64,000 nt of DNA from Camelus dromedarius (Eukaryota), in NCBI RefSeq assembly GCF_036321535.1, contig NC_087436.1, positions 35,280,001 through 35,344,000 on the forward strand. The letters are read 5' to 3'. Numbering within the stretch: position 1 is the first letter of the stretch; each line of letters starts with the position of its first letter. Positions 1 through 64,000 of the stretch are shown one piece after another. A model generated the notes under the pieces. The model was given only the letters and a program-made list of their open reading frames with translations. It was not told where the DNA came from and did not search any database. The position numbers were made by a program, and so were the translations under genes.

Positions 1-280
1 TCAGGCCAGGCCGATCAGCAAGGTTCATCTCCTACTTGAGCTCACTCTGTCAAGGCTGTCTCTTTCATCTACTGTGCAGAAACCCACAAAGAGAGTCAAG
101 GAAAAAGAGGAAGCAGAGGAACATGTTCCAAACAAAATCTCCAGAAACAGATTTTATTGAAGTGGAGATAAGTGATTTACCTAATAAGAGAGTTCATACT
201 AACAAATATCCTCACCAAGGTCAGAAGAACAATGCATGAACGAAGTGAGAGTTTCAACAAAGAGATAGAAAATATAAAGT
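1..280 (+). mobile_element. L1 fragment: end of 5'UTR and N-terminal ORF1, degenerate
   Basis: Translates to RKQRNMFQ...EVEISDLPNK..., then (after a frameshift) MHERSESFNKEIENIK, resembling the ORF1p N-terminus of laurasiatherian L1; similarity ends near 280. Confidence 0.75.
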
Positions 281-3081
281 ATTCTCAATAGTTTTCTTTT
301 ATTGATTTAGAGCAGTAATGTTTATTACTTTTTAAAAGAGCCAAATCTGTTTTTACACATATCTGCAAATTGTTAAGGAAAATGCATACCATTTTATTCT
401 AATTTCATACTATTTGTAGGTATATAGATATTCTTATATATCTGAAATAAAGCTACCAGATGTCACTCTTTTATATCAGATATTGCTCAGAATATTTAAA
501 AATTCTGGTAAGTTCACTGCAGTTCAAATAAAGAGGTCTAAGAATCTTATCCAAGCAGCTGTGGTTCCTATTTGAATTTTAGCCTAGATTATTAAAACCT
601 CAAACCACAAAATCCCCTAGGAAATCTTGCATAAGCATTGTTCTCATTGAAAAGGGCTGGGATCAGAAAGGAAGCAAGAGGTTCATGCTTTAGTTGGCTT
701 TAGAACATCAAAAACCCAGTGGTCAATTCCCCTTCAGATGTGTGTTCATAACCCCTTTTAAAGGCAATGAAAATTATATGTGTGGATTTGGGGAGAACAT
801 ACCCCCAAGTAAGGAAATTAAGAAATGCCAAGAACAACCAAATTTCTTTGCTTCAAAAAAATTGGCTTAAACAATAGTTATTTTAAAAAATAATTTTAAG
901 CAATATGTCAAGTAAATCTATTCATCACTGATAGGATTTCTATGACCAGTTTGAAGGAAAGACTTAAAAAATATTTTAACCATATTTCTTTTCTGGTTTC
1001 AAACAGAAAAATACAGTTGCTAAGCTATTTTTGAAAAAGCACTTATTTATGTTTCTCTAAAGCAAATATCTCATAATTCAAAAATTGGTTATTTTTCTAC
1101 CAGGGCCTGATGGGAACACTTTCATATTTGCTAATAGTATAGCATGTAAAAAAAACATTTTGTAGACAGAGCTTCCAAAACAGTAATGCTTTAGATATTG
1201 CTTTTATCACTGAGAGACGAGGTAATGTTCTTAAATTTTTCTAAGAATGTCTGTGATAGACAATATTAATTTAGCAGAGGAAAGGTGAGTAAGGGAGGAA
1301 TGGGTAGGGGAGTTATTATTTTTGACAAAGCGGATAGGGAGTTTGGCCGAAAATACTCTTCACTATATCCAAACCACAAAGGTTTACTAAACAGAAATTT
1401 GAAATCAAAAGACAAACAGGATGTTCATCTGGGACACATTTTTGGACACATACTTTTAATACCACATGAAAGCTGTGCCATCCAGATGTGAAAGCAATAA
1501 AATTTAAACAAAAAACCCCAAACAATAAAATAAGAAGTGAAACTGAATGATAGCCTTTAACAAGGAGCCCGTTCTGTCACTGGATCAGAGACAAAGCTAT
1601 TTACTCTGAGGAAGAGGTGGGGCAGGTTCTGTAGGCCTGGGCTTCCTCACAATGGAAGAAGTAAATAGCAATCTGGTTTTAGGAAACAGTGTGCTTTGGC
1701 AGCCTCTGCTTTCTGGATTTCTTAAATTATCTGTTTTAGACTGAAGTGGAAACTTATTAAAGTCAGTACTTTAATATCAGATCAGCTTCAGGAAGGAAAA
1801 CAGAGAAAAAATTGTTGGTACATATTGTACCCAGAATGTTATGAAGCAAGAAGTGAATAACAATTTCTGTGAGCTACCTAAGGCTAGTCATCCTATCACA
1901 AATACAAAATGATAATGTCATTAAAACTCGGCACACTTAAGAATTTGGAAATAAGGTCTTTGCTAAGACTTAAGATAGGACATGTTACCGTAACATAAAA
2001 CTATTGTCTTTTTCACACAACCGGAAGGGAAATTTTTCAAGTATCATTTAAGTATTTTTCAGATTCTTAATTTTAATATTTTAAATTACAAATGAGAGGT
2101 AACTAGGCAGCCATAAAAGTCGTTACTTGAGTTTCATATGTTTTAAAATAGCAAATGTTATGCATTTAAATTCACTTTTTTTTTTAATAAATAGAGTGCT
2201 CAAAGTCCAAATGTCTATTAACAATGTCTGATTCTCTTGTCCAGGTTGTGATAAACCCTGGCAGATGCTATCTACCAAATTTCCAGATTAAGTTTCTGTC
2301 ATTTGCTGTATTTCAAAAAAATTAAATATAACATTCTAAAACATGTATAAGCCATTTGTATTTTCCCCCCAAACATTAGTTTTGGAGATCAGGAATTAAA
2401 ACTTCCAAAATTTTGATTGTTTAAACATTTGTTTTCTTTAAGCTTTATCTGCTATATTCTTAAAATTTAAGGCGAAAATACTTAAAGTAAAAGAGTTAAA
2501 AGTTATTTTTGATAGTGACAAAGTCACATGTTTTATATCCTGTAAAGGAAGAGAAGACACTTGGGAAAGCACCAGTTTGTGAGACACAATTATTTCAGAG
2601 AAGTAGATTATTGATACTTAATGATAATAATCTTAGAACTATTTGAAATTTTTATAATTTTTACTAAAAATTATTACTTATTTTGTACAATTTTGAAGTA
2701 TTTTTGACAGAGTTTTACTTTCCTAAATAAAACAGAGGTTGACCTGCCATAGTTTACAAAATAATAGTAGCCACAAAATACTTTAAAATAGAAAGCTTGA
2801 ATAAATATTGATGTAAACCCAAGGGAAGCACATGGTTGGGTTTTCCTTTCTCCTCTATTTCATTAAAATTGATATAAGACTTTACTATTCATTCTTAATT
2901 GGATTATCATGCATTTTTCTCATAACAGTTTGTCATGATTCTTGAATTATAATTCAGATAGCATTAGATTTTCCTTTAGTGCTTTGAAACTTTGCTTTTC
3001 ATTAACATGTTTATTCTTGCAGTTTTGAAGTTTATATAACAATATAAATTTGTTATGCTAAATGTGTTGAAGAGTGACCTA

Positions 3082-3625
3082 TAGTATGTTCATTTTAAAC
3101 AATATAACAAATTACCACAAATTTATCAACTTAAAGCAACACATGTTTATTATCTCATAGTTATCATAGGTGAGGAGTTCAGACACTCCTTGACTGGATT
3201 CTCTGAGATAGTCAAGGTACAGACTGGGCTGCAGTCTTTCTGAAGCTCAGGGTCTATCTGGAGCTCCCACTGATTGTTGACAGAACTCAGTTCTTTGTGG
3301 TTGGAGAATTGAGTTCACTGTTTTCTTGCTGGTTAGGTGCTGTTCAGCTACTAGAGGCTACCAAAGCTCCCTGTCAGGCGACCCTCTCATAACTTGGCAT
3401 CTTACTTTTTCAAAGCCAGCAAAAGAGGCTCACTCTTGCCTGTTAAAGGAAGTCTTATATAGCACAGTAACATCATGGGAGTGATGACCCATTACCTTTG
3501 CCATATTCTATTGGCTAAAAGCAAATCACAGGTCCCACCCACACTCACAGGGAGAGGATTATACAGGGTTTAAAAACAGAGGACACAGATTACAGTGGCA
3601 ATCTTTAAATTCTGCCTCCCACTCT
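3082..3625 (-). mobile_element. MLT1-family (ERVL-MaLR) solo LTR
   Basis: Antisense MLT1 hallmarks: ataacaaattaccacaaattt...ttaaagcaacacatgtttattatctcatagtt...ccatattctattggctaaaagcaaatcacaggtcccaccc. Confidence 0.75.
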
Positions 3626-4094
3626 ACTGTTTTACTAAATTAGGAGGACACTTTTATTAAAAATGATTTCAGGCATTCAAAATATTACTTTAAATCTGGG
3701 AGATGTTAACTTACTTTTTTACATAAAATTTATTAGTATACTTAATTTTAATTTGATATTATTCAATATAACCAACTGCGTGTACATTTAGAGAGTAAAA
3801 GGCACAGATAAAATTTGGCTCCCTGTAAAAGCAGAAAGTCACACTGAAAATATTTCCTTCAAATATTGCCATTTAATAAGAACACTTTTAAAACAAAAAT
3901 GATATATTTTAGCTTCCCTCCTCTACACTATTTTGGAATTCACTATTTTTGATATTTTTATTACAGAAAATGAAATTTTTTTCCTTTCCTTTTTCATTCA
4001 TTCACTCGAGTATATATTAAGTCTCTTCTGTATTTCACGCTTTTTGTAAAGTTCTGAGAATGTCAGTTAAAGAATAATGAAGAATTACATCTTT

Positions 4095-4325
4095 TGTCAT
4101 TTACTAGCTGTATGACAATGGACAAATTACTTGACCTTTTTGGGCTTTAGTTCACTCAACTTTCAAATAAACATGTATAATTTTGATAGCATTTCATTTG
4201 CAAAATAATATTTAGTCTCTACAATAATCCTGTCATCATAGGAGGCCTGAATATTCTGAGACAAAAGATATAGCAAATCTTTTTTACAAGCTTGAGTCTA
4301 GTAAGTGAGAGAATATCACAGACTT
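4095..4325. mobile_element. Two degenerate MIR fragments in opposite orientation (+ about 4095-4175, - about 4205-4325)
   Basis: catttactagctgtatgacaatggacaaattacttgacc is a MIR core; tacaataatcctgt...ctgagacaaaagat...tagtaagtgaga resembles antisense MIR. Confidence 0.5.
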
Positions 4326-4329
4326 AACA

Positions 4330-5430
4330 CTGTTATCATTAAGAGGAGTACACAGGAAGACATGGAAAGCATAAAATCTGAGATGAGTTTTGATGGATGA
4401 GTGGGAGTAAGCCAACTGTGTCACATGAATTTAATAGCAAATGCAAACAGGTGCATGAGAGAGCACGTGTACTAGGGGAAAGTGCAAATAAATCAGTCAG
4501 ATGGAATGTAGTCTGTAGACACAGATTTGTATGATAATAAAGTATCCAGATAAGCACAGGTCAGATCAAATAAGTACTGACTGAGAAGCTCAGACTGTAT
4601 CCTGAGTAATGGGGAGCAACTGAAAGATGTTACACGAGAAGTAAAAGAGTTATCTTCCAAGGGATTAAAAAGAAGGCTGTTAGAAATGCTGAGGATGGGA
4701 TGGAGCGAGCTATTAAGGAGGTAATGTAATTAGTACTTCATGGCTAATTGGAGGTGGAACATGAAGATGAAAAGGAAAGGAATAGATGACTTGTGGGTTT
4801 TTTGACTGAGTGAGTTGACGGTTCTTTCATTAACCAATAATGGAGAGGGAGGAGGAGGAGAAATTTGAGAAGGAAAGAGAAGATGAATTTAATTGGAGAA
4901 TAACAACTTTGAACTTGAAACATCTTTAGAATACATCAGGGGAGATTTCCAGCAGACAACATGATATATAATTATAGATCTTAGGATAAATGTATTTGCT
5001 GACGTACATGTTAGAGTTTCATCAATGTTTCTACATCTAAAATGTCTATAAGTTCATCCAGGGAAACTGAGGGAAGACTGAGAATTTAAAATGGTACACA
5101 AGGTAAGTCAGAAGAAATGGAGCCCATAAAGGGCCCTGAGAAACAATAGTCAGAGTTCTAGGATAAAAACCCGGTCACAAAAATATCACAGAATTCAAAT
5201 AATTCAAAAGAATCAAGAAAGAAGTAAGGAGTCCAAATGCTATAGAGAGCTAGAGTAAGAATAAAGATTAAAAGAGAAACTACTGATAAGACTTTCAGTA
5301 ACTTGACCAGAAACAATTTCAGGGAACAATAGGAAAGGAAGCTGTATTTCAGTGGATTGAGAGTGGAAGAAAGGCAATGAAATGGAGCAAGCGAAATTAA
5401 GTCATGCTTTCCACACATCTAGCGAGGACA
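4330..5430 (-). mobile_element. L2 fragment
   Basis: Antisense L2 motifs such as gagtaatggggagcaactgaaagat, gaatagatgacttgtgggtttttt, cagtaacttgaccagaaacaatttcagggaac. Confidence 0.6.
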
Positions 5431-5644
5431 GGGCTAGGAAGTAGAGAAGTCTTTATCAACAGAAATGAGATAGGTGGGGGATTTTATTAAGATATATACA
5501 TAGCTAGTTATTTACTCATGCAGTATATAAGGAGGTCAAAATATGCATATATAATACACATATATGTGAAGAGAGAGATAAAGATATAGATATGTATAGT
5601 ATATAAAGGTATGTGTGGAAAGATTATGCATATGTTATGAGGTC

Positions 5645-5905
5645 TAAAGCACAGAGATAAAAACATGGGCTATGAGGCTAGGCTGACTGAGTTTGAATCT
5701 CAGCTCTACTGCTCACTGGTTAACAAACAACCTTGGGCAAGTCATTGAATCACTCTCTACATAAATTGTCTCACCTGTAAAATGTAAATAATAATAGGAT
5801 CTACTTTATTAATATTGTTGAGAGGGATTACATAAGATAAATAAAACATGCAAAGTGCTTAAACCGGTATATAGAACAGAGTAAGCGCTCAATACATTTA
5901 ACTGT
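5645..5905 (+). mobile_element. MIR SINE, near full length
   Basis: gagtttgaatctcagctctact...ccttgggcaagtcattgaatcactct...ctcacctgtaaaatg...aaagtgctta...gtaagcgctcaatacat. Confidence 0.85.
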
Positions 5906-5907
5906 TG

Positions 5908-6330
5908 TTGGTTATGGTTCCTAGTGATCAATGACTAGTTTAACCAGAAAAGGAATTTAATAAAGCATGACAGGTAGCTCCTAGAATCTCTGCAGTCAGA
6001 GTCAAGCATGAAAGCCACACACCACGGAACAGCAACCAATTACAAAACAGAGTTACTCCAGCGTAAACACCACTATACTCAGCATTGATCATGATGATGC
6101 AGTTTACACTGCTGTTGCTGGAGACCCACAGTTTGTGCCAAAAAGAGCAGGGCCTGATGTCAGAAGCCAGATGCTGGAAGTGCCACGTTTGTGACACTGT
6201 TTATTTCCGAATCAAAGTCTTACCTCAGCACATCTTATAAGAGTCTGCACGTCAGTAACAAGAAAGATTGAGGAAGTAAATTCTGGCTTCTCTTTAGCAG
6301 AGGCTGTAATCAGAATGTGGCAAACTCTCC
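5908..6330 (-). mobile_element. Old MLT1-like LTR fragment
   Basis: ctagtttaaccagaaaaggaatttaataaagcatgacaggtagctcctagaatc resembles antisense MLT1J/K/L ends. Confidence 0.4.
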
Positions 6331-6514
6331 AAATACAAGAAGGGTGTTTCACACATACTTCACATTCAAAAATATCTGATAAATATTCACTGTTTCACTC
6401 CTCTGGTTAGTGGAGGTAAAAACTTACACCTAAACTTGCTAGAAAAATGCACATCAGTCTTATGTGGTTTAAATAGTTTTTTTTTATATCAAACAGTCTT
6501 GTTTATAAAGAATC

Positions 6515-6605
6515 AAAACAGATTTCTTCTGTATAGCGCAGGGAACTATATTCAATATCTTGTAATAAACTTTAATGAAAAAGAATATGAAAACAGATGT
6601 ATTTA

Positions 6606-6637
<32 letters not shown>

Positions 6638-6745
6638 AATAAAACTGGGACATTGTGTTGTATAACAGAAATTGACACATTATAACTGACTGTACTTCAA
6701 TTAAACAGAAAAAAACGGGGCTCTGACTCTCAAAAAAAAAAAAAA
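6515..6745 (+). mobile_element. Young 5'-truncated L1 3' end (cetartiodactyl/camelid type) with internal (TG)n(TA)n
   Basis: ctgtatagcgcagggaactatattcaatatcttgtaata...ctgggacattgtgttgtataacagaaattgacacattataactgactgtacttcaat followed by A-tails; candidate TSD aaagaatc 6507-6514 / aaggaatc 6744-6751. Confidence 0.9.
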
Positions 6746-6951
6746 GGAATCTATTGAAAGTCCCGTTTCTCATCACAACTGTTCTTCACATTCTCTTCTT
6801 CCTTCCGGAGGTGGTTTTTGGGCTCGAGGAAAATGTAGCCCTCATGGAGTTGGGCAAAAGAGTCTCTCAGGCCTCCTGCTCACCCCCATGCTGACTTCCA
6901 GTGGAGGGAGCCTTCAGAGGGTCTTTGACATGAAAGGAAACTGCATACGTG

Positions 6952-7038
6952 CCTCCTCCCAAGGTTCCAAACAGGAAGTGGTTAACAACTTTGCTCCTCC
7001 TCCCAAGGTTCCAAACAGGAAGTGGTAACAACTTTGCT
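6952..7038. repeat. Tandem duplication, 44 bp + 43 bp
   Basis: cctcctcccaaggttccaaacaggaagtggt(t)aacaactttgct occurs twice, differing by a single 1-nt indel. Confidence 0.95.
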
Positions 7039-9039
7039 CCATTCTTGGCTTTTCTTCACACTTAATAACATGTATCGCATTTGGAACCACGGTCTAAAGA
7101 GAGGCAATCAGGACCTCATCGTATATTTGACCCACCCAGACCTAGCAATAGGAGTGGGAAGGCTTCCCCACCAACATTTATGACAGACTTTGTTCACGAC
7201 ATATCCTGACTTTTCTTTATTCTTGGTAAATAGAAAATGGGTATGATCTAGCATGACAAGCCAAATACATAATACCTTAGTACATTAGTGGAAGCTAGAG
7301 GGTTTTAGAAATAGAATTTTTTTTCTAGCCAAGCCTGGCTTTCAAAACTTCAGTCTTATAGTCAACCCAGATATTTTATTCTGAGCATCAAAATCTGAAT
7401 CTTTACTGCCTCTGACTCAATGCAATCCAGCTTCCACAATTTCAGTCGTCCTCAAGGCAAACAGATGACTGGCTGAACTGGGGGAGAGTCCTACTAAGGA
7501 AATGCAAAAGAGAAAAACATATTCACCCCTTTTAAAAAACATTGTTATCATGCTACACAAAAGAGGCTTGACCTGCTTATATACCAAGAGTAAAAGGCAA
7601 GTAGGTCAGAGTAGCCTGAAGTCAGACCGGAGAGAACCAATTTGTAGGTTAAATTGCACAAGACAGAGGGTGTAGTTTCAAAGTACAAGCAAAAGTATTT
7701 GTCTTAAAAGGAGAGAGAGCCCTTCCACTGAAATAGAAGAGAAAGGCTAGGGGCTTGTAATAATTAATTATCACTATATTGACTCCTTGCTGCCAATATA
7801 TTCTGAGTCTGTAATTTTTTGGTAATAGTTCTTTGATTCTAACAACGAGTGAATTGCAATGTTAAGAAATGTGAATGCTGTTTAACATGATTGGAAAGAA
7901 ATGGGGATGGGAAGAATGGAGAGTTCTAATGTACAATAGTTATTTTAAATGGAATGCTGTTGCTGTACAAAAATGTCCCATCTTCCTGTGATCCTTCCTT
8001 TAAACATATTTAAGTCATTTTATTAGAAGATAATAATCCTGTCAATTTACAACACAAGCACAGTGTTTTATTGTTTTTGCTCACATAAGAACATTAGCCA
8101 GACCCAAAGTCACAATGTGGCCTATTCTCCATATTAGCTGGTTTGGGTTTTAACCAGGACAGATGCCTTGTCTTGTATTTTCTTTCACTGTTTCCTTTTA
8201 TTATGTTTCCTTTCATGCATTTCTTTTATTCAACTTTAGAAATGGAATATGGCAACCAGATTTTAGACTATTAGCTTATTCAATAGAAAATGCATAGTCC
8301 TCTTTCAAATTGCACATCTGTCTGCTCTCAGGAATGTTAAATAACAATAGCACAACAACCAAGCTGCTTAGAATAGGAAATAAAAACCACCATGAGTTCT
8401 GGAACACTTGGAAGGATACTCTAGGCGGAATGTAACTAAGTAGTTGGAATTTGTGGTTTAGGCCACCAGGGTTAAAAATATGCCTTCTGAGCAATGTGCC
8501 TTAGGTTTTTTTTAAAGATCAGAAAATACCAGCACATATAATAGGATGATCAGAGCATCCTTCCTCCAGGCACCTCCACCATAAATATTGATTCTGTGAG
8601 TCTTACACGATTCTGTTCTCTTAATTAAAGCCAGAGAGGAGAGGAGAGCATGTGCTCTTAGGAAAAGGGAGAAGAGAGTCCTCTTTGTTTCCCATTAGGG
8701 CACATGAATTCCAGTTACCAGGGCTGCCATCTTTCTATTTCATCTGCTCAGCTAAGAAAAACAAATTCATTATATTTTACATATCACTAGTGGGAAGTTA
8801 CAGAAGTGAAGATAACAACATAGAAAAGAATCTTGTTGGAGAACCATTTTTCTAATGCACTTTACTGCCTTCTTCCTTTATCCAAGGCCCCAACACCAAA
8901 AATACAATGGATATGGGTGGTATAATCATACCAAAATGATATAAAATGAAACAAAACTCATCTGCTTCCAACAATGGGAAAGGTGAAAATAAAATGCTCA
9001 AGGAAAAAAATTAATTCTGCCATTGCAGTATTATTATAT

Positions 9040-9525
9040 GTGTAAGTTTAATAATGGCCCCAAAGTTAATCAGGTCTTAATCTCTGGAAACTGTGAATAT
9101 TAGCTTACATGACTAATGAGATTTTGTAGGTATAATTAAGAATCTTGAAATCTTGAATTATCTGAAAAAGAATCCTTAGAATTATCCTTATGAGATGGAG
9201 ATAAATGGTGATTTGACTATAGACAGAAGATAGATGGCTCTGTGATGAAAACCAAGGTCAGCAGAGCCAGAAAGAGAAGAATCTAGGCCATTGGCTTCGA
9301 AAAACAAAGAAGAGGCCATAATTCAAGACATGCAGAGTCCTGGGGAAGCTGGAAAAGGCAAGCAAACAGGTTTTCTCCCAGAGACTCTGGAGGGAACGTG
9401 GTACTGTTGATACCTTGATTTCAGCTCAGTGAAATCCACTTAGGATTTCTGACCTCCAGACCTGTAGGAGAATGCATCTGTGCTGGTTTACGCTGCTCAG
9501 GTTGTGGTACTTTGTACCGGAGTAC
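9040..9525 (+). mobile_element. MLT1C/D-like solo LTR
   Basis: ataatggccccaaag...ctctggaaactgtgaatatt...gaagctggaaaaggcaagcaaacaggttttctcccagag...ggatttctgacctccagacctgtaggagaat. Confidence 0.8.
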
Positions 9526-10809
9526 TACACATGGTTGTGATCTACCAGTACAGTGGAATAAGCATCCTGAAAGCTCTGTATATCACTTAACCAAAGTCTG
9601 ATTTTCACGATTGTATTCTGAGAAAATATTGTCCCTGTTTATGCTATACAGTGTTTCAGAAAATAATAAGAACATTTATATGACAGTGTTATTTAATACA
9701 TAGTTTTATTACCTTCAGAATATCTCGATCTAGAAAATGGTAATAGCATAATATGTCAAAATTTTTTCTGCCAGATCACCCTAAAAAATGTTTTTAATGT
9801 AAAACTGAAAATTAAAAAATAGTATAAATGGCCTTGAAAGTCCTCTGAACCACACATTTTACCTAGCAGAACATATAGGAATGTGTGTACAAAATTAAAA
9901 TAATACAGCAAAGTTTATTGATAATTTTTTCATATCTTGTTAAGTAATTGAAAAAGTTTCCTGGGGAACAATTATTTTAATTAACACTGAGATAATTAAA
10001 AATATCACATAAACTCATTTGAAAAATAAGACCAGCAAATTTAAACTCAACTTCAGTTAATTGAGTCAAAAAAAAATATCTTTATTTTTTTTGGTAATGC
10101 GCTGACAGATAATCCATGTTTTTGTTGTTGGTTTTGCTCCTTTTATTTTACTTGTTTGTTTTTCAAATGTCTTCATTTATCAGTCAGTTTTATTGGGATC
10201 AAGTAAAGCTTCCAGAGGTAATAAATTTGACACATTCCACTTTATAACTGATAAATTTCCACTGTATATATTGACTTAAAATATTTCCCTGGTCATAGTC
10301 CCAGAAATGATTTTCAGGCATTCTACTAAATTTATTTCAATATAAAAGGAGTTCATTCCATATCAATGGAAATACTAATACTTACTGAATAAAAGATTAT
10401 TAATTTTAGTAAACATTTACTAAACATTTATCTCCATTTACTTTATTTTACTTCAGACTCCCACAATTCTCACTTGGGTTACTATAAAAGTTTCCCAGCT
10501 AGTTACTTTCCACTGCTTTTCTTTAATCATCAATTTTCTGTCCTATTTTCAGAAAAATCTTTCCACAGTGCCATTCCCATGATTAGAAAATTTAGATAGC
10601 TCTATATTTCTCTTGAAATAAAATCCACACTTCTTAGTATGTTTTATAAAGTTCTCCATGAATAATAGCTATCATTTCTTTCCAGTCTCATTTGCTATTC
10701 TCCTGTTTACTCAAAATGAAACATTCTCAGATTCTCTAAATCCACTATTGCTTCTGTCCTCTGCACAGATTCTCTCTGCCTGAAAATACTTCTCCAAAAT
10801 AAAATGTTT

Positions 10810-11210
10810 AGTGGGTGACTGGATATATGCATCTCCAAAGTGTCCAGGAGATGAATCTAAGCTGGAGTCATCCGGGTTGAAAGTGGGCTTAAAAGCATAA
10901 AATGTATTTGCAGTAGGAAGAGTTTGTGGATGAAAATCTGAAAAGCACTGGCATTGAAAGAATGGAGAGGACAAATAGCTCATGAAAGGGATTTTAAAAA
11001 GAGCAGTCAGAAAGATTAAAGGGGGAAAAAAGCAAGGACAGTGTGGTTTCATATAAGCTTATAGAAAAGAGCATTTCAGAAGATGAGGATGTTGCCAAAC
11101 AAACCAATTAAGGAGAACAGAATAATACCTGTTAGCTAGTGATGACGTGGTCACTCCATTCTCAATGAAGTGATAAGATTGGAAAGTTGAAGTGTTGAGA
11201 TTGAGAATTT
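10810..11210 (-). mobile_element. L2 fragment
   Basis: Antisense L2 motifs: gactggatatatgcatctcc...aggacagtgtggtttcatataagc...aaagagcatttcagaag. Confidence 0.6.
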
Positions 11211-11864
11211 GGACCTGTGAGTCCAGGTTTCAATATTACAGTAGAGGAGACACATAAATGAAAAGTTAGAATATTGATTGATTCAATAAATGGTTGAACC
11301 CACCTTGACAATGTACAAAATTTGGGGTGAAGAGGAAAATAATGTCAAATCCTTCAGTAAATGGGAAGGACTGAGAAGGGGTCAGGAAATCATAGATCCC
11401 AGAAGGATGAGAGAGTAATATAGCTGATGTTTGAGCCTGTATAGTACAGGAAGATTTACATGGTCATGAAAGAAAATGGTCTGATCTTGTAAAAATTTGG
11501 GAAAGGACATTAATCCTGTTTCCCTACCTGGGGAATGAAGAGTGAATGCTTAAGAGCTATGCTGGTCTGTCCTCTTAAGTTTCATTCAAAGATTTCCTCC
11601 TGGTATACAGCATATTTTATCTTAAAGTTCAATTTGAAGAAAATTCATTCAAAATTTGACTAATGTCATCTAAGTTATCAATTCTTTATATTCTCAAGGT
11701 GACAAAACTAATGTGTGCTTGAACATGTTATTGCTTGACAGCTCTTTGTATTACAACACAATACACTGTACTTTGTTATGTGGCATTAATGAGTGTTTTC
11801 CACCATCCTTGTTATAAGCTGAGTATGTATTAGAAAAGTGTTTCTATGCCATAAAATAAGACTG

Positions 11865-12060
11865 TAGATCAGAGTCTTTAGAAGCCAGAATTTAGAGTCT
11901 GTTTGGGTTTGAATACCAAGTTATTTTAGGCAAGCTATTCAACTATCAAATCCATAGCTTTCTCACCAGTAATATGGAGTTAATAAGTCCTATAGTGGTG
12001 AGGTTAAACAGTGTTTTACAAGTGCTTAGCACAATGTGTGGCACATATAAAGACCTATTA
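11865..12060 (+). mobile_element. MIR SINE
   Basis: gagtctttagaagccaga...ttttaggcaagctattcaac...gtgaggttaaa...aagtgcttagcacaatgtgtggcacatataa. Confidence 0.75.
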
Positions 12061-12519
12061 TCTTATAAACTTGTTGACCTCACATGCCTATTCCTACTTG
12101 GTTTCTGATTTATTTAGAACTAGAAAGAATGTTAATCAAGAAAAGGCAGAATTTCATTTATGACATGCATTTAGGAGGATACTGTCTAGAGAACAAATGT
12201 TTTGAAACAACGTTTTTTCAAAGGGTGGAACCAGTTCTCATACTGTCATCCTTTCCCACAACCATATGCCGTGGTTCCATACTTGCCAGAAAATGAAATT
12301 CGCTCTTACACAGACGCAGTCATTGACTTTGATTCAAATTCTTATTGACATGTTTACTTCTAAGGACACTTTATTTTGTGATTGATTGACATAGGTCCAA
12401 AGGGCTTTTGTTTGTGACAGATTTTCAGAAGTCATTGCCATGCCATGTTATCTTTAAATGTTATGTCTTCCTTCTGTTTATAAGTACGCTTCTATGCCTT
12501 TTTATTTGCTATTTCTCTG

Positions 12520-12980
12520 ACCCTAGTACCGTTTCCATTTTCTCTACCTACTGAACTCCCACATAATCCTCAAGATCCAGATTAAAGTTATGCTAGACCA
12601 AATGTTGCCTCCCAGCCTGAGTTCATCATTCCCTCTGCTGAATCATCATCTTCCTATGACTCCAATAAACACGCAAGTCAGAATCAAAGTAATGCTTTTT
12701 AAAACTCATACACCTGAAATGCATAGCCATGCACATGTGTTTTGAAAAACAATGATAAAAGAAATGCCTATAAGTATTTGTTGTGCATCCCTGTGTAAGA
12801 ATAACTGCTCCAGTATAGTACTTATAAATAATAACAATTGGTTTTTAAGCCTTTTTTCCCCACTAGACTATTAGGTCTCTGAAGAGAAAGACTTGGTTCT
12901 GGTTTTTGTATCCACAAAACCCAGCTGGACATTGTATAAAACATACTCAATAAACTTTTATTTAAAGAATGAATAAATGG
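12520..12980 (+). mobile_element. L2 3' end, interrupted
   Basis: ccccactagactattaggtctctgaagagaaagac...tactcaataaac...gaatgaataaatg is the typical L2 terminus. Confidence 0.6.
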
Positions 12981-15954
12981 AAACCAGTTTTAACTTTATT
13001 AGAGCAATTGCTTGGATATTCAATTATTTTTACCATTGAGAAGAAAAGCTGTAGTCTTTCCAGTGTTACATATTTAGCTTAAGGACTTTTTTGTCCCAAC
13101 ATGACAACTAAAATCTGAAATTTAAAAATTATTTTGCAAAGATTACTTTGCCTCTAATTAATATAAAAAGTTATTAGCTGCCTACCTCTGTATTAAAGGC
13201 TGCTGTTGACAGATATTATTGTAGGTCCTATATAGTGACTATAAAATGGCAGAGAACAAAGCCTCAGACCACACACGTTTAGGGTGAAATTGGATAATGT
13301 GGATCAAGAAGTCATCACAAAATAAGGTTTTCTAAATAGGATTTTTACTTGTTGAAACTTTTTTGAAATCACAAGCTGAGGAATTTGATACTTTTCTCTT
13401 TTTTCCTTCTTTTCCCTGACTTCTATTATGGAGAAAACATTCAGGTCTGTGTAGTTAAATTGGGCACCATTGTAGAGTACACATTCTGAGAGGCACAGCA
13501 CCAGTTCAACTTGCAGGCTGCCTTCAGTGGGCACAGAATAGCAACAGGAACTAAAGTGTAGTCGATGTCACCTCTGTATCATAAAGGCTGAAATTTGAGC
13601 AACTGCTGATGGAGAGACTGCGAATTTCTTACAGTATTTGTTGGTATTCGTGTAAGAAAGTGACCAGCACCACATGAATCAGCATGGGATTCCTCATACA
13701 AAATAACTGGTTGATATCAGAGAATAAGGAAAATAAAAGAAACAAAATGTTTAGGCACAACCAAAATGAAGACAGTTCTATTAAATATATCTGGCCAAAG
13801 ACTTTAGCAATAATCTGGTGGTGGAAAAGTTGATAATAATGCCAATATTACTGTGTAACTATATACAAGTTTATTATGGGAAGGAAAGATCTGCGAGGAA
13901 CTTTGATATTTTTTTAAGAACGTGGAAAAGTATTATTTCTTTCTCTAGAAATGAAGACAGCAATTCACCTTCAAGCTGTTTTTCGTTTTTTGCCTTGAGG
14001 AATTGAAGGATTTATCTGTATCCATGTTCACAGTGGAATGGTGTGGGAAAATTGAAGCTTCCCGGAGAAGTTGCTCATAGGTAGAAGAAAGGGCCTCAGC
14101 AGAGCTTTGGCATAGCTGAAGTCAGGAACAAGTTGGATTTATAGAACATGTAACACTTCCAGAGAAAAATTATGGCAGTGGGGGGAACATTCTCAAAATC
14201 TGCTGAATGGAGCCTCAGATCACAATTTGAAAAGTATGAAAAGGGCGACCACAATGGCTGGAGATCTTGGGTCTTATGTTTATTTATCCATATTAGTTAT
14301 GGAATAAACCACAAATATTTCATTCCATAAGGTGGCTACTCATATTGTCAATTAAGTCTTTTGTTGTTTTTATTAAGCCTTGATTTAATAGTTTCCCTTT
14401 TGTAAGATTAAGGAGAAGTACCTTAAGTAAGTGAACTCAACTGACGTTTGCTCTCACTATTCTAGCACTCAAGATGGGTAGACCATTTAAGCAGCAACAC
14501 TTTAAAAAAAAAGAACCTAAACAAAGCCTTTTCCAACTAGGGTGTGCCACGTGGAGAGTTATTATTCTAGGTTAATATGAAGAACCTAAGGAAATAAAGA
14601 TTGTGGAAGGCCTCCTGTAATCACAAACAGAATCCCATCATCCAACACTGGCTCACTCCAGCCATGCCACAGCACCCTTGGATGTGTCTTCAGAGACAAT
14701 GTGGAAGCAAAATGAAGAGTTAAATAACCAACCAGTAAAACTTTAATTTCCTTTTTTTCACCCGGTAGTGGGAACAGAATGAACTATATCAGAAAGAATT
14801 TTCTTTTCTCTGTTTTCTTAATCATTGGCCATACAGATTTGTAACTAATTCTTCCTGTATTATTATTTAGTTTAGTATAATAACAATTACAAATTTTTCA
14901 AAGAGAGCAGTTATATCTTTTAATTTTCATGTGTCTCAGCAACACCAATGTGTCTGTTTATCCCCAGTATATAATAGATGATCAGGAATTTTTCATTAGC
15001 AAATCTTATTTACGACTGTGGAATCATAGCTTAATCACCTGGCAATGAGTGATGATCTTTAGAAGCTTATGGATCAGAAGTGACAAAATCAACCAAAAGA
15101 GAAGTAGATCAAGGGGCCACTTTGTGTTTCTGCTGGAGATGAATGGATTACACTGTGAATAAGATTTCCTAAAATAAACATGTTAAAAAAAATAACTTGC
15201 AGCCCTTACTAAAGGCACAAATTTATTTGGAAGCATAAAAAGGTTTTGTTTAAGAATAATTTGTTCTCCTGAACCATCTATTCCAGTGATGTTGCTGTGT
15301 ACAGTGAAGGTTCAGACTGTGTGTCCTGACCTTAGACATGCAAGAGATGGCCTAGGTCACTTCACCTGCCAAACTACATTTATGTAAGTCTAAGACTCTT
15401 AATATTTCAGAGTAATTGTCTTCATTTTACTTTTCTTATTTTATTTGGCAAGTTAAACTCTATTTACCAACAACATAGACCTCTTAGATGTCCCAAGTTG
15501 CTAAAGCAAATAAACAAACACATACACACACAATCGAAAGATACTCTTAGGAAAGTTTCTCTGATGATAAGGCAGTAAACAGAAAGTCAGGAGACATGCA
15601 TTGTAGATGGTAAGATTAGGGTGGGTGGCCTTCCACAGGATATTGGATGTGATATTGAATGGCGGTTCATTATGGGAGAGACATCCTGGAAGGAGAGAAA
15701 GAAAATGGTAACCAGAAAGAGAAAACATCAACATGCCCTGATGAAATTGCAAGGCTTGGCAGTGATTTCAGAGTTCTCAACAAAACAAAAAGAGTAATTG
15801 CATGGGACAATGAGGTATTTAGGAAGGAATACGTTGCAAAAGTCTAGGGAGAGATCTCCTCTCCAAACTGCCTCCCCAACACCACCATCACTCCCCTATT
15901 CAGCTGTATAACAGTAACAGACTACACAAAACTCATCAAAAAATTGGCAACCAG

Positions 15955-17420
15955 GGGCACAAAAACAGACACATAGATCAATGGAACAGAATAGAGAGCC
16001 CAGAAATAAAACCATGCACATAAGGTCAACTAATCTATGGCAAAGAAAGCAAAAATATACAATGAAGAAAAAATTATCTCTTCAACAACTGGTGCTGGGA
16101 AAACTGGACAGCCACATGTAAAAAATAAACTTAGAACATTTTCTAATACCATATATAAAAATAAACTCAAAATGGATTAAAGACCTAAATGTAAGGCAGG
16201 AAACCATTAAACTAGAAGAAAACATAGGCAGAACACACTTTGGCATAAACTGCTGCCAGTGTATTTTTGAATCTGTCTCTTAAGGCAAAGGAAACAAAAG
16301 CAAAAAATAAGCAAGTGGGACCTAATTAAACTTAAAAGGTTTTATACAGCAAAGAAAACCATCAACGAAATGCAAAGACAACCTACTGAAAGGGAGAAAA
16401 TATTTGCAAATGATATGACCAATAAGGGGTTAATATCCAAAATATATAAACAGCTCATACAACTGAACATCAAAAAGACAAACAACCTGATTAAATAATG
16501 GGCAGAAGACTTGAATAGACATTTTTCCAAAGAAGATATACAGATGGCCAACAGACACATGAAAAGATGCTCAACATCGTTAATCGTCAGAGAGTGCAAA
16601 TCAAAACCACCATGAGATATCACCTCACACTTGTCAGAAAGGCTATCATCAAAAAGACTACAAATATCAAATGCTGGCAAGGATGTGGAGAAAAGAGAAT
16701 CCGTGTACACTGTTGGTGGGAATGTAAATTGATGCAACCACTGTGGAAAACATTGTACAGGTTCCTCAAAAAAATGAAAACTAAAAATACCATATGATCT
16801 AGCAATTTCACTCCTGTGTATATACCCAAAGAAAACAAAAACAATAATTTGAAAAAATACACGCACTCCACTGATCACAGCAGCATTATTTACAATAGCC
16901 AAGATATGGAAGCAACTTCAGTGCTCATCAACAGATGAGTGGATAAAGAAGACATGGTATAGATATACAATGTACTACTCAGCCACGAAAAAGAATGAAA
17001 TTTTGCCATTTGCAACAACATAGGTGGACTTGGAGGGTATTATGCTTAGTGAAATAAGTTAGAGAAAGAAATATTGTGTGGTATTACTTATATGTGAAAT
17101 CTAAAAAAAAGCAAACTAACGAATATAACAAAAAAGAAACAGACTCTCAGATACAGAGAACAAACTAGTGGTTACAGATGGGAAAAGAGAAGGGGAAGGG
17201 ATAGGATATGGGTAGGGAATTAAGAGGTACAAACTACTATGTATACAGTAAATAAGCTACAAGGCTATATTGTACAGCACAGGGAATACAGCCAGCATTT
17301 TATAGTAACTGTAAATGGAGTATAACCTTTAAAATTGTGAATTGCTCTGTTGTATACCTGAAACTTTTATAGTATTGGAAATCAACTATACCTCAATACA
17401 ATTTTTAATTAAAAAAATAA
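15955..17420 (+). mobile_element. 5'-truncated L1: C-terminal ORF2 (decayed), 3'UTR and A-rich tail
   Basis: Reads HKNRHIDQWNRIESPEI...; ORF 16567 gives [20 protein letters not shown], the ORF2p C-terminal region; many stops and frameshifts; L1MA-type 3'UTR; A-rich end near 17410-17420. Confidence 0.95.
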
Positions 17421-17624
17421 ATATTCCACCTCCAGTGGTGGGGGGGAGGGGTGGAATTTGGCAACACGAGGAATAAGGAATTTGCCTAGTCACTAAATCA
17501 AAACTGTTGTATGCTTGTTCAATATACTTAACAAATCTTGAAGCAAAGAATGGGCAAATGTGACTATTCCTTAAACCAAATAGCTTGGGGAAAATCAGGC
17601 TAGTATGCATTTTCATGCCTGTTA

Positions 17625-17782
17625 TAAAACTGCTATCAAAAACAGTATAGAGATTCCTCAGAAAAGTAAAAATAGAGCTACTATATGATCCAGCTGTTCC
17701 ATTTCTGTGTGTATATATTTATATATATCCAGAAGAATTTAAATCAGAATCTGAAAGAGGTATCTGAACTCCTATATTCATT
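17625..17782 (+). mobile_element. Short separate L1 ORF2 C-terminal fragment
   Basis: aaaacagtatagagattcctcagaaaagtaaaaatagagctactatatgatccagc. Confidence 0.75.
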
Positions 17783-19397
17783 TTATTTTGAAATTATAGT
17801 GCTATAATTTGCTGTATGAATTAGCTAATTCAGAGATAATGTTGAAACCAAAAGAGTCCTATAGGATATCCATCTCCATGAGAAATAAATGGATTTTGAA
17901 AGGAGATTAAATAGACATAACAAAAGTTTGCTTTCAGTCTGACTCATGAAAAAATTTATTAGGAATTGTCATTTCTGAAAATGACATTTTAAAAAAATCA
18001 TTAAATAGAATAATTTAGTCAGAACTCAAGATTTAAAGTTTAACTGCTGACCGCTCAATCATCTCAAACATACTGTTACCACAGTGCTTTTATTTCTATA
18101 TTTTTCCTGGGAAAACAATGTCTATATATTTACTGGGAAAATATGAAGACAAAGTATTCTGTGTATATGTACAATGATTGTTGTACCTTCTTACTTTAAG
18201 TCCGAAAAATAATACATCTGTTTAACATCATGGCTGCTCTGGAATTCTCATTGAAAAGTTTTTTTTAACAGACTACTCCAAGAATATCCTTTGTTTCCTC
18301 TTACTGTGTAATATTAAATCCTCTATAAATAAAGAAAGCTTAACCTTTCCCTCCCCTCCTTGGTACCCTTTCTGATAAATCAGCACGCAGAAACATTTTA
18401 AATCATATGTTTACATATTAGATATTTGGTTTATCAGTTATTTCTTCCCCTAGTCATTCTTCCAGAAACAAGATGGATTTAGACATAGACACAAAACATT
18501 TTTTGCCAGCAGTTTCACTGTTAGTTTGCATATGTGTTTAATTGTACAGGGTGTACCAAGTGTTGTTGCTATTTTCAGTCATGGTTTCTTTGCTGGAAAA
18601 TGGGATCTGGTTTTTGTGAAGCCTGACCATTCATATTTGATTTCCTGAAGAAATTTGTTTGAAATTTGTCTAATATTTCAGTACCTTCACATAGCTTTAA
18701 TTATTCAGAGTTTTTCTCAGCTGTCCCACCAACTGGCTGCTGCCTTTAAAAAAATGAGGTTACAATACTGTAGACAACATTTTGGCATGGTCTCATCAGA
18801 ATCAAGATGGTCTACAAGCCAATATTCACTTACATCATTTACTTTTGCATAGCATACAAAGTAAGGTAAATGTGATTTTGTTCTAACATTTTCTGTAAGA
18901 TTTCACAATTATTCACATCTTCTTTCTCCCTGAAGCTTAGCAACCCTCTTTTTTTATATAAACTCTAAATTCTAAAAGTTTTAACCATTATATGGTTTAT
19001 ATACATTCATATGTAATCCCTCTTTAGATTTTAGCACTACCCACTTTAGCATAATAGACAATTCTATTAAAAATCCTCTTCGAAGTTATTAAGCTGTTAA
19101 ATGTCTAAAGCTACCCCTATAAACTCATTAAGACTGAGAAAAGTATAGCTTTATGCTGCTAACATTCATATCATGTTTTTACACATAGCTTTCCAGGTTT
19201 TGATGGCTGTACAATTAATCTAATAGATTTTGAGTAAACTGCTGTGCACCAAATGTTAGGATGCTGATTTCTAAGTATTACAATCAATCACAGGATGACT
19301 AAAAGCCTGTGCATTGCACTGTACCTGCTGCTCCCCAGACTGTTGTGTGAGAAGTTGCCTTGGCACCCAAAACACTACATGGAAAGCACCTGTAGCA

Positions 19398-19436
19398 CAG
19401 CGCCATTAGGAGGGGCCTATGCACCAGGCGGCGTGA
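19398..19436 (+). promoter_or_regulatory. Candidate CTCF-like motif(s)
   Basis: gcaccaggcggcgt (19421-19434) resembles the CTCF core CCASYAGRKGGCRS, with a weaker ccattaggagggg just upstream; three CpGs retained in CpG-poor unique DNA; motif match only. Confidence 0.3.
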
Positions 19437-20429
19437 GTGTCCTGTAGAGCTGTAAGGTACAGTTTTCCAATGGCCAGTCAGATTCTGGCACCAGTGATTT
19501 CTCTCAGTGCCAATATTATTGTTCAAAAATTATTCATTAATATTATTCAGAAAAGAAATTATATAATTCCACTATTAAAAAAAGCAAAATACAAATTTAA
19601 AGTATAAGTAAATACTACACTGGATGAAAGAAAAACTAAATCCAGAATACGAAACATGAGGATAGATGAGAGAGAAAACTCAGATAACTGTTTTCAGAGT
19701 AAACTGCAAATAACAAGGCCTTGCTAAAAGTTGGTACAATTCAAGGAAATACCCAATAAGAGACCACAGCATGTTTAATTCCTCTTTGTGGGGAACAGTT
19801 ATTTCATCTGTGAGAGTTCTGAATGGGCAGAACCAAGAAGATAAAGGTTCACCTTAAATACTCCTCATTTTGCTGATTAAGAAAGTGAAATTAGGATATT
19901 TAGTTATTCAAAGACATCTAACTTGTCAATCAAATTTTGAACCGAAGTATTTTTCTTCTAAACAAAATAAGAAAAAAAGACATAACTGTATCTTAAAATA
20001 TTTTCCATGTACTTTTTCCATTTGAATTATGGAATATCATCAGGTCTTTGTTGTATTGAAGCAACCAAAATCCAATTACTGTTAACATAAAAAAAAAATG
20101 AATGTGTTGGAAAGTTAAATACTCATTATACCTTATTTGTATTCTAATATTGAGGATGGGCATGTTTCTCAATTTAATTATTGCAATATAATGCTTAGAG
20201 TTTAACACTAATTCATTTCTTTAATGTTTTTAAGTATATAATTTTATTAAAAACTATTTTTTATTCAGTGATATTAAAATGCAATATAAACACTAAAAAG
20301 AAAAGTATTCATATACAGAGTACATACAGTCTGATCATTATAGGCAAAACCTCTGGCTTATTTGAAAGTGTAATTTTGTTTTACAGACATGAAACAATCA
20401 AGATAATTGATTTTATAAGATATTTAAAC

Positions 20430-20590
20430 TAACATTATTGAGTTCTTTATTACAGATAGCAGCTGTGCAAAGCAATTTACAAAATTGATTTTTTTTCTTT
20501 AAACAACCTTAAACTTAGGTACAGCTAAGATGCTTATTTTGTTTAAACTCAGTGTGAGGGCAATACAGACTCAGTCTGCATGATGCTAGA
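20430..20590 (-). mobile_element. MIR fragment
   Basis: taacattattgagttctttattacagatagcagctgtgcaaagcaatttaca...aacaacctta. Confidence 0.55.
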
Positions 20591-23500
20591 TACATAACAT
20601 TACTTGTTAAATGAGTGTTATGAGTTTAATATTTACTGAATTAAATATGATTTTTTTTAACAATTGTTAGGTAGAAATGTTTCACTTAAAGCCTCTCCAG
20701 TGAGGAAAAATTTATTTATTATTCATCATGAAGTGTTTCTACTTCTCACTTTTTTCTTTTTCTAATTTTTTATGTTTTATCCTTTTGATCTTAAACATCT
20801 GAGATCACAGATAATTACTTAGCTGCGTATTTCTGTTTTGACTCTTATCTAGCCAAGAGTGGAGGTAAAGGATGAAGAAAGGATTGACTAACTCTCCTCC
20901 AGAAAGAAAAGGGAAAGAAAAATTCAATATAAGCATAACCATTCAAAACACTATGGATTTATGTACTTTTGAAGTCCTGGAAAGAGATGAATTCCATGCA
21001 GCATCCCTGGACAGCGTTTGTACTTTGTCGATGTAGATATGAAATACTTCTCTCTAAATGGCCGGGCTAGACGAGAAACATTATATCTGCCAACCCTCAG
21101 TTATCCACAGAGTATTATTAAATTTGAAAATTAAACAGGCCTCTGCCTTCTCTTTTTATTTCACTTATATTTTTTTTCTTCCTGCTAAATTTTTGACAAT
21201 TTTTACTACCAAGTGGTTTTCTACCCAAATATCTACCTAGAAAAGAATAAAGAAAAATCACTTTTAATGGACCATGTAAAAAGGAGTTAGAGAAAAAAAT
21301 TAGCTCATGTAACACCCAATTTTCAAAAAAAAAATTCTTGTCATATTCTGGGTAGTGCACAGTTTAGAAAGAAAAAATCTTTCATTTGAGACTTTGAAGT
21401 TGTCTTAAAATTCAAAATACCAGGCAATAGCAAGTGACAATATATAATATCTTATGTATCTTTGCCCAGCATAAGGTATAGTCTTGCAAGTGTAGACCAT
21501 TTTTGCTATAATCAAGCAGACAATACTTGCAATACTATATTTTCCTGTAATACAGCAGAATTTGGCATCAATAGTTTTATGTATATGTTATTTCCCATAA
21601 ATTTGGCAAGGGTACTATCAAGATTAAGTTTCCATTGCATAGAAATTTTTAAGCATATTTTCCAAAAGAACAGAAAGTTTAGAAACAAAATATATAGCTA
21701 AGAAGCCTTATTAAAGTTACTCCAGTGAAATTTAGTTTTCATCTATTGCCTGAAGGGCTACATATGAAGAGACTAGATTAGAAATGCATGCATTATTTTT
21801 TCTAACTAAAAAAATCTCTTTTTCCTTCTCATGCAAGTTCAAGAGGGATGACTTTAAAGGTGTATTTTCATGGGAATTTCCTCCAGTCTCTACCAGGCCC
21901 AAGGTATGTTTAAGTTAGTTCCAGCCTGAGGCCTGTTATCTAAGGACAGAGAAAAAGTCTAGTCCATGATCTGGGTGTACCAGTTACCCAAATGTTATCA
22001 AGGGACCTGTGCAATTCTCACTTTTTAATCTAAATGTTGATACTATAAAAGCAGGCATAATCTGAGAATAGGTGATATAACTCCCCAAGGAAAGCCCTTG
22101 TCCGATTTCTTTTAATAAGGCACAAATTTTAAAAAAAAGATGGTTAGGCAAGTTTTACATTTCTCTCCGTCTGACTTCCACAGACATAAGTCTTTATATG
22201 TACTCAGTTTTTTAAGACAATACCCAAAATATTGCTGAAATAGATTTTGGATCAATACTAGATATATATGATATGGCAATTTTTAATTCTTTTTCTTGTT
22301 TAGACTTTTCATACAAACCTATTTTCAATGAAGGTACCTAATTAAGAACTTTTCTCAATTTAATATGGTTTTGTGAAATACTTCCTATATGTCTAATAAG
22401 ATATTAATTATTATGGTGATATTAAAACTAGATTTGGAACAAGCAAGTTGCATACTTTATATAAATCAACCAAAAAACATAATTTAAATAATCTGGTTAG
22501 AATGCAACAGAATTTGAAAAGCGAGAGATTTTATGGTAAGTTAGAAAAGAGAACAAGGACTAATCCTACTAAGAATGATCATTATATCCCCACACAGCAA
22601 CCTGACACTTGGCAGGAATTCAGAAAATATATATTGAATAAGTAAAGAAGTTTGAAGACAAGGCAATCTAAACTATACAATGTGTCATGTAGGCTGGAAC
22701 ATGAATGTAACACTTTCATAAACTTGATGAGGAGTTTTATATTCCACAGCTACATGGCAATTGCCCAGTTCTGATATGAATGAGAGAATTCTGACCAATA
22801 TCGGAGACATCCCTGGGACAGCATCATCCCCTGCTGTTGGGGAATCATGGTCAATAATCTAAGAAAGACCAACAAGCATGAATACAGGAGTATGGAAATC
22901 CAAAACAATGTCTCAGCCATCAGTGTCCTACCTTGGAATCCTTAATGAATTTTAAGGATGGTATTGATAGACTGACTAAAGAGCTGGGGTGGTGGGGCAG
23001 GGAAAGAAACATGTCTGACATTCAGCATATACTTTTTTTTCTCTTTATCTTTCTGTTTCCTACCCTGCTTCCTTCTTGCTTCCCACCTCCCCCATTGCAC
23101 CTACACAAGTAAAAGCAATATTTGATATTATACAATTTAAAAACAGTTTATTCTGAGAGTGATGTTTAAGTGAGTGCTACTTTAAAAAAGTATGGTCAAG
23201 CCTCTTTTGTTCTTGCCTAACTAAAGATAAGAAAAACATTCCATGCAATAAAAGTAGTTTAGTTTTCTCAAAGTTCTGGGAATGATATTTATCTAGAGAC
23301 CAAATGTCACATCTTCAAACAGAGGCGTCATGCAGTTACGGTGTCATCATAGAATGCAGACCATCTGGGAAAGGGGGTCTTTGCCACACCCTTCTGGACC
23401 CTGCTGACAGGACTGCGAGTTACATTGGGTTGCTGTACACACACAGCTGCTGGCCGGGTGAATTTCTCAGTAGAGCTTTTCAATTAGTTGGCTCCTTCTA

Positions 23501-24354
23501 GCCCATTCCCCACAGAGGATGCAAAAGGGTAGCACCTGTTCATTTTGAGTGCTGACTGAGGAAAACAGGCTCTGAGAAAGTCCTCAGAGCATGTGGGGAT
23601 GAAATAATGCAACCAGGAAGCTTAAGAGACAGTCTGACAATAGGAAATGTTTCCAGTGGCTCAAGATTTTGGACAGTTAAAGTCTACTAACTGAGAAAGG
23701 AAAGGAATAAAAGATGTGTGTAACTTTCAGTGCAGGGTTAACCTGACACACAAAATACTGATTCCTGTTGGGGCGGGAAGTGTAGGACTAATTCTGTGAG
23801 GTTGGTTTGAGTCATGTTAATTCTCTCTTCAATTATCTGTAGACAAGTGATTCATTCTACCAAAATTGAATTCAATTCATAATTCATGATTGGACATTTT
23901 ATTTACCTTTATTTTCAACAAATTCTCCAGAAAAATTGCCATAATCTCAGAATTTTATTTTCTAATAAAACTGTCTAATCTCAACATATGCGGTTTTGTT
24001 TATTTAAAATAGATGTTAAACTTTTATAAGCACTTTAAAATAATTTCTGCTGACTCAAGTTTAACAAGTTTCTGTCTCTAAAGAGGAGGATTTTAAAATA
24101 CCTCCCAGAGACAGAACATCATGAAAGAAAACACTCATATGTCATTAATAAATAGCAAATATAACACCATTCTTTGAAGAAGGTGAGGATATTCTGTTAC
24201 ATTAAACTAGAGATTAGTCTGTTTGAGTCTCTTACACAAATCCAGTTTCTTTTTGGAATAAGCACATGTTCCCCACTTTCCTCCCATGTATCTGGATGCA
24301 TATTTACCTTTGTTTTATATTTTAAGTCACAGTTTAAAAAATAGGGGTTCAGTA

Positions 24355-24970
24355 TAGAAATATAACATAATATAGACAAGTTAAAAAAGAAAATAAAAAT
24401 ACCTAAAATTCAGTCACCAAGGGAAAAAACAAATAAATTTGAGAAAACAGCTGTCTAGACTTCTCTCGATATCCAATCTAGGCATATTTATCTATATCTT
24501 ATATGTGTTAAGGTATATAGATAGACGGATACAAAACCTGACAGAAACTTCATGATGATAAAGCATCTATATTGTACAGGCTATTTTCTAACCTACTTTA
24601 ATTTCATTCAGTATTTTTGCATGTCTGTAGAATAGAACTACATTATTCATTTTGATATTTGAATCATAAACATGCTAATTTCACTACATTTTTACCGTTA
24701 CTGGGTATTAATTTTTTTCTTCTAATCTGATGGGGAAAATATGATATTTTGTTGTTTAATTTTACTGCATTTATTTGATTTTTAGTCGAATTAGAAAATT
24801 TTCAAAGCGTTAGTGACTGTATTTACGTGCTTAGGAAATTACCTGTTCAAACTCAGTATTTCATCTTATTGAGTTGTTTACTTTTGTTTTTAATAATTTC
24901 TTATAACAATTTGTATATTATTGATATTGGCATTTTTATATCTTAATGTTATAAATGATAATCCCAGACT
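24355..24970 (-). mobile_element. Old L1 (L1ME-like) 3' region
   Basis: ctaatctgatggggaaaatatgatatttttgttgtttaattttactgcatttatttgatt is antisense old L1 ORF2 end/3'UTR. Confidence 0.6.
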
Positions 24971-27900
24971 TTCATTCACTAGGTGCAAATAAATGCATAT
25001 ATATGTGTGTGAATGAATGTGAGCAATAGTATTTATTTATTATTTCCAGGAGTGAAATCCTTGCTCTAGGTCATATGCTTCTTTATGAAAGACTACCCAA
25101 TATTTATTATGTTTTGCATACAGAATATACATTTTCTTAAAATTTTGGTGGGCAAGGAACAGTGTCTATTAACAAAGTAATTTGTTGTAGAATACTGTGT
25201 AGATACGAGACATAGGGAAGAAAGAAAAAGAAAGAAATTGAGAGGAGTGAAAAGAAAAATACTACCTACAGGGATTTTTCCGAATTGGCTTGATACTTGA
25301 ATTGTTATTGTCAACCAGGCAAAAGGCCTCTGAGTAGGTGTCTACCTTAGAATTGAAAAGGTTTATCACTTGTGACCAAATTTTTTTTGTTTTTGCAATA
25401 GTGAGCAAACTGTCAGTCCACAAATGTGTGTCATTATTTGCATCACAACAGACACAGGCTAAGCTTCAAGTGAAAGAAATGTCACTGCACAATGTTCAGT
25501 CCTGGAAAGACATTTTCAAACAGAATGATGTATAAAAGCAGAAGACTGATTCAATCATGTGATGAGAAATATCACCATCCAGCCACAGGCTCTCTCCTCA
25601 TTTTCCCAAAGTTGTTTGGTCACAGTGTGATCAGAAACAGCAGAACAAGATGGAGGTGGTGATTCCTTGATCACATAGTATAATGAGTGTCATCCCTGTG
25701 TAATGAATGCTAGATGGCTCCCTTACAACAGCATGACCAATATACCCAAACTGGTCTCACAATGCATTATTCTTTTCTGATAAGCATGGCCATCTCTGTC
25801 TCTATGGCTTTTTTTCCCCAAGTCTTCTATGGCTGACCAAAACCATTCTGATTGACATCCCATTTATTTAGAGATGGCAGGTTACTCTCTAGCCCCTCTG
25901 TCCTAGAAACCATTCTTCTTGTTCTTCTTTTTTGAAAAAGAAATGAATTTACATAGCTCTGCTCTAATCCGTTATTTAAAGTTCAATTCTCAGAGTACCA
26001 TGTCATTTCCAAATTATTGTGTTATGCCTTGTTACCTCCCAGATATCACTTAAAATAAAATTTCTAAATTCTAAACCAAACCTTCATTATTAGTAGTAAC
26101 AAAAATTCTAAAATTCTTGTTGGATGATACCAGAAAATAGTCATTATGACAATAATTGTTATATTTAACAACATATTTATATAATTAGCTAATTTGATCA
26201 GTACTTCATAGTTCTAGTAATAGCATACTAATAGTATAGTATGGTCATAGCACAAGGATTTTAAATAAGGTATATCCAAAGGGTGAAGAAGAAAATTATT
26301 TCTGCATAAAAACAATGAAATATATGTATATACAGTGATAAGACTGCAATTTTTCAGAGTCCATCAAAATTCAACAGCCATTGAAACTTTTTATTATGTT
26401 ACTTTAATTTATGTTTCTTGTTCAAATTATGTGGAAATTTGTTTTTGTTTTACAAATACTGGCTGATGCATCGTATGGTGACATGCTGGCATTTGAATAT
26501 TTCCTTCTTTTCCTCCATTTTTCTAATGTAGACTACCCAGCAGCAAGTGGTCAAAAAGAAAACACCTAGACATAAAAGAGAATTCTAAGAAAGCAAAACC
26601 CTGTATCATCTATTTCTGAATAACTGAAGGTTGGCACATGTCCACATTTTCTGAATCATCTAGAGGGACTCGTTTGTCTTTGAGCACATTAAACCCAACT
26701 CTTTCAGATGATCTCCAGTTTTAAAGAAACTTGGACTCTACTGGTTAAATAAAAATTCAGGCTGATTTCTCAGTTCATATAATAAAAATAATGTGTGCTG
26801 TCCCAGGTTCAGGTGTTCTGAATTTTTTAAAATATGCAGTAAATTTGATAATTAACACTTGGATAAGTAAGCATGCAGGATATAGAACACACTTCAGGAA
26901 GAAAAAAAAAATACGTGTGGTGTTAGCAGAATGGGAAGGCTGCCCAGAACATGTCCCCTGCTATAAGATTAGTTTGGGAATTAGGGATTTACAGTGCTTA
27001 CCCCCATCTAGAGAGGACTTGGCAATATTCCCTAAAACTGCAAAGATAAATTGGTGGGAGTGAAAGAAGTAAGTGAAGGCCAGAGGCTGCTGGAAAACAG
27101 GCTTTCCTGTCACTAAGCTGTGATACTGTAAGGAATTTTGAAACCAACCTAGGTTCTAGTGTGAGAAAAAAAGACAGTTTCTGTATTTTAACAGCAATGA
27201 CAACTGACCAATTTGACCAATTCAGTCTTTGAGCAGTCAGCCTGAGAAACATAATGTAAAAGTCCATCTTGAGAGAGGAAATGGTGGTAGGGTCACCACT
27301 CAGTCAAAGAGCTTCACAGCTTATCTCCTGTCACAGTGTCTTGCATCCAGTGGAGTTTTGAGAATAAGACTGAATGATGATGATAAGGTTGAAGGCAATA
27401 ATGAATGATGACAAAGGTGAGATTTGAAAATAATTAGAAGACTATTGCAGGCAGGAAGAATTCATAATTTTTTAAAAGTGAATATGTGAATGTAAGTGGG
27501 GCAGATATGAGACATTGGCAATGAACTTATATTCTTTTCAAAAAGAAATCCATCAGAATTTGCTATCATTCAAAAATAAAGTAAAACAAAAAAAAGACTG
27601 TAACATGGTGAAGTAGTTTCTAAAAGCTATTGCAAAAATAAAACATTTGAATTCCTAAGGGGAATTAATTATATTAAGCAAAATAAACTGGGATTTAAAG
27701 TTTGCCTGGAAATTCCCCTCACCTGGCCCTAGACACCACTTTTGGTTTCTTATTTTGCTCTCTGTTGTCCTCCTGTCCTCTACTATGAGAGGAAATTCCA
27801 ATTTGAATGCAACGTTAATGGTCTTATTTTAAATATTTTAATGAGCAGATATATGTAATTTGCTATTGTTCCCCTTTATGTCTTCCTTCCTCCTTCTTTC

Positions 27901-28834
27901 CACTTTTTATTTCTCTTGCCTCATTCCTTCTTTCCCTCTCTCTCTTCTTCATCCCTTCCTCCTGTCTACTCACTTTCTTCTCTTTCTCTTCTCTTTCCCT
28001 CTCCCCACTGCCCATATCCTAGAAGAGGTTCAGCAGGAAACAGCTTGCATTTCCTCAAGTCAAAGACATTCATATTGTAGTACTTCTCTTGGAAACCTAA
28101 AAGAGAAGAACAAAACAAAACAAAAACACTCAAACTCTCAAGCTGTGCAGGTATAAATTTGATCCCAGCCTGCCAGACCTCTGCAGCTGGCTTTTCCACC
28201 AGTATTCGGAAGCATAGGTTTTAGGCCATGATTACACAAATCCAGCCTTTTCCAGGTCTTTGTATTAGGCCTGTCCAGGGCTTCTTTGGCATTCAGTTTA
28301 CGTGGACTTCAGCATTCAATGGAGTAATGAACTGAGTTGATTATAGGAGAAGGATGGAGAGTTCCAGACTCAATCAAAGCTGATGTTATATACATTTCAC
28401 TACAGGTTATTTTAATTCTTAAACAAGAGAAACATGAATATACCAAAGATTATACCTTTAACAGTCAATTGTGATCAGTGGTGATTTCTAATTTAGGCCA
28501 CCACCATAAAACTACATTACTCCTGACTAAAAAGGAAAATATTCATAGAAATCTTTCTATTAAACTTTCAAAAAGCATTTAATAGATTTTTCCTTCAATA
28601 GCATGTTGTATTTTTCAGTATAGGCAGACATAGGCTCTGTGTTTATTGCCTGACAATACGGAAATCTTCTTTACACTTCAGCTATAATAAAAAACAGGAC
28701 TGGATTTGCATGACCATGGCAGAACGCCAGTGTTTTTAGATGTGAGCAAGGGAAAATCATGACAGCTGAAGTGCACCCCTCCACCCCTCCACTGAAAACT
28801 GGGCAAAAGGCACATCTGTGTGAAAATATCTATA

Positions 28835-29140
28835 AATTTTCACTTATGAGATGAATAAGTTCTGAGGAGCACATATATAGCATGGTGACTGTAGTTTATA
28901 ACACTATATTGTATATTTGAAATTTGCTCAGAGAGGAGATCTTAAGTGGTCTTCCCCCCACCCCTCCCAAAAAAGAGAGAACTATGTGAGGTGATGGAGT
29001 TAATTATACATTAATTAACTTGATTGTGGGACTTATTTCACAAAGTATACATATATCAAATCATCACATTGTACACTTTTAAACATATTGCAGTTTTATT
29101 TGTCAAATATACTTCCATAAAGCTGGAAGAAAAATAAAAA
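28835..29140 (+). mobile_element. L1MA-like 3' end
   Basis: gatgaataagttctgaggag...agcatggtgactgtagtttataacactatattgtatatttgaaatttgct...aactatgtgaggtgatgga...ataaagctggaagaaaaataaaaa. Confidence 0.85.
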
Positions 29141-29170
29141 TCAGTCTCATCTTCAGACCTCACTCCTCTG

Positions 29171-29351
29171 TAGGGTTGCCAGATAAAAATATAGGATGCC
29201 CGGTTAAATTTGAATTTCCAATAAAACAACAAATAATTTTTAGTACATTATGCCATACTTATAATTTAAAATATTTGGTGTTTATTTGAAAATCAAATTT
29301 AAACTCAGAGTCTTGGATTTTTTTTTTCCTCTACTAAATCTGGCTATCCCA
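29171..29351. mobile_element. MER53 non-autonomous hAT-type DNA transposon (palindromic MITE)
   Basis: tagggttgccagataaaaatataggatgcccggttaaatttgaatttc...aaatcaaatttaaactc...atctggctatccca; inverted termini. Confidence 0.85.
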
Positions 29352-29354
29352 TAC

Positions 29355-29570
29355 TACAACATACCTCTCCCTCTCCCAGCTGTTCCCTTACCCTACTTTT
29401 GTCTTCTTTGCATTTATCAAACCATCTGTTATTACATTGCTCATTCATTTTTTATGGGGTCATTGTCTGTGTTCCAGCACTGAAATGTTAACTATACTGG
29501 AACTTGATCTCCTAGAACAGTGCTCAGCATATAATAGTTGCTCAATAATACTGAATTAATAAATGAAACA
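29355..29570 (+). mobile_element. L2 3' end
   Basis: cctagaacagtgctcagcatataatagttgctcaataatactgaattaataaatgaa. Confidence 0.7.
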
Positions 29571-29709
29571 TTTATCTAAAAAATCTGTTGCTCGTCCATC
29601 AGCTATGCAAATAATTCACATGGATAACTAAATCTACAATATTTGCTGTTTATCTTTACTTTTGCTGGTTGCTTCCCTAGTTAGGGTGAAAGCATTCAAA
29701 GATAATGGA

Positions 29710-29900
29710 TGATGCTAATATTTGTTGACTACTTACTATGTATTTGCCCTCTAAGTTATGTACACTTAATACTCACAAAAAAATTATAAAATTGGTGTAA
29801 TTTTTACTCTCAGTTTGGCCTCTGAAAAATGAAGCTTAGCAAATAATCATGTCCAAGTTCAAATAATCCAATTATTAATCAAGCAAGACTTGGAGACCTC
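29710..29900 (-). mobile_element. MIR
   Basis: gctaatatttgttgactacttactatgt...ttaatactcacaaa...gaaaaatgaagcttag...tgtccaagttc. Confidence 0.6.
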
Positions 29901-31469
29901 ATTTAAAACTGTCCATGGGGTAAATTATTTTCTTAGTACTTATTTTATGTTGTTATTCTCTTATAGTAGTGGAAACTTAAAAGACACATGAACAATATTG
30001 TTGCACTTTTTTCTTTTTATGAAAATGTGTTTTTACAATTCCTTGTCTAATATACTGGCAAAAAGTAAGAAAGAAAAATTACTAGCAAACAACTAACTTA
30101 AATCAATCTTTGCTAACAAATTAAAAGAAATTTAGTACTTCATTTCCCAAGGGTGAAATTACATGGCTTTTTAAATGAATTTTACTTTACTAATTGTAAG
30201 TAATTAAATATAGTATTAATACAATTTCACAAGAGTTTTCATTTTGGGTTTTACTAATGCAATTCTACATACATTCAGAGAAACTGAGAAGAGAGATCTG
30301 CAGTGTGTTTTCTTATGTTATTCAATATTCTACAGGCTTCCTTCCAAACCAAGCAACTAAAATGAAACACAGCTTCCCTTCCCAAGAGGGTTTCACTTGT
30401 TCCTTTTCTTGCCTCCATTCCCTTGACCCCCTTGCCTGTCTTCCTGTGCTTTTGACTTTCCTTCTCTTTTCTTCCACCCACAGGCACTTTTGAAATGGAC
30501 TCAGACGAGAGGGTGAGATCAGAAAAATGCCTATAGAACCCTCTACGTGGATCTGGCAGGCATTCAACACAAACGCAATTAGAGGGCTTACCCTTGCGTG
30601 AAATATTTGCTTTCCTGATAGTCACCAACATTAAACTTTAGGAATGCTGGGGTGTAGTGTTTCTATGTCAGAGCTAGGATCCTCAACTTCTCTTTCCTCA
30701 AAATTTGTGTGTAGTATCAGAAAGCCCACCAAGCAATCAATAGGAAAGCATGAAGTTTATTAAAGTCTACTTGGGACAGCTGCATCTTCCACTGGTATCT
30801 TTGGCCAGGGTCTGAGAAGTTATAGTACACCAGCCAGAGGTACTGAAGAGCATTGTCCTTACATAAATATTAAATGCCCTTGGCAAATACACTGTGCCCT
30901 GGGCTCAGAGCAGTGTGACGTCCTGAAGTTCACCTTCATTGGTAGACACAGGCAACTAAACAGGAAATTGCAGGATAATTGATAGAGGTGCTTGATCTTC
31001 CTTATACCTCTATATTGTAGAATTTCCACAAATTAAAGAAGACTAAATAGAATATTTGATTTGCTTTGGGCAAGGATGAAAATATTTCAAATGTACAAAT
31101 TTGATCAATTCACTGATACTTAAGAGAAAAAAGAAAAAATATATATATGCAGACACATCCCATGTATTAGTTAAGTAAGTTCTGAAATCTGGAAAATATT
31201 AGTTTGTAAAGTTTTTTTTTTCTTTTACCCTAAGTCACTTAAAATTGTTGTGGTATTACAGTCATTGATTTCAGTCACCATATTTTACGCTACATTGTAT
31301 CCTTGGAAATTAGTCTTAAAAATAAGTGTTGTTCAATAAATATTAAAGTTTAATAATACAATACTAAGAAATATTATACATTGTTAAATTATATGTAGAG
31401 GTCTTTATCTTCTTCAAAACAGAGAATCAAATGAATAGACAAACACTAAAAGTACTATGAAAGAAAAGT

Positions 31470-32200
31470 AACGTTTATTGATGTTCAGGATGTGCTAGTT
31501 ACACTACTAAGGATTTTGAAAGCATTAAGTCATTCAGTCTTTGGATAACCTTGAGAGGTAACAAACTATTTTATAGATGAGGAGACTGAGACTTAGAGAG
31601 TTTAAAGAATGTTGCCCAAGATTATACCTTGTAAGGGATATGCTTTAGCTTCCTGTAGCTGATGTAACAAATTATCACAAATCTGGTGGCTTAAAACAAC
31701 AAAAATGTCTTCTCTCACAGTTCCAGAAGTCTGACTTAAGTACCACTTGGCTGAAATCGAGGTGTTCACAGGGCTGTTTTCCTTCCAGAGATTCTTCCAG
31801 AGAATCTCTCCCTTGACTCTTTCAGTTTCTGGTGGCTCCTAACATTCCTTGGCTTGTGGACACTGCGCTCCAGTCTTCAAGGCCAGCATCTTCAAATCTC
31901 TCATTGTTCCATTTTCACAATACTTTCTAGTCTGTGTGTATGTATCTAATCTCCCTCTGCATCCCTTAGGAGGATGTTTGTGATGGCATTTAAGACCCAG
32001 CCAGGTAATCCAATATAATTTCCTCATCTCAAGATTTTTAAATTTAATCAGTTCTGTAAAAAGTCTATGATATAAGGTAACATTCACAGGTTCCATTGAT
32101 TAGGACCTGCTGTCTTTTAGGGGCCATCTTCCCTCCAACACAGCATTAGATCTAAGATTTGAACAGGCAGTCTGCCTCTAGTGCTGTTACACTATGATAC
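31470..32200 (-). mobile_element. MIR split by an MLT1 insertion (MIR parts about 31470-31635 and 32146-32200)
   Basis: ttttatagatgaggagactgagacttagagagtttaa...ttgcccaagattatac continues after the LTR as aagatttgaacaggcagtctgcctctagtgc. Confidence 0.75.
31640..32142 (-). mobile_element. MLT1C/D-like solo LTR
   Basis: gatgtaacaaattatcacaaatctggtggcttaaaacaac...cattccttggcttgtggac...ataaggtaacattcacaggttcc...ggggccat. Confidence 0.85.
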
Positions 32201-32269
32201 TACATCTCCAATAGATAAGATTTATCTAGATAGAGAGGAAATGCAATAAATGAGAACCTTAGCAAAATG

Positions 32270-32780
32270 CTAGACTATCATAAAAAGCTGGTGAGAACTA
32301 CTAGTGGTTTTATGGAAGGAAGAGACAAGGTGACACCAGCATTTTCAGGATGATTGATGTCCTGTGGTTTGAAGTGTGGTGTAAAATAGAGAGACCTGAC
32401 ATTGGAGTCTAACAGAACAGGTAGGAAACAATTGCAGTAATTTATGTAGAAAATTATAAGAGCCTGAGCTGGGGGTGATGGTGTAGGAAGTGGATAGTTT
32501 GGGCAGGAGATATGAAAGAAATGCAAAGACTTGTGACTAAGTAGATCAGAACCACAACACAGTTGGAAGAACTTTGCGTTCATTCAACAACATTTGTAAG
32601 TACTATCTATCTATATTTGGATCCAAATATGGAGAGTAAATCACAGTTCTTAACTTCAAAAAGTGGTATAAAAAATGAGAACAAATCAACAAATGATTAA
32701 AATAGAGTGCGATTAGGATGATCTCACAGGGTATGTGGGAAGACTGTAAAAGCACTGCTCGGAATGGGTGTGTATGTCAG
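32270..32780 (-). mobile_element. L2 fragments
   Basis: ggtaggaaacaattgcagtaatttatgtagaaaattataagagcctgagct; ttcattcaacaacatttgtaagtactatctat is an antisense L2 end. Confidence 0.6.
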
Positions 32781-32784
32781 GGAA

Positions 32785-33056
32785 GGTGTTTTATTTTGGG
32801 TTCTTCCCGAAGCAGGCTGAAGCCAAAGATTCCAGTCCCAGTAGGCTATAAAGTCAGTAAACACAAGTAGGGGAATGGAGAATTGAGACAGGGAAGAGAG
32901 GGAGGCCAATAAAGCATTCATTTTCAAGCCAGTTGTCAGTGTGGGTAACTGGAACTGCATTCTGCTGGGACCCTTTGGGAGCCAATGTAGAAAAGATGCT
33001 ATAGCATTATCCCACCTAGGACTGGGGTTGCTGGGAGATTTATACACCAAATCCCA
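32785..33056 (-). mobile_element. LTR16-family (ERVL) LTR fragment
   Basis: tgggttcttcccgaagcag...gagacagggaagagagggaggccaataaag...tgtgggtaactggaactgcattctgctggga...atttatacaccaaatccc. Confidence 0.65.
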
Positions 33057-33484
33057 ATGAAAAAATTAGAAAATTAGGTTATTGTGGTTGTCATAGAGGC
33101 ACCATAGTATCTGCCTGAAAACTAAATACTTATTTTTCACACATAAGTCTGACTTTAATAGCCTTTAAAATAATATTTCAGTAATGGTTAAATATTTTTA
33201 TTTTCATATCACTAGGGAAGAAAGAGATTTATTAATACTGAGAATGCATCGGGACCCTTCAATCCAATAATCCTATATTGCTGTAATAGAGTCACTAATT
33301 CTCAGTATTAAGGGTATTTATTTTTGTTTCTGAACATGCCTTCTACGTAGGGCTACACTTGCCGTCTTCCATACTTCAGCCTTCTAGGTCTTACACGGAA
33401 ATTATGCAAATAAGGCAGCATAAATCTGAGTTAACATCTATTTCTCTTTTACTTCATTTCTTCAGAGCTTCTGTAGAAATCTTT

Positions 33485-34255
33485 TTACCTTTTTTTTTAA
33501 AGGAGGGCTATTCCACAGTATGACAAACAAAAATTTAAACTAGATTTCTACAAAGAGCCATAGGAAGAAAAAATCTCATGGGCTTACAGAGATGGATCTT
33601 GTGCTCCACTTGCAGCAGCAAGTAAATCCCTCAGCACTTCCCTGCCTGAACGCCTCCCTCCACCTATGGCTCTCCACTTCCTTAGACTGTGTGCATTTCA
33701 GTGACTTATCAAACTACTAGAGGGCTAGTCCATCAGGAATCTTATCACCTGCAGTTTTTATGGACTGTTCAGTAATAAAAATAAAGAGGAGTTTGAACTC
33801 CCTGACATGGAAACCTTCAAGAAGCCATGGAATGTGGTCACTGGTATTTCTGGTATCTTTTAAATGTCAAGAGAGCAGAATTTCTCTTGTCAGTTGTCAC
33901 AGCAAGGCTAACAATTAAAGCCATCTGCTCTTCATTTCACTCCCCAAGGGCATCTTTCATTTTTCACCAACTTCCTGTTGTTGACAGCACAGTTCCTCCC
34001 AATTTCTCTCTGAAACTGTGAAGTCACCACCAGGCTCAGGCCATTCAGGGAACTGCTGGTGTGCTCCAGAATGTCCTGTGCCCCGGGAGCTGCAGCCTCC
34101 AGTAACTGGGACCCGCAGACTGCAGTAACTGGGACCCTGCAGCAGATCCAGTTCATGAAGAACACTGGCTCCTCCCCAAGCAATGCTGATGAGGGCAGTA
34201 GACGCACTTGTGCCAGGACCAGCAGCACAGCTGACACTGTGTTGGGGTGGGGAGG
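33485..34255 (-). pseudogene. Possible degenerate processed pseudogene, parent not identified
   Basis: On the minus strand a GC-rich, TG/CA-rich (CpG-decayed) 5' end grades into a coding-like middle and ends in an A-tract (33482-33498); no repeat family recognised; no intact ORF; no clear TSD. Confidence 0.3.
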
Positions 34256-34265
34256 TTCTCATTTA

Positions 34266-34435
34266 AGAAAAAAATAGGAAGAAAGGAAAAGAATAGGTAA
34301 AGAGGGGGAAAGGAAGCCAAGAGGAGGTGGAGATAAGGAAGGAAATGAAGAAGGAAGATAGGGAAAAAGAATGGAACATAAAAGAAAAGGGAGAAAACAG
34401 AAGAAAGCAAGGGAAGGAAGGGGAAAAAAGAAAAG
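34266..34435. repeat. Purine-rich (A/G) low-complexity tract
   Basis: Almost entirely A/G: ggaagaaaggaaaagaatagg...gggaaggaaggggaaaaaagaaaag. Confidence 0.9.
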
Positions 34436-35149
34436 CTAGTATATTTGGGTTTTTTTTTTTTTTTTCTTAATTCGGGATCATTGCTTTACTCTGTTGGTGT
34501 TAAAATACCTGTCCATCACAAATTTTTTATGCCTTTATTGTTGTTGTGTTTATCTTAAAAGAAGGATGGTGGCAAATGAAAGAGCAGAAAGTATATCAAA
34601 CAAGTTTGTAGATTCCATAGACTCTGTAAGAAACCTTAAGGTGAACAGATTGCAGTGATTCAGACTAATAATTTTGCTGATTAATGTACCCAAGGGCTGT
34701 TCTTTTTTTGTTGTTATTGTGAGAGTGCCATGAAACAATAAGAAATGTAATCCCGATGCTAAGAAAACCACCTTATAGTTTGGGGGATAGATTTTTCTGT
34801 CTGATATCCAAGGCCATCAGATATCATATACTTATAAATGTTGTGAATTCATAATGCATATTTGAATGAGTTTATGGATCAACTCAGTTCAGACAAAAGC
34901 AAAGTTTCCAGAAATTCTGTCAGCCTGAAGATCATGTATAAGCTAGGGAAATACACAGTTGTCATCATTTCAAGCAGAAATTTTAAAATACCTAGTTAGA
35001 CTTGTTAATAAGCTTTTCAGTTTCATATGCACTTTTCTAACTAAAGCAAATAAACAACTTACAAGGAATAATTCTCTTTGGCGCTCTCTCATGGGATACT
35101 TTCACTGATTTCTTCTCCGTGTTCCCTTCTAATGGGGCCCTCAGTACTC

Positions 35150-35560
35150 TGCCTTTCCCTGACTCCTTTGGCAACCGTCACTCTTTCAAAATGAGTCCTG
35201 TCTTCCAGCCTCTACCTGGTCCCAGGACAGTGCATGCATCCTAAACCTGCTAGACTAAAAACCTGCAGGCTGATCCCACAGCTCCCCTCTCTCCTTACTC
35301 TGCCAGTGTGAGCTGCAGTCATCCTGCCACCTATGAACTTTTCCAAGCAAAGGTCAAAATCTGCCTCTACAGTCCACAAGAAGGAAGCCAGCTCCTCCAA
35401 GGTCCTGCTCCATAGCAAGCCCACATGCATTAGCAGCTCAGCAAGCAGGCAGTCAGGAAATAAAATGCCAGGAATTCTCCTTCTATGATATTCCCACTTT
35501 GCTTCAGTACAGTGTTCTTTTCCCCAGAATCTCTTCATATAATTTGGTCAAGGCTCTCTA
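35150..35560 (+). mobile_element. L2 fragment
   Basis: cagtgtgagctgcagtcatcct...caaaggtcaaaatctgcctctacagtccacaag; pyrimidine-rich L2-like 3' region. Confidence 0.5.
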
Positions 35561-35689
35561 AGTTACTGCCATTCAGGCATGATGGAGATGGATAGCTAAA
35601 CAACCAGACTGCCTCACTGTTGGTCTGGTGGGGATGTGTCTGTCACTGTCTTTGAAGTATTTGGGCACTTACTACACATTCACCCTTAG

Positions 35690-37320
35690 TTTAGTTCTGT
35701 CTCTACCTCTACCTCTAACCTCTACCTTTCTTTCTCTCTCTCTCTCTCTCTGTTGCACTCTGTCTTCTCATTCTGTGGCAACCTTGAAAACTGTATGTTT
35801 AAGATGGCAACACTTCAAGATAGAAGAAGCCTGGAGTCACTGCTTAGAGGAGAGCTGCCAAAAAGAACTTCCCAAGCCACATCAAACTGTGAAATGAGCA
35901 AGAAATAAACCTTTATTGTATTAAGCTACTGAGATTGGGGGATTTGTTTGTTATTGCAGCATGGCCTAGTCTATCGTGTCTATTCCAAAAATTGACACCT
36001 GAAGTAGAGCACTGATGTAACAAACCTAAAATACAGGGCACTGACTTCGCTCACAGGTAGAATAAGCAAAGGAACTGATATGAGGGGCTTAGCAGTTGAC
36101 AATCTATGTTGCACAGTGACAAAATATTTGGATAAGCTGTCTCGTGCAATAACTTGAGAGGCAGACCATGTGCCTGCTGAGTGAAAAGCTCTAGGGGGAT
36201 AGCCTGGAAAATACCATGTTATTGTGTTTTGACTATTATTGGCTGTGCTTAACAAGTTATTACAGGAAAAGGATGAGTTTAGAAAAGAATTGTCTAGTTT
36301 GTAAGTGATTATCTCAGGGAAAAGAACTTGGGACATTGCAAGTTTGAAGAAATCTAGCTGCTTCTAAACCTGAAGGGGTGGAAAGTGGGTTTTTTGGATG
36401 CTATTAGCAATAATGGTCCAGTAAAAAAACTTCTCAATTGAATAAAGAAAACCTAGGAAAAGATGAGATTAAGGGTATGCTCTCCTCATTTGTTTTGTTT
36501 CCAGATAGGCTGAAGTAGCTGTCCCTAAGTCAAAAGAGAGAGGCTTGAAGACAAAAAAGCACAGAAATGAGCTAAATAACTTGTCTTTTAATTTCTAGGG
36601 ACTACACTGAGAGGTACCATCTCTAAACCCTGTAACAGAATGGTTTATTACTTGAGATGATACTTAATTTCATGTGTCAATTTGACTAGGCCATAGTGCT
36701 CAGGTATTCAATCAAAAACATTTTTCTAAATGTTTCTGTAATGGTGTTTTTTTAAATGAGATTAGCTTTTAAATCAGTGGATTTTGAGTTAAAAAGATTA
36801 CCCTTCATAATGTGGGTGAACCTCATTCAACTAGTTGAAGGTCTTACTAGAACAAAGATTGACCTCCCCTGAGCAAGGAAGAATTCTGTCAGCAGACTGT
36901 CTTTGGACTCAAACTGAACTCTTCCCTAAGTCTCCAGCCTTTTGGACTCCCGCATCAGATTTCAAACTAACCAAACCTCCACAATCATGTGAGCCAATTC
37001 CTTAAAATAAATCTTTCTCTTGAAATATATGCATATCCCTTATTGGTACTAATACACTTGAATATTGCGAACTTTCTACTGGATTTAATAACTGGGTAGT
37101 ACTTTGAGTTGTCCCTCTTAAAAAGGGTCAATATATGTTCTAGGTATGGGAGGGAGCGTGAAAGTGTTATTTGGTCATCTGAAGGGGGAGCTTTGACAAA
37201 AGCTAACTAAACATGCAGTGATCCCATTTCTCCTTCAGGGAACACAGGAAGGCTACATTTCCGAGCCTCCCTTCCAGGTATATTGGGGCTATATGACAAT
37301 TCTGGCCAATGGGATAGGAA
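35690..37320 (+). mobile_element. Relic MLT1 provirus: 5' LTR end (about 35690-35980), MLT1-int, and the first part of the 3' LTR (about 37195-37320)
   Basis: LTR end gagcaagaaataaacctttattgtattaagctactgagatt...cagcatggcctagtcta, followed directly by the int start aaattgacacctgaagtagagcactgatgtaacaaacctaaaata; the int ends gaagggggagc, then an LTR starts (ggctacatttccgagcctcccttcc). Confidence 0.7.
36657..37057 (+). mobile_element. MLT2 (ERVL) solo LTR nested in MLT1-int
   Basis: ttaatttcatgtgtcaatttgactaggcca...attacccttcataatgtgggtgaacctcattcaactagttgaagg...aatcatgtgagccaattccttaaaataaatct...ctaataca. Confidence 0.85.
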
Positions 37321-37720
37321 CACTGAAGAAAAAAGGCATTAACAAAAATATTTAAATCATATTTATTCTTTCAGTCCAAAATAACTACTGTTAATATTTT
37401 TCATATGACCTTCTATTACTATGTGCTTGCATATATATGTATATGTACTGTATAAAGTATATACCATAGTATATATATATACTGTACATACATAGGTTTA
37501 TGTACATATGCACATAATTATGAGAAAATCTTGTTTGGGGGAGTTTGCACACATATATACTATGGTATATACTATATATAGTACATATATAGTGCATATA
37601 CATACATATGCAAGCACGTAATAATAGAGGGTCATATGAAAAATATTAACAGTAATTATTTTAGACTGCAAGAATAAATATGATTTAAGTATTTTTGTTA
37701 ATGTCTTTTTTCTTCAGTGT
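37320..37720. repeat. Long inverted repeat: arms about 37320-37477 and 37553-37720, loop about 75 bp
   Basis: Manual alignment of the outer 114 nt (37321-37434 vs reverse complement of 37606-37719) gives 8 mismatches; the inner TA-rich parts also pair. Confidence 0.97.
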
Positions 37721-37895
37721 GAATTTGTCTTTTGCAATTTAAAAAGAAAAATATGATTTATCAAAATCAATCAAAGCAATTATCTTTCATGTTTGAGATC
37801 CTCACTTCATTCCACCATGTAACAACTCAGTCATTTTCATCTTCCACTGTCTTCCATTAGCACAATTCAATGACTATTTTCCATATCAGGACACT

Positions 37896-38156
37896 GTATT
37901 AAGATAGGCCAGGATTTGTTAGGGTAACAAAATAAACGCAGGTCTCAGTGGTTTAACATGACAAAGTTTCATGTCTCACTTAGGTCACCTCCAATTCAAG
38001 CCTTTGGTCATTATTCTTTACGTGGTGACTCTAGCATCCATCTCCTTCCTTCTGGTTACGTCACTAGCTTACCTACATGGCCCCAAAGTCCCCCCAAACA
38101 AGAGTAGGAAAGAACATGTATGGAGTTTTATGACCAGGGCAGAAAGAAATGTACAT
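37896..38156 (-). mobile_element. Second half of an MLT1J-like LTR, inverted relative to its first half at 37195-37320
   Basis: tgtattaagataggccaggatttgttagggtaacaaa...tctcagtggtttaacatgacaaagttt...ggagttttatgaccagggcagaaagaaatgtacat. Confidence 0.75.
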
Positions 38157-38220
38157 ACATAGGTTTGTGTGCACATGTAACATATAATTATGAGAAAATT
38201 TTGTTTGGGGGAGTTTGTAC
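38150..38220 (+). repeat. Direct repeat of the inverted-repeat loop (37483-37550)
   Basis: tgtacatacataggttt...ataattatgagaaaat(c/t)ttgtttgggggagtttg(c/t)ac at both sites. Confidence 0.95.
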
Positions 38221-38720
38221 CATAAACAAGTATTTCCAAGTTAAAAAATATTCCTAATAAATGAATTTTGCACTTCTCACTTATTTCCAGACTTCTTTTA
38301 TGAACACAGGCTTTTAAAAACTACAAATGGAAAACTTTGTGCTATTAGATCTTTATAGTGTATTCTATTCTATGACTTGACAGATTCTTACCAAAAAAAA
38401 TCATATTTTCTTGCTGGCTGGCCTTTAAACTGAGAAATAAAATTTTATTTGAACATCTATCTATAATAGAATTTTAAATATTATACACACTATTTTCTCC
38501 TTTGTTCTTTTCGCATATTTCTTTATATTGAATATTTTGTATAGCATTTCTACAAATTATTTTATTAGTATCCAATGATAATAAGTGCTAATCTGCTCAC
38601 CCAGAGTCCTAGATTAGATCGTTAGATAATATTTACTATTATGAATAATTCTGGATGAGCATCCTTGAATTTAAACATTTGTCTATATTTTCAATGGAAT
38701 TGTCAATGTCTGAATGGATT
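38221..38720 (-). mobile_element. Old L1 (L1ME-like) 3'UTR fragment
   Basis: ttattttattagtatccaatgataataagtgctaatctgctcacccagagtcct...tactattatgaataattctggatgagcatccttg. Confidence 0.5.
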
Positions 38721-39509
38721 GTCACACACTGATATGGAAATTTATCACCACCTCTCCTACTTAATGCATAATATATTTATTTGGTTATTTAAACATTAAC
38801 ATTTTCTTAACATTAAACAAACAGCATTCCTCTAAGTAGCCACAATATTTATAAAATTAACAAATAAAAATTCATGTATTTAACAAATTTCCTCATTATC
38901 TGCAAAACTACTTAATAAAATCCTTCAAAACATCCAATTAAAACTTTAAATCTAGCCTATCCATTTCTCTTAAATGCATTAGACATTATAATTAGAAGAA
39001 AAAACACAGAAATGTTATTACATAGAAAGAAGATACAAACTTAATATTCTGGATTTAAGTTTCTTTTGCATGACTGTAATTCTTCTTGCTAACTTTTGCT
39101 TTTTATAATTTCCTGGAGTTACCTTCCCAACAATGCAGTAATTCTACCAGACTCAAAAGAAAAGCCACACTGTCTCAGACTAGCTGCGGTTGCAGAATCT
39201 GGAATGCCAACCTGTTGATCCTTGGTTGGTACAGAACTTGACTGCACGGTCTGAGATGATTCTCATCTGAGCCTCTAGCTCTTAAGCAGTGTCTTGTTGT
39301 GTAAGAAAGTGTCTATTGCTACCTCATAGGACTTGTCAGTCCATTCCTTTCACATGAATGTTAATTTTATGAAGCTTGAGGCTTCCGAAGTGTTGCTGTA
39401 ACTTCAGTTTCTGTATAACCGCCATCAACTAACTCATTGTTCTGCTCTTGCGTCCTGTTGCCCTGGTCAGTTAGTACTATTGCAGACTTACCCGTGCCTT
39501 ACCCGTATC

Positions 39510-41050
39510 TCACCACCATTTTCATCACTGACTGTGATGTTAGCTGTAGGGTTTTTGTGGATACCGTTTATCACATTGATGAGGCTACTTTTGAAAGTTA
39601 TAGATAGCTGAGAGTTTTTGTTATCAATGACTATTGAATTGTATCAAATATTTTTACTCATTTATTGAAAAGACTACATGATTTTTTCTTTGTTATCCTG
39701 TTGATGTTGTGTATTATAGTGCTCATTTTAAAATGTTATATCAATCTTGCATTCCTAGGATAAAACCAGTGTTGTGCTGGAATAAGATTGTACCAACCCC
39801 TAACAGTCAATAGTTCAATTTTCAAGAATTCTTCTAGCTAGTTTTAAATACAGACATTATTAAATACTAAATTATATAAACTTAAGAAAAGAATGTATTA
39901 AAAACAAAAGAACTAAATCCTCAAAACTCATCACTTCCTAATTATTACATTTCACTATCACCTGTGCTCTTGAGGTGATTTTTATCTATTTTATCTGTAC
40001 GATGGAAATACTATGTAGTGGTATGCCTCCCTACTCCTGCTCAGTGATGTCACATTGATAGCTTAAACTCTCATGCTGGAAGTATTTGCACCATGATAAT
40101 AAGCAAATATTACAAATCAGAGCTTGATTTATTGTTTTATTGATTATCTATCCTTATAAAAGTGAGGAAGAAAAAGCTAATAATGCTGATTTAACTTAAA
40201 AGTGTGTGTGTCTAGCCATTATATTGTGTATAAGACAAAACTGCTTAAACTAACTTCCAGTATTTGAAAACCATTAGTTGATTCAGCAAAAAATGGTGCT
40301 CATATTATTGATGAATGGGTGAAGTCCTACTACACTTTGTTATTTCACTTTTGTCTTACTCATTAACGTAAACCAAAATATCAACCAACATTTATATTGA
40401 AACTGCACTTATTCATCTGTTGCAACCATAGGTTGTCAACAAATATAGTTCAGTAAAAATCAATAAAATCAATGAGACTAATTAACTATATGGAATTAAC
40501 AATAAAAGTAATTTATATTTTATTAAGATTTATAGATCTTATAGTAAACATCCTTTATATCAGTAAATTTATAATGAACTTGTGTGTGCCTATGTATATA
40601 TAATATCCATATATCCCTTTTTAATTTGGAGAGCCAGGTGTTAAATATTTATCAGCAAATCACTGGATAAAATGCATTCCATCATGATGTACTTCTGTTC
40701 TTTTAATATAACTGGACCTGATTATTAGTATACAATTTAAATTTTTTTCTATATGGGTCCATGGGGGATATTGGTATGTGCTTTTTTCCCTTTTTTGTAA
40801 TGTCCTTGCCTGTTTTGTATTGGGTTTATATTGGCTTAATGAAATGAATTAGAAATATCCTCCCCTTGCCTTTTTTTGTCAACAAGTTTGAATGAGGTTA
40901 TTATTATTTTTTCTGTAAATGTATATTAGAATTAACCTGTCAAGCCATTTGTAACTAGAGATTTGGGATTTTTTTGGCAGGAAAGTCTTTAATTACAGAT
41001 TCAATTTCTATAATACATATACATCTACTTAGACTTTATGTATATTCTAT
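39510..41050 (-). mobile_element. Old L1 ORF2 fragment interrupted by MER63
   Basis: tttcatcactgactgtgatgttagctgtagggtttttgtggataccgtttatca...cttgcattcctaggataaaa, resuming after 40673 with catcatgatgta...gatattggtatgtgcttttttcc. Confidence 0.8.
39767..40665 (+). mobile_element. MER63-family (hAT-Blackjack) DNA transposon
   Basis: Termini cagtgttgtgctgg ... tcagcaaatcactg; internal ctcaaaactcatcacttcctaattatt; 8-bp TSD gataaaac (39759-39766) / gataaaat (40666-40673). Confidence 0.85.
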
Positions 41051-41238
41051 GTGCATTCAAAATACATTTCTTATCTCAATTTATACCATAGTTGCTTTTC
41101 TGGATGACACAAAGTATATCAAAAATGTGTAAAAATATTCAAGATTATTTTTAGCTAGGATTAGAGATTAGACTCAGATAACTGTAAACAGTATTTCATA
41201 TAATGCAGGGGGTAGACATTTGAAAGCCATGAGTGTTA

Positions 41239-41425
41239 AGAGAATTATATGATCTGGAGTAAAGTTGTATTTATTCTCCTCAATATTTACACCTTTAAAT
41301 TTTTAAAACTTCAATTTTCTTCAATATACTATTCTTTCCTCAATATATTGTTCTTTCTTCAATACACTATTGAATAAGTACTTCAATACAATTTTTAATA
41401 AAAATGGAGACAGTTAAAAAAAAAA
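41239..41425 (+). mobile_element. Short L1-mediated insertion lacking sense L1/SINE sequence (orphan transduction or truncated retrocopy)
   Basis: 17-bp TSD gaaagccatgagtgtta (41222-41238) / gaaatccatgagtgtta (41426-41442); AATAAA at 41397-41402; A10 at 41416-41425. Confidence 0.85.
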
Positions 41426-41629
41426 GAAATCCATGAGTGTTACGGGACAACTTTTTTTGTACAACACAGTTCTGTGTTTGTGGGACATCTAGAAACCCTG
41501 GTTAATGTCTTGTATTGACTACTCATTGTCTTCATATTTCAAATTTCCATGGGCCTAGCTAAAATTTGAAAGGATAGAGTGATGAGAGTGGGTCTGATGG
41601 CATAGAACTAATACTCTTTGACAAAATCT

Positions 41630-43300
41630 GCCTCTTTGGCTACTCAAACAGACATTTATATTCTTCCCCTCCATGGAACACACCCTCTCCATGCCAAAGA
41701 AATGACCCTAAATTCTATCCAGTGACTACATTTAACTCCAGTTCTGAGATTGCTTAGTCCTAATGTGCTTCTTGTGGTTCGATGATTCATAAACTAAAAT
41801 GCAAGGCATCTGCCTTCAGTATACCCACTACAAAACACTGGAGAAAGAACAAAATAATCTTAGTAAAGTTACTCTCTAGTAACAGTTAAGTAGTAGATGC
41901 AATAGTTTCTGATCCATAACAATCATTAAGTTTGGCTAGTCAGGAAAGCAAAGACTCCAGCCCCTACTGGTGGAGTTAAACTCCTTCTTTAGCCCACCTA
42001 GAAGCCATGGTTACTTTCTCTGGAAAGTTTTTCTATAGCAAATAGGCTTTAAAGCGGCCCTTATGATCCCACTTCCTGGTGGTCACACCTTTGTATGATC
42101 TTCACCCCTTGAGTGTGGGTCAGATCCGCAACTTACTTTGAACCAAAAGAACACGGCAAATGTGATGGGATGTCACTCCCATAACTACATTACATTCTGT
42201 AAGACTCCTTCTTGCTAGCAGACTGATTTGTTCCCTCTGTTCTCTCTCTCTCCATTGCAAGGTGTCATAAAATGAATGGCCACTTGGAGAAGCCTACATG
42301 TCGAGGAACCATGAGCAGCTTCTAGGAGCTGAGGGCTGGCTTCAGCAATAAACTGAAACCATTAGTCCTGCAGCCACAGAGAAATGAATTCTGCCAACAA
42401 TCTGAAGGAGCTCAGAAGCAGATTCTCGCCAAGTCTCCAGATGAAGATGCAATCCAGCCTACCTGTTCGGACACTTGGAGCCAAGGGCCAGCTAAGTCAC
42501 ACCTGGTCACCTGACTCACAGGAATGTGAGTAATACATGTGTTTTGATTTTAAGTCAATAAGTTTGCAGCAGTTTGTTATACAGCATTGAAAACTAATAC
42601 ACTCTTTTATCAGCTGTCCATGAGACCGGTGGCTCTGCCCTGAGGAAGATTCTTGCTTGTTCGCAACTGAGGTGTGAACTGGGTGAAGCTGGGGGTCTAG
42701 AGGCTGCTAGTGTCTTTAAAACTCCTTCCTGCAGCTCTAAGTTAGGTGTCCAGCTACTCTCAGGCTGTAGGCTTATTTGTTGTTTCTGTTTGGTTGGGTT
42801 TTGTTCAGCACTGTAATTCTCTCTAAAGTTCAGTACACTTCTTTTTAATTGGCTTCAAGTCAGTTTCATGTTTGAATAACCACAGCCAAGTGTCTTTCTA
42901 GAAATTTAAATGCAAAGTCTCTTGTCTTTTACTTAATGGACTGTCCTCTCATTCTCCCAGCTGCTCCACGTAACTGCTACTGATTTGAGGCTTTCCAAAA
43001 TAATGGTTTTGCATAGAAAGGCAATACAGTTAATTTCATCTCTGCCAGTAGATTGCTTATAGCCTCTTCAGTTTTTCACTCACTGTTTATAGCAACTTCA
43101 ATTTGGGGTGCAAAAACAGTTGGATTTTTTTACCTAACAAGATTTCAAATTACAGAACACTTGGGCAATTTAGACATCTGAGTCAGATACTGCCTCCCCC
43201 CAGCAAAATCACATATCCTGAGTGGCCACTCTGGCTTGAATTCCTTTCTCTCCATAGCACTTTGCTAAATGCTTCCAGGCAACCAACATGACTTACTGAA
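41630..43300 (-). mobile_element. Very old MaLR-internal-like sequence hosting the 42035-42601 LTR
   Basis: ccaaagaaatgaccctaaattctatccagtgactacattt, gtatacccactacaaaacactggagaaagaacaaaataatc resemble antisense MLT1-int. Confidence 0.4.
42035..42601 (+). mobile_element. MLT1E/F-like solo LTR
   Basis: atgatcccacttcctggtggtcacacctttgtatgatc...ccccttgagtgtggg...gaaatgaattctgccaacaatctgaaggagct...cagcattgaaaactaataca. Confidence 0.85.
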
Positions 43301-43467
43301 TCTTTCCTACAACTTCCCCTAATGATATGGCTCCTGGCAGTTCTTGCAAGACCTTCTATTATAGGTGGCAATCGGTGCCCAGAAAAGAAAAAAAAAAGGA
43401 AGTTCTTTTACCCAGGAAGAAGAAAGGGTGGATGTTGGGGTTGAATACTAGCAATGACTGCCATGGG

Positions 43468-43910
43468 TATTGTATTCGTTTTCTATTACTACAGAGCAAA
43501 TCATCACCAAACATGGTGGGTTTTGAATAATCAGCCATTCTATTTTCCTGTGATTCCATGGGATCAGTTGGAAAGTTCTTTTTTAAGTCTTTTCTGGCTA
43601 ATTAATGAGGTCACTTGTGAAGCTGCAGTCAGCTGTGGGTTGTCTGGGGCTGGTTGGTCTAGGAGTCTGAACAGGTATGGTTCCTCTTCCAACTCTGTCT
43701 TCCAATAGGCTAGCCTTGGCTTCCTCACATGGTGACCTCAAAGAGAGCAAAAATAGAAGCTACAAGACTTCTCAGAGGCTAGACTCAGAACTGGCACATC
43801 ATTTCCACAACATTCTGTCTGTCAAAGCAAGCCTTAATGCCAGCTCAGATTTAAGGATATGGGGAAACAGACTCTACCTCTTGATGGGAGGAGTTGCAAT
43901 AAATTTTTAA
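43468..43910 (-). mobile_element. MLT1F/G-like LTR
   Basis: tgtattcgttttctattact...gctgcagtcagctg...gaggctagactcagaactggcacatcatttccac...ctctacctcttgatgggaggagttgcaa. Confidence 0.8.
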
Positions 43911-44204
43911 TCATTATAGGTATTAAATCAATACTTACAGAGCAAAGAAAATAATTAGTAAAGAAAAGAAGGAGAACAAAGAAAAAGAAAGGAGAGAAAG
44001 AGGGACAAAAGAGGGGAAAAGGAAGGGGAGAAAAGAATATTCTCAGACATATTGAAAAGTAAAATACAGGGGAAAATACTCAGGATATAATAAAGCCAGT
44101 GCCCTTAATACAGAGAAATAACATTTAATAAATTTTAAAATAATAAAGTAATGATCATAAATTTAAAAAATTGTGAAGTTGAATTATATTTACAACACTC
44201 AACC

Positions 44205-44742
44205 TGTTTCACTTATCTAATGTTATACAGAAAATTACCCCAAATTTAGTGGCACAAGCAACCATCTATTCTTCTCACAGCTTCTGTGGGTCAGGAATTT
44301 GTAAAGAGCTTGAGTGAGGGGATTTGCCTGGGGGTCTATCAATTGTGGTCAGATGTCAGTTGGAGCAGCAGTCTTCTCAAAACTTGTCTGAGGCCGGAAG
44401 TTCCATTCCCAGGGTGTCTGACTATCACAGCTGATAATTGGTACTGGTTTTTGGACCAGGGACCCCATTTCTCCACAAAGAAATTACCTCTCTATTACCT
44501 GTCTGAATATGTTTGGCTAGTGGCATGGTGGCTAGCTTCTGCAAGAGCAAGCAATCCAAAAGGCCAAAGCAAAAGCTGCAATGACTTTTATGATCAAATT
44601 TCAGAAGTCACACACTGTCAATTTCACTGCAATTTACTGGTCACATAACAACAAACCTGATTTAATATGGAGGATTATATGCAAGCATGGAACAAGGAGG
44701 CAGACATCACTGGGGGCTGTCTTGGAGACTGGGCACCACAAC
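44205..44742 (-). mobile_element. MLT1-family LTR
   Basis: aaattaccccaaatttagtggc...tctcacagcttctgtgggtcaggaattt...tcagaagtcacacactgtcaatttcactgc...catcactgggggctgtcttggagactggg. Confidence 0.8.
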
Positions 44743-45122
44743 CAGAAAAGATTTTTTAATGTGAAATATACAATTTAATATTTAAACCAACAAAACCTAA
44801 AAACAGGAATAACGCTATGAGATTCAAAATTATTGTCTGTGAGGTAAGGCAATGATAAAAGGTTTATTTCAAGTACAAAATTTACAAATGGAAATTCCAA
44901 GTGTCACTGAATCTCTTTTACTGTTTAATTATGTGAAAGAGGACAACGGGAGGAAAAAACACATGTGCATCTGTCTCTCAGTCGGTAGGCAAGATCCTTT
45001 CACATTTTCATTTGACAGAAGAACTCAGTAAAATATCTCCAAGCAAAAATAACCTCTGTAGAAATTTTGGCTTCATGTAAGATTTATCTCTTCTGATAGG
45101 CCAGTGAGCAAAAATAGCCCAC

Positions 45123-45504
45123 TGTTATGGACTGAATCATTTCTTTCCCAAATTAGTAATATTGAAGCCCTGACCCCTAAAGTGTCTGCATTTGAAGATG
45201 GAGCCTTTATGGAGGTAATTAGGGTTAAATGAGGTCATAAGGGTGGATCCCAAACCCATATGACTGGTGTCCTTATAAGGGAGAGAAATAGCAAGGATGT
45301 GCATGTACAGAGGAAGGACCATGTGGAGACACAGTGAGACGGTGGCCATCTGCAACACAAGGAGAGTGGCCTCAGCAGAAACCAAACCTACTGGTACCTT
45401 GATCTTGGACTTCCAGCCTCCAGAACTATGAGAAAATAAAAACCTGTTGTTTAAGTCACTCGGGTTGTGGTATTTTGCTATGGCAGACCTAGAAAACTAA
45501 CACA
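45123..45504 (+). mobile_element. MLT1A-like solo LTR, complete
   Basis: tgttatggactgaat...gggttaaatgaggtcataagggtgg...cttgatcttggacttccagcctccagaact...aactaacaca; TG...CA ends; 5-bp TSD cccac (45118-45122 / 45505-45509). Confidence 0.92.
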
Positions 45505-46739
45505 CCCACCAACATTTAAAATACATTTGAAATTAACAAGAGAAAACTGGTTGGTAGCATAAACGTTAAAAATGGGTTCCCTGTTTGGGGGTTTAGATTC
45601 CCTGTCTGGTATTTAATCTTTACCTTAGATAAATCTTTGACACTTCCAAATATAGAGATATCTATGGCATAAAAATGTAGTAGCTAGGGACTTGGATTTG
45701 TGTTAACTTTAAATATTAATGTTGACAAACTAGCATTTCAACCAAATTGGTCATTTATCTGAAAGCTTTGACTATCACTATTATTTTTTTTAATTTTTAA
45801 ATTTATTTTTTCAACATAGATTCCTAGGTGCAGAATTTCTGTTTTGAAGTATGGGTATGTTTTTTGAGTCTCGGCCATTATTGGAAGCAGAGTTGCACTG
45901 CCATTTACAGTGCTATAACAAAGGGAGGGCAGTTGGGTAAGAAATGCCTTTTCTGGTTGCCAGTGGAGATGGAAAACTGTCAGGCTGTTCCCTGTGTGTC
46001 TGCTCAGCAGCTGGCCTGGCCTAAGGCTTCTTGTCTTCCAGACATTCTGTTTTCAGAGAGAGCAACCCTCCTTTGCAAAAGGCCCCAAACTAGCAGAATT
46101 GGGCCCCTCTGATATACCTATTTCCTCTCACTTGTATTTACCTAAGAAATTTTGTGCATAGAAAGGAAAGAATGGAAAAGATACTCACTGCAAGACAGGA
46201 ATGAGATTTGTGTTGTCACTGCCTTCTAAGTATCTTAAAACACAGCTGAATGGAGAAGGATTATGGAATAGTAAAATGCTGTCTAAAATATTCAGCGAAT
46301 GAATAGCATGAGACATTTACCATAAAAATAACACTGAACCAAAGAAGCAATTCCTTCACTGAGTGCACCCACAACTAACCTTAATATTGCTGTGAGAAAT
46401 CTGTTAATAAATGGCACTGCAGTGGGTCAAGAAACTTTTTATTTTTGTTGAGTCTTAAGACCATCCCTTCTTAAGGGTAGTAGTCATTTGTCACCAGAGT
46501 TTTGTTGTTAACACTTGTAGCAACTTTTTAGAAATAAGTTACTGTAGTTTATCATCTATCTTGAAGTTCTCCTAGGGTTAATTTAGTTTTTAAAGTCTAA
46601 ACCCTGAATGTATTTTTATTTATTAGGTCCAGAAAAAGATACCATTTTTGTTATAATATTCTAGTTTTTAGAGCCACATCTGGGTGAGATACGGGTATTC
46701 ATGGATTAAGTAGACTATTAGCCAAGAGAAAAGAAGTAA

Positions 46740-46900
46740 AAAAGCAGAGTGGTTTGTAATTTTTTTTTAAGTGAGATCTAGAGTTTAAAAAGTTAACTTC
46801 TGTTCCCAGATGTGTTACTACGAACTACGTGACTAACACATTAGGAAAGTCACTTCACATCTTTGAATGTTCTTCCTTGTCTGTATAAAAACATCTAAGA
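46740..46900 (+). mobile_element. MIR fragment
   Basis: actacgtgact...aggaaagtcacttcacatctttgaatgttcttccttgtctgtataaa. Confidence 0.55.
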
Positions 46901-47984
46901 TTGTGGTGTTAATCTACTGTGGAAACATATCAGTGTTTCCCACGTGGGAGGAAGTCTCGGTAACACGCTTGTCGGAGCAGGGAAGTGTGTGCTGTGGAGC
47001 AAGTCAGGGGAGGCTCCACCCAGGATCAAGGAGATGGGCCCGCCTGAGCCACCAGTAGTCCTTTTGCATGTGTGACCAAGAAATCTTCACAGAGAAAAAC
47101 TCCTCTTGAGAAGAGAAAATCAGGCTCTTGAGCCAGCATTGCCGATCTCTCAGTTGTCAGCGGAGACCAAGTCTGAGACAGTCCTGGCTGCTGCCCCATG
47201 AACTTACACTGAAATCTTAGCTGAAGCAGAGACTATGTGTAAAAGCAGAGACATAACCATGAATAACGGTTTCTTAGAAACTCTTGTAAAACATTTAGAG
47301 ATTAAATGATGTTTGTATGGAACAGGTATGACAATTTACAATTATGGAGAAAGAGACATTTTTCCCTACTTCTACTTGGAAAATAGCATAGTGTCCAGGC
47401 AGTAATGGCTCCAGCAAACACAAGAGACCTTCATGCACCCACAGTTCAGCCCTCCAAAAGCAGCAAAGAAGATGTGACTTGGCTTGGTGAGAGAGAACAC
47501 AGCTTCCCCGGCACAGGTATCAGGTCCTCAGAGTGGACTCCAAGCAAAGTGACACCTTCAGACCAGTTTAGAACATCAGCTAAAACACTTTTGGCAAGTG
47601 GACTTAGAATGGTATTGATAATTGAGTATGTACATAATATAGTTTTTCAGACATTTTTCAATCCAGCGTATCACACAACCAGGGCAGGCAGAAGAAAGGG
47701 AAGCATACTCCACTTCAATAAAACAAGCATGCTCTAGACTTCTGTTTCTCAAACTGTCTTCTGTGGAACATAATTCCCCACAAATTAATGAAGGCAAAAT
47801 TGGGGTTTGCCAGAATGTTAAGACAAGATATTAAAAAAAGAATTGGGAGAGATGATAGACCTAAAGGACTGAAGAATGGAGAGAAAACTTAGAATTCTAG
47901 CCATTTCTGAGTGGAAAAACAAGAATAACTTGAACAGAAGGAATAAAAAACAATTAAGGTAAGCTTATCTGAACTGAAGAATAT

Positions 47985-48190
47985 TCTCTTTTAATATGTG
48001 CTCTTAACTAGGTGCCAGGCACTCTTTTAAATACTTTAGCTGAATTGTCTCGTTTAATTCTTAAAATAATCCTCTGAGTTAGTTTACATTAGTCTCATCT
48101 GGAGAGAAGGAAACTGAGCTTTCTAATGGTTAAATGGGTGCTCACTATACTGTTCCTGGGACTACGAGTCAGAGAAGAATATAGTCTTAA
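47985..48190 (-). mobile_element. MIR
   Basis: taggtgccaggcactcttttaaatacttt...tcgtttaattcttaaaataatcctctgag...gagaaggaaactgag. Confidence 0.75.
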
Positions 48191-48201
48191 TGTCTTGACA
48201 T

Positions 48202-48244
48202 ACACACGCACGCACACGCACACGCACACGCACACGCACACACA
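48202..48244. repeat. (CACACG)n/(CA)n microsatellite
   Basis: acacacgcacgcacacgcacacgcacacgcacacgcacacaca. Confidence 0.95.
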
Positions 48245-48559
48245 AAGGAGTTTACCATGGACTCCAGGAAAAAATGTATAAACAGACATAACTCAGACAC
48301 ATTTTTATATGACTACACATAAAAGTATGGAAAAATCCAGGAAGAACTAGTATATTAATTATAAAGTAAAAAGAGTGGGCTATCTCAGATATCTTCTGTA
48401 AAGCAGTAAATATTGGAAAACAAAAGGAGCAACATAGTTTTGAGAAAAAAAAAGACAATAACCAGTGTGTCCTTTGTATCTGCATCAATATACACATAAA
48501 GAGTCATAAAATACATGACACAGGTGGTCTTCTAAAATATAAAGGGCTAGAGATGAATA

Positions 48560-50040
48560 AAAATTAAGAACTGAAGAATATGGATGACAAAATATAATTT
48601 AAAACAATTAATCATATAAGTAAATCTAAACAATTGTAAGTCTAACTACAAAATTAAAGGCAGTTTTTAAAAGTGGCCTTAGAAGATACATAATTTCAAA
48701 TTTAACTTTGTGTATTAATCTGGATTTAAAATAATAAAGTTTCTCATGTCATGTGAAAAAAAAATCTAATCTTAATTTTTTTATAACCCAAATTTCTGAA
48801 AAGTTATACAGGATAGTTAAAAGCACAAGCTTGAGAGAGATTTATTAGGCAAAGGCAAAGGTTATAAAATCAATTCAGCCAAAAGAGATTTCAAGGTAAA
48901 AAATATACATAACAGGAAAAAGAAGGTTATCTAATACTGATAAGAAGAGATAACAGCTATGAAAGTTTATGAGCAGAATAATATGTCATAGAGATATACA
49001 AAATCAAAATGAAGTTTAAAAATGTTGAAATGTTAACATTGAAAGAAATGTTAGGAAATGAAGTAAAACAAACCTATGAATATCATAATGGGGACTTTAA
49101 ATAAGGTTGCCTTGTGCAACTTTATGTATAAATCTTCATAGGACTTAGAGCACCCTAAGTTGAATTAACTACTTACTGAGGTCTCATGGTACATTCACAG
49201 GTGTTATTTTCTCATAGGAAAAACTCAATTAATTCCAAAATGCTGAAAATATATGTATTTTCAAATAATACAGGAAATTTTTTTAAGTTATACATAAGAT
49301 ATTACCAACAACAAAAAAAAGGCCAACGCATGCAGACTTGAAAATGTCCTTAAATAACTCTAGTGCCAATGAGGTATATAAAATTACAACTAAAATAATA
49401 TTAAGACACTAAGGGTGACAGTGCTATACTTGAAACCTATGGGTTACCCAAAGCTATGTGCTCAGTTGAAACCATAACTGTAAATATGTTGGCTATTGAA
49501 GAACCCTTTGAATGGACAAATCTTCAATCTACATTCCTATTTCTGGACTGCTCTTGCTCTCACCTCCCCTTAAATAGGTAGTTCTTCATTTCTACAATTA
49601 GTTGCTTAGCATTGATTAATTTCCACTCAAATGTCATTTTTCCCAAGAAAGCCCTACCTTATATCCCAAACCATATCAGTTCATACCATTATTTGTAACA
49701 CATTTTATTTTGATTACTGATTCATAAAATAAGAGCAGGTTGCTATGAAAAAGGAGCAGGGAAAAAGACTTAATGGAAATTAAAATTAAAATTCCCAGAA
49801 TGTAAAAGTAAACACAAGGGCTGGAAGATACATTTGAGGAATTCCCTTACAACAAAGAGCAAAAGGACAAGGCAAAAAAGCAAACAAGAGAATTCAATTC
49901 AGGAGACCGGAAACTTAACAATTAAGAGTTCCCAAAAGAGGGAAAAGAAAAAAAAAAGGGGAGGGAGAGGGCTTAAAAGAAATATTACAAATAAAATTTT
50001 CCAAAACTGAAGAGAGTAATCAATCTTATATTAAAACTGT
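48560..50040 (+). mobile_element. Patchwork of very old L1 fragments (ORF2 endonuclease-like about 48560-49500, ORF1/HAL1-like about 49725-50040) with an L2 piece between
   Basis: aagaagagataacagctatgaaagtttatgagc...; aagggctggaagatacatttgaggaattccc...aagagttcccaaaagagg...aaaattttccaaaactgaag. Confidence 0.55.
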
Positions 50041-50759
50041 TAAATGTTTACAGTGGACAGCTTTTCACCAAATGGACTCAAACAGCCCATCGGACTACCT
50101 GGAAGCCCTTTTCTTCTATTAAACCCACTTCCAGGTACTTCATCATTTTCTGATTGGTGGACTTGGCCTCTGACTGGCCTACTCAGAGAGCTCCAAGCCT
50201 CACATCCGGGGGTGGGAGAGGACCCTGCTGTTGGGGGAAATCAGTGCGGAAGGCGGACATCCTCCAGTCAGGTCTGCATGGGTAGAAGTGCCACAGCGTG
50301 CTCAGAAACTATACCGTCATCACCCCTGGGCTCCCTTGGACTGGTCGCACATTAACCAAACCCATGAGACACTGATGCAAGAAAACCAGAAACTTAACTT
50401 ATTAATGTAACAGAAGATGTGAAACTATGAACCAGGCTGAAATATCAGAGTTCAACTATGAGTACATTTTCTCCTCCACGGCCCAATCATGGGCAGGCAG
50501 TCACATGGCAAGCATGGACAGAAGCAGAGCAGGAAGGGTTTCTAGATTAACTCAATGGACTAAATTTCTGTTATATGAACAGATCTACTGCCTGGAAAAC
50601 AATTAACTCTAATCACGGTGCACTCTTCGTGGACAGTGGCCGAGACACGACTGTGAGCACCTGTGTGACTCTCCTTTCCCTGTCCTTTCTGGGCTAACTG
50701 ATGCACAGAGGTACAGAGATCCACGGATGCAGATACCCCTAAACACCCAAAGCCCATCT

Positions 50760-50995
50760 CTGTGAGCCTCAAAACCAGACAGCCAGGGTTTAAATACCAC
50801 CTCTGCCACTTACTAGTTCTGTGACCTTGGCCAACTTACATGCCCTCTTCCTGCCTCAATTTCCACACTGTAAAACTAGGATAACAATCAAACCTTCCTT
50901 ACTCGCTTGTTGAGAAGATTGAAGGATTCATTTCTGTAAAACTCTCAGAAAAGAATGTAGCACATTTTTGGTGCTCAAGAAATGTCAACTTAATA
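50760..50995 (+). mobile_element. MIR
   Basis: ctctgccacttactagttctgtgaccttggccaacttacatgccctcttcctgcctcaatttcc...tgtaaaactaggataacaat. Confidence 0.85.
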
Positions 50996-51259
50996 TTAAA
51001 GTGATTTACAAAAAAAAATGGTTGAAGCAATTTCATCTTAAATTGATTTTATATAAATTTGAAAACAACATGAATGAGAACATTAAGAATGAAATGAAAA
51101 ATTATGTACATTTTTTCCTTTATGTTCTTTTTTATAAACCTCTCAATATTTTCCAAAATGATGCATGAAAACCCCTGCATGTCTCTCCCTGCTCCAATGC
51201 AAACACTGTCTCTTCTCCTGAACTTGGTGGGTTTCCAGAGAAGCAGGCAGGACCTGGAG

Positions 51260-51494
51260 CAGGTCTGGGACTAGCATGAGATGAGTGAGGCCCTCACCTC
51301 AGGTATAAAAGTTAAGTTGTACCCCAAAACTCAGTAACTAAGATAAGTAATACCTTAATTCAGCATTTTAAAAAATCAAAAGTAATACAAAAAATCCATG
51401 ATGAACAAAATATCAAAATTTTTAATAAAGGCATGAGTAGAATTACTGAATTTTCTTTTTGCCTCAGGTTTCAGTGTGGTTCAGCACAGCACTG
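51260..51494 (+). mobile_element. ORSL-like hAT-Tip100 non-autonomous DNA transposon
   Basis: caggtctgggactagcatgagatgagtgaggccctcacctcagg...aaaactcagtaactaagataa...aaaaatccatgatgaacaaaatatcaaaatt...ttgcctcagg...cagcactg. Confidence 0.7.
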
Positions 51495-51531
51495 CTGGTG
51501 AGCATGAACAAATCTTAGAATCTGTGGTATC

Positions 51532-51817
51532 TTTTTTTTTTTCAATTGAAGTATAGTCACTTTATAATGTGTCAATTTCTGGTGTACAGCATAATGCTTC
51601 AGTCATACATATACATACATACATTCTTCTTCGTATTCTTTTTCATTATAGATTACTATAAGACATTGAATATAGTTCCCTGTGCTGTACAGTGTAAACT
51701 TCTTATTTATCTATTTTATATATATAGTAGTTAGTATCTGCAAATCTTGAACTCCCAATTTATCCCTTCTCACCCCGATTCTCCCTTGGTAACCATAATT
51801 TTGTTCTCTATGTCTGT
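51532..51817 (-). mobile_element. Young 5'-truncated L1 3' end (cetartiodactyl/camelid type)
   Basis: T-tract then caattgaagtatagtcactttataatgtgtcaatttctggtgtacagc...attgaatatagttccctgtgctgtacag...tggtaaccataa; candidate TSD gtatctt on both sides. Confidence 0.9.
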
Positions 51818-51859
51818 GTATCTTAATTAAGGATTCAAACTCACTACTTCCTCCACCTT

Positions 51860-53710
51860 GTACCAGTCAGAGAGGGCCTGGGGTGAGCATGAGAACAGAG
51901 TGAATCCCAGAAAGAGAGTGTTCTGAGGAGATCTGTGCCCCATGAGAGGGGCCATAGTACTCTCCTACAGGAGAGTTTTACTACATGTGCCTCTGCATAC
52001 GCTTTCGTTTGGAGTCTGGGCAGGTTGGTTGAGACAAGGAGAACGCTAGCACTTGCAGCTGTGATTAGCAAGAAGCATAGAGACATCCTCAAGGGATGTC
52101 TAACTGATGGGATATCAATGGGATACTAATTGATTCCTGACCAATGCATCACCTGCTCCCAATGCAAGAGGTGGCCACATGTACCACCATCCACAAGATG
52201 GCTGCCACTTGTGGTTCCAGCACTGTGCCTGCTGAGCAGGTGAAGAACAACTGTGGTGCAACTAAGGGGACAGCACAGGAGCCAGCTAGAGGGAGAACAA
52301 GCACAAGGCTCAGCATAGGTGGCTCACACTGTTGGAGGAACAGTTGAACTGTTGGAGGAAAGAGAAGACAATTGGCCCATAAAATAATAACAAAAACACA
52401 AAACACGTAAGAAAAGTTAATGATGACACGTGAATACACACACAGATGCACACATACACATTACAACTTTTCTGGCACTTAGAAAACAACATGATTTTGA
52501 AATTTAAAGAAAATTGGTGGTGAATTAAAGAGGGAACAATTACAATAAAATTGAATGACCATGTGGGTGAGACATCTAATAATATGGAAGAAGAAATAGG
52601 CATATGTGACAAAATTATGAAAAGATATGCAAGAATAGGATGACAGATTCAGGAAGGCATGACTACTCTAATGATAAATATCTGCAAGTGGTATAATTGA
52701 TGGAAAGATAGGCACACAGTCAAAACCGCTTGGGTAAATCAAACAAGTTGTGTCCATCTGGGGATTCAGAAGAACATCAGAAGAGTCAGAGTACACAGCA
52801 TGTTCTCTGAGAAAGATGCAAATCTCCTGGCCCCCAAAGGCTTAGTAAAACCTACACATTTGCAATTAATAGTATCCAAGTCAATCAAGTTTGAGAGCAT
52901 ACCTGTCCTCTTCTAAGTTTGGCCTGATACACAAAAGCCGAGAGTGCTCCAGGATGGAGCCTTGTCTGGAAACCTGCTGGAGACCTCTTCACCTGAGTCT
53001 AGTGCACCTCATTAATCTTGAGGTACACAGTGCTTGATATGATTGCTACAGGACAGTACTCAGTACTCTGGCTTGAAACAGTTTGTCAAGCATGTTCACA
53101 GCCTGCACAGTCTAACACAGCTTGATCTAATTACCATCTTGAATGCTGTGCAGTTTCGCAGGGGTTTCTAGGAGATCCCAGCTACAGGACCCATCATCCT
53201 GCAAGGAAACTGAAAATGGGGAAGTAGGAGTCCCAGTGAGAGGAAAAGCAACAGATGCCGGAAAGGATATCATTAAACCAGTAACATTAAAAATTTCTCT
53301 AAGCAGAGAAAAGACTTGAATTTTCAGACCAGAAGGGCTCACTGAGTTCCAGGAAGGGCTCGTTAGGTAAGACACACACTAATACTACATATATCCTGAT
53401 AAAATTCCTGAATTCCAAGTAGACATCTTAATAAGCTTCCAAACAGAAGTGGTTATTTGCGAGGAATAATAAATACATTTAACATTGAACTCCTTATCTG
53501 CTACAGAGGAATTAAGAAGAGAATTGATCACTTATCAGTGTCAAAAAAAAAGATATGTGGGGATATGCAGAGATCAAAAATATAAAAGAGATGTGCTTTA
53601 TTGGAGGCAATCACTAAACAAAGGATTCTAACCAAACAAAAAATTAATAAGAACAGAAACCTTGAGAAGGGAGAATGCAAGATGAGAGAATTACTGAGAA
53701 TATGAACTTT
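51860..53710 (+). mobile_element. Very old L1/HAL1-like 5' region and ORF1 fragments, interrupted by an unassigned LTR-like insert (about 52660-53230)
   Basis: GC-richer 5'UTR-like segment (aagatggctgccac) followed by ORF1-like gaataggatgacagattcaggaagg and aaagacttgaattttcagaccagaagggctcactgagttccagg...atatcctgataaaattcctgaattcc. Confidence 0.45.
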
Positions 53711-53719
53711 GAAATTAAG

Positions 53720-54017
53720 GGTGGCCATATTTGGCTAATTTCAGGCCATTGAGATATAAGCAAATGACATGTGCTTGACTTCTGTGTTTTCTCTCTTTGG
53801 AAAAAGGTACTTGCCCTGGGCCTCATCTTTTTCTCTGCTTGATGGCTAGGAAATGGGGAAAATCAGAGCAAACTTGAAAGACATGTTGAGAATGAGAGAG
53901 TTGCTCCACCAATCACAGGCTGATCACATCTGGACTGACTTGTGAGAGAATTAAATGATAGTGTTTGGTCCCCTGTATTTAAAGTCCCTTTGACACAGCA
54001 GCTTACTCAACTAATAC
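53720..54017 (+). mobile_element. MLT1-family LTR fragment
   Basis: ggccattgagatataagcaaatgacatgtg...tctggactgacttgtgagagaattaaa...acacagcagcttactcaactaataca. Confidence 0.6.
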
Positions 54018-54103
54018 ATTAGGCTGAACCATGTGGGATTGCTGATGTTCACTGAATAGTTGTTGACCTTGGAAAAATGGCAATTTTATATGGTTCAATC
54101 TAA
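54018..54103. mobile_element. MADE2-like mariner MITE
   Basis: attaggctgaaccatgtgggattgc...tgacctt...aaaatggcaattttatatggttcaatctaa; inverted termini. Confidence 0.8.
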
Positions 54104-54499
54104 CAGCTCCTATTTCATAGATCAGTTGAATTTCTGTATTATAAATTCCAAGGCCTCCCAATATCTGTTCTTGTCCCTCTATTTTCCTTAAGGAGAAAAT
54201 AATGAGACCCTTAGTCAGTCTTATTCTTTTAGGACTAGTGGTTCTTTGTAAACCAAAAAATGAGTAAGCATAGTGATGGAAAGGAGAAATACTATGATTG
54301 TATTCTGACAGAAGATATAAGAAGAGTAAGGCTCAAAGGATTCTACCATTTTAATGATTTTTAATGACTTTTATGATTAAAAATCATTTAAATTTTAATG
54401 ATTAAAATCATTTAAAATTAAATTCACAGTTTAAGCTGTGTATAATAACACAGCTAGTATTAGTTGATGCCACAGATCCACAAGAGAGTTGACATATAG

Positions 54500-54960
54500 T
54501 TACAATGTCCCAGGAAGTTGTTTTTCCCTCTAGCTTGGCTCAGGGTTGAGGTACATTTCTTTGCATTCTTCTGGGAGTAAAGAGGAAAGGGGGTAGTTTA
54601 ACTCCTCTTAACTCATCCTGAAGATACAGCTTTGGGCTGCTTCCACTTCCAGGCAGGGCTGTTTCTGACTCCCCATTCTAGGTGGAACCTGAGCCTTGAA
54701 TTCAGCCTGTTATGTCTCAGTGCAGACCTCATTCTGGAAGGTCAAGTTCACCTCATTCAGCAAAGACTTTCAGGACAAAAGTAGCTTCAGTCACTGTCTT
54801 ACTGCTCTAGGTTCCTGCTTTTGGTTAGAAGTTGTTCTGAGAAGTCTTCTTATGTTTTTTGGTTATTTGATTCTTTTAAGAATTTTTTAAAAAAATATTT
54901 CACCCAGCATTTTTATTTGTTTTCAGTGGAGTATTGGTTCAGTCATATTATCAGAAATTA
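54500..54960 (-). mobile_element. Old L1 5'-region fragment
   Basis: ttcagcaaagacttt...cttactgctctaggttcctgctt...atttcacccagcatttttatttgttttcagtgg. Confidence 0.5.
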
Positions 54961-57900
54961 AGGTCATCAATAAATAGAAAAAAATTTTCAATATTAAGTT
55001 TGTTAAAGTATTGAGGGGGTCAGAGATGTATATATCAGGCACATCAATACTTCCCCATTTCGCCTACCTCCACCCCTCTCCCCATCATTTTATTTATATT
55101 CTCTGATTTACATGGGGCTCGAAGAGCCAACTTGAAGCATGTACACAACCTTCAAATGGTGTTTTTGCAATTAAAATTCTTGTGTGGAATGCTAAAAACT
55201 CAATGGCTGTTGGTGACCAGACATTTCATTTGATACTTGAATATCTCTGCTCTATAGCAAGACATTTCTTTACTTGATATCAAATCTCTAAATATGTGTC
55301 CCAAATACATTTTGCTTGATGATTAAAATCTTTCAAAGACAAGAACTTGACAATATGCCTGAGGTAATTATAACAGGAAGAATAATAAAATGAGTAGATA
55401 TCTCGAGCCTTAAACATGAAAGAAAATGAGAATCTTCTTCCCAAAGGTATGTAGTACAAAGTTAAAATATTAGTCAATGATCAGGAATGCAAAAGAATCC
55501 CAGTGTTTCTATGAGTACAATGTGAAGTTGTTGTATTTGCAAGCCCTATTTCTTTTCTTTCTTGTTACTTCTTACTTTGAATTTACCAAAGAAATTCTTC
55601 GTACATAGTATCTCCTTCATCGACTGTTAAAAAGTATTGGCACCATAGACACAAAAATGTACCATAAAACATTCCTTTGCATTTTACATAGTTCCATGGG
55701 AAGGAATTTATGCAAATCATACTCACAGACAAAACATATCCTGGTGACATCATGATTTCACTGAAAACTTTCCAACACTGAAAAAAAAAATGTTTCTTCT
55801 GTCCTTAACCTCCCCCTCCAATGGCAACAGGCACATCCAGCTGTTGTTTTTAGAGAAGGGAGTCTGCTGAAGCACCACCCTGTTTTTGATGGTCTCATCC
55901 TTCAGCATATTTGCAGAGTGCTAAAATCGGTTCCTCATGTTATGGTCAAGGCTGGAGTTCTTTGTTCTATAACTCCTTTCTGATTAAGATTTTCAAGAAG
56001 TTATTAAAAATAATAAACAAAGAATCCAGAGCAATGTTATTAAAGGATACACATATTCTTGTTTGCCATCCTGACAAAATTCTAAACAGTTTCAAGCTGT
56101 TATAAAAATGAATATATAATTAAAATCATAAGCCAACTAAATTAAAACCATTAAGAATTTCATCATAATAAGATATATCAAATTCAAAACAAGATTTTAT
56201 AGCTGATTTTGGTGGGGCATTGAAAATGTCATACTTCCTAGCTTTATCTTTGTGGTTTTAAGCAGAAATGATTTTGGCCAATGCAGATTTTAAAATAGTG
56301 AATGCAATTATTTCATTCTTGGAGGAAAATATCCCTACCAGTGCCATCATTATTATAAGTGCCTCATAACAAAATCTTCACCACTTCAGCCCAAAATCCT
56401 GAAGAAAATTAGTGAAAATGCAGAAAAATGTTTTCTGATTATATAATCAGGTATTTGGTGCTGTACCCTCAGGAACAAAATAAGTTTCTCCTGAGCAGAA
56501 ACCACAGGTGCTTACCACAGTGTCTTCGTCATATAATTTTGCATTGTTACATAGGTAAATCACATACCCTAATCTGAATGTGCAAGGATTCTTGGAGAAA
56601 TAAATAAAATGTAGATACATATTATTTCATAGTAATCTTTTTGCATAAACAAAAACCTCAATCTGCAAAAATGAGCCTGTTGTGAAAAGTTGTTGTTGTT
56701 TTTTTTAACTAAACACTTTCTAGGTGGCAATTAATTGGACTAAAATGCGGGGAGTGAATTTTTATTTCCAGCCCCTTAATAGGCCCATTTCTTTAAACAG
56801 CAGTCACAGTGATAACGTTTTAACAATCTGTTGAGGATGAGTTAGAAGATGACTGGTAGAAATACTAAGAAAAATACATAAAAGCAAGGCTTCACGTCCA
56901 ATGATCCTTTGGGCCTTTGGCCAATTTTCTTAATTTACACTTGGTCTCTTTGTTTCTTTTTCTGTAAAATTAGAGAGTTAGACTTGAATTGGTGGTTTTT
57001 CTATTCTTTTAGCCAGACAACCGTTGTTCAAAGTGCCCTGACAGAAATGCTCACACAGTGCAAGTGCTGTGACTGAAGCAGCTACACCTCCTTACCTATC
57101 TCTGCATGGCATGTGGGCATGATGCTAGAGGCACACCAGCCATCTTGCAACCACAGGAACAAGATTCACAACCCCTGGATGACAGATAAATAAAAAGAGC
57201 CTGGATCCCAAAAAGCATTAGGTAGCTACCATACTAGTCTTGTTCTAGCTGAGAACAATAAACCCTAATTGTTTAGGCCAAACTTAATTCCTAACTGATA
57301 GAGAAGTCAAGCTTTTCTTTCAACCTCCTCTATCCCCTAAAACTGGTAGTACACTGGGATAGCACTGTTGAAGCCAATGGTTAACAACTTCTGAGTTACA
57401 GAAACCAAAGCAGGTAACTAGAAGATGACCACACTCAGCCTTACGTGAAAGGAAGTCAAAGCTGAGTGAGGCAGAAATTCAAACACCGAAGGACATAGGA
57501 GTAGACTGTGGGGGAAGGTAGGGGCAGAGACCAAAGACACGATTGCGTGTAAGCTCCTGCAATAAGAGCTTGCAGCTGTGTCTGCAGAGATTGGACATTA
57601 GAAACTGTGGCTTATAGATAAGCAGTGAAAGCAGCTGTGAACACATCTGTAGGCAAGGGAATGAATGAGCAGACAGGAGTCTGAGTAGAGCAGGCTGCGT
57701 GACAAATGACCGAAAAGCAATAATGAAAGCACACTCAGTAGCATAAGGAATCAGGGAAAAGGTGGGAGGGTCCAGGTTTTACAGACTCACACCTATTCCT
57801 GGGCCCTTAATAGTTTAAGTTCAAAATTCTTGTTTGATTATGGAAATTGAGTTTTGAATTAGGAATGTGGGGGAGGGACTCAGAGAAGACTAAATTTGAC

Positions 57901-59191
57901 TTATTGAATTAAAGGAATGCAGCATATCATTAACCTAGAAGAGACAGTTGTATATTAGGTTCACAAATGTAATACATAATTGCTCTTATTTGCAAAGGAA
58001 ATGTAGCTTGTTTCTCTTTAAGTAATCTAATCTGCATCTTGCACTCCCATGCAGCCTCATTGACTCACTTGTAGGAGATGGGAAGGATGGGAGAAGCTTC
58101 TGTTCACAAATGAGTGGTATCTCAAAATAGTACCTCACTTTTAAAAACAGTTTTGTGTACTCCAGTCTCTAGTGTGGGGTCGAAAAAGGGAAGGGTTCCT
58201 AAGGGATCTCATAAAAACAGGGAACAGAAAGTCTTCTGTTTTTGTGTGTCTTCTTCTGTCTGTGGAGGGATAGCTCGACTAATTCGGTCCATAGATCAGT
58301 GTCACTGGTGAGCATCTAGTTCTGTCTGGCCATGTGGATAGTGGATAGTCCTGTGGGTAACCTGCTTGATTAGGGTCCTGTAGTCTTACCACTCTGAAGC
58401 CTTTGAGTCTGGTGTTAGGCCAGCCTACCCTCCACTCAAGAGGATTCCCTTTAGTCAAAAGCACACTAAGAATGCCAGTAGGTGTAACTAAATCTGTGCT
58501 TGAACTCAAGATTCCAGAAATTCCCATGTGCTCTAATATTTACCTGAAGCCCAAAATTTGTGGTGACTGATGTATTATCTTTAAAGACTCAGACATTGAC
58601 ACTCTCTGAACTCCCTAAGAAAATGACTGTTGAGTGACTGAAGTACAATATCCATACTTCAGAACCAGTTTTGACCATATGGAAACTGGGGAGGTGGAGC
58701 CAGCAGCCTCAAAGTCTCTAGCTGAGGCAGTCCTTTCTCCAAGTAATGCGAATCGGACCTAATAGAATAAAAGTATAAAGAGGCATTTTGAGTTAAGCAC
58801 CTTCTTCCAAATTCAACATAATTTGTCATAAACCCCATCTGTTGACAACAGAAGTTGATAATAAATTGGGATGGAGGAACAGAGGGAGGAAGAAGAAGCG
58901 GAGGGAGGGAACAGAATCTGGGAAAATTCGAGAAGTTGGCTCCAGTCCCAGCCAGCCAGGGCACACAGGAAGATTATCAAAGCAGTTAAAAGCCATGACC
59001 TTACCATCTCAGCATCCTACAGGATGGCTCTATTACACTGATGACATCTCATAGATTTTACTAAAAATAAAAGCAACAGATTTCCTTCCAGACTAGTAAG
59101 GCAGATATGGGCTTGATAACATATAACACACTTGAAAATATAGAGACCTTAGTGAAGTTTGGGGGGAAATGTCAAGATTTCAACTTCAAAA

Positions 59192-59495
59192 TGAAAATGG
59201 TCAAAAGGTACAAACTTCTAGTTATAAGATAAATAAGTCCTGGGAATGTAATGTGCAGCATTGATTATAATTAACAACACTGTATTATATATGTGCAAGT
59301 TGCTAAAAGAGTATGTCTTAAAAGTTCTCATCACAAGGAAAAAATTATAACTATGAGTGGTGATAGATGTGGTAATCATATTGCAGTCTATACATGTATC
59401 AGGTCATTATGATGTGCACTTTAAACTAATGCAATGTTATATGTTGTGTGTCAGTTATATCTCAATTTAAAAAAAAACTGAATTTAAAAAAACAA
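59192..59495 (+). mobile_element. L1MA-like 3' end
   Basis: ggtcaaaaggtacaaacttctagttataagataaataagtcctggg...aagttgctaaaagagtatgtcttaaaagttctcatcacaag, then an A-tail. Confidence 0.9.
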
Positions 59496-60033
59496 AGAAA
59501 TGAAGGACAAATTGCCTTCTCTTTTGCTTGCCACCACTAATAAAGAGGTGTAAAAACTGGTTCCATCTTTGAATTTTGGAGGTAACATGTATCACATCTG
59601 CATTTACTGTGTTTACTGATTTACTGGTATGAGTGGACTCAGAAAAGGAAAAAACTTGCTACTGGCTCTAGGCTTGAGTACAAGGGGTCCACCCACTTGG
59701 CCTTTATAATACATCTGACACAACAAAATTTGAATTATCTGCAGTAGACCACATGTCTTATGTATTCTGTAGCAAATCCTGGTCAGATAATCACCATGGA
59801 GGCCCAGAATATTCAGTCAAATACAATCCATCAACTAATAAGTATTCTTCCTTGGCAAAAATCATTTGGCCTGATGTTCAGCCCTAGTATAGACAAGAAG
59901 CATAAAATGTAATACCAGGGATTGTGTAATCTGAGCCATACATCTAGAAGTGAGTGATAACTGATCTGTTCAGCTGAAAACTAAGACAAACATAGAAGTA
60001 TTTCCTTAAAAAGTGAAAGTAGAAATATATGCT

Positions 60034-60429
60034 GTCTACTCAGGGTGGCCCTAAAGGACAGTGGAGGGGAGAAATCTCCCCCAAAGGAAACACTGCATCT
60101 CATTGTCTTTTTTCCTGAAATCAACTGTAAATTGCATAACAGGTGGCTCATGCTACCAGCAGGCAGATTCTTGCTGTACTACTAGCCACTCCCCCCACCA
60201 CACACACACACACTATACTCCCCATCAATCCATATCTACGTTCTCACAGAAAACTCCCTAAGACAAGTTGACTGAGAAGGGAAGAATACAAGTCTGCTTT
60301 ACAGATTGCTCATACCAACAATAAGTGAACTGTTACTGTGTTGTAGTCTACTCAGTGTGGCCCTAAAAAACAGTGGAGGGGAGAAATCTCCCCCAAAAGA
60401 AACACTACATTTCACTGTCCTTTTTTCCT
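60034..60429 (+). repeat. Dispersed direct repeat, 83/84 bp (60034-60116 and 60346-60429)
   Basis: gtctactcag.gtggccctaaa..acagtggaggggagaaatctcccccaaa.gaaacact.cat.tca.tgtc ttttttcct; 7 substitutions and 1 indel by manual alignment. Confidence 0.95.
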
Positions 60430-60570
60430 AGAAGAAGAGAAATGGCCTAAGGCACAGTTCCAAACTAAGTCATAAGTCATTGGCTAGTAGTTTGGTAAAC
60501 AATTAGGAAATTGGAAAGAGGGATACTGAACAATTGGTGACAGAAATAATTGGGAATAAGCCTAATATAT
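60117..60570 (+). mobile_element. ERVL internal (pol connection/RNase H region) fragment, decayed
   Basis: cccctaagacaagttgactgagaagggaagaa...tttacagat...cagtggaggggagaaatctccccca...gagaaatggcct...aattggtgacagaaataattggga parallels HERV-L-type pol. Confidence 0.75.
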
Positions 60571-60624
60571 TTGTGTTCCATATAAATACTCCTCAAGCAA
60601 GCTTGTTTATGTTTTTCTGTCTGT

Positions 60625-61428
60625 TTATTTGTTTGACTTTTTATTGAGGTATAGTTAGTGTACAATATTATATAAGTTTCAGGTGTACAACATAGTGATT
60701 AACAATTTTTAAAGGTTATACTCCATTTATAGTTATTATAAAATATTGGCTATTTTGGGGGCTTGGCTGTACAATATATCCTTGCAGTTTATTTATTTTA
60801 TACATAATAGTTTGTACCTCTTAATCCCATATCGCTATCTTGCCCCTCCCCGCTAACCTCACCCCACTGGTAATTACTAGTTTGTTTTCTGTATCTATGA
60901 ATCTGTTTCTGTTTGGTTATATTCACTAGCTTGTTGTATTTTGTAGATTCTGCATATAAGTGGTATCATGTAGTATTTGTCTTTCTCTGTCTGATTTGTT
61001 TTACTTAGCATAATATCCTCCAAGTCCATTCATGTTGTTGCAAATAGCAAAATTTCATTCTTTTTTTTATGGCTGGGTAAGCATTCTATCGTATCTGTAC
61101 ACCACATCTTTTTACATTCATCTGTTGATGGACACTTAGGTTACTTTCATATCTCAGCTGTTGTAAATAATGCTGCTAGAAACATTGGGATGCATGTATC
61201 AGTGCTTTTGGTTTTCTTTGACTGTATACTCAGGAGTGGCATTGCTGGGTCATATGGTAGTTCTATTTTTAGTGTTTGAGAAACCTCCATACTGTTTTCC
61301 ATAGTGGCTACACCAATTTACATTCCTGCCATCAGTGTACAAGGGTTCCCTTTTTTCCACATCCTTGCCAACATTTGTTATTTGTGTTCTTTTCGATGAT
61401 AGCCATTCTGATAGGTATGAGGTGATAT
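60625..61428 (-). mobile_element. 5'-truncated L1 (ORF2 end and 3'UTR), similar to the 15955-17420 element
   Basis: ttttattgaggtatagttagtgtacaatattatataagtttcaggtgtacaacatag...gaaacctccatactgttttccatagtggctacaccaatttacattcc. Confidence 0.93.
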
Positions 61429-62784
61429 AATTCCCCCTGATTTTGGATGCTTACTTTTGGATATATTGCCCACAATAAACTTACTAATTTAAAACAAATG
61501 ATAAAGCATCATTATCACTTTTTTTATTCATTCTAAAAAGAGTATTTGAATTTACAATGCCAAGGGCAACAAACAAGAATGCCAATTTCAACATATCCTC
61601 AAGAGCACTGGGTCATACTGCCTATTTTCTGTCTATCTTTATTTCTACCTGTCTATCCATGTATTTCTTTATCACCTATCTTTATATTATCTATCTATAA
61701 TTGGACAGGCAAAAAGTTGTCTCACTGTTGTTCTCAGTCATTAATTTAATCATATTTATTGACAATCTGCTATGTTTCAAAAATTGTTCTTGGTATTATT
61801 TAAGTTGGATTTCTTTGAGCTATAGGATTTTAAATGGTCCACATTTATTTTTTACTAATTATATTTTCTCCTTGAATCTGATAATCATGTTTTTCCTTTT
61901 GTTGTTGACAGTCATGTGGCTGTAAATCTGGATCTGTTCTGGCTGATTCAATAAAGTAACAGTCATTACTATTAGAGTAATAGTCTCCCCTGGGCAGAGA
62001 GGGGATCCATGTGGTCTTAGAATCAATAAACAAGAAAAGGAATGATGGTTCAATCAGACACTAGGTTTTAGAAAACTAGTTTCAAAGGTTTAGAGAAAAT
62101 ACAGCATGATTCCATGGCATCTCACTGATACCTGCTTCTACAGGGACTAGTGCAGTTCTGAATACATAGTAGGTCTTTGGCAAATATGTCATTTACCTTC
62201 TTTGTAACTCTCTGTGAAACTCCTTTACCCTGTCTGAATTTCACTTTCTTCAGCCGTACAATGTGGATAAAAATAAGACCTGCCTCAAGACGAAACTTCA
62301 AGGAGAAAATAGGAGAATTTGTTTCATCATCTGAACAGCACTTTAGGAATAAGAGGGATGAATAGTAGGAAGCTGTGTTCACGTTTTCATTCTCAAATAA
62401 AATGCTGAAAATACTTTATAATGCTTGAAAGCCTCGCCAGTTTTCTAACTGGAATTTTTCTATTGAATAAAGTAGACAGTCTGCATGGTGGAAGATTAGA
62501 CATTCTCCTGGAGTGAATTTTTTTTAAAGGTGTATTCATTTTGAATAGAAAAAAATGAAGCTAGTAAACATTTTAATTTTCCTTGAGTTTGACTTCATTC
62601 AAGAAGATGTTCCATCATGGACCAAATTTATAATGTTCTCTGAGAATAACACAATGAATTACTGGCAAGACAAAGTTTCACAAGGCCCCACCAGGTACTG
62701 GGGAATTTGAAACAGTAAAAGACTAAGCAATAATTTAATCGGATTCCATCAAGTAACATGGTCTAGAATGAATAACTGATTGGT

Positions 62785-63910
62785 CATTATGTATTATTCT
62801 TTTATTATGATTTTGTTAAGGATTTTTATGAAGGAGGTTGGTCTACAATTTTCTTTCCTTGCAATGTATTTGTTAGATATCACAGTTATGCTGCCCTCAT
62901 AAAACAAATATGGAAGTGTGCTTTATCTATTTTTGGGGAAAAAATTAGGTGAGATTGGTATTATGTCTTCCTTAAATTTGAGAGAACTCACCATGAAAAC
63001 CATCTGGGCCTAAAATTTTCTTTATGTGGAAGTTTCTGATGTATAATTCAATTTTTCTGATGAATGTAAGGCATTTATATTTCCTGTCTCACCTGGAATC
63101 AGATTTGTGTCTTGTGTGTCAGTCAGTTGTGTGTTTTTAAGGACTTTGTCAATTTCATCTATAGTGCTAAATTCATTCATAATAAGTTTTTCATAAGGTC
63201 TGAAACCATTTTGGTTTCTGTAATATCTGGAGTAATCTATTTTTCAATCCTAATACCAGAAGTTTGTGATTTCTCTCTCCTTTATCTTCATCAATGTTGC
63301 TAGAGTTTATTATACCTTTTAAAAAAACCCCAACTCCTAGTTTTGCAAAAATTTTTGATTATGTCTCTTTTCTATTTCTTTGATTTCTGCTCTTATTATT
63401 TCTTCCAACTATGAATTTAATTTTACCTTTTTCTAAATTCTTAAAATAGTCTTATGATAATATTAAGGTATTCGCAATGGCTTCTTAAGGTGGAAAATTA
63501 GATCATTAATATTAAGCCTCTCTTTCTTTCTAATATAAGCATTTAAAGGTATAAATTTCCCTCTGAGTACTGTATTAGCTGCGTGCCACCAATTTTGATA
63601 AGTTGTATGTTCATCTCATTTAGTTTAAAATATTTTCTAATTAATGATTTCTTCTATGATCTATGGGTTATTCAGAAATTGATTAATTTTCAAATATTGG
63701 AACTTTTCTAGAAATCTTACTGATTTCCAATTTAATTCCATATAGTCACAGAATATAATTAATTACCAGTGCTGCCTAGTCCTTTGAACTTCATTGAGAC
63801 TTATTTTATTACCCAGTGTGATCTATGCTGGTTCATAGTTCAGGTGCACTTTTAAAGAATGTGGATTCTGTACTTGTATTATATGTTCTGTAAATGTCTA
63901 TGAGGTAAAA
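62785..63910 (-). mobile_element. Old L1 ORF2 fragment
   Basis: agaactcaccatgaaaaccatctgggcct...agcatttaaaggtataaatttccctctgagtactg...gtgcacttttaaagaatgtggattctg. Confidence 0.85.
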
Positions 63911-63914
63911 TGAT

Positions 63915-64000
63915 TGATGGTTATTTTTATATGTTAACTTGATTGGGCTAAGGAATGCCCAAGTACCTGGTAAAACATTAATTCTGGGTGTGTCTGTGAA
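63915..64000 (+). mobile_element. Start of an MLT2 LTR (runs off the window)
   Basis: tgatggttatttttatatgttaacttgattgggctaaggaatgccc...tggtaaaacattaattctgggtgtgtctgtga. Confidence 0.85.

Follow-up and report, generated by a model that had tools for sequence, protein, structure and literature searches.

The stretch of 64,000 nucleotides of the dromedary genome analysed here (hereafter the window) contains a block of 597 nt (37553-38149) in inverted orientation and an extra copy of 232 nt (37321-37552) at the left end of this block; the inversion and the copied A'+S segment that the first-pass annotation had proposed for these positions were both found. The inverted block carries the second part of an LTR, the first part of which lies to the left of the extra copy on the opposite strand. 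Among the explanations considered, one replication-linked fold-back that ran off a strand end located in the LTR would fit the present order best, and we give it a chance just short of even; the steps of such an event are reconstructed from its product. The segments referred to in the following are listed from left to right.

35727-35985, plus strand: LTR-like 3' part of an upstream element, aligning to the reverse complement of 37896-38149
37181-37193, plus strand: purine-rich run directly before the LTR start, read from the sequence
37194-37320, plus strand: LTR piece 1, 127 nt, beginning with TG and aligning to an intact copy (L004) up to position 410 of the latter
37321-37476, plus strand: A', left arm of the inverted repeat and first part of the 232-nt extra copy
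37483-37555, plus strand: S1, loop of the hairpin, direct copy of S2 and second part of the extra copy, starting with TGTACAT
37553-37719, minus strand: A, right arm of the inverted repeat and start of the 597-nt inverted block
37720-37894, minus strand: B, single-copy AT-rich part of the inverted block, 175 nt, its orientation being deduced from its place between A and LTR piece 2
37895-38149, minus strand: LTR piece 2, 255 nt, ending with CA on the minus strand and forming the end of the inverted block
38150-38224, plus strand: S2, beginning with the palindromic word TGTACA and continuing into the right flank

Inverted and direct copies

The inverted arms A' and A and the direct copies of S, both described by the first-pass annotation, proved to be genuine. 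Alignment of 37320-37476 with the reverse complement of 37553-37720 revealed 147 identical letters at 157 aligned sites, with 11 gap columns in two gaps that are both located in the TA-rich end, and yielded a score of 236 as compared with a maximum of 38 in 1000 shuffles. The direct repeat of 37483-37555 and 38150-38224 is identical at 66 of 72 sites and scored 100, the maximum of 1000 shuffles being 29. The previously proposed layout was retained with adjusted borders: the left arm ends at 37476 and not at 37480, the S copies reach to about 37555 and 38224, and the second LTR part, formerly placed at 37896-38156, ends at 37895 and starts at 38149 or 38156, depending on the assignment of the shared word. 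Folding of 37310-37730 as single-stranded DNA resulted in one long stem with S as the loop (-128.9 kcal/mol, z -23.6). No paralogue of B, A, S or the right flank was detected in the window above the level of shuffled scans; the right flank is presumably an old L1.

The arms and the S copies also stood out in a self-comparison of the whole window, in which only two further pairs of similar closeness were present, a direct repeat at 60 kb and a near-palindrome at 29.2 kb. The former consists of the copies 60034-60139 and 60346-60450, which are 312 nt apart and mismatched at 7 of 83 sites; judged by this divergence, the duplication would be of about the same age as the rearrangement, and the 200 nt between its copies have no source elsewhere in the window. 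The near-palindrome (29204-29302, 100 nt, 77% self-complementary) is presumably an old miniature DNA transposon.

The split LTR and an intact copy

The minus-strand orientation that had been claimed for the second LTR part is supported by two comparisons, since its reverse complement matches both the upstream LTR and the intact copy L004. The reverse complement of 37896-38149 aligned to the plus-strand sequence 35727-35985 with z 6.9 (reached by 0 of 500 shuffles; 77 mismatches at 206 sites), as compared with z -0.1 for the forward orientation. Piece 1 had no match in the window and gave z 0.2 against the upstream LTR.

The search for an intact copy was performed with a short motif from piece 1, so that the score of piece 1 itself is inflated, while piece 2 played no part in the selection. 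A scan of metagenomes returned 19 loci, including the useful L004, the weakly matching L001 and L003 (one sequence) and 14 loci at chance level; L006 and L013 were left out of the test of piece 2 on account of their short flanks. L004 is CpG-poor and contains an intact LTR-like copy of about 391-396 nt, as compared with 382 nt for the sum of both LTR pieces in the window. Piece 1 ends at position 410 of L004 and piece 2 starts at position 411. Over 75 sets of alignment penalties, the gap between the pieces was 0 in 29 sets and -11 to +5 in 62, and a piece was misplaced in 13. The score of piece 2 against L004 was reached by 5 of 3000 shuffles, and that score combined with a landing not more than 11 nt from the end of piece 1 by none of 3000. 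Moreover, the second part of L004 matched the upstream LTR of the window (z 4.2, 1 of 300 shuffles). The abutment rests on this single paralogue, which is about 62% alike; as L004 was the best of 36 scored loci (17 from metagenomes, 12 from prokaryotes and 7 from viruses), its score alone is borderline when corrected (about 0.06), and much of the weight of the abutment is carried by the landing place.

The sequence shared by L001, L003 and L013, an identical, CpG-poor and weakly LTR-like stretch present in three metagenome assemblies, gave z 2.1-2.5, no better than a chance phage contig (z 2.2), and is probably host or contaminant animal DNA. The piece-1 motif yielded 12 loci in prokaryote genomes (best z 1.7) and none in viral contigs, in which a shorter form of the motif found seven loci, none of them CpG-poor (best z 2.2).

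With respect to the type of the element, the pieces show the termini of a MaLR/MLT1-type LTR, with TG at 37194-37195 in piece 1 and CA at 37896-37895 on the minus strand in piece 2, and L004, as the only intact copy (about 400 nt), shows homology to the two pieces in the proper order. Both pieces may belong to the MLT1J subfamily. The flanks of the split LTR agree at one of the five letters of a 5-nt target-site duplication, as expected if this LTR is the 3' LTR of a longer element; the 5' end of such an element was not found. Remnants of a dead, longer LTR element occupy 35583-37193 on the plus strand. Its LTR-like 3' part, which reaches to 35985 and contains a CT-rich microsatellite (35701-35750), is followed by internal-like sequence, presumably the internal region of a MaLR. 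A second LTR-like element is nested within the latter at about 36640-37050 and is assumed to be MLT2-like. The split LTR may represent the 3' LTR of this dead element, with piece 1 having no counterpart in the upstream copy, and 35727-35985 possibly is the 5' LTR of the same MaLR-type element. From general knowledge of retroelements, the run at 37181-37193 is assumed to be polypurine-tract-like.

Sequence context of the rearrangement

The window is AT-rich and CpG-poor. The rearrangement is located in non-coding DNA and no gene was found to be touched by it, in a frame search that short exons would escape. Rfam provided no matches in the window, and none of the 293 stop-to-stop frames of at least 55 residues had a Pfam match above the cut-off. 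The sole Pfam match among these frames, 2OG-FeII_Oxy_5 at 25474-25659 on the plus strand (E 0.00048, 20.9 bits, cut-off 27), is located 12 kb from the rearrangement and is probably due to chance. The window additionally contains a young tandem duplication of 44 nt (6952-7040, 97% match) and two shorter L1 3' ends (6529-6714 and 51532-51692), which we take to be camelid-like.

Earlier order of the segments and their joints

The earlier order was probably LTR piece 1, LTR piece 2, B', A', S and right flank, as deduced from the arrangement of the copies and the abutting LTR pieces. A symbol search over the 48 single-copy orders with an intact LTR revealed that this order, which is the one claimed by the first-pass annotation, needs the fewest new joints, namely three, the next best needing four. 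When the condition of an intact LTR was dropped, four of 384 single-copy orders needed three joints, one of them being the same order. None of the 384 orders leads to the present one in a single step, whether a deletion, an inversion, a tandem duplication or a 4-point switch, and a single 4-point template switch was thus rejected, since two switches are needed from the intact-LTR order. Starting from the latter, three simple steps are required, or two when a 4-point switch is among them, and every route reuses a breakpoint.

At the left joint, piece 1 and the B side share one letter. The middle joint lies in TA-rich DNA, where S1 passes into A with an overlap of ATA if one indel is allowed; an alternative register uses the TGTAC that closes S2 and the palindromic TGTACA that opens S, with more changes and about five imperfect letters. 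At the right joint, S2 starts with TGTACAT and no letters are shared further left. The word TGTACAT is present at 38150 and at 37483, and we infer a 7-letter microhomology for the right joint, the LTR side of which is no longer in place; L004 backs it weakly. For the shorter word TGTACA, 33 occurrences were counted in 64 kb; the region of 36.5-39 kb contains three of them, one at each start of S and one inside S1. This placement implies that one palindromic word can serve two joints. Regarding the microhomologies named by the first-pass annotation, the TGTACAT at the right joint was recovered, with the match of seven letters being deduced, as was the TA-rich middle joint, the left joint adding one letter; all of them are blurred by age and TA slippage.

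Both old cut positions were used on both sides, with a precision of about 11 nt at the LTR cut and of about 6 nt at the A'/S border. The chance of such a double reuse is roughly 0.0003-0.002 for independent landing in 400-1000 nt, and 2-6% if the palindromic word is held responsible for the second reuse. A double reuse of this kind is not predicted by free fork-stalling jumps.

Divergence and age of the copies

When the words at the joints were excluded, 10 of 156 sites were mismatched between the arms and 6 of 61 between the S copies (Fisher p 0.39). The pooled divergence of 16 in 217 sites, i.e. 7.4% (95% interval 4.3-11.7%), comprises 14 transitions and two transversions and agrees with the divergence of about 7% and the old event suggested by the first-pass annotation. 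The transition bias together with the equal divergence indicates aged copies of one age rather than a chimera or misassembly. The equal divergence of the inverted and the direct duplication is compatible with a single event, the third joint carrying no date. The corrected divergence per copy is 0.039; the two LTR stretches reach 0.259 and two L1 copies of the window 0.117. The L1 copies are 3' fragments located at 16000-17401 (plus strand) and 60639-61428 (minus strand), which are 20% apart and serve as an internal age scale.

These values correspond to ages of 39, 22 and 8 million years at rates of 1.0, 1.8 and 5 x 10^-9 per year, with a full span of 4-64 million years, the rates of 1.0 and 1.8 x 10^-9 being assumed (1.8 from branch lengths). 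The third rate was derived from the one applied in PMC8605555. An underestimated age could result from conversion between the arms; extensive conversion is disfavoured by the equal divergence of the direct copies. Camels left the other even-toed ungulates 55-60 million years ago and the split of Camelini and Lamini is dated to about 16.3 million years ago, according to the accessible text of PMC3514880 and PMC12337305, respectively. The event probably falls within the camelid line, and the age range deduced from the copies straddles the camel/llama split.

Mechanism of the rearrangement

A fold-back running off at a strand end would have taken place in a single germ-line episode during DNA replication or repair, some tens of million years ago. 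Once past S, a growing strand would have turned back on itself in TA-rich DNA by means of a few letters in common, with S (about 70 nt) forming the loop. Reverse copying of A', B' and LTR piece 2 from the strand itself would have proceeded over 597 nt until a strand end, i.e. a nick, gap or break, was reached in the LTR. The new end would then have re-annealed at the start of S by means of TGTACA(T), present there and at the LTR cut, with synthesis continuing rightwards. The forward arm would have lost about 430 nt beside the strand end when piece 1 was joined to A' over one shared letter. The predicted outcome is a 597-nt inversion, a 232-nt extra copy at the left joint and a hairpin-capable repeat with a stem of 157 bp, which later decayed. 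A strand end in the LTR would explain why piece 1 ends where the back-copy ends, and a fold-back to this end would account for the duplication and for the adjacency of the cut positions together. The length of 597 nt exceeds a typical eukaryotic Okazaki fragment, which counts against the fold-back, as do the microhomologies of one letter, of three or about five imperfect letters and of seven deduced letters at the joints. For small inverted triplications, it was proposed in the accessible part of PMC13334657 that a 3' flap folds back and that a switch takes place at a nick located upstream. Adjacent ancestral positions were argued by Frith and Khan, in the portion of their report at hand (PMC5829575), to mean breakage and rejoining and not template switching, which likewise speaks against the fold-back.

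The end product alone fits the fold-back, an inversion between two breaks and routes of two events alike. Two breaks, one in the LTR and one at the A'/S border, could have been followed by rejoining of the piece in inverted orientation, by microhomology-mediated end joining on the right and with an insert of 232 nt on the left that was templated by the sister strand across the second break. This alternative is unlikely in our judgement but has to be taken seriously, as the use of both old positions on both sides (about 11 and 6 nt) is a mark of reciprocal breaks in the available text of PMC5829575, and that of PMC7702065 presents inversions in humans that lost almost nothing and carry a templated insert (8 to 59 nt) at one joint. 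The insert of the camel locus is, however, four times longer than the inserts described in the latter text, two breaks 600 nt apart and an intact template are required, and the end of the insert is located exactly where a fold-back would begin. We consider it slightly less likely still that two events separated in time took place. Either a 4-point switch would have generated an inverted duplication with arms of 597 nt, the left arm of which later lost about 430 nt by deletion at the hairpin base, or, on the mirror route, a short inverted copy would have been followed by a simple inversion. Both routes were obtained as two-step solutions in the symbol search, the left joint with its one shared letter differs in kind, and the instability of long young inverted repeats also counts for two events; moreover, a hairpin-linked loss was demonstrated in E. 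coli (accessible text of PMC13334657). Nevertheless, the second event must have struck the joint of the first within about 11 nt, for which the chance is 2-6% unless the hairpin base guides it.

The first-pass annotation had interpreted the event as FoSTeS/MMBIR-type, and the three joints, the local templating and the gain of 232 nt are in accordance with this class, whereas free jumps are disfavoured by the both-sided reuse of positions and the left joint of one letter. In its plain form, with three free jumps between nearby templates and no strand end fixing the positions, this mechanism is improbable. It provides for three joints, copy gain, inverted and direct joints, short microhomologies and one age, and it matches the 'local n-jumps' of PMC7025897 as far as they are described in the available text, but it leaves the double reuse of old positions unexplained (0.0003-0.002, or 2-6% with the palindromic word). 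It is highly improbable that the LTR pieces derive from two different insertions and that the earlier order was another one. Such an origin is compatible with the three other single-copy orders that also need three joints when no intact LTR is demanded, and with the missing match of piece 1 in the upstream LTR that piece 2 does match; against it, the pieces fit one intact copy end to start, sum to its length and provide a TG start and a CA end. An artefact of assembly or library construction in the form of a fold-back chimera can practically be dismissed, since the arms of a chimera would be near-identical, whereas 16 mismatches, 14 of them transitions and two transversions, were counted at 217 sites of the copies.

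Several further candidates were rejected. A DUP-TRP/INV-DUP structure or small inverted triplication does not apply, as A and S are present in two copies each and B and piece 2 in one each. Recombination between older inverted repeats was discarded because the inverted block extends 430 nt beyond arm A and an exchange between A' and A would flip only S. A staggered-break inversion predicts inverted duplications at the breakpoints, whereas the S copies are direct. A retrotransposed insert with S as target duplication was rejected since an A-tail was not observed and loss of the source copy would have to be postulated.

Relation to described rearrangements

The general kind of this rearrangement, a local copy-and-paste event with three joints, is already catalogued, and the camel locus adds a case. 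The local n-jumps of Li et al. 2020, as characterized in the available part of PMC7025897, likewise comprise several local joints on one derivative strand with low copy gain, and their mixture of inverted and direct joints was read as one copy-and-paste event. They differ from the camel locus in being somatic and usually kilobases to a megabase in size, the latter being a fixed-looking germ-line fossil of less than 1 kb deduced without a matched normal. By analogy, the camel locus would work like a local 3-jump in kind. The localized rearrangements of Frith and Khan 2018 resemble it in their sub-kilobase inversions with adjoining duplication or deletion and in the reuse of adjacent positions, which was regarded as a sign of shattering (PMC5829575, accessible text); the shattering class is without duplication, however, and the camel order is absent from the patterns in that portion of the report.

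In the 4-point template switching of Walker et al. 2021 (PMC7954356, accessible part), a reverse-copied segment also results in an inverted repeat and the '4 before 1' type in a direct duplication, but two joints are formed and the copied length has a median of 12 and a maximum of 128 nt in the best set, as compared with three joints and 597 nt at the camel locus. The small inverted triplications or DUP-TRP/INV-DUP structures in the available text of PMC13334657 are similar in scale, direct flanking copies, short loop, reverse-complement joints of about six letters and the fold-back model, whereas the camel locus lacks a three-copy segment and its inverted block is mostly single-copy. The inversions with templated insertions reported in the accessible part of PMC7702065 are likewise near-balanced, with microhomology at one joint and a templated insert at the other, but are of megabase scale with inserts of 8-59 nt. 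Microinversions in general are known and used as markers, with a debated mechanism (PMC8755829 and PMC3123225, text at hand), and were judged useful but imperfect for this purpose (PMC3123225, same portion). A camelid report of such an inversion was not found among the papers listed in a search of the openly accessible literature.

Function and significance

No sign of a function was obtained. Decay proceeded at the same pace in the arms and in the direct copies. Changes compatible with G.U pairing accounted for five of eight changes on the plus strand (p 0.73), and selection on an RNA hairpin was rejected in the absence of a strand bias. According to PMC10710096, template switches can found microRNA hairpins, and shorter template-switch hairpins were shown to be transcribed in primates. 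By analogy, the 157-bp stem might be transcribed as a lineage-specific hairpin RNA, for which the present data provide no support and to which we assign a very slight chance.

The locus provides a teaching example of a three-joint local rearrangement that is readable and roughly datable from a single sequence, because the split repeat gives the earlier order and the two duplications give the clock. It would matter more only if the order recurs genome-wide, in which case strand-end fold-back could be separated from free template switching in the germ line. It is doubtful at present whether the order records a separate germ-line route that recurs, namely fold-back synthesis running off at a nick or gap. 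If such a route does exist, its scars would be findable and datable from one genome by paired inverted and direct copies. The event itself might mark all camelids or one tribe, and a recurring route would provide a record of tens of million years along with homoplasy-poor markers for camelid history.
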